Assembly: GCA_017465905.1 (NCBI GenBank)
Contig: JAFTVE010000002.1
Location: forward strand, 14,865 to 78,864
Direction: 5' to 3'
Source: Bacteroidaceae bacterium
Lineage (GTDB): Bacteria; Bacteroidota; Bacteroidia; Bacteroidales; Bacteroidaceae
Length of the DNA stretch: 64,000 nucleotides
In this document: positions 1-64,000 of the stretch, piece after piece
How positions within the stretch are numbered: position 1 is the stretch's first letter
Layout: every line of letters begins with the position of its first letter
The notes under the pieces: generated by a model
Told to the model about the DNA's origin: nothing
Databases searched by the model: none
What the model saw: only the letters and a program-made list of their open reading frames with translations
Position numbers and translations under genes: made by a program

Positions 1-696
1 CACGGCGGCAAACTGCCCCTCGGGAGCCACCACGGTGATGTCGGCCTTGTCCACGCTACCCTCCGTGGTGTAGGTGTCGCCATCCTTGTAGGTGGTGTTG
101 CCAATCTTGATGGTGCGCCCGTCGGGGATGCTGATGGTGTAGGTGCGCTCGGCGATGACCACCTCGGTGAAGGTGTAGCGGCTACCTCCGTCGGCCGCTC
201 CGGCATCTTGCCACAGGCCCAGCGTGTTGGGCCCGTCGTAGGGGTTACCGCCCACGCCCTGGTACCAGTTGATGTACTTGTCATTGGTGCCCGATGTGGT
301 GTAGGGCTGCAGCTCGTAGTTGTCGGCCGCATAGTTGGTCACCTTGAAGTAGGCGCCCTCGACCTTCGTGTCAGAGAATTTCACGAAATCCTTGCCGTTG
401 CTGTAGCTGCCCGCCTTGGTATAGGTGAGCCACTTCTTTGCCGTATGGCTGTAGATGTAGTAGGCATTGGTGCGTCCCTCCACGGTGTAGAAGGCAAAGA
501 GACCGTAGTTCTCGGGTGTCTGTGTCGGAGCAGTGAGCGAGCTGGAGTAGACATTGTTGCCGTTCATCATCGTATACACATGCTCGGGTCGTCCCGTTTC
601 TGGTAGTGTCGTAGAGGGTTGTACCTTGTCGGCCATCAGCTGTATGGTGGCTTGGAGCATTATCAGGCAGAGTAGGGGTAAGCGTCGTGTTTTCAT
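1..696 (-). CDS. hypothetical secreted protein (N-terminal part; rest of gene lies outside the window)
   Basis: Continuous minus-strand frame from the window edge to ATG at comp(694-696). N-terminus MKTRRLPLLCLIMLQATIQLMA resembles a signal peptide. Missing from the ORF track because the window edge truncates it. No family recognised. Confidence 0.55.
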   Translation of the reverse strand, partial: MKTRRLPLLCLIMLQATIQLMADKVQPSTTLPETGRPEHVYTMMNGNNVYSSSLTAPTQTPENYGLFAFYTVEGRTNAYYIYSHTAKKWLTYTKAGSYSNGKDFVKFSDTKVEGAYFKVTNYAADNYELQPYTTSGTNDKYINWYQGVGGNPYDGPNTLGLWQDAGAADGGSRYTFTEVVIAERTYTISIPDGRTIKIGNTTYKDGDTYTTEGSVDKADITVVAPEGQFAAV

Positions 697-885
697 GTTC
701 TTCGTATGTTTTTGTGTAGAATCTTCGTCATTGAGTTGTTTTCTCTTTGCGAAGGTACGAATAAGCGAGCATAAAGTCAAGTATCAACGAGTGAAAGTAA
801 ATAATTGCTTGCATTTTTTTGCCGAGCGAGGCAGAAACTCAATAAAATTAAGTTTCACTTGAACTTTTTTCAGCGAGAGAAAACG

Positions 886-921
886 CAAAAATAAAAAGCG
901 GTGGATGAGATGTCCACCGCT
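886..921 (-). terminator. rho-independent terminator after the lipoprotein gene
   Basis: AGCGGTGGA-tgagatg-TCCACCGCT hairpin, followed on the minus strand by TTTTTATTTTTG. Confidence 0.7.
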
Positions 922-1003
922 TTAAGCAAAAAAACTTTTACCAATAATCAGCGTGAGTTACTTGAACTCATCATAATCAATTCTTTTTTTTAGTTGTTTG
1001 TTT

Positions 1004-1624
1004 TTAATATAGCTGATACATCACGGTAGCCGTAGCCAGCGTACCCACCTCGTCCAGTGTATACTCTTTGACGTGCAGGCGGATGTATTTCAGTTCACCA
1101 TCCTCTGTTGCGATATAGCCTCTGTATCCGCACTTCGGCTGCATCTCAGCCGCGTAGTGAGGAATATACTCCACCCACGAATACTGACTGTCTACGTGGG
1201 TATCGCAATAGCATTCGGGGTGCTCGGTGATATCGGCGATGCTTCTCACCTTATCCAATTGTTCCAGATAGGGGAACACATAGCAGGTGTCAGGAGTCTC
1301 CAACACTTCGTATTGCCCTGCATCGCCCCAATGGCCAGCGGTGCGGGTATGCATAAGCAACAGCAACTGGCCTCTGCCGAGCGCCAGCGTGTATTTGTAG
1401 TTGTAGTCTTCATAGATTACCACGTTGCTCCTTGTGCTCCAGCGTTCAGGATTATATTTTATTATATGGGCTTCGTGCTTCAGCGTTGCTTCCTTGATAG
1501 CTATGCTTGCTGTATAATTCGTATCCGTGGGAGGATACAGTTCTTCTTCTTCGTCACAAGCGGTGAAGGTAAAGCCCACCACAGCAACGGCCATAAGGGC
1601 ACAAATAGTCCAAAACTTTTTCAT
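1004..1624 (-). CDS. hypothetical lipoprotein
   Basis: 206-aa ORF. N-terminus MKKFWTICALMAVAVVGFTFTAC has a signal peptide with a lipobox-like Cys. A hairpin terminator follows downstream at 886-921. Confidence 0.6.
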   Translation of the reverse strand: MKKFWTICALMAVAVVGFTFTACDEEEELYPPTDTNYTASIAIKEATLKHEAHIIKYNPERWSTRSNVVIYEDYNYKYTLALGRGQLLLLMHTRTAGHWGDAGQYEVLETPDTCYVFPYLEQLDKVRSIADITEHPECYCDTHVDSQYSWVEYIPHYAAEMQPKCGYRGYIATEDGELKYIRLHVKEYTLDEVGTLATATVMYQLY

Positions 1625-1661
1625 AATCGTTTTCTAAATGTTTGAATCTGTAAAATGTTTG

Positions 1662-2363
1662 TTATTCGGTTACAGGCCTAATTGGCAACCCATGAGAGCG
1701 ATAGGTACTTATGCTCCTATTGCCGGAAACAATGTCATTGTATGTGAAAAGAATGCTGTAGGCACTGCTTGGGAAATTGCTCAAGGTCGCAGACCAATAT
1801 GCTCCTATTATATCTGCTTCATTCGCTGTACCTATTCCTGTGGGGATGCCTGTACAAGGTAAGAAGATGCTGTTCCCATTAGGACCTGTTACTATATTTC
1901 CTTTCACCCCATTAATTTCAGTAGCTTCCCAAGAGCATTTCAAACAAAGCTCCTCAAGTTCCTCTTGTGTAGGCATACGCCAAGATCCACCCCACTTGGC
2001 GCGAACCACGTCATAGGCAGTACCACTAATGTCATTACCGATGTTCTTGTACTCTTCGGAGTTGTAATAATTACCATCCTCATTCAAATCACCCAAGTAA
2101 TATTTATAGGTGAAAGGAGTATATGCTTCCTTCTCTTCAGTTTCACCCCAAGCATAATATGCTCCAGTGGCCTCAGGAGTTGAAGCTCCTATGTTGCAAT
2201 TTGCCCATTTAACCGACAAACCGAGGTCTACAGCCTCTACGTGTGACGGAGCATTATCATGCTGCTTGTCTTCGTCTTCTTTCTTGCAAGACACAAGCAT
2301 TAAAGACATTGGTAGCAGAAATAGTAACATTGCTTGTACAAAAGATGCAAATCTATTTTTCAT
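1662..2363 (-). CDS. FISUMP (Fibrobacter succinogenes major paralogous) domain lipoprotein
   Basis: Start moved to the internal ATG (MKNRFASFVQAMLLFLLPMSLMLVSCKK, lipoprotein signal) because a -7 box lies at 2394-2401. VDLGLSVKWANCNIGA...YYAWGE is typical of this Bacteroidales lipoprotein family. Confidence 0.65.
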   Translation of the reverse strand: MKNRFASFVQAMLLFLLPMSLMLVSCKKEDEDKQHDNAPSHVEAVDLGLSVKWANCNIGASTPEATGAYYAWGETEEKEAYTPFTYKYYLGDLNEDGNYYNSEEYKNIGNDISGTAYDVVRAKWGGSWRMPTQEELEELCLKCSWEATEINGVKGNIVTGPNGNSIFLPCTGIPTGIGTANEADIIGAYWSATLSNFPSSAYSILFTYNDIVSGNRSISTYRSHGLPIRPVTE

Positions 2364-2393
2364 AATCAATTCTTTTATTATTAAAAAATTGTG

Positions 2394-2401
2394 CAAATAT
2401 A
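2394..2401 (-). promoter_or_regulatory. Bacteroidetes -7 box (TAtaTTTG) for the FISUMP lipoprotein gene
   Basis: Plus strand CAAATATA, 31 nt upstream of the ATG at 2363. Confidence 0.5.
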
Positions 2402-2841
2402 CACTATATATCCATGTCCTCCAACGAATCATACAAGATTCTATACCAACGCACAAAAAAAGCGCGGACAAAACTCTGTGTATCTGTCTTTGAGGTCTTC
2501 GACTACCTTGCACCAAATATACGAGTAAAGCCCACGCCTGATGGCGTGAGCGTCATCGCTTTACTCTTGGTGCCTAGTGAAAGTGTCGAAGTTTCAAAGA
2601 CAAGATCAAAGCTAAACGCTTTCCCAATATGTCTAAAATGTGCGTATCAGCTATACGCTAATGCTCCATAGGCAAATCATTTAATGTGTTATACTTTTGT
2701 TGTATTTACCGCAAAGATACACATTAATCGCCAACAAACAAGCAACGGCGTTTTTTTTCTTAGAAGAAAAGGTATTTGGCAATTCATAAAATTAGTAACG
2801 GGCAAATAGATTTTTCCCGATAGTACAGTAGATAAACTCAA

Positions 2842-2943
2842 ATATCCATGGATATTTTATCACGTATCCACGGATATTTACTTACGTATCCATGGATATT
2901 TCATTACGTATCCGCGGATATTTCATTAAATATCCACGGTTAC
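2842..2943. repeat. five 14-bp palindromes (RTATCCRYGGATAT) phased at exactly 22 bp
   Basis: Sites at 2842-2855, 2864-2877, 2886-2899, 2908-2921 and 2930-2943 (the last is degenerate in its right half). Centre-to-centre spacing is 22 bp each time. Intergenic. Confidence 0.9.
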
Positions 2944-3132
2944 GCAAGTTTTTCTATGCTTGGAATTTGATTTTCGGACAAGTATTTCGAAACTTTACGG
3001 AGTAATCAGAAGAAGAACTTAAACCTCCCATTTTATGGCGCGAGATTCTTTGGCCGAAGCGCAAGTAGCTCGGGTTTGCAGGCGTTCTTCCTGTTATTAG
3101 GATGGCAGTCTTTGTGTAATTTCGCTCCAGGC

Positions 3133-4002
3133 TTAGAAACTGATGCTGCACTGCAGTCCGTAGGACTGGGTGTTGCGTGGCGTGGTGTGTCGCTGTTGGT
3201 CGATGATGCTGGGTCGCACCTGTACGGTGAGGTCTTCGGAGATGTCGAAGTTGGAGAGCTCGGCATCGACATAGGCATCGATGACGGAGATGAGGTATAC
3301 GCCGATGAAGCAGAAGATGCTGAGGTCGCGCTGGCGGCGGTAGTTGTCCTTACGGTTCTTGAAGACGCGCTCCAGGTAGTCGCGGTTGGCCTCCACGTTG
3401 TAGCGGGGTGGGAGGAAGTCCTCGTAGCTGGCGGTGCCGGGGTCGTCGTCCATGAGGTCGAGGTAGCCCTGCGAGTAGTCGCTGTACATCTGGTTGTTCC
3501 AGTTGAGGGCGTAGGCGCAGCCGAGGAAGCCTCCGTAGACGATGGGTAGTTTCCAGTATTTGTGGTTGTAGATCTGTCCGCCTCCGGGGAAGACGATGCC
3601 GGCCCATGTGGCTTTGCCGGGGTCGGGGGTGAAGGTGGCTATCTTCTGCAGGCGCTGCTGGCGACGGGCACTGGGGGCCTTGGGGGCTTTTGTGGTGTCG
3701 GGGGTCGCTGTGCCGGGGGAGGGCTCGGGTGTGTCTGATGGCTTGAGTATGCCCAGCTCGGCCTTTGCGGCGCGGTGGAGCGAGTCGCCCAGGGCGATGG
3801 CGCGTGTCTCGCGCGGTGTGGGGGTGGTGAGGGTGTCGCCCAGGGTGAGACGGCTGTCGCGCAGGGGCTTGAGGGGTTGGCGGTCGCCTGCTCCGAGGGT
3901 GTCGGGCACGAGGGTGTGGGCTTGTGCTGCCAGTGTTGTGGGTAGGCATAGCATCACAAGGAGTAGGAGGGTATGTAGGGCTCTGCTGCTGTGGGGTGTC
4001 AT
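3133..4002 (-). CDS. DUF5683 domain-containing protein
   Basis: Signal peptide followed by GGGQIYNHKYWKLPIVYGGFLGCAYALNWN and C-terminal VIDAYVDAELSNFDIS. Its start overlaps the parB stop (ATGA), the usual Bacteroidales arrangement. Confidence 0.7.
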   Translation of the reverse strand: MTPHSSRALHTLLLLVMLCLPTTLAAQAHTLVPDTLGAGDRQPLKPLRDSRLTLGDTLTTPTPRETRAIALGDSLHRAAKAELGILKPSDTPEPSPGTATPDTTKAPKAPSARRQQRLQKIATFTPDPGKATWAGIVFPGGGQIYNHKYWKLPIVYGGFLGCAYALNWNNQMYSDYSQGYLDLMDDDPGTASYEDFLPPRYNVEANRDYLERVFKNRKDNYRRQRDLSIFCFIGVYLISVIDAYVDAELSNFDISEDLTVQVRPSIIDQQRHTTPRNTQSYGLQCSISF

Positions 4003-4874
4003 TTTTCCTTGAGTTTGTCAAGCAATCCGATGATGCGCTCGAGCTCGCGCTCGTTGTCGAAGGCGATGGCTATCTTGCCCTTGCCTCTGTTGCTGCAGGT
4101 GAGGATGACCTCGGTCTGGAAGTAGTTGGAGAGGTGCTTCTTGAGCATCTCGTAGTCGTTGGCGGGCTTGGGGGGTGTGGCGGCTTGCTTGGCTGCCTTT
4201 GCCTTGCTCTTCTTGATGAGTTCCTCGACCTTGCGTACGGAGTAGCCGAAGGTCTGTATCTCCTCGAAGAGGCGTATCTGCTCTATGGGGTTGTCGAGGG
4301 CGAGGAGTGCGCGGGCGTGGCCCATGTCGAGCTCGCGGTTCTTGAGGGCTACCTGTATCTGTGCGGGGAGCTTGAGCAGGCGCAGGTAGTTGGCGATGGT
4401 GGTGCGTTTCTTGCCTACGCGCTCGCTGAGCTTCTCCTGGGTGAGGCTGTACTCCTCGAGCAGGTGCTGGTAGGCGAGGGCTATCTCCATGGAGTTGAGG
4501 TCCTCGCGCTGTATGTTCTCGATGAGGGCCATCTCCATGACGTTCTCGTCGTCGGCAGTGCGTATGTAGGCGGGCACGGTGGTGAGCCCGGCGAGCTGCG
4601 ATGCACGGAAACGGCGCTCGCCGGCGATGATCTGGTAGGTGCCGTCGTCCATCTTGCGCAGGGTGATGGGCTGTATGATGCCTATCTCCTTGATGGAGTC
4701 GGCGAGCTCCTGCAGTGCCTCGGGGTCGAACTCGCGGCGCGGCTGGTTGGGGTTGGCCTTGATGTGGCTGATGGCTATCTCGCTGATGGAGGATGAGCCT
4801 TCGGTCTTCACCGTGTCGGTGGCGATGAGGGCGTCGAGGCCACGGCCTAAGGAGGGGTATTTCTTGGTTGCCAT
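3999..4874 (-). CDS. parB: chromosome partitioning protein ParB
   Basis: LGRGLDALI, IQPITLRK and GERRFRAS motifs. Start set at MATKKYPSLGRGL; the 30-aa upstream extension in the track is read from the repeat element. Confidence 0.9.
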   Translation of the reverse strand: MATKKYPSLGRGLDALIATDTVKTEGSSSISEIAISHIKANPNQPRREFDPEALQELADSIKEIGIIQPITLRKMDDGTYQIIAGERRFRASQLAGLTTVPAYIRTADDENVMEMALIENIQREDLNSMEIALAYQHLLEEYSLTQEKLSERVGKKRTTIANYLRLLKLPAQIQVALKNRELDMGHARALLALDNPIEQIRLFEEIQTFGYSVRKVEELIKKSKAKAAKQAATPPKPANDYEMLKKHLSNYFQTEVILTCSNRGKGKIAIAFDNERELERIIGLLDKLKEK

Positions 4875-4884
4875 ATCTTTTTTT

Positions 4885-5047
4885 AGTTGAAAGTTGAAAG
4901 ATGAAAGTTGAAAGTAGGCTTCGCGATGTGTTCCCTGCTGGATGACAAAACTTTTATCTTTCACTTTTCAGCGTTTCATTTTTTTAAAGTTATTTTTCTG
5001 AGTTGTAAGTAGGAAAACTTTCATCTTTCATCTTTCCACTTTTTTTA
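4885..5047. repeat. GAAAG-word hairpin element, copy 1 (between parB and the four-helix-bundle gene)
   Basis: AGTTGAAAGTTGAAAGATGAAAGTTGAAAGT ... AAAACTTTCATCTTTCATCTTTCCACT. The terminal arms are imperfect reverse complements. Roughly 90 percent identical, by eye, to copy 2. Confidence 0.9.
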
Positions 5048-5402
5048 TGTTATTATTCTGTTTGCTGGTTTTTATACTTGCAGTAAGTAGTGCTATAAGT
5101 TCTTTTAAATCACTGTACATAGAGCTGAAGTGCTGTTCATCTATAATTCCACTTTCGTGTAGAAGCTCTAACCAATAGGCAGTTTCATCTGCTTCTTTTA
5201 GGGCGATGGATAGTTTGTTGATAAAGTCAGCGCTACTTTGGGCATTGTTGCTTTCTCGTGCATTGGCACCTATGCTGGTCCCGCTACGCAGAATTTGTTT
5301 GGATATAACGCACTCATTCTTCTCTTTTTGGAGATAAGAATAGAAACGTATTATCCTTATTGCAAATTGTTTGCTTTTTTGTAACAATGGTCCGTAACTC
5401 AT
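5028..5402 (-). CDS. four-helix-bundle protein (23S rRNA intervening-sequence protein / Avd-like family)
   Basis: 124 aa. Family-typical SKQILRSGTSIGANARE...ALKEADETAYWLELL. Looks markedly AT-richer than its neighbours. The stop codon lies inside the flanking repeat. Confidence 0.85.
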   Translation of the reverse strand: MSYGPLLQKSKQFAIRIIRFYSYLQKEKNECVISKQILRSGTSIGANARESNNAQSSADFINKLSIALKEADETAYWLELLHESGIIDEQHFSSMYSDLKELIALLTASIKTSKQNNNIKKVER

Positions 5403-5411
5403 AGCTCTCTT

Positions 5412-5582
5412 AGTTGAAAGTTGAAAGATGAAAGTTGAAAGTAGGCTTTGCGATGTGTTTCCTGCCGGATGGCAATAATCTTTCTTCTTTCACTTTTCAG
5501 CGTTTCATTTTTTTAAAGTTATTTTTCTGAGTTGGAAGTAGGAAAACTTTCATCTTTCATCTTTCCACTTTCCACTTTTTTT
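5412..5582. repeat. GAAAG-word hairpin element, copy 2 (between the four-helix-bundle gene and parA; overlaps the parA 3' end)
   Basis: Direct repeat of 4885-5047, offset by 527 bp. Contains the parA stop codon and its last 8 codons. Confidence 0.9.
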
Positions 5583-6332
5583 AATGATTTCCTGTGCCAA
5601 AGTCAAGTAGTTCTGTGCTCCCTTCGACTCGGCATCGTAGAGGATGGCGGGGATGCCGTGGCTGGGGGCTTCGCTGAGGCGTACGTTGCGCTGGATGACG
5701 GTGTCGAACACCAGCTCCTGGAAGTGGCGGCGCACCTCGTCGAGAACTTGGTTGCTCAGGCGCAGGCGTGAATCGTACATCGTGAGCAGGAAGCCCTCGA
5801 TGTTGAGGCCGGGGTTGAGCTTCGACTTGATGATCTTGATGGTGTTGAGCAGCTTGCTGATGCCCTCCAGAGCGAAGTATTCGCACTGTACGGGGATGAT
5901 GACCGAGTGGGCTGCCGTGAGGGCGTTGACCGTGATGAGGCCCAGCGAGGGCGAGCAGTCGATGAGGATGTAGTCGTACTCGTTGACGAAGGGCTCGAGC
6001 ATGCGCTTGAGCACGGTCTCGCGGTGCTCGAGGTTGAGCATCTCGATTTCGGCCCCCACGAGGTCGATGTGTGAGGCTATCACTTCAAGGCCTTCGATAT
6101 CGGTCGTGTATATGGCTTCGCGAGGGTCGCGGCCGTCGATGAGGCATTCGTAGATGGAGCAGTCCACATTGTGGATGTCCACGCCGAGGCCCGATGAGGC
6201 GTTGGCCTGAGGGTCGGCATCGATGAGCAGTACTTTCTTCTCCAGCGTGGCCAGCGAGGCGGCGAGGTTGATGGCGGTAGTGGTCTTGCCCACGCCTCCC
6301 TTCTGGTTGGCCAATGCAATAATCTTTCCCAT
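5550..6332 (-). CDS. parA: chromosome partitioning ATPase ParA/Soj
   Basis: MGKIIALANQKGGVGKTTTAINLAASLA has the deviant Walker A motif, and ParA similarity runs full length. The last 8 codons (SGKWKDER) and the stop are encoded by the repeat element. Confidence 0.93.
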   Translation of the reverse strand: MGKIIALANQKGGVGKTTTAINLAASLATLEKKVLLIDADPQANASSGLGVDIHNVDCSIYECLIDGRDPREAIYTTDIEGLEVIASHIDLVGAEIEMLNLEHRETVLKRMLEPFVNEYDYILIDCSPSLGLITVNALTAAHSVIIPVQCEYFALEGISKLLNTIKIIKSKLNPGLNIEGFLLTMYDSRLRLSNQVLDEVRRHFQELVFDTVIQRNVRLSEAPSHGIPAILYDAESKGAQNYLTLAQEIIKKSGKWKDER

Positions 6333-6610
6333 TTTCTAATACTTGCTATTGTTTTCGACCGCGAAATAAACAAATATCTGTGTAACTTTGCTAAAAAACG
6401 TCCTAAACTTTCTAAAAATGTGGATAACTCCCCGTTTTTGTTAATAACTCGGGGTGGCTGTGGTTTTTTGTGCAACTGAGTTGCAAAGTTGGGCCGCGAG
6501 GGGCCAAGGTGTTGGTAATCTCGCAAAGTTGCTGTAAATTCGCGGTGTCAAAAGATGATGATGGTGATGCTGACGTTGTCGGCTGACCTTATTAAAAAAA
6601 GAAGTGTATT

Positions 6611-7909
6611 ATGCAAGAGATTATCAACCTCATCAATGAGATGTCGCCCTACCTGCTGCTGGGCTTCGGCATCGCTGGACTGATGCATACGTTTGTGCCT
6701 AACCGCCTGTATAGCCGCTACCTCTCGGGACGCAACTTCCGCTCGGTGCTCTACGCAGCTGCGCTGGGTGTGCCCCTGCCGCTGTGCTCGTGCGGTGTGT
6801 TGCCCACGGCCATGTCGCTCCGTCGGGAGGGGGCCTCGAAGGGTGCCACGACATCGTTTCTCATCGCTACGCCGCAGACGGGTGTAGACTCCATCATGGC
6901 TACCTACTCGCTCATGGGCTTGCCCTTTGCCGTCATACGCCCCGTGGCAGCGCTGGTGACGGCTCTGCTGGGCGGCACGCTGGTGAATGCCTTCGACCGT
7001 GGAGGCGAGCAGGAAGCTCATGCCCCGGCGCAGGAGAGCGAGAGGCACCTCACGCTGAAGGAGAAGGTGGTGGGGGCGCTGCGCTATGGCTATGTCGACA
7101 TGATGCAGGACATCGGCAAGTGGCTCATCATAGGTCTGCTCGTGGCTGGACTCATCACCGTGGCCGTGCCCGACGGCTTCTTTGCGGCCTTTGCCCATCG
7201 CCCCCTGCTGGGCATGCTGCTGGTGCTGGCGTGTGCGGTACCCATGTATCTGTGTGCCACAGGCTCTATCCCCATCGCTGTGGCGCTGATGCTCAAGGGC
7301 ATGACTCCCGGTGCCGCTCTGGTGCTGCTCATGGCGGGGCCGGCGGTGAATGTGGCCTCCATACTCGTCATACGCAAGGTGCTGGGTGGGCGCACCCTGT
7401 GGCTCTATCTCGCTGCCATTGTGGGTGGAGCTATCGCCTTTGCCCTGGGCGTGGACTACCTGCTGCCGCGCGAGTGGTTCACCGAGAGCCTGACAGCTAT
7501 CACGGCATCGTGCCATACGCATACCCCGTGGTTCAATATACTGTGCACAGCCGTCCTTCTGGTCCTGCTCGCTGGTGCACTGGTGCGCAGGTTTGTACGC
7601 AAGACTGCACACGAGGAGTGTGAATGTGGCGGATCGTGCCACGCGGAGGCATGTGAATGTGGCGGCGCGTGCCACGAGGAGGACCCTGTGGCGCAGGAGG
7701 TGAAGAGCCAGGAGAGGGTCTACATCGTCACCGGCATGCACTGCAACCATTGCCGCAACAGTGTGATGCGCGCCGTGGGCAGCCTACCCGGTGTGGAGGC
7801 TGTGGAGGTGGATCTCCAGAGCGGCAGGATGACGGTAAGCGGTACTGCCGAGCCGGGCGAGGTGGTGCAGGCTATCGATGCCTTGGGATTCGGAGGCGAG
7901 CTTGTGTAG
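6611..7909 (+). CDS. SO_0444-type Cu/Zn efflux permease with Cys/His-rich linker and C-terminal HMA domain
   Basis: Multi-TM permease (DUF318/ArsP-like). Contains CECGGSCHAEACECGGACHEE and then an HMA fold, YIVTGMHCNHCRNSVMRAV. Confidence 0.8.
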   Translation: MQEIINLINEMSPYLLLGFGIAGLMHTFVPNRLYSRYLSGRNFRSVLYAAALGVPLPLCSCGVLPTAMSLRREGASKGATTSFLIATPQTGVDSIMATYSLMGLPFAVIRPVAALVTALLGGTLVNAFDRGGEQEAHAPAQESERHLTLKEKVVGALRYGYVDMMQDIGKWLIIGLLVAGLITVAVPDGFFAAFAHRPLLGMLLVLACAVPMYLCATGSIPIAVALMLKGMTPGAALVLLMAGPAVNVASILVIRKVLGGRTLWLYLAAIVGGAIAFALGVDYLLPREWFTESLTAITASCHTHTPWFNILCTAVLLVLLAGALVRRFVRKTAHEECECGGSCHAEACECGGACHEEDPVAQEVKSQERVYIVTGMHCNHCRNSVMRAVGSLPGVEAVEVDLQSGRMTVSGTAEPGEVVQAIDALGFGGELV

Positions 7910-7933
7910 ATATGAACAGACAATGACGATAAT

Positions 7934-9127
7934 ATGAAAGACGACAAGACTATTTCAATGCAGGGAAACGAGCGTGTGGTATGGCTCGACTGGCTGCGTG
8001 TGGCGGCCTGCTTCATGGTAATGGTGGTGCACAGTACCGAACCCTTCTACCTCGGTGGCGAGGGAGCGCTGATTCTCACGCAGGGCGATGCCTTCTGGGC
8101 CTCGCTCTTCGATTGCTTGGTGCGCTCCTGTGTGCCTCTGTTCATCATTGCCTCCAGCTATCTGCAATTGCCGTCGCGCTACTCGGCAGGCGAGTTCTTC
8201 CGACGCCGTACGGTGAGGGTGCTCGTCCCGTTTGTGGTGTGGACGCTCGTGTATGCCTTCCTGTGGGGCGAGCCCGTGGATAACCTGAAAAACCTGCTGC
8301 TTAACTTCAACTACGCGTCGGGCCACCTGTGGTTCGTATACATGCTGGTGGGTGTGTATCTGCTCATCCCGATGCTGTCGCCCTGGGCCGAGAAGGTGAG
8401 CAAGCGCGAGCTGCAGGTGTACCTCGCCATCTGCCTCTTCACTACGGTCATACCCCTCATACGTGACTGGGCCTCTGACGAAGCGTTGGCAGTGATATAT
8501 GGCCCCTCGGGGCTGCCCCGCCAAGCGCTATACCCGCTCTGGGGCGAGTGTAGCTGGAATGGCTACGGCACCTTCTACTACCTTAGCGGATTTGTAGGCT
8601 ACGTGCTGCTGGGACTCTATCTGCGCCGCTTCGTGGGCGACCTCTCCTGGGGTAAGACCCTCGGCATTGCCATACCCTGCTACGCTGCAGGCTTTGCCAT
8701 CGCGTTTGGCGGATTCTTGCGCAGAGTGATGGAGACTGCTGCCGGTACCTTCCCTGTGGAGGGACTGGTGGAGAAGGCTGTCTGGTGGGAGACAACCTGG
8801 TGTAACGACACGTTAGGTGTGGCGCTGATGGCGATAGCGTGGGTGCTGCTCTTCCGCAAGATTAAGGCTTGTGGCGCCTTCTACCGCAAGGTGTTGCTCC
8901 CCATATCGAAGGCAAGCTACGGCATGTATCTGTGCCATCTGGTACTCCTTGTGCCCATCTGCGGAGCTATCCGTGGCTGGCTCGGCGTGGGTGCCGACGG
9001 CCTTCTCGGCTTCTGGACCACTCCGGTGGAGATACTCCTAGGGGCCGTATGCAGCTTCGTATGCGTAGCTGTGGTGTGTGTGGGGCTGCAGCGTATTCCC
9101 AAGATAGGGAAATATATCATCGGCTGA
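7934..9127 (+). CDS. acyltransferase family 3 membrane protein
   Basis: VWLDWLRVAACFMVMVVHS plus about 10 predicted TM segments, typical of Acyl_transf_3. Terminator at 9157-9190. Confidence 0.75.
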   Translation: MKDDKTISMQGNERVVWLDWLRVAACFMVMVVHSTEPFYLGGEGALILTQGDAFWASLFDCLVRSCVPLFIIASSYLQLPSRYSAGEFFRRRTVRVLVPFVVWTLVYAFLWGEPVDNLKNLLLNFNYASGHLWFVYMLVGVYLLIPMLSPWAEKVSKRELQVYLAICLFTTVIPLIRDWASDEALAVIYGPSGLPRQALYPLWGECSWNGYGTFYYLSGFVGYVLLGLYLRRFVGDLSWGKTLGIAIPCYAAGFAIAFGGFLRRVMETAAGTFPVEGLVEKAVWWETTWCNDTLGVALMAIAWVLLFRKIKACGAFYRKVLLPISKASYGMYLCHLVLLVPICGAIRGWLGVGADGLLGFWTTPVEILLGAVCSFVCVAVVCVGLQRIPKIGKYIIG

Positions 9128-9156
9128 TATGAATGTGCAGTAGAAGTAAGAATCTG

Positions 9157-9190
9157 ACTCCCGCCGACAAAAAAGCGGGAGTTTCTTTTG
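9157..9190 (+). terminator. rho-independent terminator after the acyltransferase gene
   Basis: ACTCCCGC-loop-GCGGGAGT followed by TTCTTTTGTTGTTT. Confidence 0.7.
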
Positions 9191-9209
9191 TTGTTTGGTA
9201 AGCTTCGTG

Positions 9210-9217
9210 TATATTTG
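9210..9217 (+). promoter_or_regulatory. -7 box TATATTTG for rhaD
   Basis: 40 nt upstream of the ATG at 9257, directly after the terminator of the upstream gene. Confidence 0.5.
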
Positions 9218-9256
9218 CAGAAGAAAAACACTAAAATCACTTAAGAAAATAATACA

Positions 9257-10066
9257 ATGAAATCAGTTCTTGACAATCGCCCCGCACTGGCTGCGGAGGT
9301 AAACAAGGTGGCCGAAGTGGCTGGCTACTTGTGGCAGAAGGGTTGGGCCGAGCGCAACGGCGGCAACATCACAGTGAACATTACCGAGTACGTGGATGAC
9401 GAAATCAAGGCTTTGCCCGCAATCAGTGAGGTGAAGCAGATTGGCGTTACCCTGCCCCACCTGAAGGGTTGCTACTTCTATTGCAAGGGTACCAACAAGC
9501 GTATGCGTGATCTCGCGCGCTGGCCCATGCAGAACGGCTCTATCATCCGTATCCTCGACGACTGCGCCAGCTATGTCATCATCGCCGACGAGCCCGTGAT
9601 GCCTACATCGGAGCTCCCCTCACACCTGAGCGTACACAACTGGTTTATCGAGACTGGCAAGCCCTACAAGGCTTCGGTACATACACACCCCATCGAACTG
9701 GTGGCGATGACCCACTGCAAGAAGTTCTTGGAGAAGGACGTGGCTACCAATCTCTTGTGGAGCATGATTCCCGAGACAAAAGCTTTCTGCCCCCGTGGCT
9801 TGGGCATTATCCCTTATACACTGCCCGGCTCAAACGAACTGGCTGAAGCTACCATCCGCGAACTCGATGACTATGATGTAGTGATGTGGGAGAAGCACGG
9901 CGTATTTGCCGTAGATACCGACGTAATGGCTGCCTTCGATCAGATTGACGTGCTCAACAAATCAGCACTCATCTATATCGCCGCCAAGAACATGGGCTTC
10001 GAGCCCGACGGCATGAGCCAGGAGCAGATGCGCGAGATGTCTGTGGCATTCAACTTGCCGAAATAA
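9257..10066 (+). CDS. rhaD: rhamnulose-1-phosphate aldolase (class II aldolase)
   Basis: KGWAERNGGNITVNI, PTSELPSH and VHTHP align with RhaD motifs. -7 box at 9210-9217. Confidence 0.8.
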   Translation: MKSVLDNRPALAAEVNKVAEVAGYLWQKGWAERNGGNITVNITEYVDDEIKALPAISEVKQIGVTLPHLKGCYFYCKGTNKRMRDLARWPMQNGSIIRILDDCASYVIIADEPVMPTSELPSHLSVHNWFIETGKPYKASVHTHPIELVAMTHCKKFLEKDVATNLLWSMIPETKAFCPRGLGIIPYTLPGSNELAEATIRELDDYDVVMWEKHGVFAVDTDVMAAFDQIDVLNKSALIYIAAKNMGFEPDGMSQEQMREMSVAFNLPK

Positions 10067-10091
10067 GTGTATACGGCCCTTTGCCGATAAG

Positions 10092-10137
10092 GATAAGCAA
10101 GAGAGGGTGTGTCTTTGGCACACCCTCTCTTATCTTA
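10092..10137. terminator. hairpin between convergent genes (GAGGGTGTG...CACACCCTC family)
   Basis: AAGAGAGGGTGTG-tctttgg-CACACCCTCTCTT. Confidence 0.6.
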
Positions 10138-10152
10138 TTCATTCCTCTTCGC

Positions 10153-11304
10153 TTATATCAAGCTGTAGAGCACAAAAATCCAGTGGGCCGCGAAGGCTGC
10201 TACAATACCACCGATGGTGTGGGCAATGATGGCCTTTGATGTGAGGCGACGGTAGCCCAATGAGTCAAGCATGGCGGTGTGCGTGCTCAGGTAGCCGCTC
10301 CAGCACATCCCGATGGCAGTGAACACAGCGATGGCGTTGCCGTCGACCCAACCCTCGGCAATGAAGTTGGGCACGAGGCCCAGGGCTGCTCCCACAGCGC
10401 CCAAGGCGGTGATAGGGAAGGCTATGAGGTGCGGGTCTTCGAAGCCAAAGAGCCAACGGAAGAGGAAGCCTATTTTCTCGCCCACCCAGGGCAACAGCTC
10501 CACTCCCTGATAGGCTGCACCGGTATAGGTGCCGTCAGCAGAGGGGCCAAAGGTCAGAATCATCACCAAGGTGGAGATGATGAGCACGCCGGGGATAATG
10601 GCAATACCTACATCCACACCCGTACGCCCACCATCGAGCAGAGAGTCGAGGATACGTTGAAACATGGGCTTGCGATAGCTCTTGTCCTCGGCAACCTCTA
10701 CGACAGCCTCCTCATAGGCATTCTCCTCCAGATAGTGGGGGTAGGCTTTCAAGACGGCACGCTGCATCAAGCGCGTTGATACAATACATCCGACAAAAGC
10801 ACCGACGAGGCCAATGAGCGGCTCCATGTAGAAGCCCTGGCCTATCATGAAGACTATCACCAGCAGACCCATGCCGAAGGCGGTGCCGAAGTTGGTGAGC
10901 GAGATGAACTGGTACTTCTTGAAGTAGGAACCGAATCGCTTGTCCTGTGCCAAGGAGATGATGGCAGGATTGTCGGACAGGAAGGTGAGCACGGCACCCA
11001 ATGAAGCCACACCGGGCAGATTGAAGAGCGGACGCATGAGCGGGCGCAGCAACTTCTCCAGCAGGCTCACCACGCCAAACTCCACGAATACTTTGCCCAG
11101 CGCACCCGTGAGCACACAGATGGCCATAAGGTAGAACACCGTGTTGAGCAACAGGTCGTGAGCCGTGTTCATCACCGTATTGAGCATGTTGGGCGTGCCC
11201 ATCTTATGCCCGAGGTAGCCGAACAGGGCAAATACGACAAGCAAGCAGATGATGCCCGAGGGAATGGCATCATAGCATCTGCGTAGAATGTTTTTCTTTT
11301 TCAT
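10153..11304 (-). CDS. nucleoside-recognition (Gate) domain membrane protein
   Basis: 383-aa polytopic membrane protein whose composition and motifs resemble Gate/SpmA-SpmB-like proteins. The assignment is tentative. Confidence 0.5.
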   Translation of the reverse strand: MKKKNILRRCYDAIPSGIICLLVVFALFGYLGHKMGTPNMLNTVMNTAHDLLLNTVFYLMAICVLTGALGKVFVEFGVVSLLEKLLRPLMRPLFNLPGVASLGAVLTFLSDNPAIISLAQDKRFGSYFKKYQFISLTNFGTAFGMGLLVIVFMIGQGFYMEPLIGLVGAFVGCIVSTRLMQRAVLKAYPHYLEENAYEEAVVEVAEDKSYRKPMFQRILDSLLDGGRTGVDVGIAIIPGVLIISTLVMILTFGPSADGTYTGAAYQGVELLPWVGEKIGFLFRWLFGFEDPHLIAFPITALGAVGAALGLVPNFIAEGWVDGNAIAVFTAIGMCWSGYLSTHTAMLDSLGYRRLTSKAIIAHTIGGIVAAFAAHWIFVLYSLI

Positions 11305-11317
11305 GGTAGGAGGGTTT

Positions 11318-11408
11318 TAATTCTGAATTCTGAATTCTGATTTTTGAATTCTAAACATGGCTGTTTATAATGGATAATGTAGAATTCACGATTCAGAATT
11401 AGAAATCA
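11318..11408. repeat. imperfect palindrome built from GAATTC/TGAATTC words
   Basis: TTAATTCTGAATTCTGAATTCTGATTTTTGAATTCTAAACA ... TGTAGAATTCACGATTCAGAATTAGAAATCA. Fills the spacer between two co-directional genes. Confidence 0.8.
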
Positions 11409-12419
11409 TCGTTTCAAGATACTCATCTTCCAGGTAACACCCAGCGTCAGGAACGACTGTGCATCAAACACTGTGCCGCCAGCGAGGTTGCCGTTCGTGC
11501 CCCATGTGTAGCTGTAGCCACCGTGGAAACGGATGTCGCGGCTGTCCTTGATAGGGAAGAACTCAACGCCTGCTCCCACGCGAGTAAGCTCTGTGCCAGG
11601 GAGTACGCAGTAGTCTGCTGCGTTGGTCTCATTCACGTCATACGAAAACTTGCCGAATACGTTGATCTTGTCTGAGGCGCTCCATGAGAGGTCGGCCATC
11701 ACGGAGAAGTCATAGAAGTCAAAGTTGGCCATGTCGGCGCGGTTCATCCAGTCGAGCTGCAGCTTGAAGTCGCCCATATTGAACTGGTGGCCCAAGGCGA
11801 TAAAGTTGACATACTTGCCAGGCTGGTACTCTACCATATTCACCGAGTGGAGGATGTCAATCCATCCGTGCGAGCCACTCCATAGGAGGTTATAGGAGAA
11901 CATTTCGGGCGATACGTTACGGAAGGGGCTCTGCGTAATCTGCAGTTTCAGCGCATCCTTGCCTTCGTCGCCAATCGTGTAGGTGGCGCCCACACCCCAC
12001 TGGTAGCAGGCCATGTTGTACCAATACTCAGAGCCGAAGTAGAAGTCTATCGGAGCGCGGTCATACTCGTATCCGCCCACGGCTACCGTCTGCTTACCGC
12101 CCGTGAAGGCCCATGCACCGGTAGTGTAGGTGAGGTTCAGGTGGTCAACGGCATCGAAGTAGCTCGCATCATCGTTCGGCTTGCCCATACGCTGACGGTA
12201 TACGTAGCTCCATGAGTCGTTGATGTTGCCGTTGAGGCGCAGGTTGAGCTGTTTGCCGCGGAAGCCTGTATTTGCGTCAACTACATTGCCGTCGATTAAC
12301 TCGTTCTGCAGGTCGCCACGCGCTTCAATGCGCAGGTCTACCTTCGGGTTCTCTTGTGCTGTGGTTGCCAGTGCACATAGGCTTGCTACTCCAAGTAGCC
12401 ATGTTGTCAGTTTTTTCAT
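11406..12419 (-). CDS. putative outer-membrane porin
   Basis: Signal peptide MKKLTTWLLGVASLCALATTAQ. Alternating beta-strand pattern rich in aromatic and Gly residues. -7 box at 12460-12467. Confidence 0.5.
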   Translation of the reverse strand: MKKLTTWLLGVASLCALATTAQENPKVDLRIEARGDLQNELIDGNVVDANTGFRGKQLNLRLNGNINDSWSYVYRQRMGKPNDDASYFDAVDHLNLTYTTGAWAFTGGKQTVAVGGYEYDRAPIDFYFGSEYWYNMACYQWGVGATYTIGDEGKDALKLQITQSPFRNVSPEMFSYNLLWSGSHGWIDILHSVNMVEYQPGKYVNFIALGHQFNMGDFKLQLDWMNRADMANFDFYDFSVMADLSWSASDKINVFGKFSYDVNETNAADYCVLPGTELTRVGAGVEFFPIKDSRDIRFHGGYSYTWGTNGNLAGGTVFDAQSFLTLGVTWKMSILKR

Positions 12420-12594
12420 ATTACGGTCGTGTTTAACATAATTTGTACTTTCTGAAATGCAAAGATAGTTTTTATCCTTAAAAAATAGTTAATTCCGCCC
12501 AGTTTTTTTGTGCACATAGAATTTTCGCTGCAAATAGCGAACGTAATTTTATTCATCCCTCCCATCTCGGCCTGTTCTTTGAGTGTGGTAGGGA

Positions 12595-12625
12595 TAAAAA
12601 ACATGAGGGTGTGCACACCCTCATG
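12595..12625 (-). terminator. terminator after the T9SS cargo gene (GAGGGTGTG...CACACCCTC family)
   Basis: Perfect palindrome CATGAGGGTGTGCACACCCTCATG, followed on the minus strand by TTTTTTAT. Confidence 0.7.
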
Positions 12626-12699
12626 TGAATTGTGATGTAGAGCCCCCTGTTCCATTACAGACCACTGCGGTTGAGGCTATATATAATGTATCAGTATGT

Positions 12700-14394
12700 C
12701 TACTTCACAATAATACGCGCGTTCTCTACCTTCTGTCCCTTTTCGGTAAGCGTGATGTTGTAGACACCCGATCCCATGCGGTCGGTAGTCACGGGCACAG
12801 AAGTCTGCCCTGCCTCCACGTGGCTACGGCCAATGGTTCGACCATTGCTGTCGGTGATGATAAGTTCGCCACCATTTTTAACAGTCTCTGCGTCGAGGGT
12901 TACGTTTACGGTGCTGTTACGCTCTGCAAGTGCAGGGCTTACGCGCATGGCTGGAGTAGAGGCTATCTTCTTCACGCTGCTGGCATTCTTGTCGATGCTG
13001 TAGATATTGATGAATTCCTCATAATAGTATTTACCTTCCGTATCCGGATTCCACTCGTCAGTCTCCACTCTTCTGTTTATAGACAGGCCAAAGTATGTAT
13101 CGCCATCCCACTTGACGATTCTCGGGTCATAAGAATCTCCTTCAGGTACGAGAAAACTTGAAAGCACATTGCCATCTTCGGATACAATTTCGTATGCTTT
13201 TATTTTGTCTCTATATGTTATCTCTTTATAATCTATCTCACCGTCGTCATCACGATCACTTTCTCTGGTATTGTAGACAGATTCAGTATATATAGGGCGT
13301 AAGAACTCCCACTTCTCATCATTATTAAAGAGAGTTTGTGTTGCATAGATTTCCAATTCCAATTCCCCAACATTTCCTACATAGAACGGACACAGAGTTG
13401 CATCCCATAACCATTCGTTCTCCTCATAATAACTATCTTCTTTCAATTCCTGCTTCCATTCGCCTGTATATGTTTGCTTATACTTCAATCCATGTGCTTC
13501 AAGGCTTTCCCCTTTCCAAACAAAATAGAGCACCGGATATTGTTTCCCATAAAAATAACTCTGGTAATATGCATTGGTGTAAAAATATGTTGAGCCATCA
13601 TCCTTTACGACAATAGAGTCCACTTGATAACTATCAGTAAAATAGTCATAATCTGAAAACTCAAGGATTTGCCCTAAGTTGATATATTCGATAATGTTAT
13701 CTTGAGTAAACTCTGCGATTTGCATATTATAAAAGTTATAATAGCTCTCATTATAGTGCCCTTGATCCCAAGTATCTTTTATTGCTCCTTCAAGATAACT
13801 GGCAGAAATCAGATCGTTTCCCTTAAAATAAAGGGCATAAGTTGGCGTTCCTTCTTCATTTTCGAATATGTGATTTGTAAGGAATAATGTACCACCGTCG
13901 TAGTCTGTTTTCGAGACAATCGTAATTTCCTCAAAAAATCCCTTTGTCTTCATAAACTCAAACCACTGTGGAACATATTCAGCCGTATAAGCCGTGTTGT
14001 TGCACTTGTTGCTTGCCCACCAGTTGGGGTAAGTTTGACTATAGCCATATTTGTCCACCCACAGAACTTCTCGATTTCCACAATTAAACACTCCCATTTC
14101 AATCGGTTTAATCACCGCCTCACGACTTTCCACCACCGTACGGTCATAGCTCGTAGGATTATCCACTTTAATCGTGCGGTCTACAGCAAACGACTTGTTG
14201 TATACGGTATACTCAACGGCTGATTCCGCCTCATTGATAGTGTATACCGATGACTTACCGTCGTAGGCATACTCTACGGGAATGGATTGTAGATTCCAAA
14301 ACTCACCTTGCATAGTGCCCACCTGATCAAATTTTTGCGCACTTGCCCCCATTGCCAGCAAGCAACCGAGAGCACCTAAGTAAAACTTCTTCAT
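12700..14394 (-). CDS. hypothetical T9SS cargo protein (C-terminal sorting domain)
   Basis: Signal peptide. Tyr/Asp/Glu-rich body with no recognised domain. C-terminus TVNVTLD...GELIITDSNGRTIG...GVYNITLTEKGQKVENARIIVK looks like a type A T9SS sorting domain. Confidence 0.65.
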   Translation of the reverse strand: MKKFYLGALGCLLAMGASAQKFDQVGTMQGEFWNLQSIPVEYAYDGKSSVYTINEAESAVEYTVYNKSFAVDRTIKVDNPTSYDRTVVESREAVIKPIEMGVFNCGNREVLWVDKYGYSQTYPNWWASNKCNNTAYTAEYVPQWFEFMKTKGFFEEITIVSKTDYDGGTLFLTNHIFENEEGTPTYALYFKGNDLISASYLEGAIKDTWDQGHYNESYYNFYNMQIAEFTQDNIIEYINLGQILEFSDYDYFTDSYQVDSIVVKDDGSTYFYTNAYYQSYFYGKQYPVLYFVWKGESLEAHGLKYKQTYTGEWKQELKEDSYYEENEWLWDATLCPFYVGNVGELELEIYATQTLFNNDEKWEFLRPIYTESVYNTRESDRDDDGEIDYKEITYRDKIKAYEIVSEDGNVLSSFLVPEGDSYDPRIVKWDGDTYFGLSINRRVETDEWNPDTEGKYYYEEFINIYSIDKNASSVKKIASTPAMRVSPALAERNSTVNVTLDAETVKNGGELIITDSNGRTIGRSHVEAGQTSVPVTTDRMGSGVYNITLTEKGQKVENARIIVK

Positions 14395-15360
14395 TGTGTT
14401 TGAAATGTTTTAGTTTTGCCTATAAGTTCTCCCGATTCGGCGATATGTATTATTTAAAACAAAAAAGCGTGAGAACCTGTACCTGTTGCTCGTCTCACGT
14501 TCTGAGGCCTTCGCATTGCCCGATTAGTCGAAACGAGCAACGCAGACCTCACGCCGATATGAATATATAACCACACTATACCCACCACGGTTGCGGTAAG
14601 GTATAATAAAGGAATATAAAAAACATATCCCGTGACATCTACTGTTGCTTTGTCTTTGACTAATCGTTAGAAGTTGCGAAGTTCCAGAACGTCAAAACCA
14701 AAGCGTCAAGTAAACGCCTTTCCACTATGTCGTCCCCGCCCAGCCACCCTAATCTCCAATAAAGAATCAAGGCATCGGCGCGAAGATGGAGCAAAGGTAA
14801 TAATAAATTGATAATTGACAAATGACAATTAACAATTATTTTCTTGCATCTTAAAAGAAACGCAATGAAGATATTTACACCCAACCCAGAGGGCAAGCAA
14901 CATCCACCGCAACAATCTCCAAGGTTTTCGAGGAATAGGCGTAGGTGTACCTTGAAGGCCTTGGGGATTTGCTCTCCGAATAACCTTAAGGAATCACAAG
15001 AATCATTTTGACATACGTCATAGCATGCTATCATCGCAGACTGCCTGATGGCAACCATGAAACGAAGTTCTCCATTATGAACCGTATCCAATGTTTGCCC
15101 CCGGCAAAACAGCTTGTACCCCTTGGCAGAAAGGTTTGTCAAAGGAGGTTTCTGCCAAGAGTATACAAACTGAATATGTGTATGTTATATATATTAAGGA
15201 ATCGCGCTTGCGCCTCTTGAGACCTGCATTATAGTAATTTTTCGTTTGGGGCCTGGCAGAGTTGAATTGACAATTGAAAATAGACAATTGAGAATTCCTA
15301 GTAGGCACTCACGTCAGCTTTGTCCATCAACCATCAACCACCATCCATCATCCATCAACT

Positions 15361-15425
15361 CTGCAGCGTAGCGAGAGCAATGATAGGACTACTTAGTCAT
15401 TGCCAAGCAAGCAAAGAGTCTTGAT
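15361..15425 (+). repeat. 65-nt bipartite conserved motif, copy A
   Basis: CTGCAGCGTAGCGAGAG-N23-TGCCAAGCAAGCAAAGAGTCTTGAT. Preceded by a CCATCAAC-type word array at 15324-15359. Confidence 0.8.
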
Positions 15426-15441
15426 GCGGAGCATCATAACC

Positions 15442-16083
15442 CTAAAACCTCCCCGGCGCCGGGGCATAGAAGCGGCTGTTCTTGCGGCCGAGGGCGCGTA
15501 GGTAGCCTTCGTCGACCAGCTCGTTGAGGTACTTGAGGGCAAGGTGCTTGGAGCATTCGCACAGTTGCTCCATCTGTGAGCGGTAGATGTAGGGGTGGTC
15601 GGCAAAGAAGGTAGCCAGGCGATGCTCCACGATGGTGCGGGTGAGCAGGGTGCGCACGGCATGGCCTCCGCTCACAATCTCGGCGCCGCGCAGCTCCTCC
15701 TTCAGCTCCTTGCAGGGGCGGAAGCTGATGCCCTTGACGATGACGTCGCGCTGGGTGACGCGGTCGTTGAAGTACTTGGGCTCCTTGAGGCCCAGTTTGA
15801 GGCCGAACGAACCAATCTCGTCGATCTGCACGGTGCGTCCATCGAGGAGTGCGCGGCTCAGCTCGTGCCCCAGGGCTGTAAGCACGGCCACCACGTCTAC
15901 CTTGTTGACGCTGGTGGCGAAGCCTATGCGCTCGGCCATCTCCTTGGTGGTCACTGGGGTGGAGGCTACTACGCTCACACCCATCAGGGGGTTCTTCTCG
16001 GTGGCTTCGCCCTGGAGGTCGTACCTCGGGTTCAGCTGGTAGGCAATCGTGCCACTCTTCTTTGTCGCTTTGGTCTTTCTCAT
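15442..16083 (-). CDS. HU-family (Bacteroidales HU_2-type) DNA-binding protein with C-terminal extension
   Basis: TKEMAERIG...VDVVAVLTALGHELSRALLDGRTVQIDEIGSFGLKL matches the HU-like fold. ATG at comp(16081-16083) is preferred over the upstream GTG. Confidence 0.65.
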   Translation of the reverse strand: MRKTKATKKSGTIAYQLNPRYDLQGEATEKNPLMGVSVVASTPVTTKEMAERIGFATSVNKVDVVAVLTALGHELSRALLDGRTVQIDEIGSFGLKLGLKEPKYFNDRVTQRDVIVKGISFRPCKELKEELRGAEIVSGGHAVRTLLTRTIVEHRLATFFADHPYIYRSQMEQLCECSKHLALKYLNELVDEGYLRALGRKNSRFYAPAPGRF

Positions 16084-16408
16084 AAGTTCTCTTTTTTTTA
16101 TAACCACGGATTACTCAGATTACTCAAATTTACGGCAATTCTTTGCATTGCGCCGAAGTCATAGTGTTTTTATCTGTGCAATCTGTGTAATCGGTGGTTT
16201 TTATTCGTATTTCAAGCTGTCCGTTGGCGACCATACACGCAGATTGACGCGAGCGTATGCGTGTACCGACGCGTACAAACGCACGTATGTACGCCAACAG
16301 ACGCACTCGAATTCGGTTACAAATTTAAGAAAAGACAAGCAATCTTGCAAGTCTTTTCCTCTGATTTTATGCGGATTAGTGGGTGTTGACATCGGGATTC
16401 TGATGTGG

Positions 16409-16416
16409 TATCTTTG
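16409..16416 (+). promoter_or_regulatory. -7 box TATCTTTG (distal, virE-like gene)
   Basis: One of two identical TATCTTTGCA boxes (the second is at 16512-16519). Each is followed by an ACGAT-word leader. Confidence 0.4.
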
Positions 16417-16511
16417 CAAAGAAAACGGAGTTTTCAACGATAATGAAGACGATGACGATAACTTTCTTCTGTAGCGTATCAAATGCAGAATAAACGGTTG
16501 GTGAGGTGCCG

Positions 16512-16519
16512 TATCTTTG
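16512..16519 (+). promoter_or_regulatory. -7 box TATCTTTG (proximal, virE-like gene)
   Basis: 65 nt upstream of the ATG at 16584. Confidence 0.45.
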
Positions 16520-16583
16520 CATTGTCAACGAAAAACGATAACGAAAATGAAAACGATGACGTACACCATATTTATTATATACT

Positions 16584-17912
16584 ATGAAAAGATTTTTTGT
16601 TAATGCAATCAACTGGCTGCGAAGCAGAGTAACAGCCATCATGAGGGAAGAGAGAAGAGTGAAAAGGGAAAACCCGAACCCAGAGCCATCACCAGTTACG
16701 TATGACCAAACGCCGTTTGGTCCGCATGCTGCACCGGCAGGTCACGACTCAACATTGCTCCGCGCCGAGGAGTACATCACCGAGCACTACCACCTGCGCT
16801 ACAATCGCCTGAGCCGCGAGCACGAGCTGTGCGAGCGGGAAGGTGGCGCTGCTGCATGGAAGGTACTCGACGAGGCACTGTGCTGCACGTTGCTGATGGA
16901 GATGCAGCATGCTGGCATCGGGCTGAGCAAGCCCTATCTGGTGCGCACCGTGGTGCGGGGCTACAAGCAGGTGGCGCACTACCACCCTGTATGCAGCTAC
17001 CTTGATGCGCTGCCCCAGTGGGATGGGCGCGACCATATCGGTGACCTCTTCCGCCGCATCACTCACGATGATCAGCTGCTGCTATGGCTGCGCCGCTGGC
17101 TGCTGGGCATGGTGGCGCAGGTGCAGGGCCGTCTGGGGCGGTATGGCAACAGCGTGTGTCCGCTCATCATCAGCCGCCAGCAGGGATGGGGAAAGAGCCA
17201 GTTTGCCAAGCTCATCGTGCCGCCCGAGCTGCAGATGTTCTTCGCCGACACCTTCAACCTCGCTCAGGAGGAGACCTGTCTGCGCCGCATGGCCTCGTAC
17301 TGGCTCATCAATGTGGATGAGCTGGACCGCTTCTCGACGCTGCGCATGGCCACGCTGAAAAACCTGGTGCAGCTGGCCACCATCACGCTGAAGCGCCCTC
17401 ACCGCGGACAGATGGAGGAGATGGAGCGCATGGCCTCGTTCATCGCCACCAGCAACCGCCGCTACCTGCTGCGCGACGAGACGGGTAGCCGCCGCTTCAT
17501 CTGCGTGGAGCTGGAGGCGCCCATCGATGTGGCTACGCCCGTAGGCCATGCCCAGCTCTATGCACAGGCGCTGGCAGCCCTCGCGGCAGGCGAGCGCAGC
17601 TGGTTCGACGATGCCGAGGTGCGCCTCATCGAAGCCCACAACCAGGGCTTCTCTACCCAACGAGGCGTGTGGGACCTGCTGCTCAGCACCTTCGAGCCGT
17701 GCGAGGTGCCCGACTCGATGGAGGAGCGCCAGGCACAGCTCTGGCCAGCCACGCATGTCTACGACTGCCTGCGCGAGATGTCGCCTTCGGCCATGGAGGG
17801 CATCGAGCGCACCACCTTCGGGTGGTATCTCAAGGAGATCGGTGCTCAGCAAGTGCGCGTGGACAATCGCCGGCTCTGGGCGGTGAGGAAGATTGCCAAT
17901 GCCAGGGGGTAA
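16584..17912 (+). CDS. VirE-family (virulence-associated E / primase-helicase-like) P-loop protein
   Basis: PQWDG, QQGWGKSQF (Walker A), WLINVDELD (Walker B-like) and SRRFICVEL are typical of the VirE/DUF3874-type proteins common in Bacteroidales. Confidence 0.7.
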   Translation: MKRFFVNAINWLRSRVTAIMREERRVKRENPNPEPSPVTYDQTPFGPHAAPAGHDSTLLRAEEYITEHYHLRYNRLSREHELCEREGGAAAWKVLDEALCCTLLMEMQHAGIGLSKPYLVRTVVRGYKQVAHYHPVCSYLDALPQWDGRDHIGDLFRRITHDDQLLLWLRRWLLGMVAQVQGRLGRYGNSVCPLIISRQQGWGKSQFAKLIVPPELQMFFADTFNLAQEETCLRRMASYWLINVDELDRFSTLRMATLKNLVQLATITLKRPHRGQMEEMERMASFIATSNRRYLLRDETGSRRFICVELEAPIDVATPVGHAQLYAQALAALAAGERSWFDDAEVRLIEAHNQGFSTQRGVWDLLLSTFEPCEVPDSMEERQAQLWPATHVYDCLREMSPSAMEGIERTTFGWYLKEIGAQQVRVDNRRLWAVRKIANARG

Positions 17913-18035
17913 ATACAAATCATTATAGGGTGATATGTGTTGATAATCTGTAGTGTATGGTGACGAAAACGCATTTTTGCCAAGGGGTGGTACTACCCCT
18001 TGACAGAACAAGAATTGGGCGACTTGTAGCGTCTG

Positions 18036-18071
18036 AAAAAGAGACGAGGGTGTGCCGTGCGGCACACCCTC
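18036..18071 (-). terminator. terminator after the aminotransferase gene (GAGGGTGTG...CACACCCTC family)
   Basis: GAGGGTGTGCC-gtgc-GGCACACCCTC, followed on the minus strand by GTCTCTTTTT. Confidence 0.65.
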
Positions 18072-18098
18072 CACCCAATTTATTAACTTACTAATGCT

Positions 18099-19292
18099 TT
18101 ATACCAGCTTGGCCAATGCCTCCTTGATGCGGCGCATAGACTCAACGATGTTCTCATCGCTGGTGGCGTAGCTCATGCGGATGCACTCGGGCGAACCGAA
18201 GGAGTCGCCGCCTACGCAGGCTACGTGGCCCTCCTCGAGGAGATACATGGCGAGGTCAGAGGCTGTCTCGATGACCTTGTCGCCGAACTTCTTGCCGAAG
18301 TAGGCACTGCACTTGGGGAAGAGGTAGAAGGCTCCCTGAGGCTCGTTGACCTCGAAGCCGGGGATGTCGCGACCGAGCTGTACGATGAGGTTGCGGCGAC
18401 GCTCGAAGGCCTTGCGCATCTCCTCCACAGGTTCCTGAGTGCCACGGTAGGCAGCCTCGGCAGCCTTCTGCGATACCGAGCAGGGACCGCTGGTGTACTG
18501 ACCCTGCAGCTTGTTGCACGCCTTGACAATCCATTCGGGACCGGCAATGAAGCCGATGCGCCAGCCTGTCATGGCGTAAGCCTTTGACACACCGTTGATG
18601 ATAACTACGCGGTCGCGTACGCCAGCAAACTGAGCGATGCTCTCGTGACGGCCCACATAGTTGATGTGCTCGTAGATCTCGTCGGCAATGACATATACCT
18701 GCGGATGACGCTCGAGCACGGCTGCCAGTGCGGCCAACTCCTCGCGGCTGTATACAGAACCCGTGGGGTTAGAGGGCGAGCAGAGGATGAGTGCCTTGGT
18801 CTTGTCGGTAATGGTAGCCTCGAGCTGCTCGGCAGTGATCTTGAAGTCCTGCTCGATGCCTGCAGCCACGATGACAGGAGTACCGTTGGCCATGAGCACC
18901 ATCTCGGGATAGCTCACCCAGTAGGGAGCGGGCACGATGACCTCATCGCCTTCGTTGACGAGCGCCATCACCACATTGCATACCGACTGCTTGGCTCCGT
19001 TGGAGCAAGAGATCTGATTGATAGTATACTCCAGGTTATTCTCGTTCTTCAGCTTGTCTACGATGGCCTGACGCAAAGCAGGGTAGCCCGGTACGGGTGA
19101 GTAACGTGAAAAGTTGTCGTCGATAGCCTGCTTGGCTGCCTCCTTGATGTGCTCGGGAGTGTTGAAGTCGGGCTCGCCTACACTAAGGTTGATTACGTCA
19201 ACGCCTTGAGCCTTGAGCTCGGCACTGCGTTGTGACATCGCCAGCGTGGCTGACGGAGAAAGTCGGTTGATAAGGTTGCTTGGTGTGTTCAT
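18099..19292 (-). CDS. pyridoxal-phosphate-dependent aminotransferase (aspartate aminotransferase type)
   Basis: Full-length class I aminotransferase signature, including SPSNPTGSVY and NGVSKAYAMTGWRIG (PLP lysine). Confidence 0.85.
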   Translation of the reverse strand: MNTPSNLINRLSPSATLAMSQRSAELKAQGVDVINLSVGEPDFNTPEHIKEAAKQAIDDNFSRYSPVPGYPALRQAIVDKLKNENNLEYTINQISCSNGAKQSVCNVVMALVNEGDEVIVPAPYWVSYPEMVLMANGTPVIVAAGIEQDFKITAEQLEATITDKTKALILCSPSNPTGSVYSREELAALAAVLERHPQVYVIADEIYEHINYVGRHESIAQFAGVRDRVVIINGVSKAYAMTGWRIGFIAGPEWIVKACNKLQGQYTSGPCSVSQKAAEAAYRGTQEPVEEMRKAFERRRNLIVQLGRDIPGFEVNEPQGAFYLFPKCSAYFGKKFGDKVIETASDLAMYLLEEGHVACVGGDSFGSPECIRMSYATSDENIVESMRRIKEALAKLV

Positions 19293-19380
19293 AACTATGA
19301 TCTATGATTTATGATTTCTTTTTCGGAGTTCTCGGAGCTCTCTGAGTGCTCTGAGTATCAGAGTTCTCCGAGTGCTTTGA
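19293..19380. repeat. simple-word spacer (ATGATYT and CTCGGAG/CTCTGAG words)
   Basis: AACTATGATCTATGATTTATGATTTC...CGGAGTTCTCGGAGCTCTCTGAGTGCTCTGAGTATCAGAGTTCTCCGAGTGC. Fills the whole aminotransferase-ribBA spacer. Confidence 0.8.
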
Positions 19381-20619
19381 TTATTTGGAATTCTTCAAAT
19401 GCAGCGTATGCCCCATGCGGTCCTTCTTGGTACGCAAGTAGCGTTCGTTGTAGCAGTTGGGGGCAATCTCGATGGGCACGTTCTCTACAATCTCAAGGCC
19501 GTAAGCTTCGAGTCCGATGCGCTTGACGGGGTTGTTGGTGAGCAGGCGCATCTTGTGTACGCCGAGCGAGCGTAGTATCTGTGCACCTACGCCGTAGTCA
19601 CGCTCGTCAGCATCGAACCCGAGGTGTATGTTGGCATCCACCGTATCGAGTCCCTCTTCTTGCAGTTTGTAGGCGCGTATCTTGTTCATAAGTCCGATGC
19701 CACGACCCTCCTGCATCATATACACAATGACGCCCTTGCCGGCTGCGTCAATCTCCTCCATCGCTTTGTGTAGCTGGTCGCCACAGTCGCAGCGGCACGA
19801 ACCGAAGATGTCGCCCGTCATGCATGAGGAGTGCATACGCACGAGGATGGCCTCATCTTCCTCCCATTCGCCCTTAATGAGGGCCACGTGCTCGGCTCCG
19901 TTGGAGAGTTGGCGGAAAGGAATGAGGCGGAAGTGTCCGTGTGCGGTAGGCATATCTACCTCTTCGCCACGTTCAATCATCGACTCCGTATCGAGACGGT
20001 AAGCGATAAGGTCATGGATGGTGATGATGGGGATGTTCATCTCTCGCGAGATTTCCATCAGTTGCGGCATACGTGCCATGGTGCCATCCTCATTCATGAT
20101 TTCGATGAGGGCGGCAGCGGGATAGAGTCCCGAGAGACGGGCAAGGTCGATAGCCGCCTCGGTATGTCCGGCACGGCGCAACACGCCCTTGTCCTGTGCG
20201 TAGAGCGGATTGATATGTCCGGGACGGCCGAAGTCCTCAGCGGTACGCTTGGGGTCGGCCAAAGCGCGGATGGTAGCAGCGCGGTCGGAAGCCGACACAC
20301 CGGTGGTGCAGCCCTCGATAAGGTCTACGGTCACCGTAAACGGAGTACCCAAAATACTGGTGTTGTTGTTCACCTGCGGAGCAAGGTTCAACTCCTCACA
20401 GCGCGACAACGTGACAGGTGCGCACAGCACGCCACGTCCGTAGCGGAGCATGAAGTTGACTATCTCAGGAGTTATCTTCTCGGCGGCAACGATGAAGTCG
20501 CCCTCGTTCTCGCGGTCCTCATCATCGACCACGATAACGATGCCGCCTTGGCGGAACACCTCCAAGGCCTGCTCAATGGAGCTCAGCTGCCACGTCTTCT
20601 CATTAGAGTTTTCTTTCAT
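19381..20619 (-). CDS. ribBA: bifunctional 3,4-dihydroxy-2-butanone-4-phosphate synthase / GTP cyclohydrolase II
   Basis: DRENEGDF plus [11 protein letters not shown] (RibB half), and CxCDCG plus EGRGIGL (RibA half). Confidence 0.92.
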
Positions 20620-22510
20620 ATATGATATCTTGTATTTCTTTATTGGTCTTTACAATCTGTCGCAGGTCTCCCTTCAATCTATGGCGGAAGAAGCAGGCGC
20701 GTGCATAGAAGAGTATGCCTATGGGGAAGATGATGCCGGCAGTCAGGTTCATCCATTTCCGGGGGAGCGGAGCAGCATGTGCTCCGATCGACAGTACGGG
20801 GTAATTGTTCAGTGCCTTGAGTATTTCGTGGCTACGGCTATTGCTGAGCTGCTCTACAATGCTGCTGAGCAGTCCGTTGACTTTGAGTATCTCGCGGTCG
20901 GTGTTGCTCTTGGCTGTAAATATGCGTATGTAGTGCGGGAAGAATCCACGCAAATGATTTCTGTTGTACTCCTTGCAGGCAGTGGTGAGCGCGGTGAGCT
21001 GCTCGCGTATGGTTACGTAGTCCGGGTCATCGATGATAACCTCCTTCATTGCGAGGTGACGCTTGCTGCGTATACCGAGGAGCCAGCGGAAAGCATTCTT
21101 GTAGATGTCGATGTTGAATACGCCTGAGTCCTTGTTGGCCTGGTAGGTGAGAAAGAGTCCCAAGGGTGCCAGCACGGATGTACTCATCCAGCTGCCCCAC
21201 CATACGGGTATCTCGCCCTCGCGGGCCAATTTGGTGCCCGAGGTGTCGAGGATGTAGTATACGATGAAGGTGAACACCGATGCAATGACAGGCATGCCCA
21301 GTCCGCCTTTGCGGATGATAGCACCAAGCGGTGCGCCGATGAGGAAGAATACGAGGCATGAGAGCGACATGGTAATCTTGGCAAACCACTCGGTCTTATG
21401 GCGGCGTATGTTCTTGTCGGCATTGAATACGGTCTTTGATTTCAGTGCTGTCTCATTCTTGAGATTGTTGATGCGCGACTCCTCGCTCTTGAGCCATTCT
21501 CGACGTTGCTCGCGGGTGGATGAGCGGAAGAGGCTGTCGATGTTGATGCGCGTTACCAGCTCTGTCTCTATGTGCTGCTTCAGCTTGGTGGTGTCGCTCT
21601 TGGTGAGCTTGTATGAACCATACGAGTTATTGCTGAGCTGTGCGAAGTATTCACGTCCGATGCTGTCCTGCACGGCCGAGAGGGAGTCAATGTCGTGGCT
21701 CAGACGCTCCATGTTCTTGTTCATGGCGTTGTTGCTGAGGAAACTGCCGTCCATCATGTCGAAGTCGTTGCTGAACTCGATGAGCATGGTCTTCTCACCA
21801 AACTGCTCGCGGCGGTAGGGGATGTTTTTCGAGTTGATTTGTCCGTCCTTGAGGTTCTCGAACTGTTCTCCGTGGTAGAGAATCATTCTTAGATGCTGCT
21901 TGTCCGCTGTAGCCTCAAGGCGTCCGCTATCGGCCTTCAGGATAGTGGCATTCTCGAATCCGTTGCTCATGTTGTAGATGACTACGCCGTAGAGCATACC
22001 CGTGTTGGTGTCCTTCTTCTTTACATAGAGGTTGTAGTTCTCTATGCCATCATAGAAAGCTCCTTCGGGAATTTCCAGCTCAGGAGATTTTTGTTTCATG
22101 GAGATGAGCAGCGTCTGTAGCTGTAAATTGGCGTTGGGAATGGTCACGTTCTGGAAGTAGAAAGATATGCACCCCAATATCACGCTGAAGCCTATTAGCG
22201 GACTCATCACCCTTAACAAGGGTATGCCTGCAGCCTTCATGGCAGTGAGCTCCACGCGTTCGCCAAAGTTGCCGAAGGTGATGAGCGCAGCCAGCAAAAT
22301 GGCCATCGGGAGTGCCTTGGGAACGAGTGTGATGGCTGTAAGGTAGAAGAATTTCATGAGCGCATCCATCGGGATACCCTTGCCTACGAGTTCATCAACG
22401 TATAACCACAGAAACTGCATGATGAAGATGAACAGGCAGATGAAGAATGTTCCGACAAACATGAAGCCGAAACTTTTCAGTACGAATATGTCGAGTTTCT
22501 TGATGCGCAC
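20603..22510 (-). CDS. LptF/LptG-family (YjgP/YjgQ) permease, long form
   Basis: N-terminus (M)[13 protein letters not shown] and the TM pattern fit YjgP/YjgQ. A GTG start is supported by the -7 box at 22536-22543. Confidence 0.8.
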
Positions 22511-22535
22511 AGTGACGTCAATCTATAATCACGTG

Positions 22536-22543
22536 CAAAATTA
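22536..22543 (-). promoter_or_regulatory. -7 box TAatTTTG for the lptF/G-type gene
   Basis: Plus strand CAAAATTA, 26 nt upstream of the GTG at 22510. It is embedded in the module AAAATTAGTGCAAGGCGAGCGAAAAA, which is shared with the gmd upstream region. Confidence 0.5.
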
Positions 22544-22721
22544 GTGCAAGGCGAGCGAAAAAACAAGTTTGCTTGTGTTTTTCCGAGCCGAAGCTTAATT
22601 TCTGCTTGCTTTGGTAAATTAATTTTAGTTTAGGTGAGCGAAGAAACTGGTTTCCCGAACGAGTCGAGTGCGCAAAAAAACATTCAGGCTTGCTGCAAAT
22701 ATGATGTCGTCATGTCGCTCG

Positions 22722-23099
22722 TCAGAGTCCTGCTACGCGGCGCAAGTCTTCCATTTGGCTTTCCCACATCTGTATGAGATCCTCTTCCTCTTCGTCGCGT
22801 GCCATCTCGGTGATTTCCAGTATGTGCGCTTTGGTGAGTTCGCTGACGTTGATGCGCAGCTCGAAATAGGTCTTGGGACCCTCGTCGAGCCAATGGAAGC
22901 GGATGTATACCCCTTCACGGCACCCAAGCAGTTCGGCTTCGCGTGTCTCCTCCTTGCCCCATTGGAATGTATACACTCCGTTATTCTCTGTGATTCTGTC
23001 TGCCATCCATGCTTCCAAGCCACCGGTGGTGCCTATGAAGTTCCAAATGATATTACGCGAATTGCCGTTTAGCGGATATTCCAAATGTACCTTTATCAT
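22722..23099 (-). CDS. START-like domain protein (conserved Bacteroidales hypothetical)
   Basis: 125-aa ORF with acidic C-terminus. It resembles a small conserved Bacteroidales protein, but this is from memory only. Confidence 0.5.
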   Translation of the reverse strand: MIKVHLEYPLNGNSRNIIWNFIGTTGGLEAWMADRITENNGVYTFQWGKEETREAELLGCREGVYIRFHWLDEGPKTYFELRINVSELTKAHILEITEMARDEEEEDLIQMWESQMEDLRRVAGL

Positions 23100-23241
23100 A
23101 GCATTGCTCCTTTTTTTTGCGAATATACGAAAAAAAATGGATGAAACAAATATATTCTCTCATTTTTAAGCATATTAATGCGGCTGGTAAAAAAGTTGTA
23201 AAAAAAATCACGTTTTGTTTGGCGGACAGAAAAAATAGTCC

Positions 23242-23249
23242 TACCTTTG
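23242..23249 (+). promoter_or_regulatory. -7 box TACCTTTG for tRNA-Met
   Basis: 21 nt upstream of the tRNA 5' end. Confidence 0.5.
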
Positions 23250-23269
23250 CACCCGCAAATCGCAAGGAT

Positions 23270-23343
23270 GGCGGGATAGCTCAGCTGGTTAGAGCGCATG
23301 ATTCATAATCATGAGGTCCCCGGTTCAATCCCGGGTCCCGCTA
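23270..23343 (+). tRNA. tRNA-Met (anticodon CAU; a lysidine-modified tRNA-Ile2 cannot be excluded)
   Basis: Hand-folded cloverleaf of 74 nt: acceptor GGCGGGA/TCCCGCT, D arm GCTC..GAGC, anticodon stem CATGA/TCATG with loop TTCATAA, T arm CCCGG TTCAATC CCGGG. Confidence 0.85.
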
Positions 23344-23348
23344 CACGA

Positions 23349-23382
23349 AGAGACGAAGCTTATGGCCTCGTCTCTTTTTTTG
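23349..23382 (+). terminator. terminator after tRNA-Met
   Basis: AGAGACGA...TCGTCTCT hairpin followed by TTTTTTT. Confidence 0.7.
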
Positions 23383-23592
23383 TGTCAGTATTCCTCTTCT
23401 GTTATATTTTTTTGTCCTTTGTTTCGTTCTTCTGAATCGTAGTGCTACGATGGATGAAAATGCTCGGCGCATTTCTTAAACTTCCCTAATAAAGACTTTT
23501 TGAACATTTTTGTCCTAAAATTTATTATTTTATTCCGGAAGAAACATTCTACTTTTGGTCACTAAAACAATAATCTCAAAAATCCTTATATT

Positions 23593-24291
23593 ATGAAGCA
23601 AGAACAATCTAAACGGATTCAGACGTCGGTGCTCAATGGCGTGGAAAAGAAGGTGCTCGTATGGCTTGCCGAGCGGCAACCACGCTGGATGACGTCGGAT
23701 ATCCTTACGGGTATCGGAGTGGTGGGGGCTGTCGTTGTGGCTCTGGGCTATTTCCTGTCCAATTACCGGATAGAGTGGCTGTGGCTGGCTTCGCTGGGCT
23801 TTGTCATTAATTGGTATGGCGACTCGCTTGACGGCACATTGGCTCGTGTGCGCAAGACGCAGCGCCCCATCTACGGATTCTATCTCGACCATAATATCGA
23901 TGGTGTTACAATGGCTATCATGTGTGTCGGTGCAGGACTGAGTGATATGCTCAATCTCTACATTGCCATGGCGGTATTGGCTGTTTATCTGCTGCTTTCT
24001 ATCTCGGTGTATATCAATGCTCATCTGAAAGGGGAATTTAAGCTTACCTATGCAGGTATGGGGCCTACAGAGTTTCGCCTTATTATGATAGTTGTCAACA
24101 CATTGTTCATCTTTGCTAATTCTTTGCGCGAGTGGAGTGTGAACTTTACCGTGGCTGGGGTGTCCGTTACTTTCGGCGTGTTTGACTTTATTGGGCTTGC
24201 CATCCTACTGGTGTTGGTGCTCATCTATCTGAACAACTTCAAGCACGATGCCAAGGAGTATGCCGAACTTGACCCGGTGAAACCTTTTTGA
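23593..24291 (+). CDS. CDP-alcohol phosphatidyltransferase family protein
   Basis: GDSLDGTLARVRKTQRPIYGFYLDHNID matches the DG(x2)AR(x8)G(x3)D(x3)D motif. Multi-TM protein. Confidence 0.8.
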   Translation: MKQEQSKRIQTSVLNGVEKKVLVWLAERQPRWMTSDILTGIGVVGAVVVALGYFLSNYRIEWLWLASLGFVINWYGDSLDGTLARVRKTQRPIYGFYLDHNIDGVTMAIMCVGAGLSDMLNLYIAMAVLAVYLLLSISVYINAHLKGEFKLTYAGMGPTEFRLIMIVVNTLFIFANSLREWSVNFTVAGVSVTFGVFDFIGLAILLVLVLIYLNNFKHDAKEYAELDPVKPF

Positions 24292-24330
24292 TAATCTGCA
24301 ATTGGCAACTTGCAATTTGTAAATACAGGC

Positions 24331-24771
24331 ATGAGGTTTCCGCTGCATTATATTGGTAAGGTCTCGAAGTTTGTCGTGTCCAATGCTATGGGTACGGTAG
24401 TCGATACTTTGGTGCTGTGGGTGTGCTCGCATTTCATCTTTGCGGATTATGGCTATGTGGGTGAATATTTGGTGTCGCCGCTCATTTCTTTTGAATGTGC
24501 CGTGTTTGCCAACTACCTAAGCTCATGGCATTTCGTGTGGCGCGATCGTGCGAAACGGTATGGGAAGTCTACTTTTATGCGCAAGTATCTTATGTACAAT
24601 CTCTCCTCCTCAGCTGCGTTTCTTGCCAAGATGGCTGTCCTGCTGCTACTCGAGAGGTTGTTCGGGTGGAATGTAGTAGTGTGCAACCTTGCCGCCCTGT
24701 GCCTCTCGGGGTGTATTAACTTTGCGATGGGCGAGTGGGTGATATTCAGGAAGCTGAAAGTGGAAAGATGA
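24331..24771 (+). CDS. GtrA-family membrane protein
   Basis: Four-TM small protein, KFVVSNAMGTVVDTLVLWV, typical of GtrA. Internal ATG preferred to the TTG given in the track. Confidence 0.65.
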   Translation: MRFPLHYIGKVSKFVVSNAMGTVVDTLVLWVCSHFIFADYGYVGEYLVSPLISFECAVFANYLSSWHFVWRDRAKRYGKSTFMRKYLMYNLSSSAAFLAKMAVLLLLERLFGWNVVVCNLAALCLSGCINFAMGEWVIFRKLKVER

Positions 24772-24801
24772 TAGTATAATCAAGAAGGTTAGTAATCGAA
24801 A

Positions 24802-25644
24802 ATGTCTCTGTTAACAATACAGGAACTGCAACAGGTGTCTCCCCTCTTCCGTGGACGGGTAGGGGGCGCATTGGGGCATGGGCTGATGCACCTGCTGGCA
24901 GTCGATAAACTCAATGCGCTGTATGATCGCCATGCCCACCTCAGTGGTCCCGACTTTGCTCGCAGCGTGCTCGATGACTTGGGGGTACGATACGAGGTGA
25001 TGGGGCCTGGTGCTGAAGCCTTTGCTGACGCATTGTTCGGTGTTCCGTTCATTACGATCAGCAACCATCCTTATGGTGGTATAGACGGTATTATCCTTGC
25101 CGACTTCTTCGGCCATCAGTTCCCGAATTATAAGATTATGGTGAATAAGATTTTGGGGCGCGTGGAAGCGCTATCGCCATCGTTTATCTCGGTTACTCCT
25201 ACGGGCGTGGAGCGCTCCGTGCCTACCAAAGATAGCATTGTAGGAATCCGCCGTGCATTGGGGCAGTTGCGTTCGGGAGGTGCCTTGGGACTCTTCCCCT
25301 CGGGGGCTGTGAGCGACCTCAGCCTTCGCGACCGCTGCGTGCGTGACCGTGAGTGGCAACCTGCTATTATTCGCCTTATAGCCAAGGCTGCTGTACCTAT
25401 ACTGCCAGTTCATTTTTGGGATGGGAATTCCCGTTTCTACTATTCTTTAGGACTAATCGACTGGAGGGTGCGGCTCTTGCGTCTTCCTGCCGAGTTGTTC
25501 AACAAGGCTCACCGTCCCGTGCGTTTATGTGTCGGGGAGGTTGTCAGTGTCGAGGAGCAGCAGGGGTTTCTGGCCACGCATGGCGTGGAGGAGTATGGAC
25601 TATGGCTGCGGAAGAGGGTGTATGGATGTGTGCTTGCAAAGTGA
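24802..25644 (+). CDS. lysophospholipid (PlsC-like) acyltransferase family protein
   Basis: ISNHPYGGIDG (HX4D-type motif) and LGLFPSG are typical of acyltransferases of this family. Confidence 0.65.
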   Translation: MSLLTIQELQQVSPLFRGRVGGALGHGLMHLLAVDKLNALYDRHAHLSGPDFARSVLDDLGVRYEVMGPGAEAFADALFGVPFITISNHPYGGIDGIILADFFGHQFPNYKIMVNKILGRVEALSPSFISVTPTGVERSVPTKDSIVGIRRALGQLRSGGALGLFPSGAVSDLSLRDRCVRDREWQPAIIRLIAKAAVPILPVHFWDGNSRFYYSLGLIDWRVRLLRLPAELFNKAHRPVRLCVGEVVSVEEQQGFLATHGVEEYGLWLRKRVYGCVLAK

Positions 25645-25687
25645 CAAAAATAAAGACGGCTGAAGTATTCAGTCGTCTTCACTTGTG

Positions 25688-25758
25688 TTGGGCTACCCGG
25701 ACTCGAACCAGGAAAGGCAGGACCAGAATCTGCAGTGTTACCATTACACCATAGCCCA
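25688..25758 (-). tRNA. tRNA-Gln (anticodon CUG)
   Basis: Hand-folded cloverleaf of 71 nt on the minus strand: TGGGCTA/TAGCCCA acceptor, GTGT..ACAC D arm, anticodon loop TTCTGGT, T arm CCTGG TTCGAGT CCGGG. Confidence 0.85.
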
Positions 25759-25944
25759 ATCGTTTTCGGCTGCGAAGGTACTGCTTTTTTTTTATCTGGC
25801 AAATATTTTTGTGGATTTTATGAGATTTTTTTGCTGTTTTTTCGAAAAATAGGGTGAAAAGGCTTTTTTAACCTTGCAAAAGAGGCCGGATTCAAGAAAA
25901 CAAGCTATCTTTGTACATTAATATAGTACTTGAATAAAGATTGC

Positions 25945-26304
25945 ATGAACGAAACAGAAGAATTGGTAAAAAGAATTGCCGAGGGCATTCAGGAGAAGAA
26001 GGGTAAAAATATCGTGATAGCCGACCTCAACGGTACGGACAATAGTATCTGTAAATACTTTGTCATTTGCGAAGGCAACACTCCCACGCAAGTGGCTGCC
26101 ATAGCTGATTCCGTGAGCGACTATGTACGCATCAATGCAGGTGTGAAGCCGATAGCTGTCGAGGGCTTGCGCAATGCTCGCTGGGTAGCTATGGACTATA
26201 GCGATGTGATGGTTCATGTCTTCATTCCTGAAGACCGCGTCTTCTATAACTTGGAAAATCTGTGGGCTGATGCTCACTTGACTGAAATACCTAATCTTGA
26301 CTAA
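25945..26304 (+). CDS. rsfS: ribosome silencing factor RsfS
   Basis: YFVICEGNTPTQV and WVAMDYSDVMVHVF..E.R.FYNLENLW motifs. Start placed at the ATG 32 nt downstream of the -7 box at 25906-25913. Confidence 0.85.
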   Translation: MNETEELVKRIAEGIQEKKGKNIVIADLNGTDNSICKYFVICEGNTPTQVAAIADSVSDYVRINAGVKPIAVEGLRNARWVAMDYSDVMVHVFIPEDRVFYNLENLWADAHLTEIPNLD

Positions 26305-26311
26305 GCAACCT

Positions 26312-28558
26312 ATGAGTAATCAACAGCAGCGTAGCAATAAACCTGTCAACGCTAACAAACCACCCAAATTCTCGCTGTCGTGGGTGTATGCCATCATCTT
26401 CATGGCATTGGCATTTCTTTGGATGAACGATGGCACTAAGGAGACTAGCATGAAGCGCAACATCTCCTACTCGGAGTTCAAGGAGTATGTATCGAAAGGA
26501 TATGCCGAGAAAATTACGGCTAATGACAACAACAAGATAGAGCTAACCATCATTCCCGACTCGGCAGCTCGCATTTTGGGTCAGTCGGCTGTCCAGGAGG
26601 GAGTCCCCACCATATTTATCGTGGAGATGGGCTCATTGGAGGGTCTCGACCGCTTCGTCGACGAGCAAGAGAAGTCTGGTGCCTTCAAGGGCGAGATGAA
26701 TTATAAACGGGAGGATAAGTTCCTCAGCAATCTTTTCTGGAACCTGTTCCCCTTCATTCTGCTTATAGGAATCTGGATCTTTATCATGCGCCGCATGAGC
26801 GGTGGCGGAGCTGGAGGTCCTGGTGGCGTGTTTAATGTAGGAAAGTCTAAGGCACAGCTCTTCGAGAAAGGCGGAGCCAATAGAGTCACCTTCAAGGATG
26901 TGGCTGGACAAGCCGAGGCCAAGCAGGAGGTGCAGGAGATTGTAGAGTTCCTCAAGAAACCGGAGAAGTATACCGAGCTGGGTGGCAAGATTCCCAAGGG
27001 TGCACTGCTTGTGGGGCCTCCGGGTACTGGCAAGACGTTGCTTGCCAAGGCTGTAGCAGGAGAAGCCGATGTGCCTTTCTTTTCTCTCTCGGGTTCAGAC
27101 TTCGTGGAAATGTTTGTCGGTGTGGGAGCATCACGCGTACGCGATCTCTTCCGTCAGGCCAAGGAGAAGGCTCCCTGTATTATCTTCATCGATGAGATTG
27201 ATGCCGTAGGTCGTGCCCGTGGCAAGAATCCCGCGATGGGTGGTAATGACGAGCGCGAGAATACGCTCAATCAGCTGCTTACTGAAATGGATGGCTTTGG
27301 TACCAACAGCGGTGTTATCATTCTGGCTGCTACCAACCGTGTGGACATCCTCGATAAGGCGTTGCTGCGTGCAGGACGTTTTGACAGACAGATACATGTT
27401 GACCTTCCCGATTTGAATGAGCGTAAGGAAGTCTTTGGCGTGCATTTGCGTCCCCTGAAACTCGACAAGTCGGTTGATGTGGACCTGTTGGCTCGCCAGA
27501 CACCGGGCTTCTCGGGTGCAGATATTGCCAATGTATGTAACGAGGCTGCTCTCATTGCTGCCCGACACAATAAGAAGACCGTTAACAAGGAAGACTTCCT
27601 GGCTGCGGTCGACCGTATCATCGGTGGACTGGAGAAGAAAACCAAGGTGCTCACAGCTGAGGAGAAGCATACCATCGCCTTGCACGAAGCTGGGCATGCC
27701 ACACTCTCATGGCATTTGCAGTATGCCGACCCGTTGGTGAAGGTAACCATCGTGCCGCGTGGCCGTGCGCTCGGAGCAGCATGGTACCTGCCCGAGGAGC
27801 GTCAGATTACCACTAAGGAGCAGATGCTCGATGAAATGTGTGCTATCCTTGGAGGACGCGCTGCCGAGGAGCTCTTCACAGGACGTATCTCCACAGGTGC
27901 CATGAACGACTTGGAGCGTGTGACTAAGCAGGCATATGGCATGATTGCCTATGCTGGCATGGGTGACAAGCTGCCTAACCTCTGTTACTACAACAGTCAG
28001 GAGCAGTTCCAGAAACCCTATAGCGAAAAAACTGCGGAACTTATCGACAATGAGGTGAAGAATCTTATTGCCGAGCAATATGAGCGTGCCAAACGCATGC
28101 TCATGGAGCACCGTGATGGACACCGCCAGCTAGCTGAGCTACTGATGGAGCGTGAGGTAATCTTTGCCGAAGATGCAGAGCGAATATTCGGAAAACGTCC
28201 TTGGGCATCGCGCAGCGAAGAGATTATGGATACAACTATCGATGAACCCGTAGCTGTGTCACAGAAACCTGAATTCAAGGAGCTGGAGCACGATGTGGTC
28301 GCTCCCGATATGCCCGCCGCACCTTTCGTAACCGAACCTGTTGCTGAGTCTGTTGAAGAACCGAAGGGAAATGCCGAGAGACCTGCTGAGAAAGCTCTCG
28401 AAGTGGCTTCAGAGAATGTTGTGGACGGACCAAACGCCGTGGAGGAGGCCTCGCTTACCGAGACCCCCGACTATTCGAAGCCTGCCAAGCCCCGTAGTCG
28501 GAAGGCGAAGGGCGACAGCCTGTTCGACGGGTTTGACTTTGATCAAGAAGATAAGTAG
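26312..28558 (+). CDS. ftsH: ATP-dependent zinc metalloprotease FtsH
   Basis: [13 protein letters not shown] (Walker A), IIFIDEIDA, and the HEAGHA zinc site. Long acidic C-terminal tail. Confidence 0.95.
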
Positions 28559-28594
28559 CAACGCGTAGCATAACCATAAGAACACGACAACGAT

Positions 28595-29431
28595 ATGAAA
28601 AACTTTATCATCCGCGCCCTCACAGGCATAGCCATCGTGGCTGTTCAAGTCCTGTGTACCTACCTCAGTCCGCTCTCATTGGCTGGCCTGTTCCTGCTTC
28701 TGACTGCGCTTACGGTGAATGAGTTTTTGGGCATAGTGTCCCTGAAGGGGCAGGTGCAGGTGAATCGCCCCATCGTGATTGTGGGTAGCTGTTACCTGTT
28801 CTTCGCCTTTTGGCTCAATTGCCTTACTCGTGGAGGTTCGCTTGTCGTATTCGCTCCTTATTTAGTGTTCCTGCTTTATTGCTATATCAAGGAGCTGTAT
28901 AGCCATCATGACAATCCTATTGTGAATCTTGGCGTCACGATGCTCAGCCAGATATATATCGTGTTGCCATTGTCGCTCATCAATCTCCTTGCTTTCGGCG
29001 ATTTTGCCTGCTTCTCGGGCGAGGCTCCCTTCTATGCCATCCCTCTTGCTATCTATATATTTATTTGGGCTAGCGACACTGGAGCCTATTTGTGTGGCTC
29101 TCTATTGGGACGACACAGATTATTTCCCCGCATTTCGCCCAAGAAGTCTTGGGAGGGCTCCATCGGCGGTGCCTTGCTAACGGTGGGTGCAGCGGTAGCC
29201 GTAGCCCACTTCTATAGCTTCATGAATGTATGGCAATGGATAGGCATGGCGCTTGTGGTGGTAGTTTTTGGTACCTACGGTGACCTCACGGAATCGATGA
29301 TCAAGCGTCATCTGGGCATCAAGGATTCGGGCAATATACTTCCCGGTCACGGTGGCTTTCTCGATCGCCTCGATAGCATGTTCTTTGCCATCCCGGCAGT
29401 GATTGTGTACCTCTATATGCTGTCGCTGTAG
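28595..29431 (+). CDS. cdsA: phosphatidate cytidylyltransferase
   Basis: SPKKSWEGSIGG and GHGGFLDRLDS signature of CdsA. Confidence 0.85.
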   Translation: MKNFIIRALTGIAIVAVQVLCTYLSPLSLAGLFLLLTALTVNEFLGIVSLKGQVQVNRPIVIVGSCYLFFAFWLNCLTRGGSLVVFAPYLVFLLYCYIKELYSHHDNPIVNLGVTMLSQIYIVLPLSLINLLAFGDFACFSGEAPFYAIPLAIYIFIWASDTGAYLCGSLLGRHRLFPRISPKKSWEGSIGGALLTVGAAVAVAHFYSFMNVWQWIGMALVVVVFGTYGDLTESMIKRHLGIKDSGNILPGHGGFLDRLDSMFFAIPAVIVYLYMLSL

Positions 29432-29440
29432 TAAATCAAC

Positions 29441-30634
29441 CTATCTCTTTGTTCCCATGAGCAGCTCCACCATCTTCTCGGCTGTGTGCTCAGAGGCGCC
29501 CGGCTCACCCAGCGGGGCAATCACCATTTTGTCATACTCGTCGAACATACGGTTGCGGTAGAAGTCATCAAGGAGCAAACGGTCGAGTTCCTCGGTCAGT
29601 TCACGCTCGCGCATCTCATGCGCAACAAGTTCGCGCACCAAGGGGAAGTTTGCCACGAGATTTACCAGCGAGATGTATTCAACTTTCAGCACTAGGCTGC
29701 GTAGCCACGAAACCACCTTTCCACACATGATATAGTAGCAAACTACCTGTGGCACACGGAATAGGGCTGTTTCCAGCGTTGCCGTTCCCGAGGTGACCAT
29801 GGCTGCATACGAATGGCTCAGCAGGGCATAGGTCTCGCCATAGACCACAAAGAGTCCCTCCTTGGAAGGGTATGCGTTGGAGGCTTGTCCATACATCTCC
29901 TTGTCTATGCCTGGCGCTCCGGCTATCACCCACTGGAATCCCTTGATTCGCTCTCTGCGGTGTATCCTTCCTGGCTTGAAGTGCTTGGTTGCGGTGAGCA
30001 TGACGGGGAGGTTGTCCTTGATCTCTTGCTTGCGGCTTCCTGCGAGCAGTGCCACGATGGGTAGTTCGGGGTTGAGGCCATGGCGTGCGCAAAACTCCTC
30101 GCGGGTCTCGGTATATTGGGCCTTGAATTCGGCCACTGCATCTACGCAGGGATTGCCCACATAGTGGATGGGGTAGCCGTGACTGGCGTAGAAGGGCACC
30201 TCGAAGGGGAGGATGGAGAACATTTCATCGACGTAGCGGCGTATGTCCTTGATGCGATACTCCTTCCATGCCCATATCTTGGGAGATATGTAGTAGTATA
30301 CGGGTATTTGCGTGTGGGTCTTCACATACTTGGCGATAGAGAGGTTGAATCCTGGGTAGTCGACCAGTATGACTACGTTGGGAGCCCACGCTGCAATGTC
30401 CTCTTTGCACAGGCGCATGTTGCGCAGTATGGTGCGTGCGTGTAGTGCTACCTGCACGAATCCCATGTAGGCTAGCTCACGGTAGTGCTTTACCAATGTG
30501 CCGCCTACAGCCTGCATAAGGTCACCTCCGAAGAAGCGGAACTCCGCTTCGGGATCCTTGGCCTTGAGCGCTCGCATCAGGTTCGATGCGTGCAGGTCGC
30601 CCGAGGCCTCGCCTGCGATGATGTAGTATTTCAT
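29441..30634 (-). CDS. lpxB: lipid-A-disaccharide synthase
   Basis: MKYYIIAGEASGDLHASNLM N-terminus and full-length LpxB similarity. Confidence 0.9.
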   Translation of the reverse strand: MKYYIIAGEASGDLHASNLMRALKAKDPEAEFRFFGGDLMQAVGGTLVKHYRELAYMGFVQVALHARTILRNMRLCKEDIAAWAPNVVILVDYPGFNLSIAKYVKTHTQIPVYYYISPKIWAWKEYRIKDIRRYVDEMFSILPFEVPFYASHGYPIHYVGNPCVDAVAEFKAQYTETREEFCARHGLNPELPIVALLAGSRKQEIKDNLPVMLTATKHFKPGRIHRRERIKGFQWVIAGAPGIDKEMYGQASNAYPSKEGLFVVYGETYALLSHSYAAMVTSGTATLETALFRVPQVVCYYIMCGKVVSWLRSLVLKVEYISLVNLVANFPLVRELVAHEMRERELTEELDRLLLDDFYRNRMFDEYDKMVIAPLGEPGASEHTAEKMVELLMGTKR

Positions 30635-30715
30635 TGTTTATTACTTGCTTTTTAAAGGTTTTCCTAGACAGTCCTAGGGGTTCCTAGGATAGCTAATGAC
30701 AACTTGGAATAATCA

Positions 30716-31489
30716 TCATCCCAAGTCCCAACTGTTTTCCATCTCCTCTATCATGCGATAGTCGGTCATGTCAATCTGTATGGGAGTCACGGCCACGTAG
30801 CCCTCGGTAAGGTTGGGGCGGTCGGCATCGTGCGGATGGTCGTCGCGTAAGCAGAAGCTGCCTACTAGCCAGAAGTAGTTCCCACCGCGCGGATGCGGAT
30901 GTTCTTCCCACTCCTGAGTCCACTCGCCCCGTGCCATACGGCATACCTTCACGCCTTCGTAGATGGGCGTGGCGGGGAAGTTGACATTGAGGCAGGTGCC
31001 ATTAGGCAGACCATGCTCAAGTATCTGCTCCACGATTTTCACGATATAGGGGGCACAAGGTTCGAAGTCGGCTTCGGGTGAATGGTTGTCGAGCGAGAAC
31101 CCAACCGAGGGAATGCCCTTCATGCAGCCTTCGATGACGATGCCCATGGTACCCGAGTAGTGTACGTTGACTCCTGAGTTGTCGCCGTGGTTGATGCCAC
31201 CGATAATCATGTCGGGCTGACGGTCAGCAAACTCATGCAGCGCCATCTTGATGCAGTCGACAGGAGTACCTGAGCAGCGGTAAATGGTGGTTCCCTCGCG
31301 CTCGCTTACCAGGTTGTAGTACACCGGTTGGGTGGAGGTGATGGCGCATCCCATTCCTGAACGTCCTCCGTCGGGAGCCATCACGAGAATGTCGGCTATT
31401 GGTGACAACAGCTCGGCTAAGAAGTTGATGCCTCGTGCCTTGTAGCCATCATCGTTTGAGAGCAGTATTAATGGTCTTTCGTTGTCCAT
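30716..31489 (-). CDS. surE: 5'/3'-nucleotidase SurE
   Basis: ILLSNDDGY and GINHGDN motifs. -7 box near 31567-31580. Confidence 0.9.
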   Translation of the reverse strand: MDNERPLILLSNDDGYKARGINFLAELLSPIADILVMAPDGGRSGMGCAITSTQPVYYNLVSEREGTTIYRCSGTPVDCIKMALHEFADRQPDMIIGGINHGDNSGVNVHYSGTMGIVIEGCMKGIPSVGFSLDNHSPEADFEPCAPYIVKIVEQILEHGLPNGTCLNVNFPATPIYEGVKVCRMARGEWTQEWEEHPHPRGGNYFWLVGSFCLRDDHPHDADRPNLTEGYVAVTPIQIDMTDYRMIEEMENSWDLG

Positions 31490-31834
31490 ATGTAGATCTT
31501 TTTTGAGTATCGCAAGCTGTTGTCGCTTGTCGGTGAATCGTGTTGTCGTGTAGAAGAAAACTGTACTGCAAAATTACGAAATCGTCCACATGCATGCAAG
31601 GTTTTGGATAGAAAGTTGTTTTCAAGTGCCCTGAAAATGGCAGCAATCGACTTGTTCTCTATTGCAATGTGTGAGATCTCTCACTTTCGAGATGGACACT
31701 ATCCTTCAACCCTTAACCGATAACCCTTAACCCCTCACTTTTTAGCCCTAAATAGAAGCCGCTCTACGGCTTGCCGCGCCTTCGACAAGGCTGAATAAAT
31801 GGTAAATCTCTGATGGCATGGCGATAAGAGAGCG

Positions 31835-31871
31835 CAAAAAATAGGAAGAACCTTAGTGATTCTTCCTATTT
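31835..31871 (-). terminator. terminator after the MFS transporter gene
   Basis: AATAGGAAGAA-ccttagtg-ATTCTTCCTATT, followed on the minus strand by TTTTTTG. Confidence 0.7.
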
Positions 31872-31905
31872 GTCTCAGTGGATGTCGTGTGACGACGAAG
31901 TGCTA

Positions 31906-33381
31906 TTAGAGTTCAATCTTCTTGTAGCGTGGTACGAGCACCTTCATGATAGACCATGCGATGAGGTAAGCTACGGCACATATGCAGAATACTACCATGT
32001 AGCCACCCTGCTTGCCATCGAAACCGAATACAGAGAATGCCTCGCCCAATCCTTCTGAGTAGGTGAAGAGCCAGCCTGCACCCTTGTTGATGAGGAACGA
32101 GCCGATACCACCTGCCATACCACCGATACCGGTGATGGTAGCTACCATGCTCTTGGGGAACATGTCGCCAATGGTAGAGAAGAGGTTGGCACTCCAAGCC
32201 TGATGGCCTGCACCTGCCAAGCCGATGATGATAGCGGGCCACCAAGCAGAGTTGAGGCCGATGCCAAGGGGCTGTGCAAACAGTGCGAGCAAGGGGAAGA
32301 AGGCGAAGATAAGCATGGCGAGCATACGTCCGTTGTAGGGGTTCATGCCCTTCTTCTCCACGAAAATCTTGGGCAAGTAGCCACCGCCGATAGAGATAAC
32401 GGTCACGATGGCGTAGAGCACTACGATGAGGGCCATACCTGTGCCTGATGATGACTTGTAGCCAAACTGGTCAGAGAAGTAGGCAGGTGCCCAGAAGAGG
32501 TAGAACCACCACACACCGTCGGTGAAGAACTTACCCACGATGAATGACCATGTCTGACGGAACTTGAAGCACTCCCAGATAGATACTGACTTCTCCTTAG
32601 GAGCGTTTTCAGACTTCTGCTCCTCAGCATCGTCCTGCTGCATATAGGCGAGCTCGGCCTTGTTAACGAAGCGTGAACGCTCGGGCTTGTCGTACATGAA
32701 TACCCATGCACCCATCCAAAGGAAGCCGATACCACCGATGATGATGAAGGCCATCTCCCAGCCGCCGCCTACGCCCTGGTCCTTGAAGTACTGGGCAAGC
32801 AGGGGAATGGTAGCAGGAGCCACGAGAGCACCTACCGATGCACCTGCGTTGAAGATTGAGGTAGCAAAGGCGCGGTCCTTCTTGGGGAAGTACTCGGCTG
32901 TAGTCTTGATGGCTGCGGGGAAGTTACCGGCCTCACCGAGAGCGAGGATGGCGCGTGCACCGAGGAACAACCATACGCTGACACTGGCGATAGCCAAGGC
33001 GGCAGCGCTGCCGTTCTCCACAGCTGCCATAGCAGCTACTGACTCGTAGCCCTCGATATGCATGGTAGCCCATCCGCAAGCGGCATGGATACATGCACCG
33101 AACGACCACACACCGATGGCCCAGAGGTAACCCTTCTTGGTGCCCATCCAGTCTACAAACTTACCTGCAAACAGCATGCAGACAGCATAGATAAGAGAGA
33201 ATGCCGCGGTGATGGTACCATAGTCGGCATCTGTCCAGTGGAACTCAGGAGCGATAAAGTCTTTCCATGTGAGCGAAAGTACCTGTCGGTCCATGTAGTT
33301 GACTGTTGTTGCTAAGAACAACATGGCGCACATGACCCAACGATAGTTGGTCATTTTTGCATTTCCTTTTTGATTGCTCAT
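31906..33381 (-). CDS. MFS transporter (hexuronate/ExuT-like, ACS family)
   Basis: 12-TM MFS pattern with N-terminal YRWVMCAMLFLATTVNYMDRQ, typical of the ACS/ExuT subfamily. Sits next to a GH88/105 gene. Terminator at 31835-31871. Confidence 0.75.
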   Translation of the reverse strand: MSNQKGNAKMTNYRWVMCAMLFLATTVNYMDRQVLSLTWKDFIAPEFHWTDADYGTITAAFSLIYAVCMLFAGKFVDWMGTKKGYLWAIGVWSFGACIHAACGWATMHIEGYESVAAMAAVENGSAAALAIASVSVWLFLGARAILALGEAGNFPAAIKTTAEYFPKKDRAFATSIFNAGASVGALVAPATIPLLAQYFKDQGVGGGWEMAFIIIGGIGFLWMGAWVFMYDKPERSRFVNKAELAYMQQDDAEEQKSENAPKEKSVSIWECFKFRQTWSFIVGKFFTDGVWWFYLFWAPAYFSDQFGYKSSSGTGMALIVVLYAIVTVISIGGGYLPKIFVEKKGMNPYNGRMLAMLIFAFFPLLALFAQPLGIGLNSAWWPAIIIGLAGAGHQAWSANLFSTIGDMFPKSMVATITGIGGMAGGIGSFLINKGAGWLFTYSEGLGEAFSVFGFDGKQGGYMVVFCICAVAYLIAWSIMKVLVPRYKKIEL

Positions 33382-33471
33382 GTTCTTTCGTTTTGTTTAT
33401 TTGGTTATTAAATTAGTGTTTTCTGTACACATCATCGGGCAAATGTAAGGACTTTTCTCCACAAATGCAAA

Positions 33472-34659
33472 TTATTGGTGCAACAACTCGTGTTCGAGCG
33501 ACGCATTGATGAAGGGGCCGAGGGCTTTGGGGTCGTTCGAGCGTATCTGTTCGTTGATGTAGTAGTTGTAGTCGCCGGCGCGATAAACCTTGCCTCCGAG
33601 GCCTGCTACGGCACAGGTGCGGGTGAGCGAGATGGTGCCGTCTTCGTGCTCCTCAATGAAGTTGTCGAGGATGCCTTGGTAGCCCTTCTCGGCTACGGCA
33701 AGGTAGGAACTGTCGAGGTAGCCGAGGCGTACGGCCTTGTAGAGGGCAAAGACGAACATCGATGAGCAGGACGACTCCAGGTAGTTGCCTTCACGTCCGG
33801 GACAGTCGAGCACCTGGTACCACAAACCCGTGGCGGGGTCCTGATAGTTTTTCACACCTTCGGCTACGGCATTGAGGATCTTCTTCATCGTAGCGTTGCC
33901 CGCATAGTCGGCGGGCATCTGCTCCAAGGCATCGACGATGGCCATGGCAAACCATCCCTGGGCACGTCCCCATGAGTGGGCCGACTGGCCGGTGATGCTG
34001 TCGCACCAGCGTTGCTCGCGGCTCTCGTCCCAAGCGTGACGGAAGAGTCCCGTGGCGGGGTCGTAGGTCTTCTCGGCCACTACGGCAAACTGGTGCACGA
34101 TGTCGGCATAGCAGGAGTCGGGAGTGGTGTTGTAGCCACCATAGCGACGGGTATATTCGGCATAGAAGGGCGAGCCCATATAGAGTCCGTCGAGCCACAT
34201 CTGCCAGGGATACACCTTCTTGTGCCAGAAACCTCCTGCATGGGTGCGGGGCTGATGGGTGATCTGGTCGCGCACGAGGTCGAGGGCCTTCTTGTACTTC
34301 TCCTCGCCGGTCTTGTCGTAGACGCGGTAGAAGAGTTTGGCCGTGTGGATACGGTCGAGGCTTTCCTCATGAGGGCGGTAGGTCTTGATGGTGCCGTCTT
34401 CGTTGACCATGGTGTCGCAGAAGGCGAGCACGTATTGCCAGATGCGCTCGTCGCCATAGCGCTCGTAGGTGTTGAGCATGCCTTCAAGCTCTACGCCAGA
34501 GGCATAGTCCCATTTGATCTTGTCCTTGAAGTCGAGGCGCCAGCTCTCGGGCACGCGCTGCATCTCGGACTCTGTCATGCGTACTGACATCGGTTTCTCG
34601 TGGGTGCAGGCAGCAAGGAGCGTGCATGCAGTCAGGAGGAGGAATAGTGTCTTTTTCAT
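33472..34659 (-). CDS. GH88/GH105-family unsaturated glucuronyl/rhamnogalacturonyl hydrolase lipoprotein
   Basis: Start set at MKKTLFLLLTACTLLAAC. WDYASGVELEGML, GGFWHKK and SWGRAQGW are typical of the family. The track's 102-aa N-terminal extension reads through a simple repeat. Confidence 0.75.
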   Translation of the reverse strand: MKKTLFLLLTACTLLAACTHEKPMSVRMTESEMQRVPESWRLDFKDKIKWDYASGVELEGMLNTYERYGDERIWQYVLAFCDTMVNEDGTIKTYRPHEESLDRIHTAKLFYRVYDKTGEEKYKKALDLVRDQITHQPRTHAGGFWHKKVYPWQMWLDGLYMGSPFYAEYTRRYGGYNTTPDSCYADIVHQFAVVAEKTYDPATGLFRHAWDESREQRWCDSITGQSAHSWGRAQGWFAMAIVDALEQMPADYAGNATMKKILNAVAEGVKNYQDPATGLWYQVLDCPGREGNYLESSCSSMFVFALYKAVRLGYLDSSYLAVAEKGYQGILDNFIEEHEDGTISLTRTCAVAGLGGKVYRAGDYNYYINEQIRSNDPKALGPFINASLEHELLHQ

Positions 34660-34699
34660 TGTTTCGTTGTGTTTATTGGTGTTGTTTGTTGTTTTTCTT

Positions 34700-34780
34700 T
34701 GTTTTTTCTCGGAGGACTCGGAGGATTCTGAGGACTCAGAGAACTCGGAGGACTCGGAGATCTCTGAGAGCGCTGATGCC
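34700..34780. repeat. simple-word spacer (CTCGGAGGA/CTCTGAG words)
   Basis: CTCGGAGGACTCGGAGGATTCTGAGGACTCAGAGAACTCGGAGGACTCGGAGATCTCTGAGAGC, between the GH88/105 start and the murF-alr stop. Confidence 0.8.
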
Positions 34781-34796
34781 CTGGGGCCCCAGCTCG

Positions 34797-37271
34797 TCAG
34801 CTCTCCAGCGAGTAGACGCGGCGCACGCGGGTGGAGATGCCTGTCATCACCTCGTAGGGGATGGTGCCGAGCCATTCGGCCAGTTGGGTCACAGGCAGTT
34901 CGGGACCGAAAATCTCTACCTTGTCGCCCTCTTGGCAGGGGATGTCGGTGACGTCTATCATGCACACATCCATGCAGATGTTGCCCACGTAGCGGGCTTG
35001 CTGTCCGTTGACGATGCAGTATCCGTGCCCGTTGCCCAGTCGGCGGTTGAGTCCGTCGGCATAGCCAATGGGGATGGAGGCGATGCGCGAGGGGCGCACC
35101 AGCTGTCCTCTACGGCTGTAGCCCACGGTCTCCGTTTCGGGCACGTCGTGTATCTGCAGTATGGTGGTCTGAAGCTTACTGATGGGGTGGAGCAAGCGGT
35201 CGCCCACAGGACTGATGCCATAGAGTCCGAGGCCCAGGCGCACCATGTCGTGATGGTATTCGGGGAAGCGTTCGATGCCTGCCGAGTTGCATATGTGGCG
35301 CAGTATCTTGTGGGGGAAGGCGGCTTGCAGGGCGGTAGCTGCTTCGTCGAAGCGGGCGGCCTGCAGGTGAGTGAAGGTGTCGAACTCGGGGCTGTCGCTG
35401 CCTGCAAAATGCGAGAATACCGAGCGGGGAATCACAGCCGACTGACGGCTGAGGCGACTGATGAGGCGGGGCATCTCGTCGGGACGGAAGCCGAGGCGGC
35501 TCATGCCAGTGTCGATCTTGATATGTACGGGGTAGTGCAGGTATCCTTCACGCTCGCACGCGCGAATCATCTCTTCCAGCAGGGTGAAGCTGTAGATTTC
35601 CGGTTCCAGATTGTTCTCGAAGAGGGTCTTGAAGGCTGTCAGCTCGGGGTTCATCACGAGGATGCTGGCGGTGATGCCAGCCTTGCGCAGCTGTTCGCCC
35701 TCATCGGCTACGGCTACGGCCAGATAGTCCACCCGATGATCCTGCAGCGTCTTGGCAATCTCATAGAAGCCGGCTCCGTAGGCAAATGCCTTGACCATGC
35801 AGACGGTCTTCACCGAGGGGGCCATCAAGCTGCGGTAATGGTTGAGGTTGTCGACCATGGCTCCGAGGTCAATCTCCAAAGTGGTCTCATGTACCTTAAG
35901 CGCAAGGCGCTCAGTGATGCGGTCGAAGCCGAAGCTACGGGATCCCTTGACGAGGATGAACGAACGGTGCAGGCTGTTCAGCTCATCTGATTGCAGGAAC
36001 TCCTCGGTAGTGAGGTAGAACGACTTCTTTATGTTGAAGTATGACTCGGCTGCCGAAAGGTCCTTGCCGATGCCGATGATGCGCTCTATGCCGCGTGTGG
36101 TGATGAGTCCGGCAAGCATTTTGTAGAGCGAATGGTGCTCTTGTCCGGTCTGTTGCAGGTCGGAGAGTATAAGGACCCTTTCACGACCTTCACGCTCGGG
36201 GCGCCGTGCCATGAAGTCAAGTGCAATGTCGAGTGATGCAATGTCGGAATTGTAGCTGTCGTTGATGAGCGTAGACCCGTTTTTACCCTCCTTGACCTCG
36301 AGGCGCATGGCTACAGGCTCAAGCTGTGCCATCCTCTTGGCTATGAGTACCGGAGAAACTCGTAGATATAGGCATACGGCCAAGCAATGCAATGAGTTCT
36401 CCACAGAAGCATTGTCGGTGAAGGGTATCTCATACATGCCTTGTATACCCAGGAAGTTGTATTCTACGATAGTCTTGTCGCTTTCTTTTGTTACGGAGGA
36501 TATATAGAGAGGCTTGTCGGTGTTGTGACGTGACCATGCTATCTCGCGGGCCGATTGCAGGGTACGGTTAACGCAATCGCATATTAATTCGTCGTCGCCG
36601 TTGTAGATGACAATCTCGCAGTCGCGAAATAGTGTTAGCTTCTCCATGCACTTGCTCTGCAGGGAGATGAAATTGTCCTGATGGGCTCCGCCAATGTTAG
36701 TGAACACACCGATGGTGGGCTTTATGATTTCGCGCAGACGCTTCATCTCGTCCGGTTCGGAGATTCCTGCTTCAATCAGTGCAGCTTGTGTGGACTCCTC
36801 TATCTGCCAAATGGATAGCGGTACACCGATTTGTGAGTTGTAGCTGCGAGGCGAGCGTGTTATGCGGTGGTCGGGGGAGAGGAGCTGGCTAAGCCATTCC
36901 TTGACTACGGTCTTGCCGTTGCTGCCTGTGATTCCTATGACGGGGATGTCAAAGCTTGCCCGGTGCTTCTCGGCCAGTATCTGCAAGGCTGTGAGCGTAT
37001 TTGTTACCACAAGGAAGGCGGCATCGGGCATCTGTTTCAATAGTTCTTGAGAGGGGGAGGTGGAAACTACAAATTGACGTACTCCACGGCTATAAAGCTC
37101 GGGAATATAACGATGCCCGTCGTTGCGCTTGCTTACCAATGCGAAAAACAGCGTCTCTTCGGGAAAGCAGAGCGAGCGGCTGTCGGTGAGCAACCATTTG
37201 ACCGTACCCTCAGTGTGTCCCAAATGCTCAGCGTGGACTAGGGCTGCGATGTCTTTAATAGCGTATGGCAT
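34797..37271 (-). CDS. bifunctional UDP-MurNAc-tripeptide--D-Ala-D-Ala ligase (MurF) / alanine racemase
   Basis: N-terminal half has GITGSNGKTVVKEW (Mur ligase P-loop). C-terminal half has VKAFAYGAG (PLP-lysine region of alanine racemase). Start set at MPYAIKD. Confidence 0.85.
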   Translation of the reverse strand: MPYAIKDIAALVHAEHLGHTEGTVKWLLTDSRSLCFPEETLFFALVSKRNDGHRYIPELYSRGVRQFVVSTSPSQELLKQMPDAAFLVVTNTLTALQILAEKHRASFDIPVIGITGSNGKTVVKEWLSQLLSPDHRITRSPRSYNSQIGVPLSIWQIEESTQAALIEAGISEPDEMKRLREIIKPTIGVFTNIGGAHQDNFISLQSKCMEKLTLFRDCEIVIYNGDDELICDCVNRTLQSAREIAWSRHNTDKPLYISSVTKESDKTIVEYNFLGIQGMYEIPFTDNASVENSLHCLAVCLYLRVSPVLIAKRMAQLEPVAMRLEVKEGKNGSTLINDSYNSDIASLDIALDFMARRPEREGRERVLILSDLQQTGQEHHSLYKMLAGLITTRGIERIIGIGKDLSAAESYFNIKKSFYLTTEEFLQSDELNSLHRSFILVKGSRSFGFDRITERLALKVHETTLEIDLGAMVDNLNHYRSLMAPSVKTVCMVKAFAYGAGFYEIAKTLQDHRVDYLAVAVADEGEQLRKAGITASILVMNPELTAFKTLFENNLEPEIYSFTLLEEMIRACEREGYLHYPVHIKIDTGMSRLGFRPDEMPRLISRLSRQSAVIPRSVFSHFAGSDSPEFDTFTHLQAARFDEAATALQAAFPHKILRHICNSAGIERFPEYHHDMVRLGLGLYGISPVGDRLLHPISKLQTTILQIHDVPETETVGYSRRGQLVRPSRIASIPIGYADGLNRRLGNGHGYCIVNGQQARYVGNICMDVCMIDVTDIPCQEGDKVEIFGPELPVTQLAEWLGTIPYEVMTGISTRVRRVYSLES

Positions 37272-38239
37272 AAGTCTATTTCGTTTTGGGCCTCTAAGTA
37301 AGGATATTTTTCCTTGAGGCTCACTATTTTTAACAAATTTTGACGCACAAAATCTTGATATTTCTGTGATTTGGGCTGAAAAGGCCGATGGTCGAGTGCT
37401 TTGCGTATTTTCTCCCACTCCGCTATAAAGGCTTGTGCTTGTTTGTCGATGCAGGTGTCGGTAAAGCACTGCCATACGTACTCAACCGCTTGCTCTGAAG
37501 GGTGAGCCATATCTTCGGCATAGAAGCGATAGTCGCGCAATTCGTCTATCACAATCTCATAGGCCGGGAAGTAATAGCAACGTTCGGGATACTTGTTGCA
37601 GAGTTCTTCTGTGGCTATCAGTAACATCGCTTTGCTGAGTTGGTTCTCATGCAGCCCGTCTTTAAGGTGTCGCACCGGACTTACGGTGAATATGACTTTT
37701 AGTTCAGGACGTTGTTGCCAGAGCGCTTCTAATAGCTCGGTATAAGTCTCGGTGATTTGGGATACGGTAAGTCGCTCGCGAATGAAAAATCTGTCAGGTT
37801 GTTTATGGCAATTGCCTACAATCATGTTCGTTGAGGCTAACTTGTAGACCCATGAGGTTCCCCATGTGATAATCAGTACATCTGTCTCCTTGAGAGTCTG
37901 TGAAGCGCAGGAAATGCGGTCGTTGATTCTGCTCAGAGCAGTTGCTCTATCAAGTTGCGAGAAGCGACTATGGTGTAGCCATGTGCTCCATCCTCCGTCG
38001 GGGAATTCTATGAGTTCACTCTCGGTGTACATGTACTGAGCGATGAGCTGTTGTAAAGCTTCGGCGATGGAGAGAGGGTTGTACAGCACGCCGAAAGGAT
38101 TTAAGTCGCAGCGGAACTTCGTTTGGTGTAAACGTTTCCCTATATGTTCTGCAAAGCATGAACCCATAACCATGAGTTTGTCTGCATGGTGGATATGCCA
38201 CTTTGGTGTAGGTATTAGCGTTTTTATTCTGAATTCCAT
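37238..38239 (-). CDS. GSCFA domain-containing protein
   Basis: MGSCFAEHIGKRL motif. Start set at MEFRIK because a -7 box (38263-38270) lies inside the longer ORF. Its 3' end overlaps the murF-alr start by 34 nt. Confidence 0.7.
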   Translation of the reverse strand: MEFRIKTLIPTPKWHIHHADKLMVMGSCFAEHIGKRLHQTKFRCDLNPFGVLYNPLSIAEALQQLIAQYMYTESELIEFPDGGWSTWLHHSRFSQLDRATALSRINDRISCASQTLKETDVLIITWGTSWVYKLASTNMIVGNCHKQPDRFFIRERLTVSQITETYTELLEALWQQRPELKVIFTVSPVRHLKDGLHENQLSKAMLLIATEELCNKYPERCYYFPAYEIVIDELRDYRFYAEDMAHPSEQAVEYVWQCFTDTCIDKQAQAFIAEWEKIRKALDHRPFQPKSQKYQDFVRQNLLKIVSLKEKYPYLEAQNEIDLCHTLLKTSQP

Positions 38240-38262
38240 AAATGCGAAGTAAAAAATATATG

Positions 38263-38270
38263 CAAAAGTA
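38263..38270 (-). promoter_or_regulatory. -7 box TActTTTG for the GSCFA gene
   Basis: Plus strand CAAAAGTA, 24 nt upstream of the ATG at 38239. Back-to-back with the dxs promoter. Confidence 0.5.
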
Positions 38271-38292
38271 AGCATCTTTGGGAGAAATATCG

Positions 38293-38300
38293 TAAATTTG
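38293..38300 (+). promoter_or_regulatory. -7 box TAAATTTG for dxs
   Basis: 21 nt upstream of the ATG at 38321. Confidence 0.5.
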
Positions 38301-38320
38301 TCCAATAATCTTTAATTAAG

Positions 38321-40228
38321 ATGAAGAAAGAAGCGTGTAATAGCATATTAAATACGATAGAGACTCCTGATGATTTGCGTAAACTTAAGCTGAATCAGCT
38401 ACCGAAGTTGTGCGAAGAACTTCGCCAATTTATTATCGATGAGTTGTCCCATAATCCAGGCCATTTTGGCTCTACGCTCGGTGTGATAGAACTGACGGTT
38501 GCATTGCACTATGTGTATAACACGCCAAGTGATCGCTTGGTATGGGATGTAGGCCATCAGGCTTATGCGCATAAGATACTTACGGGTCGAAGAGAACAGT
38601 TCCATACCAATCGTAAGTTTAAGGGCCTGAAGCCTTTCCCTGCACCAGAAGAGAGTGAATATGATACCTTTACCTGCGGACATGCCTCGAACTCTATCTC
38701 GGCAGCGCTCGGCATGGCCATAGCTGCCAAGAAACAGGGCGATGACAAACGTCGCGTAGTGGCTATCATCGGCGATGGCGCCATGAGTGGAGGATTGGCT
38801 TTTGAGGGTCTCAATAATGTGTCGGAGAGTGACAACAACATGCTCATTGTACTCAACGACAACAAAATGTCCATTGACCGCTCGGTGGGCGGATTCAAGA
38901 GATACTTGCTCGGTCTGACGACTACGCGAAGCTACAACAAATTCCGCTATCAGTTTGCAAGGGTACTCAACAAACTTGGGTTCATGAAGGATGGAGGACG
39001 CGAGCGCCTCATTCGCTTCAATAATAGCGTGAAGTCTCTGATTACCAATCAGCAGAATATATTTGAGGGGATGAATATCCGCTACTTCGGTCCTGTCGAC
39101 GGACATGACGTCGTAGAACTTGTTCGCGCATTGCGTACCATAAAGGATATGCGTGGCCCTAAGATGTTGCATATCCACACCGTTAAGGGTAAGGGGTTTG
39201 CGCCAGCCGAAGAGGCTGCTACTGAATGGCATGCTCCGGGACTCTTTGATGCAGAGACGGGCGAGCGTTTTGAGACCTGCGAGGAGGGCAAGCCACCCCG
39301 CTTCCAGGATGTGTTCGGACATACTGTATTGGAGTTGGCTAAGCAGAACAAGAAGATTGTGGGAGTGACACCTGCCATGCCGACTGGATGCTCGCTTAAC
39401 ATAATGATGGAAAAGTTGCCGTGTCGCTGCTTCGATGTTGGTATTGCCGAAGGTCATGCAGTGACATTCTCGGGCGGAATGGCTAAGGACGGACTTGTAC
39501 CCTTCTGCAATATATATTCATCGTTCCTGCAACGTGCCTATGATAATATCATACACGATGTGGCTATAAGCCGACTCAATGTTGTTCTGTGTATCGACCG
39601 TGGAGGTCTTGTAGGTGAAGATGGCCCTACTCATCATGGAGCTTTTGATTTGGCCTTCCTACGTCCTATACCCAACTTGACGATTGCGGCACCTTATGAT
39701 GAGCATGAACTGCGCAAACTGATGTATACAGCTCAGCTTCCCAATATGGGACCGTTCGCTATACGCTATCCTCGTGGCCGAGGTAAATTGGTTGATTGGC
39801 ATTGCCCCTTTGAGGAAGTACCCATTGGTAAAGGACGTAAACTGCGGGATGGCAATGACTTGGCTATTCTCAGTATTGGCTCTATTGGTAATCTTGCTGC
39901 TGAAGCTGTAGAGCGTGTTGCAGCGAAGGGTATCAGTGTGGCTCACTACGACATGCGCTTCTTGAAACCCATCGATGAAGATATCCTGCATGAGGTGGGG
40001 CGCAAGTATAAGCATGTCATTACGCTTGAAAACGGTGTCATTAAAGGTGGACTTGGTAGTGCCGTGCTTGAATTCATGGCCGACAATGGATACAACCCCG
40101 ACGTTCGACGTTTGGGAATACCCGACCAGTTCATTGAACACGGCTCTGTCCCTGAGTTGTGCCGTTTGTGCAACATCGATGTTGAGAGTATTGTAAAGGA
40201 GATCGAGAAGAGGGTGAATGTTGAATGA
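38321..40228 (+). CDS. dxs: 1-deoxy-D-xylulose-5-phosphate synthase
   Basis: [16 protein letters not shown] (TPP motif) and full-length Dxs similarity. -7 box at 38293-38300. Confidence 0.95.
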
Positions 40229-40282
40229 TGAGGTCTCCGAATACTCTGAGAACTGTTATGCAATAAAAAATACTACCATACA

Positions 40283-41620
40283 ATGAGAATCATCATCGCT
40301 GGCGCAGGAGCCGTGGGTACACACCTTGCAAAGATGCTTTCCGATGAGCAACATGACATCGTGCTCATGGATGCTGACGAAGAACGTATGGCAAACCTCG
40401 ACTCCAACTTCGACCTCATGACCATCGCTGCCAGCCCCACCTCCATCAGTAGTCTGAAGGATGCGAGTGTCGCCGATGCCGACCTCTTCGTAGCCGTAAC
40501 CCCTGAGGAGAGCACCAACATCACAGCCTGCATGCTCGCCCACTCGCTGGGAGCCAAGAAGACCGTTGCACGTATTGACAACTACGAATATCTGCAACCC
40601 AAGAACAAAGAGTTCTTCAACAATCTAGGTATCGACTCGCTCATCTACCCCGAGATGCTGGCCGCCAAGGAGATTGCCGATGGTCTCCACCTGAGCTGGA
40701 TACGCCAGTGGTGGGAGTTCAGTGGAGGAGCCCTCGTGATGCTTGGCGTAAAGTTACGCGACAATGCGCTGATACTCAATATACCCATTTTTCAAATCAA
40801 GAAGGAACAGCCCTACCATATCGTGGCAATCAAGCGTTCGGGAGAGACCATCATTCCCGGCGGTGACGACATACTGCAGGCTGGTGACCTCGTATACTTT
40901 ATGACTGCTAAGCGCTCGCTCACTTACATTCGCCACATCACTGGCAAGGACGAATACGAATCAGTTCGCAACGTCATGATTATGGGAGGCAGCCGCATAG
41001 CCGTACGCAGTGCCCAGCTCATCAGCGAGGACATGAGCCTCAAGATTATCGAGAGTGACCTCGCCCGCTGTCACTGGCTCACTGAAATGGTGGGCGACAA
41101 CGTCATGGTTATCAACGGTGACGGTCGCGACCACGAGCTCCTCTCCGAAGAGGGTATCGATAACGTGGATGCCTTCGTGGCACTCACCGACAGTGCCGAA
41201 ACCAATATTCTCGCCTGCCTGTCGGCCAAGCGCATGGGTGTATTCAAGACCATTGCCGAGGTGGAGAATATCGACTATATCAGCATGGCCGAAAGTCTCG
41301 ACATAGGTGCTGTTATCAACAAGAAGAAGATTGCTGCCAGCTACATCTATCAACTATTGCTTGATGCCGATGTGGAAAACGTCAAGTGCCTCACCTTTGC
41401 CAATGCCGACGTCGCTGAGTTTGTCGTCAAGGAGGGAGCACGCATCACCCGTTCGCAGGTCAAGGACATCAGCCTACCCAAGGGAGTCACCATCGGTGGA
41501 CTCGTACGCGACGGCGAAGGTATTCTCGTCACCGGTTCCACACAGATACAGCCAGGTGACCACGTAGTGGTCTTCTGCCTTGCTTCCATGATTAAACGTA
41601 TAGAGAAATATTTCAATTGA
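40283..41620 (+). CDS. trkA: Trk potassium uptake protein TrkA
   Basis: MRIIIAGAGAVGTHLA Rossmann motif. Duplicated RCK_N/RCK_C architecture. Confidence 0.9.
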   Translation: MRIIIAGAGAVGTHLAKMLSDEQHDIVLMDADEERMANLDSNFDLMTIAASPTSISSLKDASVADADLFVAVTPEESTNITACMLAHSLGAKKTVARIDNYEYLQPKNKEFFNNLGIDSLIYPEMLAAKEIADGLHLSWIRQWWEFSGGALVMLGVKLRDNALILNIPIFQIKKEQPYHIVAIKRSGETIIPGGDDILQAGDLVYFMTAKRSLTYIRHITGKDEYESVRNVMIMGGSRIAVRSAQLISEDMSLKIIESDLARCHWLTEMVGDNVMVINGDGRDHELLSEEGIDNVDAFVALTDSAETNILACLSAKRMGVFKTIAEVENIDYISMAESLDIGAVINKKKIAASYIYQLLLDADVENVKCLTFANADVAEFVVKEGARITRSQVKDISLPKGVTIGGLVRDGEGILVTGSTQIQPGDHVVVFCLASMIKRIEKYFN

Positions 41621-43071
41621 TACACCTCAAGACCATATCTCGCATCATAGGCACCCTACTGATTCTGTTGGCAGGCATATTCCTGCTGTTCAGTATCGCC
41701 TCGCCGTTCCTCGAAGGCAACGACCTGTTTGGGTTCCTCGTATCGGCACTGGCCACCACCCTTGCCGGACTATGGTGCCTCATCATCGGTAAGGGCAGCA
41801 AGGGGGAGTTCTCGCGCCGCGACAGCTATATCACCATCACGGTCTGCTGGATAGCCTTTGCCCTTTTCGGCAGCCTACCTTATTGGCTGGGCGGACACAT
41901 CCCGAGCTTCACCGATGCCTTCTTTGAGTCCATGTCGGGCTTCACCACTACGGGAGCCTCCATCCTCGACAACATTGAGAGCCAGCCACATGCGCTGCTC
42001 CTCTGGCGCAGCCTTACGCAATGGCTGGGCGGTCTGGGTATCGTGTTCTTCACCGTAGCTATCCTGCCCATGTTCGGCATCGACAAGGTGCAACTCTTTG
42101 CTGCCGAGTCCACGGGCGTAAGCCACCGTAAGGTACACTCACGCGTATCAGTAGGTTCGCGTTGGATATTCGGCATATACATACTGCTCACACTCGTTTG
42201 TACCGTATCGCTCAAGATATGTGGCATGGGATGGTTCGATGCCATCAACCACGCATTTACAGCAACAGGTACAGGCGGATTCTCTACCCGCCAAGCCAGC
42301 ATAGAAGCATTTTCTTCCCCCCTGATAGAATACGTTCTCACCCTGTTCATGTTTCTCAGTGGCATCAACTACACCCTGCTGTACCTGTTGCTGTTCAGAG
42401 GAAAGATACGCGAACTGTATCGTAACACCGAATTCCGCGTATATCTCTTCACAGTCCTGGGCTTCACTCTTGCCATCACCATCGGATTACTAGCCCAAGG
42501 AGATGTGGGCATAGAGAAGGCCTTCCGTTTGTCAATATTTCAGGTAGTATCATTACAGACCACTACAGGCTTTGCCACAACTGACTACATGCTGTGGCCA
42601 CCTTACTTGTGGATGTTACTCAGTTTCGCCATGATTTTCGGCGCCTGTGGCGGGTCATCCACTGGAGCCATGAAGTGCGGCCGCGTGGCCATCCTTGCCA
42701 AGAGCATACGCGGAGAGTTCCGCCGTATTCTTCACCCTAATGCCGTGATACCCGTGCGCATGGACGGCAACCCTATTAGTCAAGACACCCGCGCTACGGT
42801 ACTAACCTTCACTTGCCTCTACTTCCTGCTTATCTTCATCGGGTGGTTTGTTCTCATGATTATGGGACTTGACTTTCTCGAAGCCTATGGCATTTCTGTA
42901 AGTAGCATTAGCAACGTCGGTCCCGCCCTCGGCACCTTTGGACCAGCCTACTCTTGGAGTGCCCTGCCTGCCGCTGCCAAATGGCTGAGCACCCTGCTCA
43001 TGCTCATAGGCCGTCTCGAGCTGTTCACGATTTTGCTGATGTTTACCACCTCCTTCTGGAAGCGTCGTTAA
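41617..43071 (+). CDS. trkH: Trk potassium transporter TrkH
   Basis: Multi-TM protein with TTTGA/TTGFAT selectivity-filter-like repeats. TTG start overlaps the trkA stop. Confidence 0.9.
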   Translation: MIHLKTISRIIGTLLILLAGIFLLFSIASPFLEGNDLFGFLVSALATTLAGLWCLIIGKGSKGEFSRRDSYITITVCWIAFALFGSLPYWLGGHIPSFTDAFFESMSGFTTTGASILDNIESQPHALLLWRSLTQWLGGLGIVFFTVAILPMFGIDKVQLFAAESTGVSHRKVHSRVSVGSRWIFGIYILLTLVCTVSLKICGMGWFDAINHAFTATGTGGFSTRQASIEAFSSPLIEYVLTLFMFLSGINYTLLYLLLFRGKIRELYRNTEFRVYLFTVLGFTLAITIGLLAQGDVGIEKAFRLSIFQVVSLQTTTGFATTDYMLWPPYLWMLLSFAMIFGACGGSSTGAMKCGRVAILAKSIRGEFRRILHPNAVIPVRMDGNPISQDTRATVLTFTCLYFLLIFIGWFVLMIMGLDFLEAYGISVSSISNVGPALGTFGPAYSWSALPAAAKWLSTLLMLIGRLELFTILLMFTTSFWKRR

Positions 43072-43095
43072 TACAATATTAAATTCTGATACTAT

Positions 43096-44763
43096 ATGAA
43101 GAATCTTTTAATCAAAATCTGCTTGTGTGTATTGGCTGTGTGTGGTGTATCTACAGGATATGCCGATGAATATGTGTCAGAGGTATGGTGCGCCGATTTA
43201 GGTAACGGATATTATAAGAATCCAGTCCTGTATGCTGACTACTCCGACCCTGATGCTTGTAGGGTGGGTGATGACTTTTACATGACATCATCAAGCTTTA
43301 ACTGTATTCCAGGTCTACAGATACTTCATTCTAAGGACTTGGTGAATTGGGAAATTGTAAGTGCTGCTGTCCCGTATGCATTGCCTCCGGTAGATGATGT
43401 TGCTCCTCTTCATGGTATGCGTGTGTGGGCTCCCTCCATTCGCCATCATGATGGATGGTTCTATATCTTTTGGGGCGATCCCGATCAAGGAGCTTTTATG
43501 ACCAAGGCGCAGGACGTTGCTGGCCCATGGACCGAGCCGGTATTGGTTAAGGCTGGTAAAGGCATCATTGACACTACTCCGCTATGGGATGATGATGGCC
43601 GTGTATATATGGTGCATGCCTATGCTGGCAGCCGCGCAGGTTTCAAGAGCGTAATCTCTATTTGTGAACTCAATGCCGATGCTACTAAAGCTATCACGCC
43701 CAGTCGTATTATCTTTGACGGACATGGCGAACATCCGACTTGCGAGGGCCCCAAATTCTATAAGCATGATGGCTATTACTATATATTTCATCCTGCAGGT
43801 GGCGTTCAAACAGGCTGGCAGGTGGTGCAACGTTCAAAAAACATCTATGGACCTTATGAGATGAAGGTTACGTTGGCTCAGGGCGATACCGATATTAATG
43901 GTCCCCATCAAGGTGCCTGGGTAGATACTCCTACGGGTGAGCATTGGTTCCTGCATTTTCAGGATGTCGGCGCTTATGGTCGTCTGGTGCATCTGCAACC
44001 CATGACATGGATTGATGGATGGCCTGTGATGGGCGTTGATAAAGATGGTGATGGCTGTGGTGAGCCTGTACTGAAGTATAAGAAGCCGAATGTAGGCAAG
44101 AGCTATCCTATAAATAATCCACGCGAGAGCGATGAGTTCAATGGATATGAACTGGGCAAGCAGTGGCAGTGGCATGCAAACTTCAATGAGAAGTGGCACT
44201 ACTGCGCCGGTCAGAAGGGCGTGTTGCGCCTATTCTCTTATCCTGAACCAGAGGGCGGTAAGAGCCTTTGGGATGTCCCCAATCTGTTGATGCAGAAGCC
44301 TACGGCTCCTAATTTTACGTGTACAACAAAGCTGAACTTCACTACCTCAGACAAGTACCTTGGTGAACGCACTGGCTTGGTGGTTATGGGACTTGATTAT
44401 GCTGCCATCGTCATGGAGAACACGGCTGATGGTTTGGTGCTGAATCAGGTGGTATGTAAGGAGGCCGACAAGGGAAATGTGGAGAAGGTCATTGCATCTG
44501 TGCCTCTGCAGAGTGGTGAGGTGTACCTTCGTGCAAAGTTTATGGATAAGGGCATGCTCGAAAAGAATCCTTTGGATATGAAGGTGATGGTGCAGTTCTC
44601 GTATAGCCTTGACGGGAAAAAGTACAAACCATTAGGCGAGGCGTTTCAGGCTAAAGAGGGTAAATGGATAGGCGCAAAAACGGGTGTCTTCTGTACTCGC
44701 CCTGCAAAGGAACGTGTTGATGGAGGATGGGTAGATGTGGATTTCTTCCGTGTGACGAAGTAG
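43096..44763 (+). CDS. glycoside hydrolase family 43 (beta-xylosidase/arabinofuranosidase type) with C-terminal beta-sandwich domain
   Basis: YKNPVLYADYSDPDACRVGDDFYMTSSSF and EGPKFYKHDGYYYI are typical GH43 blades. Has a signal peptide. Confidence 0.8.
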   Translation: MKNLLIKICLCVLAVCGVSTGYADEYVSEVWCADLGNGYYKNPVLYADYSDPDACRVGDDFYMTSSSFNCIPGLQILHSKDLVNWEIVSAAVPYALPPVDDVAPLHGMRVWAPSIRHHDGWFYIFWGDPDQGAFMTKAQDVAGPWTEPVLVKAGKGIIDTTPLWDDDGRVYMVHAYAGSRAGFKSVISICELNADATKAITPSRIIFDGHGEHPTCEGPKFYKHDGYYYIFHPAGGVQTGWQVVQRSKNIYGPYEMKVTLAQGDTDINGPHQGAWVDTPTGEHWFLHFQDVGAYGRLVHLQPMTWIDGWPVMGVDKDGDGCGEPVLKYKKPNVGKSYPINNPRESDEFNGYELGKQWQWHANFNEKWHYCAGQKGVLRLFSYPEPEGGKSLWDVPNLLMQKPTAPNFTCTTKLNFTTSDKYLGERTGLVVMGLDYAAIVMENTADGLVLNQVVCKEADKGNVEKVIASVPLQSGEVYLRAKFMDKGMLEKNPLDMKVMVQFSYSLDGKKYKPLGEAFQAKEGKWIGAKTGVFCTRPAKERVDGGWVDVDFFRVTK

Positions 44764-44833
44764 TCCTTTCTCAAGAAACAATCCTCTCTTTGAATTGGCA
44801 ATTCATACAAGTCGCGCTATACCTTATATATAT

Positions 44834-44869
44834 AACAACAGCCCCGAAGCCGGGGCTGTTGTTTTTTTG
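44834..44869. terminator. hairpin between convergent GH43 and coiled-coil genes
   Basis: AACAACAGCCCCG-aagc-CGGGGCTGTTGTT followed by TTTTTT on the plus strand. Confidence 0.7.
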
Positions 44870-44891
44870 TGTTTATGTGGGAACTGGCTAC

Positions 44892-45770
44892 TTATTCCAA
44901 TACAAAACTTCGTTCGCCTATCATAACACCATCAGAGAAGAGGTACACGGTATATTCTCCTGCTCCGAGATACTCCTCTACATCCCAGTATACAGTGACG
45001 CTCTGCTCCTCGCCTGTATATTCGATGATTTTCTTGATGCTATATTCAAGTTGGGTGTTCTCATAGGCGAAGGTGTGGGAGGCGCTCTTTGTCAGTATCG
45101 TGCCGTCGGGCTTGGCAATGCGTACATAGATGGTGCGCTCACCGGTAGGTGCGGTGATGTTCTTGACAATGGTAAAGTCAATGGCAAACTTCACCACACC
45201 CTTTACCTTGTCTGTGTCCTTACCTCGTTTGTTGCGTGCATGAATGGTGATACCTGTAGCATCGAGTTGTGAGGCAAGTGTAACCTTGTCGCTAAGGTTC
45301 TTGGCCTCTTCTTGCAATACTTCAACTCGCTTGGTGGCTGCGGCGTATTGGGTACGTACACGCTTGTTCTCTTTACTCAGCTTCTCGTTGGCCTGATTGA
45401 GCGAGTCAATCTGCACGATGTAGCTGCGCATTACGGCACGCACAGTTTTCAGCTCCTTCTTCAGACGAGCTATCTCAGCAGCATTGCTGGCCTTGGTAGC
45501 GCGTAGCTCTTCGAGTAGGCGTTGTGTACGCAACTTTTCACGTTCGAGCTGTGCTACGAGGCTATCGTTTGAGATGAGTATCTGCATTTCGTCATATTGG
45601 GTAGCGAAGGTGCTATACTCATTCTCCATCTCCTGCTTCTCCAGTTCGAAGAGCTGTACCATTTCTTCATTGGCCTTGTTGGCTTGGCTGAGACGAATGC
45701 CCAGGAAGGTCAACGCTCCAACCAATACCATGGCTACAATGATGATTATGCTTAGGATTTTCTTGTTCAT
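44892..45770 (-). CDS. hypothetical membrane-anchored coiled-coil protein
   Basis: N-terminal TM (ILSIIIIVAMVLVGALTFLGI), about 150 aa of heptad-like E/K/L/Q-rich sequence, then a beta-rich C-terminal domain. No family recognised. Confidence 0.5.
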   Translation of the reverse strand: MNKKILSIIIIVAMVLVGALTFLGIRLSQANKANEEMVQLFELEKQEMENEYSTFATQYDEMQILISNDSLVAQLEREKLRTQRLLEELRATKASNAAEIARLKKELKTVRAVMRSYIVQIDSLNQANEKLSKENKRVRTQYAAATKRVEVLQEEAKNLSDKVTLASQLDATGITIHARNKRGKDTDKVKGVVKFAIDFTIVKNITAPTGERTIYVRIAKPDGTILTKSASHTFAYENTQLEYSIKKIIEYTGEEQSVTVYWDVEEYLGAGEYTVYLFSDGVMIGERSFVLE

Positions 45771-45775
45771 CTTTG

Positions 45776-45901
45776 TTATTTACAATTTTACAATTTACTA
45801 TTTACGATTTATTGTGCGATTTAGTTATTTACAATTTCAGCATCGCGAAATTCAAATTGACGAATAATTAAATTGTCAAATCAATTGTAAATTGTAATTG
45901 G
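45776..45901. repeat. about 125-bp imperfect palindrome built from TTACAAT/ATTGTAA words
   Basis: Left half has TTTACAATTTTACAATTTACTATTTACGATTT...; right half has ...AAATTGTCAAATCAATTGTAAATTGTAATTGG. Centre AATTTCagcatcgcGAAATT. Confidence 0.75.
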
Positions 45902-48652
45902 TTAAATAGTAAATTTCGCAATTGTCTCCTTAATCGCAGCAATCTTGCTCTCGGCATCGGCCTGCTTCTTGCGCTCGGCGGCTACTACGGCTTCGGGGGC
46001 ATTGCTTACAAAACGTTCGTTGGAAAGTTTCTTCATCACTGAGTTAAGGAAACCTTCGAGGTAGGTGAGCTCGGCCTGCAGCTTGGCAACTTCGGCCTCT
46101 ACATCGATGAGGCTGCCCAGAGGTACGGCATACTCGGTGGTGCCTACCATGAATGATGAGGTACCCTCGCTCTTGGCTTCTACTACATTGATAGCTTCGA
46201 GGTTGGCCATCTTCTCAATAATTGCATTGTAGGTAGCTACAGCGTGATTGCCTACCACTTCAAGGCTGAGCGCCTCCTTCTGCGCGATGTTCTTCTGCAA
46301 ACGGATGGTGCGCACGCCACTGATAATGCTCTTTACGGTCTCGATGTCGGCTATGAGCTGCTCGTCGTACTTGTCGGCAAAAATCTTTACGCTTTGTGTC
46401 ATGATGCTCTCGCCGGGCTTGCGTTCCTCGATAGCTTGCCACAACTCTTCGGTGATGAAGGGCATGAAGGGGTGGAGCAGGCGAAGCAGGGCGTCGAAGT
46501 AGTGAAGTGTGGCATCGTAGGTCTGCTTGTCGATAGCACAACCGTAGGCGGGCTTCACAATCTCAAGATACCAGCTGGAGAACTCATCCCAGAACAGGCG
46601 GTATATAGCCATCAGTGCCTCGCTCAAGCGGTACTTGCTCATCAGGTCGTCCACCTCGAGGGCTGTCTTGGTGAGCATAGCATCGAACCACTGGCAACCC
46701 AAGCGGGCAGCCTCGGGCTGAGCGATGGTGGCATCTACATTCCAACCCTTTACGAGGCGGAAGGCGTTCCAAATCTTGTTGTTGAAGTTACGGCCCTGCT
46801 CGCAGAGTGCATCATCGAAGAGGATGTCGTTGCCGGCAGGAGCGCAGAGCATCATACCCATACGCACGCCATCGGCACCATACTGGGCGATGAGGTCGAG
46901 CGGGTCGGGCGAGTTGCCGAGGCTCTTCGACATCTTGCGTCCCAGCTTGTCGCGTACGATACCGGTGAAGTATACATTCTTGAATGGCATGTCGCCCTTG
47001 TACTCGTAGCCTGCCATAATCATACGGGCTACCCAGAAGAAGATGATGTCCGGGCCAGTCACCAGGTCTGAGGTGGGGTAGTAGTAGTTGAGTTCGGCAT
47101 TGTCGGGGTTGTTGATACCGTCAAACAGTGAGATGGGCCACAGCCATGATGAGAACCATGTGTCGAGGGCATCCTCGTCCTGACGCAGCTCAGCAGCTGT
47201 AATATTCTCGTATCCCTCAATCTTGCGGGCCAACTCAACGGCTTCGTTAATGCTCTCGGCTACTACGAAGGCCTCCTCGGCACCCTCTGCGGTGGGCAGG
47301 AAGTAGGCCGGTATGCGGTGTCCCCACCAGAGCTGACGACTGATGCACCAGTCCTGAATGTTCTCCAACCAGTTGTTGTAGGTGGTCTTGTACTTGGCGG
47401 GGTAGAATTTGAGTTCGTCGTTCATTACGGGCGGCAGGGCGATGTCGGCAAAGTGCTGCATACGGAGGAACCACTGCATGCAGAGACGCGGCTCAACGGC
47501 TGTGTCGGCATTGCGCTCCGAGTAGCCCACCTTGTTGTCGTAGTCTTCCACCTTCTCGAGCAGACCAGCAGCTTCGAGGTCCTTGGCGATGAGGCGGCGC
47601 ACCTCCATGCGGTCCTTGCCTACATAGAGTCCGGCTTCCTCGCTCAGTGTGCCGTCGGGGTTGAAGATGTCGATAGTCTCCAGATTGTGCTTCTTGCCCA
47701 GCATGTAGTCATTGGTGTCGTGAGCAGGAGTCACCTTCAAGCAACCTGTACCGAACTCGATGTCTACGTAGCGGTCCTCGATGACAGGAATCTCGCGACC
47801 TACGAGCGGTACGATGACCTTCTGTCCCTTGAGCCAAGTGTTCTTGGGGTCCTTGGGGTTGATACACATGGCCGTGTCGCCCATGATGGTCTCGGGGCGA
47901 GTGGTAGCCACTACGGCGTAGTAACCTTTCTCGTCTTTGTGGATGACGTTGTCGAGTTGAAAGTTGAAAGATGAAAGTGGAGAGTGGCCGTCCGGATGGC
48001 AACTTTCATCTGTCATCTTTCCACTTTCCACTTGTCCTACCACATAATACTTCAGATAATACAGCTTGCTCTTCTCCTCCTTGTATATTACCTCTTCGTT
48101 GGAGAGGGCAGTCTGTGCCTTGGGGTCCCAGTTTACCATGCGCAGGCCGCGGTAGATAAGCCCCTTGTTGTAGAGGTCTACGAACACCTTGATGACGCTT
48201 GCGCTGCGCTTCTCGTCCATGGTGAAGGCCGTACGGTCCCAGTCGCATGAGGCACCCAGCTTACGCAATTGCTTGAGGATGATGCCGCCGTGCTCGTCGG
48301 TCCACTCCCAAGCATGCTTGAGGAACTCCTCACGGGTGAGGTCGCTCTTCTTGATGCCCTGTTCGGCGAGCTTCTTCACCACCTTGGCTTCGGTAGCGAT
48401 AGAGGCATGGTCGGTACCCGGTACCCAGCAAGCATTCTTGCCCAGCATACGTGCGCGGCGCACGAGAATGTCCTGGATGGTATTGTTTAGCATGTGTCCC
48501 ATGTGAAGCACACCCGTCACGTTGGGTGGGGGAATGACCACTGTATAGGGCTCGCGGCCGTCGGGCTCAGAGTGGAAGAGTTTGTTGTCTAACCAATATT
48601 GATACCATTTACCCTCAACATCCGTGGGGTTGTATTTGCTTGCTAATTCCAT
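45902..48652 (-). CDS. valS: valine--tRNA ligase (contains an in-frame repeat-derived insert)
   Basis: [13 protein letters not shown] (HIGH), KMSKSLGN (KMSKS), [10 protein letters not shown], and a C-terminal coiled coil. 916 aa. Confidence 0.95.
47954..48031. repeat. GAAAG-word hairpin element, short 78-bp copy inside the valS coding sequence
   Basis: First 24 nt AGTTGAAAGTTGAAAGATGAAAGT are identical to 4885-4908 and 5412-5435. The loop keeps CCGGATGGCAA. The right arm AACTTTCATCTGTCATCTTTCCACTTTCCAC is similar to about 5545-5575. Confidence 0.85.
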
Positions 48653-48692
48653 AGTTTATATGTCGTTTATATACAATTATCCAAATTGAGCG

Positions 48693-48700
48693 CAAAGATA
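48693..48700 (-). promoter_or_regulatory. -7 box TAtcTTTG for valS
   Basis: Plus strand CAAAGATA, 41 nt upstream of the ATG at 48652. Confidence 0.5.
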
Positions 48701-48820
48701 CGAATAAACGAGCGAAAAATATCAAGCTTGCTTGAATATTTCTCTCTGCGAGTGATAGTATCTTCACGGCATAGCCGTAAAATTAGTGCAAACCGAGAGA
48801 AAAAGCATTTAAGCTGAGCC

Positions 48821-49762
48821 TTATCGCTCGGCTCTCATCGGGTTGTTGAGGAAGTCGTCATACGAGAGTCGTATGCCCTCTTCCAGCTCGGTGCTGTACT
48901 GCCAGCCTAATCCTTTGGCTTTCGATACGTCGAGCAGTTTGCGCGGGGTGCCATTGGGTTTCGAGGTGTCCCACAGGATTTCGCCCTCGTATCCTACTAC
49001 TTTGGCTACCAGTGTGGTAAGCTCTTTTATGCTGACCTCCTTGCCGGTACCGGCGTTTACGGTTTCGTTGCCGCTGTAGTTGTTCATCAAGAACACACAC
49101 AGGTTGGCAAGGTCATCTACATAAAGAAACTCGCGCAGAGGAGTGCCGTCGCCCCAGCAGGTGACGGTGGGGAGCCCTGCCTCTTTGGCTTCGTGGAAAC
49201 GGCGTATGAGGGCCGGAAGCACATGGCTGTGTGTGGGGTGATAGTTGTCGTTGGGACCGTACAGATTGGTAGGCATCACGCTGATGAAGTCTGTGCCATA
49301 CTGCCTGTTCAGATATTCGCAATACTTGAGTCCCGAGATCTTGGCCAGTGCGTACGCCTCGTTGGTAGGTTCGAGGGATGAGGTGAGCAGACAGCTCTCG
49401 GGCATAGGCTGTGGCGCCAAGCGTGGATATATGCACGAAGAACCCAAGAACTCCAGTTTCTTGCAATCATTCTTCCAAGCTGCGTGTATGACGTTCATCT
49501 CCAGCATCATGTTCTCATACATGAAGTCGGCCAGTGCTGTCTGGTTGGCAATGATACCTCCTACCTTGGCGGCGGCGAGGAATACATATTCGGGGCGCTC
49601 CTTCTCGAAGAACTCCTCCACCTGCTCTTGGCGACAGAGGTCAAGCTCGGCGTGAGTGCGTGTGATGATATTGGTGTAGCCTTGGCGCTGAAGTTCGCGT
49701 ACGATAGCCGAACCCACCATGCCACGGTGCCCAGCGACATAAATCTTGCTGTTTCTCTCCAT
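48821..49762 (-). CDS. fcl: GDP-L-fucose synthase
   Basis: [14 protein letters not shown] Rossmann motif, SSCIYP and YAxAK motifs. Confidence 0.9.
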
Positions 49763-49790
49763 TGCTTAATTGTGAATTATGATACTTTGT

Positions 49791-49855
49791 ATCAAGATTC
49801 CTTGCTTGCTTGGCAGAGTAATAATAAGTTTTACTCTACTCTCGCTACGCTGCGG
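49791..49855 (-). repeat. 65-nt bipartite conserved motif, copy B (gmd-fcl spacer)
   Basis: Minus strand reads CCGCAGCGTAGCGAGAG-N23-TGCCAAGCAAGCAAGGAATCTTGAT. Preceded on that strand by an (AATTGTG/AATTGTC)n-type array at 49856-49920. Confidence 0.8.
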
Positions 49856-49920
49856 AATTGTGAATTGTGAATTGTCAATTGTGAATTGTGAATTGTGAAT
49901 TGTCAATTGTCAATTGTCAA
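49856..49920. repeat. tandem heptamer array (AATTGTG/AATTGTC), about 9 units
   Basis: GAATTGTGAATTGTGAATTGTCAATTGTGAATTGTGAATTGTGAATTGTCAATTGTCAATTGTCAATT, immediately after the gmd stop codon. Confidence 0.9.
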
Positions 49921-51048
49921 TTACTTCACTATTCCCTTCTCCAGATACTCCACCAGGTTGGTGCGTATGCTCTCTCCGGCACGTTCTACGGCTACCTTGG
50001 CCATATCGGCATCCACCATAATCTTTACCAGTTCCTCGAAGGTCGTTTTCTGAGGGTTCCAGCCGAGCTTCTCTTTCGCTTTGGATGGGTCGCCCCAAAG
50101 ATTGACGACGTCGGTGGGGCGGAAGAAATCGGCAGATACCTCAATCAGTACATCTCCCACTGTCAGTCGCTTATTCACAGCCGATAGCTGGGGAGTGATG
50201 CTCTTGATGACACCCTTCTCGTCGGCCCCTTCACCTACGAACTCCAGCTCGATGCCTACGTGCTTGAACGCATAGTAGCAGAAGTCGCGCACCGAGTGCT
50301 GTATGCCGGTGGCGATGACGAAGTCCTCAGGCTTGTCGTTCTGCAGCATCAGCCACATACATTCCACGTAGTCCTTGGCATATCCCCAGTCGCGCAGCGA
50401 TGACAGGTTGCCCAGATATAGCTTGCTTTGTTTACCCTGGGCAATGCGTGCCGCAGCAAGGGTTATCTTGCGTGTGACGAAGGTCTCGCCACGGCGCTCG
50501 CTCTCGTGATTGAAGAGGATGCCCGAGCAGCAAAACATGTTGTATGCCTCGCGGTACTCCTTCACTATCCAGTGGCCGTACAGCTTGGCTACAGCATACG
50601 GACTATAGGGGTGGAAGGGTGTTTCCTCGTTCTGAGGCACTTCCTCTACCTTGCCGTACAGTTCCGATGTAGAAGCCTGGTAGATGTGGCATGTATCGGC
50701 CAAGCCGCTGAGACGTACAGCTTCGAGGATGCGCAATACTCCGGTGGCATCTACATTGGCCGTAAACTCGGGTGAGTCAAAGCTCACCTGCACGTGGCTC
50801 TGTGCAGCGAGGTTGTATATCTCGTCGGGACGCACCTTGCTAATAACCCGAATCAGGCTCATGGAGTCGCCCAGGTCGGCATAGTGGAGGTGAAATTTCG
50901 GCTGCCCCTCAAGGTGTGCTATACGTTCGCGATAGTCTACCGATGAGCGGCGTATAGTACCATGTACCTCGTATCCTTTGCTTAAAAGAAACTCAGAAAG
51001 GAACGAACCGTCCTGACCGGTGATACCGGTTATCAAAGCTGTTTTCAT
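49921..51048 (-). CDS. gmd: GDP-mannose 4,6-dehydratase
   Basis: [26 protein letters not shown] and NHESERRG motifs. -7 box at 51072-51079. Confidence 0.95.
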
Positions 51049-51071
51049 ATACTTGTCCTTTAATTATTTCG

Positions 51072-51079
51072 CAAAATTA
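51072..51079 (-). promoter_or_regulatory. -7 box TAatTTTG for gmd
   Basis: Plus strand CAAAATTA, 24 nt upstream of the ATG at 51048. TTGC lies about 20 nt further upstream, in the -33 position. Confidence 0.55.
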
Positions 51080-51370
51080 GTGCAAGCCGAGAGAAAATGC
51101 AAGCTTGCTTAATATTATTTTCTTCCTTGTCACTCGGCAGAGATTGTGTAAGCCCATCTCTGCTCTCGTTCCTGCGTCAGTTGCAATTTTCCGAGGCGCA
51201 GCCTAATTTCTGGCCTGCATAGCAGGACTAAAGATAGTGCAAGCCGAGAGAAAATGCAAGCTTGCTTAATTTTATTTTCTTCCTTGTCACTCGGCATAGA
51301 GATTAGGCAAGCCCATCTCTGCTCTCGTTCCTGCATTAGTTGCAATTTTCCGAGGCGCCGCCTAATTTCT
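51079..51370. repeat. two direct repeats of about 134 bp (period 157 bp), each carrying a promoter-like module
   Basis: 51079-51211 and 51236-51370 align with few mismatches (AGTGCAAGCCGAGAGAAAATGCAAGCTTGCTTAAT...CCGAGGCGC.GCCTAATTTCT). Confidence 0.85.
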
Positions 51371-51431
51371 CCATCCCTTTGGCCCGATCAAGTACACGTC
51401 CTCGATGAAATGGACGATTTTTAGATGCTCC

Positions 51432-51845
51432 CTATATGGCGAAAGTTCATAAATCGGTTGGCTTTGGCAACGCGGAGAGAACAGAGCCAAATTCATTTGA
51501 ACTCTGCTCACGAGCAAGCAAGCACAACAAATTCAGTACTTCCCCGTCAGTACTCCAGTACTGAGCCGTAAGTACTCGAGTACTTGGTCATAAGTACTAT
51601 AGTACTTGCATGAAAGTACTGATAGTTACGCCTTTTTTCTGTCTTAAGATTGTCGTTTCAGTGTGAGTCGTGCTAAAGAAGTTTACAATATAGGGCTTAA
51701 TATACTGAAAAGGTTGACAATTATTCTTTCATTCCTATTGGCTATAGTATTAAAACAAACTCTTAATATCCGTCAAGAAGTTAACGTTATCGTTGCAGCG
51801 TTCCGCACTGCCAAAGCCAACCGATTTATGAACTTTTGCCAATAG
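51432..51845. mobile_element. 414-bp segment bounded by 37-38 bp inverted repeats (MITE-like, or invertible/ori-like segment; nature unknown)
   Basis: Left CTATATGGCGAAAGTTCATAAATCGGTTGGCTTTGGCA (51432-51469). The reverse complement of 51809-51845 is CTATTGGCAAAAGTTCATAAATCGGTTGGCTTTGGCA, with a 28-nt perfect core. Confidence 0.4.
51535..51620. repeat. eight AGTACT hexamers in a strict 14/8/14/8/14/8/14-bp start-to-start pattern (22-bp period)
   Basis: AGTACT starts at 51535, 51549, 51557, 51571, 51579, 51593, 51601 and 51615. The spacers (N8 and N2) are not conserved. Confidence 0.9.
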
Positions 51846-51930
51846 GGAATGGAGCGGAGGGGGACTCTCTTCCATCATCCATCAACCGCAGCTCCGCTCT
51901 CCTGTTTTCGTTATCGTTAGAAGATTGCTG

Positions 51931-52968
51931 TCAATCGACAGCAGTCTTTTTTCCATCCTTGATATAGATACCGCGCGCGGGATTATCCACGGGGCGACCC
52001 TGCAGGTCGTAGTAGGGTGCTTCGGTTGATTTCTCTTCTATCATTAAGCCGATGGAGGAAATACCTTGGGGTACTACTGCTGTTATAAGTCCCCAATGAA
52101 CCGTATATCTCTCTTGGGTGAGACCGGGAATCCTCACGTCTATGGCATTTACACTTCTACAATCTGCCTCATCGTTATAGGGATATCTCGCGAAGCCAAT
52201 CCGTATGTCTTCATGCTTTTCCTCGATTAATAAATAAGCTCCTCCTTCACAATAGCCTTCAATATATCCTCCGACATAGAGCGTATCGTTACGCAAATCA
52301 AATGTCATGCGGTTACCGGCATGGGCGGCTTTATATTCCTCATAACTGCCAAAATCCTCCTCGTTCACCTTTTCTCCATATCGGACAGACATGCCACGCA
52401 AGTTGTTTTCCTGAAAATCGAATTCGTAAGCGATAATATCCCTATACTCTTCCACGTATAGGCTGCTATATATTAAATGCGTGTTTCCTGCTTTGGGCGG
52501 ATTGATACCATATCGTAATGAACCAACGTCTTCAATCCATACATCGGTAAAGTCCTGCTGTTCTATTCCGCGCAGATGGAGTGTCTTGCAAACAGTTTCT
52601 TCTCCCCACCAGCATTTCATCAGCGTGTCAGTCTTTTGCTCTACTATCACATTAAGCCCGTCATACAACGCGAAGGTATCACCCACTTCCAGACCGAAAT
52701 CCATAACCATATACTCCTTCTCTTCAGTTGGACTATAGCAGTAGATTCTGTTGCCGTCTTGTCGGTAAAAATAACGCAAATCAATATCTTTGGCATATTC
52801 GATGCCATCTATAGTGTGCGTGCCAAATAGGTAATACGAAGAGCAACCGTTGTTCTCGTATAGTATGAAGCCTCTGTATGTATCGATGAATTGGCGAATC
52901 TCTTGCGCTTGCAAGGCATTGCCACAAACCATGATGATACAAATCAATGTTGTCGATAGTCGTTTCAT
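51931..52968 (-). CDS. hypothetical secreted protein with short T9SS-type C-terminal sorting motif
   Basis: Signal peptide MKRLSTTLICIIMVCGNALQAQ. C-terminus YYDLQGRPVDNPARGIYIKDGKKTAVD resembles the short T9SS CTD form. AT-rich gene. Confidence 0.55.
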   Translation of the reverse strand: MKRLSTTLICIIMVCGNALQAQEIRQFIDTYRGFILYENNGCSSYYLFGTHTIDGIEYAKDIDLRYFYRQDGNRIYCYSPTEEKEYMVMDFGLEVGDTFALYDGLNVIVEQKTDTLMKCWWGEETVCKTLHLRGIEQQDFTDVWIEDVGSLRYGINPPKAGNTHLIYSSLYVEEYRDIIAYEFDFQENNLRGMSVRYGEKVNEEDFGSYEEYKAAHAGNRMTFDLRNDTLYVGGYIEGYCEGGAYLLIEEKHEDIRIGFARYPYNDEADCRSVNAIDVRIPGLTQERYTVHWGLITAVVPQGISSIGLMIEEKSTEAPYYDLQGRPVDNPARGIYIKDGKKTAVD

Positions 52969-53027
52969 AATATTACTAATTCTTATAATTATACGGCAAA
53001 GATAGTATCTTTTATTAGAACTTACAA

Positions 53028-55376
53028 CTACGGTTTGTCTATTCTGAGGACGGCCCCCTTAGAAACCTTGGTGCCAGCTTGCAATTCCACTCTATTGCCC
53101 ACCATATTCACAGTGCCACTATTGAAGGTAACATCACCCGTTGTACTCTTGTCCGTTACATTCCTTCCAGTTTTGATAATGTTTCCCGAATAGTTCTTAT
53201 CCTCACTGGTGGTCTCATTTTGAATATACACTGGATTATTAGATATATTTGTGATATAAGGGATGCAATCGTGTCGCGATATACAAATAATCACATCGTT
53301 GGACTCTGTTTGGTAGACAACATTGCTTCTATCATATGTGGCCACTTGCTGAGTTGAGGGTGTGTAGAACGATATGTGTGCTTCGCCATCCTTAACCTTA
53401 ACATATATAGAATTATTTATACGACACACTTCAGGTATTTGTATGTTTGTTGGACAACTTGTGTAGATTTGCATGCTAGGGTCACCGAATAGATGGAATA
53501 ATTCACGGGTATATTCAGCTCCAGATGTTCGCGTTGAACCCCATGTTTCTTTCATTCGCACCATGCCTACTTCTAGAATTTGTCCCAATTCATAAGTTGG
53601 GGATGGCGTAGGAGTAACTCCTATACCATTTGAAGATGAGGGAAAAATAGAACGCAAACCTGGTTCAGGCCATATTGCATCGAACATACCAGTTGCCAAG
53701 GCATCATTATATCCAGAATAACTAATCCCTGTCGCTGCATATATAGCAACACAGCCACCGTTAACATGCTTCAAAAAAGCTTCAGCAAAACAATCGATAG
53801 TTGACGATACATGATATCTTCCTGTATTACAGTTTACACTAAACACTACAGGAAGTTTGTCTGAATTTATTAAATTAGGGATGTGATTAATCTCAAAGGC
53901 TGGCTCTTCCCAACCATAAAAGGTGCCATGGTCTCTATGTAGCACATAAAAGGCTCCTTCATTTATATAATTGGCAATATCGGTACTACTGCCATTCCAT
54001 GGAAACTCGGGCTTACGTAAATAACTAGGAATAGGTTCGCCTGAACTATATATTCCATTATTCCAAAAAAGAGGAGTAGTCTCGCTTTTTGTGAAGTAAA
54101 CTCTGTTTACCGTTTTCCCTTGACTTCTCACATATTGAAGGACCTCTTCTACTGTTTGAGCAAATCGTCTATCAGCGTAGGTGTCAGGAAGGATGACAAA
54201 ATCATCGATTTTTATTGTATCATCCTGAAAATACGCACAATTAAGTCCTGTATTATAAAAAGAAGTATCCAATGTGGGGTTTCCTTCATAGGAACGTATT
54301 TTGTCGAATACAACTTCTGCCTCAGAAGTGTTATCGGTTGGTATTCGCCCATAATAAATATCCGGCACATAATCATTAGCCCCATCTATGCAAGCGTAAT
54401 GCAAATCTGTAACGCATTCACTATCCGAATAAGAAGAACTAATTGCAGGAACAATATTCTCATCTCCAACGATAAGTAAATAATAAAGATTGTTGTTAGG
54501 GGCATTATAGTAGTTAGATACAGTATCTTTAACCGCCTGTATACTCCAATTATCATTTACCGCGATAAAGGTTCGGAAGCCCAATGTACGTTTCCACTCG
54601 GCAAATTCTTCAACAGCAGGGCTTAATGCGGAATTAGTAATAATCAGATAGTCTCGGGTCGATTGTTCTGCATCCGTTGTTTCTGATATGCATCGAACTT
54701 GATTTGTTGTTGATGGTGGGTTTATTGTCGCCAATGACAAATAATTGTCATTGATGTCAACAGCAGATGTGGCTCCATTACTTCGAGATGATGCAATGAA
54801 GGTAATTTTATATTTAATCATCTTGTATGCCCTAACAATCTGTAGCTTGTAATCATACTGCAATGGAGATATGCCCACATCTAGCAAAGGTACTCCTCTG
54901 TAAGCATTACCTTCAAAACTCTCGATTAAAGACGCTGGAAAAAAACCGTCATACGATACTATCGGAAGAACTGTCTCCAATGTATGTCCTACTGTATCAC
55001 TATCTATCAATGCAGGACGAGCTGGTGCCAATTGCATTGGAAAATCAACATAGGATGAATCAAGTACCTCAATACTTATGCGCGTATTCTGTGGCAACGA
55101 AAACGAATCCCAACGGAAAGGAGTTGATGGTTCACCAACCGTTTCATTCAGACCGAAGCCTGGAATTCTCCATAAAACACAGTCATTATACAATAAATCT
55201 TGCTGTGTAACCGCGTTATCAAAATAATAGGTAACGATAATGCCGTCTTCCACTTGCTCAACATCTCTCTTCGGCATTGTAACCTCCGAATAGGTTATGC
55301 CATTTAGGGAAATGACCGTCTGTGCATTAGTCAATGCTGCTGTAATGAATAACAGCGTGCATAGAATTGTTCTCAT
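53028..55376 (-). CDS. peptidase C25 (gingipain-like cysteine peptidase) family protein
   Basis: YLLIVGDENIVPA, DIYYGRIP, VLHRDHGTFYGW (candidate catalytic His) and VVFSVNCNTGRY (candidate catalytic Cys). Has a signal peptide. No clear type A CTD at the C-terminus. Confidence 0.75.
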   Translation of the reverse strand: MRTILCTLLFITAALTNAQTVISLNGITYSEVTMPKRDVEQVEDGIIVTYYFDNAVTQQDLLYNDCVLWRIPGFGLNETVGEPSTPFRWDSFSLPQNTRISIEVLDSSYVDFPMQLAPARPALIDSDTVGHTLETVLPIVSYDGFFPASLIESFEGNAYRGVPLLDVGISPLQYDYKLQIVRAYKMIKYKITFIASSRSNGATSAVDINDNYLSLATINPPSTTNQVRCISETTDAEQSTRDYLIITNSALSPAVEEFAEWKRTLGFRTFIAVNDNWSIQAVKDTVSNYYNAPNNNLYYLLIVGDENIVPAISSSYSDSECVTDLHYACIDGANDYVPDIYYGRIPTDNTSEAEVVFDKIRSYEGNPTLDTSFYNTGLNCAYFQDDTIKIDDFVILPDTYADRRFAQTVEEVLQYVRSQGKTVNRVYFTKSETTPLFWNNGIYSSGEPIPSYLRKPEFPWNGSSTDIANYINEGAFYVLHRDHGTFYGWEEPAFEINHIPNLINSDKLPVVFSVNCNTGRYHVSSTIDCFAEAFLKHVNGGCVAIYAATGISYSGYNDALATGMFDAIWPEPGLRSIFPSSSNGIGVTPTPSPTYELGQILEVGMVRMKETWGSTRTSGAEYTRELFHLFGDPSMQIYTSCPTNIQIPEVCRINNSIYVKVKDGEAHISFYTPSTQQVATYDRSNVVYQTESNDVIICISRHDCIPYITNISNNPVYIQNETTSEDKNYSGNIIKTGRNVTDKSTTGDVTFNSGTVNMVGNRVELQAGTKVSKGAVLRIDKP

Positions 55377-55387
55377 GGCACACCCTC

Positions 55388-56698
55388 CTACTTTGTTAAT
55401 ATCATACGTTTGGTATCAATCACCTGCCCGTCGGCAATGAGAGCATAGAGATACATGCCGGCCTCCAGACTGCGACCTTCGATAGTGATATTTGTAGCAC
55501 CACGCTCGGTAATAGCATAGACTGTGATTTGCTTGCCGTTCATGTCATAAACATAAAGGTCTGCCTTTATCACCTCCTCAGCTACATCGCACTGAATGAG
55601 TGTGCTTTCTGTAAACGGATTGGGGGTGTTCTGATAAAGAGTGGTGACGATGGCATCCATATCTGTAGCCTCCTCATCGGTCGAACGAGTCTGAGCTTTT
55701 TGAATAGGAGCATTGCTCCCCTTAGTAGCATCCAACTCTGATTTCAACTCTTGCACAGAACGGATAAGCAACGGGATAATCTCCAAATAATTGATGGCTA
55801 GATACCCATCTTGGCTTTCTATTACAAGGTCTGGATAGATTTTTTGCAGTTCTTGTGCAATAAGGCCATAATGCTTGTTCTTTATAATGGGAGAGCCTTC
55901 TTCAAACCAGCGTGCTTTCACTTCTGTGGATTTTTCATGCAGATTCATAGTGGCGATGGTAGAGTCTTGTTCTAACAATTCAGCCTCCATTTGCTCCTCT
56001 TCGTCAAGTTCGGACTTGCTGACCTCGTACTCACGTTGCTTGTTGTTGAACTCCACGACATTCATACTCATTAACTTGCCCAAACAGCCATCCGTTGAAG
56101 AAAGGGAACGCACATTCTCTTTTAAGCGATAGTCTGAGCTAGTCACTACTGCACCAGCTGTTAGAGTTCCTGTAACGCGAGTATCACCATAAAAGTAGCC
56201 AGCATAGCGACCTTCTATTGTGGGGAGAATTGTATTGGTACTATTACCCAAAATTGCTGATCCATAATAATTGTTCTCACTGGATGATATGCCATTTAGA
56301 ATTCCCACTATTCCATAGTTACGTTTGTTTAACGAAACTCCTGATTTTCCATAGACACCAACCGTGGCATAACAATCACTACCTGATGTTATCGAAGAAT
56401 GAAAGCCATATACGGAACGAGTATTGAAGAGTGCGCTGATATTCGCTCGTATTCCATGGTAAAGATTGTTTTCCATAGCTTTTCCGTATATATATAGACT
56501 ATACACGGCGTCCTTGGGAGTATCTATTGATACTGTAGCATTAGCATGACCAGTGCCATTGATTGATAGTTCTGATATAAGAGTGTCATTCGTTTCTATA
56601 CCTACTCCCGTTCTTCCATTTTCATCTACTATTAACTGCGCATTGGCCACGCCAAAACATGATGCTATTATAAGCATCGAAAAAAGAATTTTTTTCAT
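55388..56698 (-). CDS. tail-fibre-like protein with peptidase S74 (intramolecular chaperone) domain and T9SS C-terminal sorting domain
   Basis: SSDYRLKENV...HYGLIAQELQKIYPDLV...INYLEIIPLLIRSVQEL matches the S74 chaperone domain. C-terminus NPFTESTLI...AGMYLYALIADGQVIDTKRMILTK is a type A CTD. Confidence 0.75.
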   Translation of the reverse strand: MKKILFSMLIIASCFGVANAQLIVDENGRTGVGIETNDTLISELSINGTGHANATVSIDTPKDAVYSLYIYGKAMENNLYHGIRANISALFNTRSVYGFHSSITSGSDCYATVGVYGKSGVSLNKRNYGIVGILNGISSSENNYYGSAILGNSTNTILPTIEGRYAGYFYGDTRVTGTLTAGAVVTSSDYRLKENVRSLSSTDGCLGKLMSMNVVEFNNKQREYEVSKSELDEEEQMEAELLEQDSTIATMNLHEKSTEVKARWFEEGSPIIKNKHYGLIAQELQKIYPDLVIESQDGYLAINYLEIIPLLIRSVQELKSELDATKGSNAPIQKAQTRSTDEEATDMDAIVTTLYQNTPNPFTESTLIQCDVAEEVIKADLYVYDMNGKQITVYAITERGATNITIEGRSLEAGMYLYALIADGQVIDTKRMILTK

Positions 56699-56750
56699 AA
56701 TTCTGTGTGTTTTTTAATTATTTAATTGGTTACTGAGTCGTTTTACTTTA

Positions 56751-56786
56751 ATCCCCCATTTCCCCGAATTCGGGGAAATGGGGGAT
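56751..56786. repeat. perfect 36-bp palindrome centred on GAATTC
   Basis: ATCCCCCATTTCCCCGAATTCGGGGAAATGGGGGAT, located 8 nt downstream of the DUF3244 stop and 53 nt upstream of the S74-protein start. Confidence 0.9.
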
Positions 56787-56793
56787 ATAGGGG

Positions 56794-57138
56794 CTAGTCT
56801 ATGACATTGAATTCTCCCACATAAGTGTTATCGCCTTGCTTTATCTCTAATTGGTATTCACCATCAGGAAGCGAGGGTAAATTAATCACGACTAGACCGC
56901 TTGTGAACGAGCCGTTATACACTACAACTTGTGTGCCTTGACTAATGACCGTAATTTGCGATGCGGTAGCTTCACTAAACTCGATGGTTAATACTTGGCC
57001 GTCAATGGAAGCGGTAGGTAACTGGACTTCACTACGCTCATGTGGTCGTTTTTTCTTTTCTATCTTAATAGGTTTAGCTTCTGCAAACCCCGATAGCATG
57101 CAACAAAGCAACGCCAATAACATAAATACCTTTTTCAT
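56794..57138 (-). CDS. DUF3244-like small secreted protein
   Basis: 114 aa with a signal peptide. LTIEFSE...ITVISQGTQVVY...LPDGEYQLEI...YVGEFNV fits the DUF3244 pattern. -7 box at 57164-57171. Confidence 0.6.
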   Translation of the reverse strand: MKKVFMLLALLCCMLSGFAEAKPIKIEKKKRPHERSEVQLPTASIDGQVLTIEFSEATASQITVISQGTQVVVYNGSFTSGLVVINLPSLPDGEYQLEIKQGDNTYVGEFNVID

Positions 57139-57163
57139 ACTGATTAGTTTTATCGTTTTCGCT

Positions 57164-57171
57164 ACAAATAT
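57164..57171 (-). promoter_or_regulatory. -7 box TAtaTTTG for the DUF3244 gene
   Basis: Plus strand CAAATATA, 26 nt upstream of the ATG at 57138. Confidence 0.5.
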
Positions 57172-57202
57172 ATAGCGGAAACAATATTTCAGGCGAAAAA
57201 AG

Positions 57203-57223
57203 ATAGTGACAAAATAGTGACAA
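57203..57223. promoter_or_regulatory. tandem direct repeat ATAGTGACAA x2 (11-bp period) upstream of the DUF3244 promoter
   Basis: ATAGTGACAAaATAGTGACAA lies 32-59 nt upstream of the -7 box at 57164-57171. It is bracketed by GGCGAAA (57192-57198) and TTTCGCC (57233-57239). Confidence 0.4.
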
Positions 57224-57293
57224 TTTCACGGATTTCGCCCCTGATAGAAATAGGGTGTGTGGTAAAGATTTGTAATACAGGGTGTTATAAAGC

Positions 57294-58925
57294 TTAAGCA
57301 AAAATGCTGAAAATATCCGCAGGGAGCTTGCTTGAAAGGCGCTTCTTGCGCTGGTTCACCACATTGTCGGAAGAGGCGGCCAAGCATTCGCGAATAACAC
57401 CGGTGGAATAGCCCAATGCGAGATAGAGGAAAAGATGGATATCTTCGGTGCTGAGTTTGCTACCGCTTCTCATTGCTTCATCGCGTAAGTTGGTGATGAC
57501 GGTGACGAAGCAGCGCTCGAGTGCTTCGGCCAGTTGCTCGCGCTCTAGAATTGTAAGGGGGGGTATATCCTTGCTGCGCTGCTCGCTCAGTTTCCGTAAT
57601 CGTGAGGCCCACTCCTCCTTGCTCCAGAGTGTGACACTTGCTGTGAGGTTTGCCCGATAGAGAGCAAGCATCGGGGCACGCTCCAGCGTTCCATTATCGC
57701 GCTTCGCTTCGATGGATTCGTACATTTTGTAGATTCGCGCCTGATTGCGCTGTAGCTCTTGCTGCAAACGAAGATAATGCTGCTTGCGACGTTGCTCAAT
57801 AGAGAGGGATACTATTACAATAACCGCAACTATGCATACAAGCGTCAACAGCATATTATAAAGTGATCTTCGGTGACGTTCCGATAATTCACGCTGCTGT
57901 AACTCCATTTGGTGTGCTGTATGTATCTCGTCAATTTCGGTGCGGCGCTCTATGCGGTTGATGGAGTCGGACATCTGTTCGAAGCGCTTGACGTAACTAT
58001 AGAGTTCGGGCTGTACTATGGAGTCTAAGGTCAGGTATAGTAGGTTGCGGGCACAATTGTATTGGAGGTATACCTCATCATCTCCCTGCATAGCCATCTC
58101 ATAGTAATACTTGGCGGTATCGTTGTTCCCATAAGACTCAGCCATGTTCCCTTTAAACCAATAGGTCCCATCGACCTCTTCACCTCCATACAATGCTATC
58201 AGTTGGTCAAAGTACATATTGGCCTTATCGTAGTCTTTGGAGAAAGCATACTCAATCTTGCCCAAGTCAAAAAGCACAGTCTCCAAACTGAGCGTATCCA
58301 TCTCGGTACGATGCAGTAACAGTCCCTCCAATATCTCGCGAGCTTGCTTAGGTTGTTTCTTATGGATATAAGCCTGGGCCAATCCTATATCGGCATACAA
58401 ATGCGCATCACCCTCTGTTATATTATGGTATGCTGTATATGCTGCCAGTGCTTCATCGGACATATCTTTATTCAGATAGTGTCGTCCAAGATTCTGATAA
58501 CATAGCCCATAATATCGTGCCGTAGTATCAGGGAAGAGGCTTTGTGCCTGTAGATAGGCCTCCACGGCCGGTGCATCGCGCCTCAGCTCGGTATACACGC
58601 ACCCCAAGGAGTACCAGGCCATAGCTGCGCGATAGCTTTTCCTATTCCTATTATAATAGTCGGTGGCATGGCGGATGAGGGTGTCGGTAGTGAGCGGTAC
58701 GTAGCACTTATAGTCGGCCTGCGTGCGCAGTATGGCATAGAGTGCCCGCTCCTCATCGCCGAGCGAGGCGAGGGGGATGCTGTCGAGCGCGAGGCGCACG
58801 GCCTCGGGCGCGGTATCAAGCTGCGCCTCCAAGCGCTCCAGCTGGCGCATGTGGCCATGCCCGCCACCCCCCCCCATGCAGAGGGTGGCGAGAAGGAGGG
58901 TGTATAGTATGGCGCGGAGCTTCAT
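57294..58925 (-). CDS. TPR-repeat, single-TM putative transcriptional regulator with C-terminal HTH-like region
   Basis: N-terminal signal, TPR-like repeats, TM LYNMLLTLVCIVAVIVIVSLSI, coiled coil, and C-terminal LSTEDIHLFLYLALGYSTGVIRECL. It resembles Bacteroidales DUF6377-type regulators, but this is from memory. Confidence 0.6.
   Translation of the reverse strand: MKLRAILYTLLLATLCMGGGGGHGHMRQLERLEAQLDTAPEAVRLALDSIPLASLGDEERALYAILRTQADYKCYVPLTTDTLIRHATDYYNRNRKSYRAAMAWYSLGCVYTELRRDAPAVEAYLQAQSLFPDTTARYYGLCYQNLGRHYLNKDMSDEALAAYTAYHNITEGDAHLYADIGLAQAYIHKKQPKQAREILEGLLLHRTEMDTLSLETVLFDLGKIEYAFSKDYDKANMYFDQLIALYGGEEVDGTYWFKGNMAESYGNNDTAKYYYEMAMQGDDEVYLQYNCARNLLYLTLDSIVQPELYSYVKRFEQMSDSINRIERRTEIDEIHTAHQMELQQRELSERHRRSLYNMLLTLVCIVAVIVIVSLSIEQRRKQHYLRLQQELQRNQARIYKMYESIEAKRDNGTLERAPMLALYRANLTASVTLWSKEEWASRLRKLSEQRSKDIPPLTILEREQLAEALERCFVTVITNLRDEAMRSGSKLSTEDIHLFLYLALGYSTGVIRECLAASSDNVVNQRKKRLSSKLPADIFSIFA
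58867..58875 (-). repeat. G9 homopolymer tract (coding strand) in codons 17-20 of the TPR regulator gene
   Basis: Plus strand has CCCCCCCCC at 58867-58875. The coding strand reads ATG GGG GGG GGT GGC GGG, encoding MGGGGG. Confidence 0.9.
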
Positions 58926-59001
58926 AAACGCGTGCTCTTATTCATTGCCGCGAGGATAGGCATAAATCATGATACTACAAATAAAATCCAAGCAGATTCA
59001 T

Positions 59002-59042
59002 AAAAAGATAGCGGCACTGGCTATGAAAGCCGGTGCCGCTAT
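59002..59042 (-). terminator. terminator after asd
   Basis: ATAGCGGCAC...GTGCCGCTAT hairpin, followed on the minus strand by CTTTTTAT. Confidence 0.65.
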
Positions 59043-59090
59043 GATGAATCGCCTTGTTGCGTGATTTGCTTGATGCCAAGCTATGTGCGG

Positions 59091-60101
59091 TTACTTCACC
59101 ACACCCTCGGCTACGAGGTATTCGGCTATCTGCACGGCGTTGAGGGCTGCGCCTTTCTTGATTTGGTCACCTACAATCCAGAAGGTGAGTCCGTTGTCGT
59201 TGGTGAGGTCCTTGCGGATGCGGCCTACGTATACGGGGTCTTTGCCGGCAAGGAAGAGGGGCATGGGGTATTCCTTCTCGGCGGGGTTGTCCATGAGCAC
59301 GAGACCATCGCCAGCAGCAAAGGCTTCGCGGGCTTCCTCCACGCTGATGGGGCGCTCGGTCTCGAGCCAGATGCTCTCGGAGTGTGAACGCAGGGCGGGC
59401 ACACGTACGCAAGTGGCGCTGACGCGGATGTCGGAGTGCATGATCTTCTTTGTCTCGTGATACATCTTCATCTCCTCCTTGGTGTAGCCGTTGTCGGTGA
59501 ACACGTCGATCTGGGGGATGAGGTTGAAGGCGAGCTGGTAGGCAAACTTCTCTACGGTCACAGGCTCATCGGCCAATACCTGACGGTACTGCTCGTAGAG
59601 CTCGGCCATGGCTGCTGCACCGGCGCCACTGGCAGCCTGGTAGGTCGACACGTGGACGGTCTTGATATGTGAGAGCTGCTCGATGGCTTTCAGGGCAACG
59701 ACCATCTGTATGGTGGTGCAGTTGGGGTTGGCGATGATGCCGCGCGGACGGGTGAGCGCATCGGCTGCATTCACCTCGGGCACTACGAGGGGTACATCCT
59801 CGTCCATACGGAAGGCGCTGCTGTTGTCGATCATGATGGCGCCATGCTTGGTGATGGTATCGGCATACTCCTTGGAGGTGCCGGCACCAGCCGATGTGAA
59901 GGCTATGTCAATGTCTTTGAAGTCGTCGTTGTGTTGCAGCAACTTGACAGTAATCTCCTTGCCGCGGAAGGTATAGGTACTACCGGCACTGCGGGGCGAA
60001 CCGAACAGCACCAATTCGTCGATGGGGAAGTTTCTCTCTTCGAGCACGCGGAGGAACTCCTGTCCTACAGCTCCGCTGGCTCCTACAATAGCTACTTTCA
60101 T
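59091..60101 (-). CDS. asd: aspartate-semialdehyde dehydrogenase
   Basis: [23 protein letters not shown] (active-site Cys) and full-length Asd similarity. Confidence 0.93.
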
Positions 60102-60199
60102 TCGTTTGAGTTATTAATTATGAATATTGCGTGCAAAAATACTATATTTTTATGAAATATTCTCTATTTATGCCTTGTAAACCACTTGATACTCCTTAT

Positions 60200-61393
60200 T
60201 TATGCCAACATGGCTTCGGCAAGAGCCTCCATAGCAGGTTGGTCGGTGGGCTTCATGGTGGAGCGGATGGTGACGATGGGCTCTGCAAGCTCAAGCTCTT
60301 TCATCTGCGTGAGCATCTCCTTCATCACACGTCCTGCGGTGGGTGCCCACGAGCCGTTCTCGATGATGCCTACGCGGCGGTGCTGATACCCCTTGAGCTG
60401 CAGGTGGTGGAGGAAGTCGTACATCGGGGGGAATACTGAGGCATCGTACGATGAGGCGGCTACGATGAGCCGTTTGTGGCGGAAGGCCTCGGCTACGGCT
60501 GCCGACATGTCGCTACGGCTGAGCTCGATGACCGTGACCTCTGAGGCTCCCCTGGCACGGAGAAGGTCGGCCATGTGGTGGGCTGCCCTGCCGGTGCCGC
60601 CATGGATGGTGGCGTAGGCGATGAGCACACCGTCGGTCTCGGCCTCGTAGCGGCTCCAGCGGTCGTACATACTGATGTAGTGGTCGAGGTCGGCTGTCAG
60701 CACAGGCCCATGGAGGGGGCAGATGGTGGCGATGTCGAGTGCCGAGAACTTCTTGAGCAGTGTCTGCACCGGAGCACCATACTTGCCGCAGATGTTGTAG
60801 TAGTAGCGGCGTGCCTCGTCGGGCCAGGCAGGGCTGCTGGTGGCGCTATCGGCGATGATGGCTCCACGCAGTGCACCAAAGGTGCCGAAGGCATCGGCCG
60901 AGAAGATAACCCGCGCAGCCTGATCGTAGGTGACCATCACCTCGGGCCAGTGCACCATGGGGGCCATCACAAACTGCAGGGTGTGGTGGCCGAGGCTGAG
61001 CGTGTCGCCCTCCTTCACGGCTATCGTGCGCTGGGCAAAGTCGGTGGTGCCAAAGAACTGTGGCAGCATCTGCACCGCACGTGCTGAAGCTACTACTTGC
61101 AGTCCGGGGTAGCGCTCTACGGCTTCGGCAATGGTGCCTGTATGGTCGGGCTCCATGTGCTGTACGATGAGGTAGTCGGGAGTGCGCCCATCGAGCAGGT
61201 GCTCTATGTTGCTCCACCAAGCTGCACTCTCGCGACGGTCTACGGTGTCCATGATGGCAATCTTCTCATCCATGATAAGGTATGAGTTGTAGGAGATGCC
61301 ATCGGGCACAGGGTACTGGCTCTCGAAGAGGTCAATATTGGTGTCGTCAACACCGATGTAGTGTATGGTCTCAGTAATATTGGTTCCTTTCAT
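60200..61393 (-). CDS. FprA-family flavodiiron protein (rubredoxin:oxygen/NO oxidoreductase type)
   Basis: Metallo-beta-lactamase-like HMEPDHTG di-iron motif plus a C-terminal flavodoxin-like domain. Start set at MKGTNITE because of the -7 box at 61424-61431. Confidence 0.85.
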   Translation of the reverse strand: MKGTNITETIHYIGVDDTNIDLFESQYPVPDGISYNSYLIMDEKIAIMDTVDRRESAAWWSNIEHLLDGRTPDYLIVQHMEPDHTGTIAEAVERYPGLQVVASARAVQMLPQFFGTTDFAQRTIAVKEGDTLSLGHHTLQFVMAPMVHWPEVMVTYDQAARVIFSADAFGTFGALRGAIIADSATSSPAWPDEARRYYYNICGKYGAPVQTLLKKFSALDIATICPLHGPVLTADLDHYISMYDRWSRYEAETDGVLIAYATIHGGTGRAAHHMADLLRARGASEVTVIELSRSDMSAAVAEAFRHKRLIVAASSYDASVFPPMYDFLHHLQLKGYQHRRVGIIENGSWAPTAGRVMKEMLTQMKELELAEPIVTIRSTMKPTDQPAMEALAEAMLA

Positions 61394-61423
61394 CTTATGG
61401 TCATTTTGTATGATAATCGGGTG

Positions 61424-61431
61424 CAAAGGTA
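61424..61431 (-). promoter_or_regulatory. -7 box TAccTTTG for the flavodiiron gene
   Basis: Plus strand CAAAGGTA, 31 nt upstream of the ATG at 61393. Confidence 0.5.
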
Positions 61432-61550
61432 ATGCTTTTTCTTGGGAATGGACTTACTACGCCCGTTGTTGCAATAAACTTTAACGGTTTTTTCAGCTTG
61501 TCAAGAGCAGTGCACTCAATTGTGTATAATAAAGGGGAGTAGCCCTAAGG

Positions 61551-61718
61551 CTACTCCTCCACGATTTCGAACATGTCTTTTGTTACGCCACAGACAGGGC
61601 AGGCCCAGTCGTCGGGGATGTCTTCAAACTTGGTTCCTGGCGCAATGCCGCTATCGGGGTCACCTACTGCTGGGTCGTATACCCAATCACATACTGTGCA
61701 ATAATACTTCGTTGTCAT
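61551..61718 (-). CDS. rubredoxin
   Basis: Not in the ORF track (55 aa). My translation is [55 protein letters not shown], with two CxxC pairs. -7 box at 61782-61789. Confidence 0.85.
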
Positions 61719-61865
61719 AGTTATCTTTTTTTTTAATTGTTACGTACTTCTTTTATGTTTGTTTATCATCTTTTGACAGTGCAAAGATAGAGCATAAATA
61801 CATATCGGCCAACAGACCTTGACTATGAAGAGATAGGGCTTGCCTATAATGTCGTCTGAGTAAAG

Positions 61866-61904
61866 AAAAAAAAAGCGGTACAGGCTGCGAGAGCTTGTAC
61901 CGCT
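61866..61904 (-). terminator. terminator after the aminopeptidase gene
   Basis: AGCGGTACA.GC...GC.TGTACCGCT hairpin, followed on the minus strand by a T9 run. Confidence 0.7.
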
Positions 61905-61926
61905 ATTATGTGTAGTAATGTTCGGA

Positions 61927-63129
61927 TTACTTGATGCCGAGCTTCTTGCGGAGAGCCTTGGGCACTGCGTCCTTATGAACGACGATGTTCATGGTCTTGT
62001 AGCGTGCGAATGCCTTTGAAGCATACCAGATGCCTTCGTACTTGCCGCTCTTGCCCCATGAGTTCTTTACCATGTAGTACTCATTGCCGGCCTGATCCTT
62101 GGCGATACCATAGATAAGCATACCGTGGTCATCGGTAGTCTCCCAATTGTCATAGCCGAGCTGACGCTCCTCTTGTGTGCACCATTTCTGGGGCTGGGGC
62201 TTCTCGTTGAGCTTCTTCTCTGCGGGAGAGAGCTTGAGCCAGTGTGCCATGTCTGAACCGCTGAGCTCCTGAGCCTTCTCTGCATCGGGCATTACAGCTA
62301 CACCATTACGTGTGAAGCCGCTTTCGCTCACGTCGGAACCCCATGCGATGGTGTAGCCATTCATGATGGCATTGTCAAATACCTCCATCAGCTCGTCGAT
62401 GGGGAGGTTGTATGACTGTGCCCAACGCCAGTTGTCCTGAATCTCAAGGACGAATGGCTCGTAGAAGGGGTGGTGTGTGTAAGAAGTAAGTGATACATAG
62501 TCGTCGGCGTTGAGGCCAGTAGACTCATAGTATGACTTCGGAGTGTACTCCTTACCGTTTACAGTGAAGCTCTCGGGACGCTCGCCGAGGTAGATGTCGT
62601 GAATACTCTCGATAGCCTTCTTCCAAAGCATGTTGCCCTCGGCATCGCTCTGAAGCTTGCTGTGGCGGCCCTTGGCGATAGCGGCTACAACAGCATCGCT
62701 TACAGCAGAGAGCTCGGTGTGGTTGCTCAATGAGTCGCCATACATGACACCGGGACGCATCTCAGCCTCGGGTACGAGACCGAAGTGCTCCATGCCATAG
62801 AGTACGTCGTAGAATGAACCGCCCTGTGAGAAAGAGGCGTCACCATGAGTGCGCACAGCCTTGTCGGCACGGTCAAGGTAGGTGTTGTGTACGATAAACA
62901 TTTCAGAGAAGTCGTACTCGCCCTTGCCCATACGGAGCAACTCGGCCTCGAGGAAAGCCATGGTAGAGTAGCACCAGCAAGTACCGGCACGGTTCTGATT
63001 CTTGATAGAGGTGATGGGATTCTCTTTCACGGTAGTGAATACGAAGCCCTCATCCTGCTTTGCATCTTGTGCGAAAGCACTGAAGGTTGCTAAACCTGCA
63101 AGTGCAATTGATAAAAAGCGCTTTGTCAT
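61927..63129 (-). CDS. C1-family aminopeptidase (PepC / bleomycin hydrolase type)
   Basis: NQNRAGTCWCYSTMAFLE has the catalytic Cys context. Has a signal peptide. -7 box at 63165-63172. Confidence 0.85.
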   Translation of the reverse strand: MTKRFLSIALAGLATFSAFAQDAKQDEGFVFTTVKENPITSIKNQNRAGTCWCYSTMAFLEAELLRMGKGEYDFSEMFIVHNTYLDRADKAVRTHGDASFSQGGSFYDVLYGMEHFGLVPEAEMRPGVMYGDSLSNHTELSAVSDAVVAAIAKGRHSKLQSDAEGNMLWKKAIESIHDIYLGERPESFTVNGKEYTPKSYYESTGLNADDYVSLTSYTHHPFYEPFVLEIQDNWRWAQSYNLPIDELMEVFDNAIMNGYTIAWGSDVSESGFTRNGVAVMPDAEKAQELSGSDMAHWLKLSPAEKKLNEKPQPQKWCTQEERQLGYDNWETTDDHGMLIYGIAKDQAGNEYYMVKNSWGKSGKYEGIWYASKAFARYKTMNIVVHKDAVPKALRKKLGIK

Positions 63130-63203
63130 ATTAATTTGTTGTTAGGTTATTGTTTTGTAGGGTGCAAAGGTAATAAAAACAAGCGAATAAAACCAAACGG
63201 CCT

Positions 63204-63725
63204 CTAAGAATCTTTGATTTTCTCTATTATCTTCTCGTCAATCTTCATGATGGCACTGCCAAGGAGGTCGACCTTGAGGGCAAAATAGTGCTTGCCCTTG
63301 CTGTGGGCGATGACACCTTCGAGGCCCGTCAGTGGCCCTTCGGTGATACGTACACGGTCGCCCTCCTTCAGGCGCTCTTCGGTGAAGTCGACTTGTTGGT
63401 TGGCGTTGGTGACGAAGAAGATGAGGGCCTGCATCTGGCTTTCGGGGATGTGGGCAGGGGTGGACTTGCCTGGGATGCAGACGGTGTATGTCACTGAACT
63501 CAGCTTAAGTACCTCGATGCGCTCCTTCTCCGTAGCATGCACGAAGATGAGTTGGGGAGTGAGTACACGATCCTTGATGACACGGCGGTCGTGCCATACG
63601 CGTACTTCACTGCGTACCGGCACGAAACACTCGATGCCCATCTTGGCAAGATTGTCCCTGGTCTTCAATTCGTGGAACAACCGTACGTGTATGGCAAACC
63701 AATATTTGGGTAGCTCTGTATTCAT
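63204..63725 (-). CDS. UpxY-family NusG-like transcription antiterminator
   Basis: WFAIHVRLFHELKTRDNLAKMGIECFVP (NGN domain) and GDRVRITEGPLTGLEGVI (KOW). Confidence 0.8.
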   Translation of the reverse strand: MNTELPKYWFAIHVRLFHELKTRDNLAKMGIECFVPVRSEVRVWHDRRVIKDRVLTPQLIFVHATEKERIEVLKLSSVTYTVCIPGKSTPAHIPESQMQALIFFVTNANQQVDFTEERLKEGDRVRITEGPLTGLEGVIAHSKGKHYFALKVDLLGSAIMKIDEKIIEKIKDS

Positions 63726-63734
63726 GTCGCTATA

Positions 63735-64000
63735 TTACCGCGCAGCATACATTCGTTCGTAGTAGTGTTGGTAGTCGCCGCTGGTAACTTCGTCGACCCA
63801 TGCCTGATTGTTGAGATACCACTCAATCGTTTTTACGATACCCACTTCGAAGCAGGTCTCAGGGTACCAGCCCAGTTCCTCCTTTATCTTGCTGGGGTCA
63901 ATGGCATAACGCTGGTCGTGTCCGAGGCGGTCTTTGACGAAGGTGATGAGATCATCGTTTATCCAGTCTATTGTAGGCAGTCCATCTTCTCCCTTGATGA
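63735..64000 (-). CDS. rfbB: dTDP-glucose 4,6-dehydratase, C-terminal fragment (gene continues beyond the window)
   Basis: Minus-strand translation ...[65 protein letters not shown] matches the RmlB/RfbB C-terminus. Confidence 0.75.

Follow-up and report, generated by a model that had tools for sequence, protein, structure and literature searches.

Iterons and Tn7/Mu-type end sites classically take the form of three to five 22-bp repeats beside an AT-rich tract, and the plasmid centromere sopC consists of tandem phased palindromes. BrickBuilt, a MITE/minisatellite of Porphyromonas gingivalis, is built from 23-nt tandem repeats with dyad symmetry and carries leader and tail modules (Klein et al, 2015; PMC4596501). 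It is intergenic and present in 19 copies per genome, its repeat number varies among strains, and its authors found no homologs outside P. gingivalis and P. gulae (PMC4596501). Palindromes of the REP/REPIN type are defined by a tag, GTAG or CGTC, at their foot (PMC3733652). For the hybrid two-component systems (HTCS, AraC-type) of Bacteroides, the predicted binding motifs are direct repeats ~21 bp apart (PMC3878776). In the literature that we searched on iterons, parS and oriC in Bacteroidetes, REP/RAYT, and MITEs in Bacteroides, arrays of the kind analyzed here are not described and BrickBuilt is the only analog, while a search of papers for the site sequences returned primers only.

The window, which is the whole stretch of 64,000 nucleotides of Bacteroidaceae DNA under analysis, had been annotated initially as containing five 14-bp palindromes phased at 22 bp. 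This array is real. It occupies positions 2842 to 2943 and consists of five head-to-tail 22-bp units, each a 6-N2-6 palindrome followed by an 8-bp linker, with palindromes starting at 2842, 2864, 2886, 2908, and 2930. In order, these are ATATCCATGGATAT (unit 1, 2842 to 2855, ATATCC-AT-GGATAT when divided into arms and center), GTATCCACGGATAT (unit 2, 2864 to 2877, GTATCC-AC-GGATAT), GTATCCATGGATAT (unit 3, 2886 to 2899, GTATCC-AT-GGATAT), GTATCCGCGGATAT (unit 4, 2908 to 2921, GTATCC-GC-GGATAT), and ATATCCACGGTTAC (unit 5, 2930 to 2943, ATATCC-AC-GGTTAC), giving the consensus (R)TATCC-RY-GGATA(Y). Unit 5 is a degenerate terminal unit, and its GTWAC end motif is also present at one end of a second array in the window and of the class-A arrays described below. 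The sequence TATCCRYGGATA, allowing at most one mismatch, has five matches in the 64-kb window, all of them inside the array; the mean in shuffled sequences was 0.42, and five matches were not reached in any of 100 shuffles. The program Tandem Repeats Finder (TRF) gives a period of 22, 4.4 copies, and 84% matches. The linkers are partly conserved, as had been noted, with the sequence TTYATTAC. Dyad symmetry runs through the element as a whole (2829 to 2956), in two 65-nt arms that are 72% complementary, and reaches ~13 bp past the array on either side (TAGATAAACT and AGTTTTTCTA); apart from this dyad, no inverted repeats bracket the array. Together with ~60 bp of flank on each side (2785 to 3002) the array resembles an unrelated locus, L140, which is likely to mark the extent of the repeat element.

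The described surroundings of the array also held up. The array ends 190 bp from the stop codon of the DUF5683 gene (3133) and 1056 bp from that of parB (3999), in a non-coding gap of ~770 bp, consistent with the gene calls for contigs of the same species, and the adjoining AT-rich tract (2700 to 2850) has a GC content of 29-32%, compared with ~50% for the window. Every gene from parA to GH2 lies on one strand, running straight past the array. A lineage-specific insert of ~7 kb breaks the usual DUF5683-SLT/LysM-RelA gene order between DUF5683 and the SLT/LysM gene, and the array lies within it, ~105 bp from the DUF5683-side edge. The insert carries genes for lipoproteins, DUF6567, and a Big_2 protein, and its cassette content differs among strains. 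A Bacteroidetes-type -7 promoter box, TATCTTTG, is predicted on the minus strand at 2712 to 2719; following the direction of transcription, it comes ~120-230 bp after the array. Its identification is based on TAnnTTTG, the -7 consensus of Bacteroides promoters. For other 22-bp arrays, the distance to such a box is ~153 bp (L021), 166 bp (L036), 120 bp (L040), and 239 bp (L061). A gap of ~120 bp or more between array and predicted box is large for a repressor and acceptable for an upstream activator. A sigma-54 promoter with enhancer sites was considered and rejected, with no GG-N10-GC seen by eye between the array and the -7 box.

Four contigs of the same species (L201-L204) have an identical array, as does the close relative L001, and a fifth contig of the species (L206) includes only the last two sites, at the contig end. 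Among 80 species-level relatives that have the parA-parB-DUF5683 locus, L001 alone has the array; 78 of them have no TATCC-NN-GGATA site, and one has a single site. Hyperconservation of the 770-bp intergenic region relative to the flanking genes, through horizontal transfer or exceptional constraint, was rejected as an explanation because L001 is merely a close relative, with 93-98% identity in parB and in the C-domain of DUF5683 (identity profile).

Two loci of the TATCC-RY-GGATA type are known, possibly from different organisms. The second, L140, has different neighboring genes and holds a five-unit array like that of the window upstream of a lipoprotein gene. The two loci share the linker consensus GTRATRAA and similar 60-bp flanks, with a similarity of ~82-88% in the array (blastn) and ~65% in the flanks (read from the alignment). 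The second array in the window (51534 to 51626) has AGTACT-N2-AGTACT cores at the same 22-bp period and ends in AGTTACGCCTTTTTTCT, and members of the AGTACT family are also found in another genus, there within an operon (L012). This second array is flanked by 40-nt inverted repeats, but it has one orientation in 10 of 10 contigs and was rejected as a candidate inverton.

A large sister family, class A, has GTATCC-WW-GGATAC units at 22 bp and was found as 35 distinct copies in gut-metagenome contigs, three of them on one 106-kb contig, with unrelated flanking genes. These copies share a consensus in which the units are preceded by CAGAAAACTGCCCCGAAAAA and followed by GTAACCTTGCTTCGTTTTTTC, with an A-run on one side and a T-run on the other. 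Non-consensus bases make up 4.4% of arm positions, 18.5% of linker positions, and 27.9% of center positions; the arms are ~4 times as conserved as the spacers. The right-hand gene is oriented toward the array in 35 of 41 cases, and, as read from the sequences, the last two units in the direction of that gene form a 14-bp hairpin followed by U5. A class-A-like array in a Bacteroidaceae MAG (L021) has the same linkers, with the arms changed symmetrically from CC..GG to CT..AG in all four of its units. A tail that we refer to as module X abuts 23 of the 35 class-A copies (counted from the alignment and flank listings) and occurs also after an array with a different core. Copies of module X adjacent to tRNA genes had raised the possibility that it is the end of an integrative element that targets the arrays. 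This was ruled out by a copy in L190 that lies directly beside the housekeeping gene gap (GAPDH), which indicates that module X is itself a repeat module and not an island end. The flanks of class-A copies appear reshuffled relative to each other, some of which could be explained by metagenome misassembly at repeats.

In ~1 Mb of Bacteroidaceae loci, tandem repeats of at least 2.8 copies number 11 at a period of 22, four at 21, and two at 23, with almost none at periods of 13-20 or 24-50. An independent set of loci totaling 415 kb contains 54 tandem repeats at a period of 22, four at 23, and none at 16-21 or 24-39, and more than 15 of these arrays have other cores. Some 22-bp arrays are not palindromic (L061 and L040), and therefore the period does not arise from hairpins. 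The sharp preference for 22 bp, these arrays included, suggests phasing by a protein, which would fit a regulatory role equally well. Arrays occur at ~1 per 58 kb near parAB, which is not above their density elsewhere (1-3 per 60-100 kb). In ~1.4 Mb of Bacteroidales sequence, almost all minisatellite-like repeats show the 22-bp period, and this, together with differing cores and tightly conserved arms, points to an unrecognized class of non-coding elements in dominant gut bacteria.

With moderate confidence, we interpret the array as one copy of a dispersed non-coding repeat element, a 22-bp minisatellite with 6-N2-6 palindromic cores that is common in the intergenic DNA of Bacteroidaceae. Its units are head-to-tail copies that are gained or lost whole, as follows from counts of four units in L131 versus five in the window and, within class A, of two units in L089 versus three in L083. 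Arrays of this architecture, whether their cores are related or different, are found again at many unrelated intergenic sites, and because the large sister family shares linkers, flanks, and often a tail module, its copies descend from one another and are not independent operators. The greater conservation of the arms than of the spacers implies that the arms probably either serve as sites for a dimeric protein or pair as hairpins. In such an element, the arms would act by virtue of their dyad symmetry, either bound by a dimeric protein encoded elsewhere or pairing as a hairpin or cruciform, and in the protein version neighboring dimers would be two helical turns apart. Locally, the array would probably serve as a bidirectional terminator or insulator between the parA-parB-DUF5683 transcript and the next promoter; it could instead act as an upstream regulatory site. 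The strong folding of the array into two long hairpins, set out below, favors this view, and the negative terminator scan and the weak U-tract on the operon side count against it. Hallmarks of mobility looked for at the array gave no target-site duplication, no transposase, and no clear terminal inverted repeats past ~13 bp. Should such arrays be merely selfish repeats, they would still explain assembly breaks and strain-level length polymorphisms.

More tentatively, the dispersed repeat element may belong to a superfamily of 22-bp-period tandem-repeat elements, so far undescribed, in Bacteroidaceae and probably in other Bacteroidales, in which the half-sites differ by family (for example TATCC, AGTACT, TGCAGC, TTGTCTT, and GTACCGA) and co-evolve with cognate dimeric DNA-binding proteins. 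Under this proposal the elements would occur at a density of ~1 per 20-60 kb, with end or tail modules common to some of the families. That unrelated cores keep strictly to a 22-bp period would then imply a family of dimeric proteins that bind two helical turns apart, with mobilizing enzymes or host factors as candidates, and the superfamily would be a Bacteroidota counterpart of REP/RAYT or BrickBuilt. If it exists, its elements could have effects on transcription boundaries and could serve other repeats as landing pads. Provided that the arrays are read by a protein family, they would flag transcription boundaries, regulatory sites, or insertion hot-spots across these genomes, and would offer ready-made orthogonal DNA-protein pairs.

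The suggestion in the initial annotation that the array is a set of operators for a dimeric regulator was borne out in part, in that the arms are constrained in sequence and the 22-bp period is kept across different cores. Taken as a full explanation, five dimers of one dedicated transcription factor would bind on roughly one face of the helix and control the promoter ~120 bp downstream on the minus strand, as an operator or upstream activating array, and this promoter would drive a long structured leader or non-coding RNA together with the genes for lipoproteins and the Big_2 surface protein. Such an arrangement would account for perfectly conserved palindromic arms with variable centers and linkers at a spacing of two helical turns, for the comparable distances between other 22-bp arrays and their -7 boxes, for the position of the L140 copy, likewise upstream of a lipoprotein gene, and for the existence of non-palindromic arrays; the ~21-bp direct repeats predicted for HTCS regulators are in keeping with it as well. 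We nevertheless consider it unlikely. Related arrays are dispersed copies that keep their spacers and flanks, with sister arrays retaining linkers and flanks at at least 35 unrelated loci, which argues for the copying of an element and against convergent operators. Nor is this a one-off operator beside a regulator gene: no gene for a DNA-binding protein or regulator is adjacent to the array or conserved beside related arrays. Furthermore, several arrays lie between convergent genes or within operons, without a promoter (L022, the second array of L040, and L012), and a class-A array usually comes after the 3' end of the neighboring gene.

It is rather improbable that the array functions purely at the RNA level, as a bidirectional intrinsic terminator and 3'-end stabilizer that consists of long AU-rich hairpins and has no protein partner, the repeats being incidental. 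The array does lie between the final gene of the operon and the promoter that comes next, and as single-stranded RNA it folds strongly on both strands, into two long hairpins (z = -6.3 and -6.7). On the plus strand, units 4 and 5 form a hairpin (2904 to 2955) with 20-nt arms that are 85% complementary and a 4-nt loop, followed by GTTTTTCT, which looks like a terminator for rightward transcripts. On the minus strand, units 2 and 1 form a hairpin with a 15-bp stem (2829 to 2879), followed by UUUGAGUUUAU, a possible weak terminator for the parA-parB-DUF5683 transcript; the tracts 3' of the long AU-rich hairpins are thus GUUUUUCU on the plus strand and UUUGAGUUUAU on the minus strand. The A-run and T-run that bracket class-A arrays, and their usual position after the 3' end of a neighboring gene, agree with such a role. 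However, termination needs one hairpin and requires neither five units nor a fixed 22-bp period, class-A arms never drift unit by unit with compensation, and non-palindromic arrays share the period. A scan for consensus terminators did not flag the array, and on the operon strand the U-tract is weak. Rfam gave no match at gathering thresholds, and at E-values up to 10 only spurious miRNA-like hairpin matches on the array.

A role as protein-binding repeats near the end of a mobile or integrated element, such as arm-type sites for a recombinase or excisionase, transposase sites, or iterons, would make the array part of the ~7-kb insert, and this we regard as very doubtful. The position of the array just inside one edge of a lineage-specific insert with strain-variable cassettes invites the idea, as does the form of the array, since iteron-type plasmid origins have between three and seven direct repeats, each of 17-22 bp, with an AT-rich tract, a description that covers the five 22-bp units here beside a tract of 29-32% GC. 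Against this, the insert has no rep, integrase, or transposase gene, and the neighbors of the array encode DUF5683, lipoproteins, and the Big_2 protein, in place of a plasmid context. The far edge of the insert has neither a second array nor an inverted copy, the region is without a match among plasmids (PLSDB), no paired sites were found in viral contigs, and the palindromic units contrast with iterons and transposase sites, which are directional.

The array is very probably neither an oriC nor a ParB centromere, the two roles that had been thought conceivable from its proximity to parAB, and these readings fail on the DnaA box, GC skew, gene orientation, syntenic conservation, likeness to parS, and the residues with which ParB reads its site. 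Absence from otherwise syntenic relatives had been named beforehand as evidence against both, and, as described above, the array is missing from all but one of 80. A centromere-like site, in the sense of a non-canonical parS loaded by the adjacent ParB, is highly improbable. Arguing for it are the neighboring parA-parB-DUF5683 genes, the form of the array, which is that of plasmid centromeres, and the lack of a canonical parS: TGTTNCACGTGAAACA has no match with up to three mismatches in the 64-kb window, and an exact search for GTTNCACGTGNAAC found no canonical parS at 80 Bacteroidaceae parB loci. The array itself is, as had been pointed out, unlike canonical parS, its TATCC-RY-GGATA core being unrelated to TGTTNCACGTGAAACA. 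Yet this ParB is of the standard chromosomal type, with E = 1e-50 to Caulobacter ParB (PDB 6T1F), and has Arg and Gly aligned with Caulobacter R173 and G201, reportedly the residues that read parS. The 78 relatives that lack a TATCC-NN-GGATA site have a near-identical ParB HTH context, and in other genera arrays with unrelated cores lie at varying positions, equally far from parAB. That DnaA-box-like sites and an AT-rich unwinding element make the array part of the chromosomal replication origin is scarcely credible: the AT-rich tract does adjoin the array and the TATCCAC half-site matches seven of nine DnaA-box positions, as claimed, but it occurs only in units 2 and 5 (two of ten half-sites, the others reading TATCCAT, TATCCGC, or TATCCGT), the CACA end of the DnaA box is not kept among the half-sites, no unit comes within one mismatch of TTATCCACA (none within 2842 to 2943), the better DnaA boxes of the locus are upstream of parA (6419 to 6427 and 6439 to 6447), GC skew keeps its sign across the array in L202 (-0.112 versus -0.059, with only ~12 kb on one side) and is positive along 61 kb of the window, which has the opposite orientation to L202, the genes from parA to GH2 show no divergence in orientation, and syntenic relatives do without the array. 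DnaA-box-like palindromes beside parAB are a trap for origin prediction in Bacteroidota, and this case illustrates how such a candidate can be ruled out.

Three known systems come closest to the dispersed repeat element. Arrays bound by phased dimers, such as lambda-type operators, F sopC, ParR/omega-type plasmid centromeres, and iterons, likewise consist of several identical short repeats or palindromes at a fixed spacing of about two helical turns, with conserved arms and with centers and linkers free to vary. They differ in that no cognate DNA-binding, Rep, or partition gene lies beside the array described here, the adjacent ParB being of the canonical parS-reading type, that related arrays represent dispersed copies of an element, and that the array in the window is chromosomal and confined to one lineage. 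The REP/BIME/REPIN elements of Proteobacteria, which are mobilized by RAYT, are also short, dispersed extragenic palindromes that are often clustered, are often located at the 3' ends of genes or within operons, have stem sequences conserved across copies, and are occasional targets of other mobile elements; the roles proposed for them are termination, mRNA stability, and protein docking. In contrast, the units of the array, (A/G)TATCC..GGATAT, have no GTAG or CGTC tag, no RAYT transposase gene is seen next to the array in the window or beside class-A arrays, and the array is strictly head-to-tail at a fixed 22 bp, where REPs form inverted pairs with variable linkers.

The closest published analog is BrickBuilt, which the array resembles in its described architecture. 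Both occur in the order Bacteroidales and are strictly intergenic, and in both, repeats of 22-23 nt follow one another head-to-tail with no separate spacers, and their dyad symmetry gives long predicted stem-loops. Repeat number varies among strains, here between the four units of L131 and the five of the window, neither element has an Rfam match, and homology is confined to close relatives. The array, with its 22-bp period, strong hairpins, and variable copy number, agrees with the description of BrickBuilt-type elements as intergenic head-to-tail repeats of ~23 nt with dyad symmetry. Leader and tail modules are found in only some copies of BrickBuilt, as module X is in class A; the array in the window lacks module X, and what might correspond to a leader or tail there are the ~60-bp flanks that are ~65% like those of L140 and the dyad that runs ~13 bp past the array. 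The unit is 22 nt here and not 23, with an explicit 6-N2-6 palindrome as its core, and the arrays are shorter, with 3-5 units (8.5 in one) compared with up to 22.8 in BrickBuilt. Finally, many families with different cores coexist here, which distinguishes these arrays from BrickBuilt.

The five 14-bp palindromes of array 1 (ATATCCATGGATAT, GTATCCACGGATAT, GTATCCATGGATAT, GTATCCGCGGATAT and ATATCCACGGTTAC; 2842-2943) start exactly 22 bp apart, as the initial annotation described. A search of the 64-kb window with TATCCRYGGATA, allowing up to one mismatch, returned five matches, every one within 2842-2943; shuffled sequence gave a mean of 0.42 matches and reached five in 0 of 100 shuffles. TRF detected 4.4 copies with a period of 22. 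Partial conservation of the linkers and an adjoining AT-rich tract had also been claimed, and both hold: the units have the linker TTYATTAC in common, and the GC content of the tract at 2700-2850 is 29-32%. The proposed TATCCAC half-site is present but accounts for only two of the ten half-sites, the others being TATCCAT, TATCCGC or TATCCGT. Overall, array 1 forms an imperfect palindrome with arms at 2829-2893 and 2892-2956, reaching ~13 bp past either end.

To the right of array 1, the minus strand encodes DUF5683 (3133-4002), parB (3999-4964), a 23S_rRNA_IVP gene (5028-5402) and parA (5550-6332). The four-helix-bundle IVP gene, between parA and parB, is bracketed by ~75-bp direct repeats (4960-5033 and 5487-5560), and with them looks like an inserted cassette. 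The best-matching relatives are uncultured Bacteroidaceae MAGs. In contigs of the same species, one strand reads parA-(IVP)-parB-DUF5683, the array with a ~480-bp leader, (233-aa protein)-206-aa lipoprotein, and onward (DUF6567)-1438-aa Big_2 protein-SLT/LysM-RelA-GH2. Because SLT/LysM or another gene directly follows DUF5683 in most other Bacteroidaceae, array 1 falls within a ~7-kb lineage-specific insert, ~105 bp from its DUF5683-side edge; this insert separates DUF5683 from SLT/LysM in the window (1-3050) and in contigs L201-L205. The insert includes the 1438-aa Big_2 surface protein, whose gene is missing from the close relative L001, and its small lipoprotein cassettes vary by strain, with the 233-aa protein in some and DUF6567 in others. 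Between array and lipoprotein, the minus strand at 2440-2716 may encode a structured non-coding RNA or else a long leader, with a -7 box at 2712-2719; this region folds as a rod-like hairpin of ~200 nt, and across four close sequences the hairpin has three compensatory pairs, no mismatched pairs and gaps at the alignment ends only. It had no match in Rfam, and an 85-aa ORF called on the other strand (2414-2671) is probably not a genuine gene.

A scan of gut metagenomes, whose contigs may be chimeric at repeats, for pairs of TATCC-NN-GGATA sites at 22-bp spacing found at least 120 loci, and the matches listed comprise simple ATCCATGGATAT satellites and three other kinds. L131 is the orthologous locus beside DUF5683, with four units versus five in the window, intact arms, and central dinucleotides that are different or flipped. 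Array length varies in whole units, and these tandem structures gain and lose units whole. L140 is a second, separate locus that has linkers and flanks in common with the window: its five units follow the same linker consensus, its 60-bp flanks are similar, and it lies ~650 bp upstream of an unrelated lipoprotein gene. Class A is a large sister family with GTATCC-WW-GGATAC cores in three or four units at a 22-bp period; with duplicates removed it numbers at least 35 distinct copies with unrelated flanking genes, three of them on a single 106-kb contig. The copies have linkers and flanks (CAGAAAACTGCCCCGAAAAA...GTAACCTTGCTTCGTTTTTTC) in common and descend from one another.

The arms are conserved in a sequence-specific manner, with non-consensus fractions among 35 class-A copies of 4.4% in arms, 18.5% in linkers and 27.9% in centres. 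Class-A centres switch between AA and TT, those of the window type between AC and GT, just as inversion at the core of a palindrome would predict. Arms also change symmetrically. In the Bacteroidaceae MAG locus L021, a class-A-like array with class-A linkers follows the SLT/LysM gene, and its arms are altered to GTATCT..AGATAC in all four units; inside another array, TTGTCTT..AAGACAA becomes TTCCCTT..AAGGGAA. Such changes show that either selection or template-switch repair preserves the dyad symmetry.

The 22-bp period extends to arrays with other cores. Array 2 of the window (51534-51626) has AGTACT-N2-AGTACT cores in the 6-N2-6 plus 8 layout of array 1, the two arrays end alike (...AGTTACGCCTTTTTTCT vs ...GGTTACGCAAGTTTTTCT in array 1), and its family recurs within an operon in another genus (L012). 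It sits in a 325-bp segment upstream of gmd-fcl (context 51437-51841), between 40-nt inverted repeats at 51437-51476 and 51802-51841 that are 93% complementary. The segment has one orientation in 10 of 10 contigs, and in contigs with a different gene upstream, homology begins at its outer inverted repeat. Also upstream of gmd is a 159-bp tandem duplication with a CTCGGCTTGCACTA motif (51078-51370). Upstream of the SLT/LysM gene this motif runs into the -7 box TCTTTG in the relative L003 (6790-6960), and a variant occurs in the same-species contig L202 (~15330-15400); the motif looks like a promoter module that can be reused.

Counting TRF arrays of at least 2.8 copies in ~1 Mb of Bacteroidaceae loci gave 11 of period 22, four of period 21 and two of period 23, whereas periods 13-20 and 24-50 were nearly empty. 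Class-A loci totalling 415 kb, not selected for any other array, gave 54 arrays of period 22 and four of period 23, with none at 16-21 or 24-39; more than 15 of these arrays have other cores, among them TGCAGC-GT-GCTGCA, TTGTCTT-AT-AAGACAA and CCTTGAAAAGG. The peak at period 22 is sharp, and the preference is genome-wide. Most cores are palindromic and a few are not (L061, L040). The other clear peak is at period 7, with 73 arrays of at least 2.8 copies per ~1 Mb; such heptamer repeats abound between the genes of these genomes, in the window for example at 49855-49922 (GAATTGT x 9.7), 5412-5442 and 4885-4915. In one genus or another, 22-bp arrays turn up at all types of intergenic site along the parA...relA cluster (upstream of parA, in the parB-DUF5683 gap, and after DUF5683, SLT/LysM and relA). 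Arrays are no denser around parAB than elsewhere, so the proximity to these genes looks coincidental.

On balance, we lean towards reading array 1 as one copy of a dispersed, BrickBuilt-like tandem-palindrome element that is neither origin nor centromere. Its arms would function as dyads, recognised by a protein dimer whose gene lies elsewhere or folded into hairpins; the constancy of the two-helical-turn period over unrelated cores, non-palindromic ones included, favours a protein partner. At this locus the element would probably keep the parAB-DUF5683 transcript apart from the next promoter. We identified no transposase, target-site duplication or binding protein for it.

A dedicated operator or upstream activating array is possible but rather unlikely. 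The minus strand carries TATCTTTG at 2712-2719, 120-230 bp beyond array 1, which we take to be a Bacteroidetes -7 box from the Bacteroides promoter consensus, and other 22-bp arrays lie at a comparable distance from a -7 box; the sister copies stand beside unrelated genes. That array 1 is purely an RNA terminator appears improbable. Its predicted RNA fold is a pair of long hairpins (-52 and -50 kcal/mol; z = -6.3 and -6.7), GTTTTTCT follows the hairpin of units 4 and 5 on the plus strand, and UUUGAGUUUAU follows that of units 2 and 1 on the minus strand, the operon direction. Of the 41 class-A cases listed, 35 have the right-hand gene pointing into the array, and in that gene's direction the last two units, read by eye, give a 14-bp hairpin and then U5. 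A consensus terminator scan did not call the window array, and the period holds for non-palindromic cores. Slightly less probable still is that the palindromes serve as protein-binding repeats for a mobile element linked to the 7-kb insert, just inside whose edge array 1 lies; a second array was looked for at the far edge and is absent.

The centromere-like site suggested for array 1 is very unlikely: its core is unrelated to canonical parS, as had been recognized, and relatives with the same locus do not have the array. ParB is of the standard chromosomal type (E ~1e-50 to Thermus Spo0J and Caulobacter ParB), with Arg and Gly aligned to Caulobacter R173 and G201, which reportedly read parS. 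Neither canonical parS TGTTNCACGTGAAACA in the window (up to three mismatches) nor the degenerate core GTTNCACGTGNAAC in 12-kb parB loci of 80 Bacteroidaceae species (L001-L080; exact search) was found despite the canonical-looking ParB; parS sites must lie elsewhere or be divergent. Least credible is a replication origin, which fails on DnaA boxes, GC skew, gene direction and conservation. No unit comes within one mismatch of the DnaA box TTATCCACA. GC skew in L202 does not change sign, measuring -0.112 to one side of the array and -0.059 across 11.8 kb to the other, and along 61 kb of the window, in opposite orientation, it is positive throughout. Gene direction in same-species contigs is uniform across the site, with no divergence. 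The check for conservation beside parAB found the array in one of 80 species-level relatives fetched through DUF5683, namely L001, a close relative whose parB and DUF5683 C-domain are 93-98% identical to those of the window. Better DnaA boxes at this locus are on the minus strand just upstream of parA (TTATCCACA at 6427-6419 and, 20 bp from it, TTATTAACA at 6447-6439). L040 similarly has three clustered TTATCAACA upstream of parA, and in L015 the sequence occurs twice within a tandem repeat ~1.8 kb upstream of DUF5683. The sites upstream of parA may reflect DnaA control of parAB.

In another genus, a composite 224-bp structure stands upstream of parA (L030, 4633-4856): three TCACGAGCGCTCATG-type units come before four GGTGTACACC palindromes, after which the first units recur inverted, a layout like that of a foldback element. 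Many class-A copies adjoin module X, a dispersed repeat of ~100-150 bp rich in CTGATTCAGT motifs (L085, L093, L094, L112, L121, L190 and others). By our count from the alignment and flank listings, it adjoins 23 of the 35 class-A copies listed; it also follows a four-unit array of a different core, AAATTGTCTTATAAGACAATTT, and in L190 it is the immediate neighbour of gap, a housekeeping gene. Part of it is 80% identical to the Parabacteroides distasonis replicon NZ_OY725757. The 22-bp arrays that it abuts have cores of at least two types, its junctions with them vary, and module X behaves like a shared tail module. BrickBuilt of P. gingivalis shows leader-bricks-tail behaviour (PMC4596501), and class-A arrays with module X, likened to it by layout, show the same.

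Follow-up and report, generated by a model that had tools for sequence, protein, structure and literature searches.

A four-helix-bundle gene bracketed by inverted heptamer arrays is inserted between parA and parB in a Bacteroidaceae lineage

The PF05635 family of proteins and the intervening sequences (IVS) of ribosomal RNA are both already known. Under PF05635 and TIGR02436 the family is labelled '23S rRNA intervening sequence protein', 'four helix bundle protein' or S23p, and its conserved motif has been given as (G)xxRxxxSxxxNxxE (PMC3936711). One described setting is the 23S IVS of Coxiella, in which an S23p open reading frame (ORF) stands behind two to three tandem GACAGAT heptamers and the insert is closed by a stem of 28 bp, the first repeat being the site of RNase III cleavage (PMC4990558). 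Genes for such four-helix-bundle (4HB) proteins have also been seen 'intruding' in cas operons and rRNA genes, an observation that was left unexplained (PMC3936711, PMC11270868).

Tandem heptamers have been studied separately as the STRR of cyanobacteria and the G-rich heptamers of Xanthomonas and Nostoc. Like the arrays described here, these are intergenic, period-7, variable in length and transcribed, and often form convergent inverted pairs; they were treated as free-standing, with attention to G-quadruplexes and polymerase slippage, and were not linked to PF05635 (PMC4692102). The Xanthomonas repeat catalogue records a four-unit heptamer array that lies 6 nt from bccP (XCC0517) and over the start of XCC0516, an S23p gene whose product has a solved structure, and flags no inverted partner for this array (PMC4692102). 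In the searchable literature, with subscription-only papers excluded, the Coxiella description is the only one found that links heptamer repeats to PF05635 genes, and no constant bracket of inverted heptamers is reported outside rRNA; as subscription journals are mostly uncovered, an earlier description is possible.

Here we analyse a 64,000-nt stretch of a Bacteroidaceae genome (hereafter the window), in which a 4HB gene separates parA from parB. The features that concern us, given in the order in which the par operon is read, followed by those of the distant valS gene, are:

5550-6332, minus strand: parA, 260 aa (Pfam AAA_31 at E 1.6e-69, and CbiA)
5410-5583, minus strand: hairpin module copy B, on the parA side, with arms at 5546-5576 and 5412-5442 and a loop motif at 5465-5472
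5028-5402, minus strand: the 4HB gene, 124 aa (PF05635/TIGR02436), GC 37%
4883-5049, minus strand: hairpin module copy A, on the parB side, with arms at 4885-4915 and 5016-5042 and a loop motif at 4937-4944
ATG at 4874, end at 3999, minus strand: parB, 291 aa (Pfam ParB_N at E 3e-37, and HTH_ParB)
45902-48652: valS, in which copy C is read in frame
47955-48035, minus strand: copy C, a short hairpin without an ORF, inside valS, with the same arms and the CCGGATGG loop motif

The parB ATG follows the parA stop after 675 nt (4875-5549), and the GC content falls to 0.32-0.42 over 4800-5600 versus 0.58-0.63 in parA and parB. The same structure was recovered in three separately assembled samples (L001, L002 and L003), which rules out an assembly artefact. 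An earlier note, drawn up from the letters of the sequence, had described a 675-bp separation holding a 124-aa four-helix-bundle gene, direct copies of a hairpin with GAAAG-type arms around that gene, and stop codons of parA and of the 4HB gene inside an arm of the element; gene coordinates and domain profiles confirm the first of these statements, repeat alignment and RNA folding the second, and coordinates the third.

The product of the 4HB gene is recognized by PF05635 with an E-value of 4.9e-27 (94.7 bits against the Pfam cut-off of 33.8) and by TIGR02436 with 107.6 bits against a cut-off of 24. Its closest solved structure is a Bacteroides protein (PDB: 2RLD, an entry of five chains), matched at E 1.2e-32 over residues 7-116, and on the strength of this match the protein is predicted to adopt a pentameric four-helix-bundle fold. 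The family motif appears as R39-S43-N47-E50 within ...ILRSGTSIGANARES..., with Q in place of the leading G, and is invariant across 13 aligned relatives. The ORF is under strong purifying selection: dN/dS ranges from 0.06 to 0.25 over the comparisons made, with 0.19-0.25 in the closer pairs, and dN is 0.085 with saturated dS between the window gene and that at locus L004. Its GC content stays at 37% in hosts of 52-61%. A viral origin was considered and rejected, there being one chance match among 2.9 million viral contigs and only two weak phage matches for the protein; a PADLOC search for defence systems gave no match.

The modules on either side of the gene are AT-rich, 165-175 nt in length and in direct orientation, with arms built of GAAAGNN heptamers. 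Identity between them is about 94% (93.8% across 162 nt by blastn); without gaps, positions 4948-5042 align to 5477-5571 (offset 529) at 96% and positions 4883-4955 to 5410-5482 (offset 527) at 90%. Copy A is one heptamer shorter than copy B, and the 15 differences between the two are of mixed types and not adenine-specific. The arms are complementary at 92% in copy A (4890-4915 with 5017-5042) and at 90% in copy B (5412-5442 with 5546-5576), and the folding energies of the copies as RNA are -35 kcal/mol (z -3.7) and -42.5 kcal/mol (z -4.4) respectively. The arm pattern, with up to three mismatches, has six matches in the window as against 0.00 expected from shuffles. On the sense strand copy B reads A-run, arm 1, spacer, degenerate arm, loop with CCGGATGG and arm 2. 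Each module is a composite: a good arm is followed by an inner hairpin that resembles copy C (it has the CCGGATGG loop motif, and its second arm is degenerate), then by a T-run and about 35 nt of spacer, and finally by another good arm. The inner 100 nt of the module has no match elsewhere in the set of about 240 fetched loci. The two direct copies may have arisen by local duplication, by gene conversion or by a Campbell-type event in which a circle integrated into a resident hairpin. Arm 1 of copy B encodes the last eight codons of parA (5553-5576) and its stop codon (5550-5552), ParA ending in ...EIIKKSGKWKDER; the last four codons and stop of the 4HB gene, whose product ends in ...NNNIKKVER, fall within arm 1 of copy A, and the parB ATG sits 10 nt beyond the last arm.

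We scanned metagenome contigs with ParB and collected 80 related parB loci with 69-85% ParB identity. The 4HB gene is found in none of them, and the gap between parA and parB is 3-50 nt in nearly all, two loci having 100-130 nt of other small repeats between the genes. As parA and parB are adjacent there and 0 of the 80 loci carry the gene, the 4HB cassette is an insertion; relatives mostly lack the gene, and the supposition that the cassette entered an ancestrally adjacent parA-parB pair is upheld by the empty sites at all 80. Look-ups of close 4HB homologues additionally located a sister lineage with the gene at the identical parA/parB junction, ATCATTAAAAAAAGT[T/G]GAAAG, at four loci (represented by L004, L234 and L236); its neighborhood differs, with surE-lpxB upstream, and its ParA is 94.6% identical to that of the window. 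At the nearest empty sites ParA ends in ...EIIKKNG, ...KKNTN or ...KKNK. The sister junction reads ...ATCATTAAAAAAAGTTGAAAG, and the sister ParA ends in ...KKS since its arm has the sequence GTTGAAAG, containing a TGA, where the window has GTGGAAAG. With this replacement the TGA has been lost and ParA lengthened by SGKWKDER; the C-termini of both the empty-site relatives and the sister lineage thus bear out the proposal that the eight-residue tail is non-native.

The sister loci also show which parts of the arrangement are general. In L234 a leader of 51 nt separates arm 1 (GTTGAAAGTGGAAAGATGAAAGATGAAAG) from the ORF, and a trailer of 21 nt separates the ORF from arm 2; arm 2 lies 8 nt before the parB ATG and complements arm 1 exactly save for one base. 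The sister loci have a single long-range stem, and two full hairpin modules are confined to the window lineage, in which each arm has been enlarged to a full local hairpin and the module nests a short hairpin of the valS type. Accordingly, the paired direct copies that the earlier note took as the unit do not generalize, the general form being an inverted heptamer array on each side, as in L234 and L004. Its further idea of spread through recombination between the copies finds no direct support, the 4HB proteins grouping by locus: those of the par junction are 87% identical to each other, those of an arg junction 84-88%, and the two sets about 80% to one another. This congruence of clade and locus indicates that the insertions are old and vertically inherited rather than recent hops.

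Close relatives of the 4HB protein (79-84% amino acid identity, in a codon alignment) occur on many contigs at argF'/argB, between the genes for an OTCase and acetylglutamate kinase, and more distant ones at hsdS/hsdR (in two lineages), tsaD/cinA and protease/hexapeptide-transferase junctions. The 4HB protein was also searched against the complete plasmid and replicon records in PLSDB, and nine isolate loci were inspected. Every relative examined, at 13 loci from metagenomes and on 9 of 9 replicons from isolates, spanning six bacterial phyla in all, is bracketed by inverted heptamer arrays, so that the expectation of word repeats around other four-helix-bundle genes held in all cases. The repeated word varies by locus and the upstream and downstream arrays remain reverse complements. 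The window has GAAAGNN upstream and NNCTTTC downstream; the words among the metagenomic loci are GAAAGNN, GGAGAAT, TTGAGAA, AGCAAAG and GTGAAGA, and those of the isolates are:

Treponema saccharophilum: upstream GAAAGNG in more than 40 units, downstream CGCTCTC
Bernardetia: upstream GTGATTA in 17 units, downstream TAATCAC
Nostoc punctiforme and Nostoc HK-01: upstream GTCGGAG, downstream CGACCTC
Nostoc flagelliforme and Dolichospermum: upstream TAATTCG, downstream TTACGAA
Euhalothece: upstream CCAGTGA, downstream CTGGTCA in 13 units
Planktothrix: upstream AATCCCC and AATCGTA, downstream CGATTTA
Monoglobus: upstream AATTAGG, downstream CCTAATT, at hsdS/hsdR, the ORF being a pseudogene

A lag of 7 is the top periodicity in 42 of the 44 flanks, and the z-scores of the upstream/downstream duplex are -3 to -11.5 at most loci, L005 and L012 scoring weakly under the fixed flank length used. 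As a control, flank complementarity was ranked over the 47 genes of the window: the 4HB gene comes first, and no other gene has period 7 on both sides. The arrays change fast, as their length differs among three arg loci (L011, L012 and L016) whose 4HB proteins are 100% identical. Small repeats are nested within the cassette flanks at L004, L236 and L005, and the window is itself rich in intergenic heptamer hairpins that have other words and no ORF. The association runs one way, the gene implying the arrays: a genome-wide scan for GAAAG arrays by HMM and motif returned at least 120 loci in many phyla, and a 4HB gene lies near only 3 of 120, which led us to reject the GAAAG array as a marker of 4HB genes.

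The cassettes are placed with respect to transcription in a consistent manner. Among 14 independent contexts, 13 have the downstream neighbor and 11 the upstream neighbor in the orientation of the 4HB gene, and the sense strand of the upstream arm is rich in purines at 18 of 22 loci, not all of which are independent. The stop of the upstream gene falls within the purine-rich arm, in the window for both parA and the 4HB gene, and across loci the downstream arm ends 6-15 nt ahead of the next ATG. The Bacteroidetes -7 box TAnnTTTG does not occur on the sense strand from 6500 to 4800, and neither a sigma-70-like promoter site nor a terminator-like site was found in the cassette. A search of the window with Rfam gave no family at the gathering score or at E <= 1, and no rRNA. 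Folded as a 751-nt transcript, the region reaches -167 kcal/mol (z -4.7) with nested stems around the ORF, outer arm with outer and inner with inner; co-transcriptional folding would favor two local hairpins over these nested long-range stems.

Copy C presents the short form of the element inside a coding sequence. On comparison with the ValRS of Thermus thermophilus (PDB: 1GAX), 34 residues of the window ValS have no counterpart, and copy C lies inside them; 31 residues separate the conserved YYV from VIHKD. Over about 60 related ValRS sequences this site is hypervariable, being occupied by 15-35 unrelated residues, with one sequence lacking an insert, and in a ValRS of 90% identity a different, GC-rich in-frame hairpin coding for 29 aa lies at the exact site. 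Three unrelated genes, each of a different genome, contain the arms and loop motif of copy C in frame, and the reading frame is the same every time; the GAAAG hairpins in the two genes other than valS (L051 and L108) encode the peptide ESGKM.(D/V)ES...LSS.N.(Q)L. Palindromic repeats that lie in frame within genes are also known from Rickettsia, as the Rickettsia palindromic elements (RPE). Copy C and its L051 and L108 relatives resemble these by form, as short translated in-frame palindromes in housekeeping genes, and such elements survive only in a stop-free frame; in contrast to RPE, the arms here are heptamer arrays and the family also has an ORF-bearing form.

Of the known systems the window cassette comes closest to the 23S IVS of Coxiella burnetii and Leptospira, with its PF05635 ORF, terminal inverted repeats and stem of about 28 bp, and the likeness proposed earlier has been strengthened by the Coxiella ORF being of the same family and standing behind tandem heptamers (PMC4990558). 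The window arms, of 26-31 nt and 90-92% complementary, form an IVS-like long stem around the insert; the 5'-arm heptamers, variable in number, are GACAGAT in Coxiella and GAAAGAT, even GACAGAT, in the window; and in both cases there is no promoter of the element's own and versions without an ORF exist. The two differ in that the window cassette occupies the spacer between parA and parB in an mRNA operon and not a 23S rRNA helix (9, 25 or 45), has a full hairpin on each side where the IVS has one stem, and has a short form inside a protein-coding frame. Moreover, strong purifying selection acts on the window ORF, in contrast to the decaying ORF of Coxiella, and RNase III excision, shown for the rRNA IVS, would for the window cassette be an extrapolation.

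Taken together, these observations lead us to favor, with a probability of roughly 60%, an IVS-type cassette that lives in the operon spacer, is transcribed by read-through and has a stem acting on RNA. The homologous rRNA IVS, along with the orientation and polarity of the cassettes, points to such action at the RNA level. A promoterless PF05635 ORF with inverted heptamer arrays at its ends would have been inserted once, at the parA stop and parB start, in the common ancestor of the window and sister lineages, and would be transcribed by read-through from parA. In the transcript the arms would pair, either locally or across the ORF, and the paired arms may serve as a substrate for RNase III, splitting the 4HB message from those of parA and parB. 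Alternatively or additionally, pairing might hide the purine-rich, Shine-Dalgarno-like upstream array until ribosomes terminating on parA open it. Cleavage within the transcript of an essential operon, or in valS in the case of copy C, would be costly, and the wobble test described below lends the RNA-level step no support.

An unlikely alternative that nonetheless stays serious, on account of the in-frame hairpins and of a negative wobble test, is that the arrays are the recombination or transposition ends of a DNA-level mobile element, be they MITE-like terminal inverted repeats or single-stranded hairpins as in integron attC, REP/RAYT and IS200/IS605, with the 4HB gene as cargo or accessory factor and the short hairpins in valS and other genes as non-autonomous derivatives. 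The presence/absence polymorphism at parA/parB fits this explanation, as do the recurrence of one arm-and-loop element in a constant frame of unrelated genes, the replacement of copy C by another hairpin at the exact valS site, and the nesting of small repeats in cassette flanks. The wobble test likewise lacks the signature of RNA-level selection: the sense-strand mismatches counted over 23 arm pairs comprise 44 of the G.U and 59 of the A.C type (p 0.17). G.U does not exceed A.C, so that a sense RNA helix selected base by base does not show itself, and a copying process at the DNA level may be what maintains the complementarity of the arms. A MITE would have terminal inverted repeats, a target-site duplication and many dispersed, nearly identical copies that lack an ORF. 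The window shows inverted arms, and AAAAAAAG on either side of copy A and of the whole composite, but only three hairpin copies in 64 kb. As a target-site duplication AAAAAAAG is suggestive, yet inconsistent, for it is not duplicated in the sister loci L004 and L234, which have no A-run on the parB side. Against a DNA-level element, no transposase, integrase, reverse transcriptase or Y1 nuclease is present among the 47 window ORFs or beside any 4HB locus examined; the ends are variable-number arrays whose word differs by locus, unlike the conserved recognition site of an enzyme; and neither the strong orientation and purine polarity relative to transcription nor the tracking of locus by 4HB clades would be expected. 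Integron cassettes have attC core sites of the form GTTRRRY / RYYYAAC and are served by the integrase IntI; the likeness to them lies in a promoterless ORF co-oriented with its neighbors and in imperfect hairpins in direct orientation. We rejected this assignment, as the window encodes no IntI, GTTGAAA departs from the GTTRRRY core with a purine at position 7, and parA and parB are core genes and not cassettes.

Distinctly less probable is a domesticated regulatory spacer, in which the hairpins would stabilize or attenuate the transcript and uncouple ParA from ParB expression, the 4HB protein being an incidental host factor; since 7 is not a multiple of 3, slippage-prone heptamers could in this version give a phase-variable coupling. 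Such a role would accord with array lengths that vary at identical 4HB proteins and also between Coxiella strains, with the alteration of the ParA C-terminus from KKS to KKSGKWKDER by one arm base, with purifying selection on the ORF, and with the commonness of ORF-less heptamer hairpins between window genes. It sits poorly with the absence of the cassette from parA/parB in most relatives and with the persistence of 37% GC in hosts of far higher content, and the bracket recurs in 23S rRNA and at junctions between genes of unrelated function, so that it belongs to the 4HB gene and not to par regulation. The homology of PF05635 to Avd (PMC10053308), with its four-helix-bundle fold, and the pair of direct repeats, each about 165 nt long, on the flanks of the gene could recall what is left of a diversity-generating retroelement (DGR), in which the 4HB protein would be Avd and the repeats a template repeat/variable repeat (TR/VR) pair. 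This reading is hardly credible and was rejected: no reverse transcriptase (RVT domain) occurs in the 47 window ORFs or among the neighbors of related loci, the repeats lie outside any target gene, and their differences are not the adenine-specific ones of a TR/VR pair.

Returning to the IVS-type cassette, a wider generalization, which we put forward as tentative and somewhat unlikely, is that PF05635 genes and inverted heptamer arrays form one pan-bacterial class of selfish, spacer-dwelling cassettes. The targets of such a class would be transcribed non-coding junctions, namely rRNA helices, operon spacers, and cas and restriction-modification operons. The 4HB pentamer might bind the heptamer stem, or bring a polymerase or nuclease to it in the way that Avd acts for the DGR reverse transcriptase, and the hairpins without an ORF (those in frame in valS, in an ilvD-like gene and in others) might be non-autonomous or decayed derivatives. 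If the class is real, these cassettes would be one source of the excess heptameric repeats, STRR and others, in cyanobacteria, Bacteroidota and Xanthomonas.

Cyanobacteria and Bacteroidota are rich in PF05635 proteins, for which no function is known outside DGRs. The inverted arrays, the co-orientation and the placement from stop to start turn scattered sightings of 4HB genes into one definable element, and the heptamer bracket ties these genes to the over-represented 7-nt tandem repeats of bacterial genomes. The cassettes may also break metagenome assemblies, many close relatives of the 4HB and ValS proteins being partial or on short contigs. For the host the consequences extend to its proteins: cassettes change protein C-termini, as in ParA, and their short forms add peptides to essential enzymes, as in ValRS.

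Type I restriction-modification operons provide a recurrent site for genes of the four-helix-bundle (4HB; PF05635/TIGR02436) family, which were found at the hsdS|hsdR junction in unrelated lineages (loci L224, L229-L232 and L241). The carriers are two MAGs, one of high GC and the other labelled Chloroflexi, together with Monoglobus, in which the ORF is a pseudogene. The heptamer word of the flanks is distinct for each of these hsdS|hsdR lineages. Many intergenic tandem arrays of period 7, with widely differing words, also occur across the window:

11319-11400, 14806-15359, 16644-16672, 19296-19317, 24293-24319, 31703-31733, 45778-45915 and 49855-49922, intergenic period-7 arrays

Their words include AATTCTG, AATTGAC, CCATCAA, ATTTACA/AATTGTA and GAATTGT (x9.7), and several of the arrays are arranged as inverted pairs, giving long hairpins; one such hairpin, at -43.6 kcal/mol, extends across the 3' end of valS. 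No ORF is enclosed by any of the listed arrays.

Hairpins made of GAAAG words can also lie within coding sequence, as is seen in the valyl-tRNA synthetase (ValRS) gene of the window:

45902-48652, minus strand, valS
47955-48035, minus strand, in-frame GAAAG-word hairpin in valS

The reading frame runs through this hairpin, which encodes most of the 31 extra ValRS residues at the editing-domain junction. A 90%-identical ValRS (L237) has at the same site a different, GC-rich hairpin of 29 aa, and the insert site is hypervariable across ~60 relatives. Hairpins of the GAAAG-word type are likewise in frame in two non-valS genes of other genomes (L051 7527-7599 and L108 4586-4642).

Among relatives, a second small repeat family, itself palindromic (…TTCGTGCAAGCGAGCG…GAAGTTCGACGAAGTCAAAG…), was observed at L004 4390-4430, L236 2885-2965 and L140 2395-2470, and also in L057 and L087. 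Its copies are nested in the trailers of the 4HB cassettes and in an otherwise empty parA|parB spacer, and they frequently adjoin GAAAG arrays. In the empty-site lineage L203-L218 the 31-nt parA-parB spacer contains two GAAAG words (GAAAGctGAAAG), which could be either a chance purine-rich ribosome-binding region or the footprint or seed of an array.

Elsewhere in the window, the heptamer arrays at 14806-15359 adjoin a pair of genes (region 15442-17912) that may be the remnant of a small integrated element:

15442-16083, HU-HIG domain gene
16584-17912, VapE-like primase/helicase gene

Low-GC intergenic DNA further holds two other repeats:

51078-51370, tandem repeat with a 159-nt unit (1.9 copies, 93% identity)
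2840-2939, 22/44-nt repeat array

The sister-lineage loci with a 4HB gene at the same parA|parB junction (L004, L234 and L236) have surE-lpxB immediately upstream of parA. In the window surE-lpxB lies at 29441-31489, 23 kb from parA, and the divergent neighbor of parA is an ArsP/HMA permease gene (6611-7909). A rearrangement at the par locus separates the lineage of the window from this sister lineage.

Follow-up and report, generated by a model that had tools for sequence, protein, structure and literature searches.

The 65-nt bipartite motif at positions 15,361-15,425 of the window (the whole 64,000-nt stretch of DNA analyzed here, positions 14,865-78,864 on the forward strand of contig JAFTVE010000002.1 in the Bacteroidaceae bacterium assembly GCA_017465905.1) is, with a probability that we put at roughly 70%, the core of a family of ~95-nt non-autonomous, structure-dependent mobile DNA repeats of uncultured ruminant-gut Bacteroidaceae. 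The family belongs to a wider Bacteroidales superfamily and was previously uncatalogued, although its kind, that of small mobile repeats such as REP/BIME, PATE, and MITE, is familiar. Empty and filled orthologous sites, a copy in frame inside a gene, tandem copies, and deletion remnants together mark it as a dispersed mobile DNA repeat. Its movement is read from the comparison of species-level genomes, not watched as it happens, and every genome compared is a MAG, so copy counts and absences are approximate throughout. The window's own assembly, hereafter G000, comprises 2.84 Mb in 54 contigs and is 79.7% complete; the other genomes of its genus likewise come from uncultured Bacteroidaceae of the ruminant hindgut (water deer, cattle, and yak).

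An earlier note, made from the sequence of the window, had described two copies of the motif, copy A at 15,361-15,425 on the plus strand and copy B at 49,791-49,855 on the minus strand. The letters that we re-read are identical to those it quoted; the flanks agree at 16/17 and 23/25 positions, and the 23 nt between them show no similarity from one copy to the other and pair with themselves in each. The 15-nt and 17-nt conserved flanks occur twice each in the 64-kb window, compared with 0.13 and 0.02 occurrences in dinucleotide shuffles. A word array does lie ahead of both copies, formed by CCATCAAC-type words at 15,324-15,359 and by nine AATTSAC heptamers at 49,856-49,920. The 65-nt limits, in contrast, were drawn too narrowly: conservation and pairing reach ~10 nt further upstream and ~30 nt downstream, and the full conserved unit of ~95 nt takes in a second hairpin, located 3' of the motif, and an outer helix to which the array contributes its last word.

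Both units are matched by R1, a covariance model built on an alignment (A1) of 19 copies from G000. Unit A spans 15,353-15,447 on the plus strand (93.1 bits). The last word of its array gives part of the 5' strand of the outer helix P1, ACTCT (15,358-15,362); the conserved 5' junction GCAGCGTAGCGAGAG (15,363-15,377) has the GCGNAGC motif and the CGAG of a tandem G·A; the hairpin P2 (15,377-15,403) is the "divergent central hairpin" of the earlier note; and the conserved 3' junction CAAGCAAGCAA is followed by the 3' strand of P1, AGAGT at 15,415-15,419 (together 15,404-15,419). The unit continues with the mini-hairpin P3, TGATGC-GGA-GCATCA, and with TAACC, in which the AAC of the 5' junction recurs (15,422-15,436), as comparison of a sister copy (locus L198) with its empty site indicates. 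Unit B lies on the minus strand in the spacer between gmd and fcl (49,769-49,863, 96.4 bits). Its AATTSAC array (49,856-49,920, minus strand) begins at the gmd stop codon, and the last word gives the 5' strand of P1, ATTCC (49,858-49,854). The 5' junction GCAGCGTAGCGAGAG at 49,839-49,853, P2 at 49,813-49,839, and the 3' junction CAAGCAAGCAA with the 3' strand of P1, GGAAT at 49,801-49,797 (together 49,797-49,812), then precede P3, TGATAC-AAA-GTATCA, and a T followed by AATT, the second member of a direct repeat whose first AATT lies at the 5' junction (49,775-49,794), all on the minus strand.

The window also holds diverged members of the superfamily, at 22,533-22,630 (plus strand, 37.6 bits; P1 AAATT/AATTT, GCGAGCG ... 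CCGAGC), 48,692-48,790 (plus strand, 27.6 bits), 51,108-51,185 (minus strand, 33.8 bits; clamp pair A-T in ACGAGAG ... CCGAGT), and 51,262-51,344 (minus strand, 27.8 bits). A weak degenerate copy at 51,459-51,539 (plus strand, 21.2 bits) adjoins the left inverted repeat of a mosaic element upstream of gmd, which is where the TGGCAATGGC subfamily sits.

RNAalifold and separate pair counts agree on the structure of the unit. A 5-bp outer helix (P1) is followed by a 5' junction that reads GCA-GC-GYA-GC-GAG-A, by the 10- to 12-bp hairpin P2 with a loop that is usually CTTG closed by G-C, and by a 3' junction that reads C-CGAG-C-MA-GC-AA and leads into the 3' strand of P1. P3, on the 3' side, is a mini-hairpin of six pairs whose three-base loop is of the C(GNA)G type; after it come TA or AT and a short repeat of the 5'-junction sequence. 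Pairing between the junctions can give a pair of 2-bp GC clamps plus a CGAG/CGAG box, in which two G-C pairs enclose a tandem G·A/A·G and are followed by a bulged A. Both the G(CUUG)C loop and the tandem G·A of CGAG/CGAG belong to the classical repertoire of RNA motifs; in DNA, a tandem G·A is likewise stable in the context that it has here, 5'-Y-GA-R-3'. A K-turn reading of the G·A motif was rejected on inspection, since no 3-nt bulge lies beside the G·A pairs.

The pattern that the earlier note had singled out, in which the ends are conserved, the length is fixed, and the core varies yet stays paired, holds in 88 distinct copies from many genomes: 96.3% of the cells are paired, compared with 75.1% upon shuffling and 24-36% when the partners are slid, and both-sided changes occur in 24 of the 26 pairs, although the 88-copy alignment was fitted to the model and thereby favors the structure. 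One column of P1 has G-C in 33 copies, C-G in 28, U-A in 12, and A-U in 11, with a single mismatch; the clamp pair N-N' closing the CGAG box occurs in three forms, G-C, C-G, and A-T. A hairpin follows P1 in 82/85 distinct copies, and P3 takes the form C(GNA or AAA)G in 53/85 (9.4 in shuffles), with C-G as its closing pair in 58/82. Compensatory changes in P1, P2, and P3 are unexpected for a site bound as duplex DNA, and they count against the reading in which the two flanks, conserved at a fixed spacing, form a bipartite site bound by a nucleoid protein or a regulator, whose regulon the copies would mark. That reading, which the fixed spacing does suit, is highly improbable given also that the copies are found downstream of stop codons, within an ORF, and arranged in tandem rather than at promoters, and that their presence varies at orthologous loci.

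The same helices could instead have been maintained by selection on RNA. The copies would then be a functional structured RNA that is multi-copy by chance: a 3'-UTR or inter-cistronic element for processing, stabilizing, or terminating transcripts, a small RNA transcribed from a promoter of its own, or a motif that cleaves itself or binds a protein. Covariation is strong in the three helices, and selection on RNA would maintain helices and junctions alike; P2 and the junctions are strongly conserved across genera; and the minimum-energy RNA fold of each window copy is the consensus structure (z = -2.7 and -4.8), in which the CTTG loop with its G-C closing pair makes a good RNA tetraloop. The strong copies in co-directional spacers, placed by gene calls from our own codon-based ORF scoring, comprise 10 in sense and 3-4 in antisense, a mild and nonsignificant bias, and ahead of some copies of the TGGCAATGGC type stands TATTTTTG, a fit to the Bacteroidetes -7 box TAnnTTTG that could act as a promoter element. 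Other strong copies, however, lie in convergent spacers (3), in divergent spacers (2), and inside an ORF (1); the weaker subfamilies have no sense bias (4 sense and 5 antisense in co-directional spacers); the non-Watson-Crick cells of the stems comprise 29 of the G·T type and 24 A·C, with none of the wobble asymmetry that would mark a strand or an RNA; at housekeeping loci, closely related genomes gain and lose copies without any apparent need for them; Rfam contains nothing that matches; and the triloop of P3, C(GNA)G, is of a kind that stabilizes DNA rather than RNA (PMC13037366). On balance we consider a dedicated RNA unlikely, though worth keeping in view. Of the earlier proposal of a structured RNA or a bipartite protein site, the structure stands, and the evidence points to a dispersed, insertion-polymorphic DNA repeat rather than to a dedicated RNA or an operator.

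The mobile-repeat reading places the fold elsewhere. The 5' junction specific to the genus is GCGNAGC, in which N is free: GCGTAGC, GCGCAGC, or GCGAAGC is found depending on the copy, and GATTA takes this position in other genera. GCGNAGC mini-hairpins are exceptionally stable in DNA and are found at single-strand initiation sites (PMC13037366). Taken together, the P3 triloops, GCGNAGC, and the orientation and wobble results favor a fold whose importance lies in the DNA, probably in single-stranded form. The copy between gmd and fcl is probably co-transcribed and may incidentally affect the mRNA, which would be a side effect and not the reason for which the family exists. A more speculative thought is that mobile DNA carries, in the highly conserved CGAG/hairpin/CGAG core, a new RNA motif with a catalytic or protein-binding role.

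The history of insertion is spread out in the gmd-fcl spacer. This spacer measures 1-3 nt in G017, holds short TAATTGA-type sequences in several genomes, consists of a bare array of 5 heptamers in G001 and of 12 in G007, and contains array and core together solely in G000 and G023, the array of G023 being one heptamer shorter than that of G000; in three further genomes, this position is taken by unrelated insertions. Elsewhere, locus C15 is filled in G000 and G002 and empty in G023 and G001, C36 is filled in G000 and empty in G001, C47 is filled in G000 and empty in G023, C48 is filled in G000 and empty in G002, and L186 and L198 are filled in G023 and empty in G000. At L192 (G023:C17), G023 carries a copy and G000 lacks a larger, diverged stretch of ~180 nt, which is not a clean empty site. 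Genomes that are ~99% identical at the loci examined differ in repeat content, making the repeat a source of strain-level variation and of assembly breaks. Because empty and filled sites differ by the repeat alone and not by a gene plus a site, the units are hardly attC-like recombination sites that mark gene cassettes, as their imperfect palindromes, conserved ends, variable centers, and location at 3' ends of genes might suggest. Their neighbors are ordinary conserved genes (gmd, fcl, and an HU-like gene) rather than cassettes, their ends, inspected by eye, do not have the RYYYAAC and GTTRRRY core sites, and we give this reading even less credence than a duplex-DNA site.

The clean junctions read CAATT/CC...CATAATT/CAC, ACAACT/CC...TATAACT/TATT, AATGGC/GCAG...TATTGGC/AAAGG, and TCAAC/TCT...CATAAC/C, with slashes at the boundaries. 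The insert is accordingly bracketed by a 3- to 4-nt repeat, and the 5' strand of P1 consists of target bases plus 1-3 bases of the element. The direct repeats at these empty/filled pairs (AATT, AACT, TGGC, and AAC) could be a target-site duplication but are inseparable from a repeated target word or from microhomology, and the bounding direct repeat is specific to each subfamily. Across the wider set, the 6-mer of the 5' junction recurs head-to-tail just after P3 in 24/85 copies, compared with 1.4 in permutations (maximum 5). Insertion of the core into the loop of a pre-existing palindrome was considered and rejected for the genus, in which the empty sites also lack the 3' strand of P1 and P3.

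Further rearrangements bear the stamp of a DNA element. Direct tandem copies have periods of 81-88 nt (74 nt in one MAG of another family), and tandem copy number varies between genomes, G023 having two copies where G000 has one. Internally deleted remnants join the 5' junction to P3 through a shared GCGCAGC. One copy, with its flanking words, lies in frame inside a 1166-aa DUF5107/TPR ORF, and remnant forms occupy the same place of this gene in G001 and G002. At two sites, the C2 locus and L200, different elements alternate between genomes at one position.

The arrays that accompany the repeat have a life of their own. G000 holds 95 arrays of at least 3 AATT[CG]AN heptamers, of which ~7 contain the core; together with the change in heptamer number at gmd-fcl, this makes the arrays an independent, abundant, and length-variable feature. 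They often begin at a stop codon (TAATTGAC...), and the repeat usually sits inside or beside such a pre-existing array just after a stop codon. The element thus lands in word arrays or is retained in them, which explains why an array precedes both copies of the window. Words are also shared with other elements: a four-helix-bundle cassette at 4,885-5,582 uses TTGAAAG words, as does one subfamily of the repeat. The four-helix-bundle (PF05635) cassettes were examined as possible relatives and set aside, the TTGAAAG words being common to both and the core being absent. Literature searches for heptamer repeats in Bacteroides and Prevotella returned nothing relevant.

Far from being confined to the window, the motif exists in hundreds of copies, a result on which the earlier note had made its standing depend. 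A pattern search of G000 finds 15 copies and a looser scan 21; R1 returns 21 matches at 74-110 bits and a tail of weaker relatives. All 24 of the other genomes of the genus that were searched have R1 matches, 11-79 each at E ≤ 0.001, a count that includes weaker superfamily matches. In the family-level sample, R1 matches 39/141 genomes and 16/35 genera, the scores outside the genus being lower (45-57 bits), and in 15 other families of the order R1 finds no match, one weak case excepted. In genera other than that of G000, the core (A/G)GCGAGAG-CAGAGCCAAGCTTGCTTGAGCTATG-CCGAGCG hardly changes, and P1, P3, and the flanking words vary freely. This form of the core occurs in Prevotella MAGs, in MAGs labeled Proteiniphilum and Rikenellaceae, and in Xylanibacter ruminicola Ga6B6, a cultured carrier with a copy; a Phocaeicola massiliensis record has a partial core. 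The other-genus cores were found by an exact-pattern search, so that their 40-mer identity across families is partly a matter of ascertainment and carries little weight, and mis-binned contigs may contribute to the cross-family matches just as MAG binning may blur the taxonomy. Phage and plasmid collections gave one partial match each and no clear vehicle.

The earlier note's statement that the motif matches no known RNA family agrees with a comparison against Rfam 15 at gathering and permissive thresholds: no family was found for the motif in the window (gathering thresholds) or in 14 copy loci (E ≤ 5), and the matches that these sequences did return, to tRNAs, a cobalamin riboswitch, and chance similarities, all lie elsewhere. 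A literature search found no paper that describes the repeat, and searches with strings of the core sequence gave chance matches only.

We posit that the repeat spreads as DNA, probably via a single-stranded folded intermediate that would be recognized by an enzyme of the host or of an element, acting in trans; the helices would then covary because only folded copies have been propagated. The match between P1 and its target could arise (i) if an internal segment of the element (GGAAT, GGAGT, GCCAT, or GTCTT) pairs with the target word or (ii) if copying uses microhomology with the word arrays. When copy B is folded as DNA, its GGAAT does not choose the upstream word but pairs across P3 with the ATTC downstream, which suggests that this segment can pair with either junction. 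A bolder version of the first scenario, in which the 5-nt segment 5' of the terminal mini-hairpin guides insertion by pairing and the repeat is a tiny, enzyme-less, programmable single-stranded-DNA transposon served by a nuclease of the host or acting in trans, is a speculation that we think quite improbable. If it were true, each change of the guide would retarget a subfamily to another heptamer array, and P1 would "covary" automatically.

Strand preference offers little guidance to the enzyme. The strand of the element agrees with the sign of local GC skew in 12/21 strong copies and in 21/39 overall; the lack of a replication-strand bias in these copies argues against strict lagging-strand targeting in the style of IS200/IS605, and no TnpA or TnpB was found linked to the element. 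The candidate in G000 is a single gene (C47:35,678-36,694) for a 339-aa RayT-like Y1 HUH protein that passes Pfam Y1_Tnp and has as its best match the REP-associated tyrosine transposase NF047646 (43 bits against a cut-off of 80). In the family sample, this gene occurs in 16/39 element-positive and 5/102 element-negative genomes, a link overstated by non-independent relatives; it is present in 12/16 genomes with at least 5 matches and in 9/125 others, again among related MAGs that are 62-93% complete. Within the genus, it is full-length in 9/31 genomes and missing from 22/31, including the high-copy genomes G013 and G007. Six RayT-like loci in five genomes, scanned with filters off, are not flanked by copies of the repeat, and one diverged 28-bit copy lies ~270 nt downstream of the gene in G000 and G023. 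The RayT-like Y1 gene is, in sum, loosely associated with the repeat. A small single-domain GIY-YIG gene of the Ssn type was not found in the 79.7% of the genome that G000 represents, where the sole PF01541 match is a 617-aa open frame that we take to be UvrC.

Gut and rumen Bacteroidales are well studied as commensals, yet their small mobile repeats have scarcely been catalogued. The present family occupies spacers in conserved operons, gmd-fcl among them, enters coding sequence without breaking the frame, and can pass for a riboregulator. Its architecture is strong and unusual, with GNA mini-hairpins and a clamp of tandem G·A; its outer helix is drawn partly from the target; and it prefers abundant heptamer arrays. 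These three features make it a good test case for how gene-less, structure-dependent mobile DNA recognizes its substrate and its target.

Among known systems, REP/BIME and REPIN-RAYT elements (PMC3733652, PMC3337134, and PMC3116915) are likewise short non-coding hairpin repeats that run to tens or hundreds of copies, most of them beyond the ends of genes, form tandem or mosaic clusters, are sometimes intragenic, and vary in abundance between relatives. With at least 21 strong copies in G000, mostly intergenic and hairpin-forming, the present repeat is a short extragenic imperfect palindrome in many copies, as a REP is. It differs in that its unit is ~95 nt long and has three helices, whereas a classical REP is a palindrome of 20-40 nt; it lacks the invariant GTAG or CGTC tag of REPs; its copies are single or in direct tandem and do not form the inverted doublets of REPINs; and it does not flank a RAYT gene as in a REPtron.

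PATEs, which derive from IS200/IS605 (PMC6006769), resemble the present repeat in having one-strand hairpins near both ends and no terminal inverted repeats. They differ from it, as does IS608, in that the pairing of the present unit spans the whole element rather than staying within each end, and the present repeat has neither a GC-skew bias nor a linked TnpA/TnpB. Guide-directed target choice of the IS608 type was reportedly described by Barabas et al. in 2008, and GGAAT or its variants, the stretch at the foot of the 3' hairpin on the 5' side, recalls that arrangement in being complementary to the left junction and to the right-end repeat. MITEs such as BrickBuilt/MITEPgRS of Porphyromonas gingivalis (PMC4596501) are also small non-autonomous insertions in a Bacteroidales host, with tandem short repeats nearby and short direct repeats at their junctions. 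The ends of the present repeat, CCGCAGCG... and ...GTATCATA, are not complementary and so do not form the terminal inverted repeats of a MITE, and our search found no insertion sequence with the same ends.

The copy in frame within the DUF5107/TPR gene recalls Rickettsia palindromic elements (RPE) and intragenic REPs, as summarized in PMC3733652. The present family differs in being overwhelmingly intergenic, with 1 intragenic case among 21 strong copies. Elhai et al. are said to have reported in 2008 small dispersed repeats of cyanobacteria inserted in HIP1 or in heptamer repeats. These (see also PMC4390886) are very small mobile modules that land, as ours does, precisely in short repeated words or tandem heptamers; they measure 21-27 nt, whereas the present unit is ~95 nt long and strongly structured, and phylum and sequences differ. 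Closer to home, Ssn proteins are small GIY-YIG single-strand nucleases that act on the NTS/SRM hairpin repeats as single-stranded DNA (PMC11893778). The present element lacks the NTS frame GTCAT...GGAATC; G000 carries seven copies of a separate, SRM-like inverted doublet, and the 5' junction GCA-GCGNAGC-GAGAG of our repeat resembles the GA-GCGAAGC-GA center of the SRM-like repeat in the same genomes. Departing from REP/BIME, PATE, and MITE in the very features that define each of them, the repeat nevertheless works like all three.

Heptamer arrays of the type AATT[CG]AN are widespread in the genome of the window, where 95 arrays of at least three units occur in 2.84 Mb (49856-49920 is an example within the window), and they frequently start at a stop codon (TAATTGAC...). 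In the gmd-fcl spacer, which holds copy B, array length ranges from 0 to 12 heptamer units among congeners, and the G023 array is that of the window's genome minus one heptamer. Another array, of the AATTGAC type (window 15265-15297), lies ~60 nt upstream of copy A. It ends in GAGAATTCC, which members of the AATTCC subfamily usually have as their 5′ junction, but what comes next is unrelated sequence with no core; this array may represent a solo junction or a remnant.

Element sites also house other sequences. At the position that the element occupies in the gmd-fcl spacer of the window's genome, the congener G013 carries a 456-nt insert (L080:1051-1500) that is flanked by inverted arms of the CCCTCCTT-GAAAGGAGGG type. 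The insert contains a small ORF of ~125 aa, which, judging by its sequence, we take to encode a putative DUF559/Vsr-like endonuclease. Among orthologues of the contig C2 copy of the window's genome (L112, L113, L125 and L111), a single post-stop-codon site is filled, depending on the genome, by one of three hairpin elements: our element, a GAAGAGG/CCTCTTC word-arm hairpin or a CCCCTCC...GGAGGGG hairpin. Gene ends look like landing pads common to different hairpin elements. One and the same AATTGAC array bears the element in G023 (L200), and in the window's genome (C20:38716-38950) it bears another member of the superfamily, built as TGCAAACGAGCG-hairpin-CTCAGCGAGTGCAGCC.

A copy can also lie within a gene. 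On contig C12 of the window's genome, a minus-strand copy (3719-3813) and its flanking words are read in frame as part of a 1166-aa DUF5107/TPR protein (ORF 3156-6656, minus strand); the same position holds a remnant with an internal deletion in G001 and a shorter remnant in G002. In a MAG labelled Proteiniphilum, a 74-nt unit is repeated three and a half times in direct tandem (L151:640-890, minus strand). These units lack P3 and have an 8-bp P1 (ACTATTTC/GAAATAGT), and the tandem shows that the unit can be amplified locally as a minisatellite.

Direct copies of ATAAACTGTACTTATTTTT lie on both sides of a single RayT-like Y1 gene (L069:1315-2334, equivalent to C47:35678-36694 in the window's genome). 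In G019, G021 and G024, its N- and C-terminal matches lie ~400 nt apart, a spacing that suggests interruption of the gene by an insertion.

A second repeat family, distinct from the element, has the sequence GTCATCCTGAGCG(A/T)AGCGAAGGATCTC ... GAGATTCTTCGCTTTGCTCAGAATGAC and is laid out as an inverted doublet. One doublet lies in the gmd-fcl spacer of G002 (L077:1403-1501), and the window's genome has doublets at seven loci, on contigs C2, C4, C9, C26, C36, C48 and C52. The doublet arms are similar to the NTS/SRM hairpins of Neisseria, which Ssn nucleases cut, yet the window's genome contains no small GIY-YIG gene.

Follow-up and report, generated by a model that had tools for sequence, protein, structure and literature searches.

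Probable in-frame insertion of a dispersed palindromic repeat in the valyl-tRNA synthetase gene of a gut Bacteroidales bacterium

The valS gene of an uncultured Bacteroidaceae bacterium carries, in frame, a dispersed palindromic repeat that has probably become fixed there as one case of a clade-wide process. The repeat is a 78-bp hairpin element within a 64,000-nucleotide stretch of DNA, which we refer to as the window. Palindromes that code for protein in frame have been viewed as something particular to Rickettsia, apart from isolated MITE examples elsewhere. A literature search for a Bacteroidales precedent found no description, and the repeat sequence was in no paper searched. Bacteroidetes are absent from a 2024 review of MITEs, and searches on RAYT/REPIN in Bacteroidetes and on heptamer repeats linked to PF05635 likewise yielded nothing relevant. 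The element would extend a phenomenon like that of the Rickettsia palindromic element (RPE) to bacteria abundant in gut and rumen, with an aminoacyl-tRNA synthetase as the host protein.

The valS element and related repeats in the window

The arms of the valS element are built of tandem heptamers, and the features discussed here are collected in the table. An inverted repeat at 47955-48032 has 39-nt arms that are 79% complementary with no spacer. Folded as RNA, the 78-bp element reaches -30 kcal/mol (z = -4.57), a stability matched by 0 of 200 shuffles. The original prediction had related this hairpin to the long elements of the par locus, and the left arm, loop core and right arm all bear this out. 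The 24-mer AGTTGAAAGTTGAAAGATGAAAGT is exact at 4885-4908, 5412-5435 and 47955-47978, although in valS it had been made to start one base too early. The 11-mer of the loop, CCGGATGGCAA, is common to the valS element and the copy at 5412-5582, and the right arm is 97% identical to 5545-5577 over 33 nt. Dinucleotide-preserving shuffles of the window gave 0 matches to AGTTGAAAGTTGAAAGATGAAAGT. Because the exact 24-mer, the right arm and the loop core are all shared and chance yields no matches, a common origin with the intergenic copies is likely. That the valS element is a shortened copy of the long form, as had been proposed, is one possible reading; it is just as possible that the insert represents the basic hairpin unit and that the long copies are composites. 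The asymmetry of the arms (GTT in the left, GTG in the right) is already present in the intergenic copies.

Features of the valS element, its host gene and related repeats in the window
Feature	Coordinates	Strand	Basis
valS (valine--tRNA ligase), host gene	45902..48652	minus	ORF, 916 aa; Pfam tRNA-synt_1, Anticodon_1, Val_tRNA-synt_C
78-bp near-palindromic element, tandem heptamer arms (GAAAGNT)n	47954..48031	minus	sequence, repeat matches, folding, frame
TTGTC, left copy of 5-bp direct repeat flanking the element	47949..47953		read from sequence
TTGTC, right copy of 5-bp direct repeat	48032..48036		read from sequence
Long copy of the same repeat family, about 165 bp, between the four-helix-bundle (4HB) gene and parB	4885..5050	+	shared 24-mer
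4HB gene, PF05635 (23S rRNA-intervening sequence protein), 124 aa	5028..5402	minus	Pfam E = 4.5e-27
Another long copy of the family, about 171 bp, separating the 4HB gene from parA	5412..5582	+	shared 24-mer, loop CCGGATGGCAA, right arm
Third hairpin type, tandem-heptamer arms (AATTCTG)n, between two minus-strand genes	11315..11404		hairpin sequence
Lone heptamer arm, 3 mismatches to the 24-mer	24752..24775	+	sequence match
Hairpin, tandem-heptamer arms (TTTACAA)n, between valS and the downstream gene	45772..45925		hairpin sequence; relatives compared

As anticipated from the sequence, the length of the insert is a multiple of three (78 = 26 x 3) and the valS frame runs through it free of stops. 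Of the six reading frames of the 78-mer, valS uses the sole open one. The SSFNFQL peptide of the insert was also correctly recognized in a spurious upstream extension of the parB ORF. The size and ends of the element fit a MITE (<300 bp, terminal inverted repeats, several copies), with forms of 78 bp and about 165 bp and arms of 24-39 nt. Searches of Rfam at gathering and E-value thresholds returned chance matches to microRNA hairpins only. The pair of TTGTC pentamers around the element is a possible, unproven target-site duplication. It is not confirmable as such because the pentamer (GACAA on the coding strand) was not found at the insert site of any short valS allele.

Several genes of the window end within repeats of this kind. 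The PF05635 gene sits between parA and parB with one long hairpin copy on either side. Its last codons and stop (...KKVER-stop) are provided by the right arm of the copy at 4885-5050, and the parA stop codon (5550-5552) lies inside the right arm of the copy at 5412-5582. The lone arm likewise provides the C-terminus and stop (...KLKVER-stop) of a GtrA-like gene (24310-24771). The (TTTACAA)n hairpin overlaps the last codons of valS itself, which ends in KFTI-stop with the element and KLK-stop without it. Filled and empty sites for this 3'-end element are found among relatives, with a possible duplication of AAATT.

Variable loops of ValRS among relatives

The ValRS of the window matches that of Thermus (1GAX) at E = 3.5e-177, and in the alignment its extra residues fall where the Thermus enzyme has a four-residue turn, EGGG. 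The segment from NW.P to TTRPET spans about 77 aa in the window, as compared with 41-42 aa in most of 86 measurable cluster representatives, whose lengths show a tail of up to +240 aa. Low-complexity inserts of arbitrary sequence occur at the same loop in other lineages too, and one ValRS of an unrelated lineage (P0240) holds a whole IS200-like Y1 transposase domain (Pfam Y1_Tnp) there, in frame. Together, the short turn in Thermus and the variable length among ValRS sequences support a permissive loop at the insert site. The insert does precede the conserved 11-residue motif at the CP1 entrance, as predicted, although a gap of 16 residues separates them and it is not immediately adjacent. The protein is indeed 916 aa long, but the supposed Bacteroidales norm of 875-880 aa needs correcting: insert-free ValRS of the clade measure 896-900 aa. 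A representative at 78% identity has 892 aa and the others are mostly about 870-920 aa. AlphaFold2, given 29 near-identical ValRS sequences, returned an unusable model, with a mean pLDDT of 33.5.

Alignment of ValRS from relatives, which the original prediction had called for, showed that proteins 93-99.6% identical outside the loops carry at the site either no insert or entirely different peptides. A conserved peptide homologous to the insert, which would have refuted the prediction, was not found at the site in the ValRS compared. One comparison is between the window and three relative loci (L002, L003 and L234), whose valS backbones share 96.6-97.9% nucleotide identity. At the loop each of the four has its own allele: two are short forms, one is a palindrome rich in GC, and one is the hairpin with heptamer arms. 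In the valS pairs tested, 0-1 nonsynonymous changes were counted over 678 codons, against 43-51 synonymous ones. Judged by these sequence comparisons, the insert is a within-species polymorphism.

Three loops of ValRS vary in this manner, at site A (aa 205-235), site B (aa 454-459) and site C (about aa 805), and they carry palindrome-derived peptides of at least five unrelated families; in the rest of the protein, sequences across the clade differ by 0.4-5%. Members of the PLSSPQGG, SPNPSQGG and THP families turn up at more than one of these sites. At site A, at least 11 alleles were found across the clade, and the THP...PPCEGG family has three different junctions there; such differing junctions within a palindrome family point to independent insertions. 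All alleles at the three sites stay in frame and free of stops, and every long allele is a strong hairpin. The GC-rich alleles of L004 and L006 fold at z = -3.9 and -3.4, the short alleles at about -0.9 and -1.3. Relative to any short allele compared, the heptamer allele replaces about 10 loop codons, so that it is no clean insertion, and junctions across the ValRS alleles yielded no shared motif. Loop alleles of 60 and 63 aa (ENS-EVS-ENS) reflect slippage of 9-nt units.

The heptamer allele itself occurs with identical junctions in three lineages whose backbones are only about 89% identical, with the insert at 93-95%. The PLSS allele is likewise common to several lineages with identical junctions. 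Comparison of the window with L235 and with L144 showed no tract of raised identity beside the insert, such as recombination might leave. Sharing at this backbone identity is not what one old neutral insertion would predict, and on the present sequences it counts against such an origin. To account for it, exchange over very short patches, site-specific insertion or constraint acting on the insert would be required. The few differences between copies of the heptamer insert mostly change the amino acid and fail to keep the hairpin intact. An assembly artefact was considered and ruled out by the presence of the allele in 27 distinct ValRS sequences, from many independent assemblies.

The 24-mer is not confined to its three loci in the window: a wider search found it, exact, in 107 metagenome stretches, mostly intergenic, as expected had the repeat been dispersed. 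These copies include short intergenic hairpins as well as in-frame copies in other genes. A complementary arm is present at 12 of 71 non-redundant loci, most occurrences being single heptamer arrays, and the 24-mer alone therefore marks a broad low-complexity class rather than one element family. The matches listed from a degenerate 20-mer scan of the genome collection span many phyla and have only the heptamer run in common. The 24-mer was not found in viral contigs. Heptamer copies lie in frame in a GH97 gene, within an insert of about 48 aa missing from PDB 8WG0, and also in queA and a gene for a membrane protein. The queA case (L161) was not accepted as a clear insertion: although the repeat keeps the frame, the protein differs from the PDB QueA by a net length of only a few residues. 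The GC-rich elements also have relatives elsewhere, that of L006 with one copy at 91% and a further copy inside a VapE-like gene, and that of L004 with copies at and beside folD in L005.

Origin and persistence of the inserts

In the explanation we favor, a copy of a dispersed non-coding hairpin repeat with tandem GAAAGNT heptamer arms would have become fixed inside valS, in the stretch that specifies a beta-hairpin tip at the entry to the editing (CP1) domain. In an essential gene such as valS, survival would be limited to open-frame copies with a net length change that is a multiple of three. The element would then be translated as about 26 extra loop residues, presumably exposed at the surface and tolerated with a near-neutral or slightly harmful effect. 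The same process may be general in a Prevotella-like clade, where several unrelated hairpin families, one of them with heptamer arms and at least four others GC-rich and resembling paired REP sequences in their build, would repeatedly enter genes. Insertions would persist only in the few loops tolerant of length change, three of them in ValRS, and it is this limit on persistence that would make the ValRS loops look like hotspots. A transposase working in trans might provide mobility, or recombination might do so. With the P0240 insert as query, no Y1/RAYT transposase was found in the window and 235 further loci, nor was a parent IS or transposase (Y1 type) with ends matching the element.

The hotspots could instead reflect insertion preference and not only survival, if the hairpin were directed to the valS site by an enzyme that recognizes structure or sequence, for example a Y1/RAYT-type transposase with single-stranded hairpins as its substrate. 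We regard this as the less probable account, though one with an appreciable chance of being correct. At three sites, insertions of several families lie within a handful of codons, the heptamer junctions are identical in three diverged lineages, the P0240 enzyme has its Y1 domain in the same loop, and the GC-rich inserts consist of two inverted REP-like palindromes. On the other hand, the transposase search came back empty for the window and every fetched locus, the junctions have no motif in common, the short alleles lack significant secondary structure, and selection for tolerated positions in an essential protein would be sufficient. A broader form of the idea, somewhat less likely still, is that hairpin repeats of this clade are actively directed to a small number of permissive loops in essential genes, by Y1/RAYT-like activity on single strands or hairpins or by very short-patch interspecies exchange, and that the resulting cassette-like, hypervariable ValRS loops are perhaps then kept by selection, for instance through escape from a factor binding ValRS. 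Were targeting real, essential genes would be safe havens for the repeats, their imprecise loss being lethal, and a housekeeping enzyme would undergo programmed or semi-programmed loop diversification driven by selfish palindromes.

Selection could also be the primary cause. It is conceivable, if rather doubtful, that diversifying or balancing selection, for example through escape from a ValRS-binding phage factor, toxin or antibody, keeps the three loops variable, with the repeats as raw material and the alleles exchanged between species by recombination. This would account for a backbone with 0-1 nonsynonymous changes coexisting with at least four alleles in one species and at least 11 at site A, and for the heptamer and PLSS alleles that cross lineages. 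However, no selective agent is known, the inserts resemble unmodified selfish repeats, other lineages have arbitrary low-complexity inserts at the same loop, and the mostly nonsynonymous copy differences, which do not maintain the hairpin, are what drift predicts. No selection is needed to explain the pattern if the loop is permissive and insertion frequent. It is very improbable that local replication slippage or template switching produced the insert and that its likeness to intergenic repeats is convergence. The loop does evolve by slippage in 9-nt units, and heptamer arrays are widespread and low in complexity, but a non-repetitive loop core, a 33-nt arm at 97% identity and an exact 24-mer are all shared with copies 43 kb away, with none expected by chance, and the arm asymmetry pre-exists in the intergenic copies. 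We attach equally little credence to the insert being missing from the mature enzyme, whether because it is cut out of the mRNA, because ribosomes bypass it or because the protein loses it by excision. The mRNA hairpin is stable, and hairpin-flanked PF05635 cassettes are known as intervening sequences cut from 23S rRNA. Yet all alleles at the three sites are in frame without a stop and the heptamer element lies in its sole open frame, as selection on translation predicts and as would be unnecessary were the insert removed; moreover, features of inteins or introns are lacking, and neither would fit into 78 nt.

Under our preferred reading of repeat entry and tolerance, the at least 11 alleles at one loop, four of them in one species, would form a natural series on how an essential enzyme tolerates insertions of 15-45 residues. 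The series bears on the spread of selfish hairpin DNA, on its filtering by reading frame and on the exchange of loops between species. In practical terms, the inserts make strains look more diverse than they are and give rise to variants of different length in a commonly used phylogenetic marker.

Comparison with known repeat systems

The Rickettsia palindromic element had been put forward as the precedent, and it fits the behavior of the valS element. RPEs, in summaries of the work of Ogata et al. (2000, 2002), are described as short hairpin-forming repeats, several families to a genome, that occur between genes and in frame in conserved protein genes, where they are translated and tolerated (PMC10969869, PMC2229807). 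The likeness is one of behavior: a dispersed family with intergenic copies, a stable stem-loop, and a stop-free in-frame insert absent from orthologues. In contrast, RPE hosts are obligate intracellular Alphaproteobacteria whereas the host here is a free-living gut Bacteroidales; RPEs measure 105-150 bp and the valS element 78 bp, with tandem heptamer arms; and in the present case three loops of a single essential enzyme all take in several unrelated families, with the state varying within a species.

Bacterial MITEs found in frame (ERIC/IRU, the 107-bp Correia element, YPAL, and Coxiella QMITE1/2) are small open-frame, non-autonomous inverted repeats that fuse internally or 3' to host ORFs, in the latter case contributing stops and C-terminal residues (PMC2229807, PMC5896051). 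Similarly, four genes of the window (valS, parA, the gtrA-like gene and the 4HB gene) take C-terminal residues or stops from such elements, and close relatives show filled and empty sites both at site A and at the valS 3' end. Unlike MITEs, the elements here have no confirmed target duplication (TA or other) and no cognate IS was found, and their termini are tandem heptamers rather than a unique inverted repeat.

The TAACTGA tandem heptamers of Beggiatoaceae, Cyanobacteria and Bacteroidetes are mostly intergenic, often just upstream of start codons; they are a different heptamer, form direct arrays and are not described as in-gene hairpin elements (PMC4679880). They nevertheless resemble the present repeats in having stops in all three frames one way and an open reverse strand, which dictates gene overlap. 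The open antisense frames of the present inserts also give rise to spurious ORF extensions in annotation.

REPs are extragenic by definition, and REP/REPIN sequences are mobilized by RAYT (Y1, IS200-like) transposases. The GC-rich inserts of relatives are REPIN-like in comprising two inverted copies of a short palindrome and a spacer, whereas the heptamer element of the window has no paired-REP architecture and no RAYT accompanies it in the window or fetched loci.

Intervening sequences of 23S rRNA that contain a PF05635 four-helix-bundle ORF are cut from the rRNA by RNase III. The long repeat copies of the window flank a PF05635 gene, and in both systems a hairpin-bounded insert is tolerated in an essential gene. 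The valS insert differs in being a hairpin alone, with no ORF, in a protein gene, where it must be translated. Heptamer arrays lie within 100 bp of PF05635 genes at about 10 unrelated metagenome and genome loci.

A heptamer hairpin within the valS reading frame

The valS gene of the window contains a 78-bp inverted repeat whose 39-nt arms meet without a spacer; the original prediction described it well and placed its start one base off. Folded as RNA, the element reaches -30 kcal/mol (z = -4.57). Its arms are tandem heptamers, GAAAGTT/GAAAGAT on one side and GTGGAAA variants on the other. As had been claimed, its 24-mer AGTTGAAAGTTGAAAGATGAAAGT occurs exactly at 4885, 5412 and 47955, with zero matches in shuffled sequence, and the likeness to the par-locus repeat extends to the loop core CCGGATGGCAA and to 33 nt of the right arm (97% identity), both shared with the copy at 5412-5582. 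The in-frame insertion and the recurrence of the peptide SSFNFQL in a false upstream extension of the parB ORF were likewise borne out. The insert does not lie immediately N-terminal to the conserved motif, as was thought; its end falls 16 residues short of ATTRPET. The observation holds up, and the evidence supports the interpretation first given to it.

The window ValRS matches the Thermus thermophilus ValRS structure 1GAX (E = 3.5e-177). This alignment stops at G206 and picks up again at E205-G208, and therefore query residues 207-240 have no counterpart. At this loop, site A, the turn EGGG is all that joins strand LYTLRYEV to the strand running into TVRPET in the Thermus enzyme. The spacing between NW.P and T[TV]RPET, measurable in 86 of 150 ValRS that represent 50%-identity clusters, is 41-42 aa for the majority, 58 in the clade's short allele and about 77 in the window ValRS; other lineages carry arbitrary inserts here in the tail of the distribution. 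This marks site A as a loop that probably tolerates length change. AlphaFold2, run on a shallow alignment, gave a mean pLDDT of 33.5. In P0240, a representative from an unrelated lineage (1254 aa), the loop equivalent to window aa 205-240 holds a roughly 240-aa in-frame insert that is bordered by short peptide repeats and includes a Y1 transposase domain of IS200-like type (PF01797, 31.2 bits, cutoff 23). Translation of this essential gene appears to run through an entire transposase.

Features of the window and alleles of site A
Feature	Position	Description
valS	45902..48652, minus	916 aa; expected Pfam domains present
valS element	47955-48032	inverted repeat
Site B	aa 454-459; about 47276-47293	empty in window; GC-rich in-frame palindromes in relatives
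Site C	about aa 805; about 46238	empty in window; GC-rich in-frame palindromes in relatives
parA	stop 5550-5552, within right arm	C-terminus and stop from repeat arm
Four-helix-bundle gene		...KKVER*; C-terminus and stop from repeat arm
GtrA-like gene		...KLKVER*; C-terminus and stop from repeat arm
GAAAGTT, TTTACAA or AATTCTG hairpins or arrays	45772-45925, 11315-11404, 24752-24775, 5545-5582, 5016-5043	tandem heptamers
Complex palindromic regions	2829-2956, 51533-51622	
Site A allele		VGLENVEAEEGM, in 896-aa proteins
Site A allele		STLENSEVSENSEGM, plus its 9-nt-repeat expansion
Site A allele		QVESGK...SSFNFQLDN, heptamer-derived
Site A allele		APLSSPQGGKTPFELSESLPLGGDQEGAP
Site A allele		KTHPFPPCEGG...REDLGGS, three different junctions
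Site A allele		THPNPSLYGG...GQRGS
Site A allele		ASPNPSQGG...PLLGRGKGEA
Site A allele		APTTPPEGE...SSGGVGEA

Polymorphism and history of the inserts

Length variation among 120 close ValRS relatives (at least 89% identical, 896-950 aa) is confined to three places, sites A, B and C, outside which they differ from the window's protein by 0.4-5%. Site A lies between LKYYV and [VI][IVL]HKD. Its long alleles all form strong hairpins at the DNA level, each of another sequence family, and folding of the short alleles is not significant (z about -0.9 and -1.3). Across 2,034 backbone positions (678 codons), valS of the window and of loci L002, L003 and L234 share 96.6-97.9% nucleotide identity, the range expected within one species, and the pairs tested show 0-1 nonsynonymous versus 43-51 synonymous codon changes. 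These four genes carry four site A alleles (heptamer, PLSS, STLENSE and LEHIEAEEGM). The predicted lineage-specific insertion is therefore polymorphic, near-identical backbones carrying other or short alleles. Sites B and C share the GC-rich families of site A (PLSSPQGG, SPNPSQGG, THPNPSLYGG, THPIPPCEGG and PTTPPEGE), and the heptamer-like SQFSILNSQLN also occurs at site C. What was noticed as one insert is part of a polymorphism that involves several families and three sites of an essential aminoacyl-tRNA synthetase, both within and between species.

Site B corresponds to the zinc knuckle region of Thermus ValRS; filled sites in relatives include L006:11405-11432 and site C of L235. ValRS is unusually conserved across the species of L001-L006 (95-99.6% amino acid identity outside the loops, about 89% nucleotide identity), where the neighboring FtsH is 77% and the downstream DUF8429 protein 83-91% identical, and upstream gene order varies.

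The heptamer allele recurs in 27 distinct ValRS sequences (ENA, NCBI, JGI, MGnify and Logan assemblies; contigs of up to 452 kb), which excludes an assembly artefact. Every allele at sites A, B and C keeps the frame, which, judged from sequence, is a signature of selection on the translated product and would argue against removal of the segment from RNA or protein. We consider it likely that the element is selfish hairpin DNA, retained where a permissive loop lets it survive. Its behavior matches that of Rickettsia palindromic elements and of in-frame MITEs (ERIC, the 107-bp Correia element, YPAL and QMITE). No cognate transposase of Y1 type was found in the window or in the 235 retrieved loci. 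The paired-REP architecture of REPINs is present in the GC-rich relatives but absent from the window's heptamer element. Rfam returned no match, and the literature searched gave no description for Bacteroidales and no paper with the repeat sequence.

The heptamer allele replaces about 10 codons relative to the short alleles and is a clean insertion into none of them; the 5-bp repeat TTGTC (GACAA on the coding strand) that flanks it, a possible target duplication, is missing from them. The heptamer allele occurs with identical junctions in the window's species and in two further lineages, L144 and L235, at about 89% valS backbone identity; the insert itself is 93-95% identical. These lineages have diverged strongly at synonymous positions (173-190 such changes among 678 codons), and therefore a neutrally drifting old insert should differ far more. 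Candidate explanations are exchange over very short patches, site-specific insertion of near-identical copies, and constraint on the insert; the valS flanks contain no recombination tract of raised identity between the window and L144 or L235.

Repeats in other genes and at gene ends

In-frame hairpin insertion is a general process, not a one-off. The site A element of L006 has a 91% identical copy and a further copy inside a VapE-like gene, and valS of L006 carries another at its site B; members of the L004 family lie at and beside folD in L005. A wider search found the exact 24-mer in 107 metagenome stretches (gut, rumen, sludge, soil and sediment). Some of these copies are in frame in genes: queA, the gene of a CcsA-like membrane protein, and that of a GH97 glycosidase, where the copy belongs to an insert of roughly 48 aa that PDB 8WG0 lacks. 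A complementary arm (at least 18/24 within 200 nt) was present in 12 of 71 non-redundant loci with enough flank, always downstream (shuffled-flank maximum 15), and the remainder are single heptamer arrays.

The strand with (GAAAGTTGA)n has TGA in all three frames and its complement is open; for the whole 78-mer, the one open frame of six is that of valS. Long ORFs spanning the 24-mer in metagenome loci all read the antisense strand, and sense-oriented arms terminate genes. A second heptamer-armed hairpin, (TTTACAA)n, at the valS 3' end in the window, L003, L004 and L005 and absent there in L001 and L002, changes the ValRS C-terminus from KLK* to KFTI*. Tandem-heptamer elements of several types repeatedly supply last codons and stop, as in parA, the four-helix-bundle gene, the gtrA-like gene and valS.

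Long copies of the repeat (4885-5050 and 5412-5582) flank the four-helix-bundle gene, a member of PF05635. Members of this family are known from intervening sequences of 23S rRNA that hairpins bound. PF05635 (23S rRNA-intervening sequence protein) genes lie within 100 bp of GAAAGNT arrays at about 10 unrelated genome or metagenome loci (window 4885-5582, L045, L130, L147, L172, L174, L191, L197, L222 and L226), and in the window this gene and one repeat together make up a 527-bp insertion between parA and parB. The arrangement suggests a mobile cassette with GAAAGNT repeats as its ends.

Of the two complex palindromic regions in the table, one comprises tandem ACGTATCC(A/G)YGGATATTT units with overlapping inverted repeats and the other is an AGTACT-rich, 90-bp palindrome. 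GAAAGTT arrays are often contiguous with heptamer or near-heptamer arrays of GGCATGC, GTTTAGG, CTAAGGA, ATCAATC and TGAATAC (L145, L134, L190, L221, L230 and other metagenome loci), which suggests a general mechanism generating heptamer arrays in intergenic DNA of Bacteroidota.
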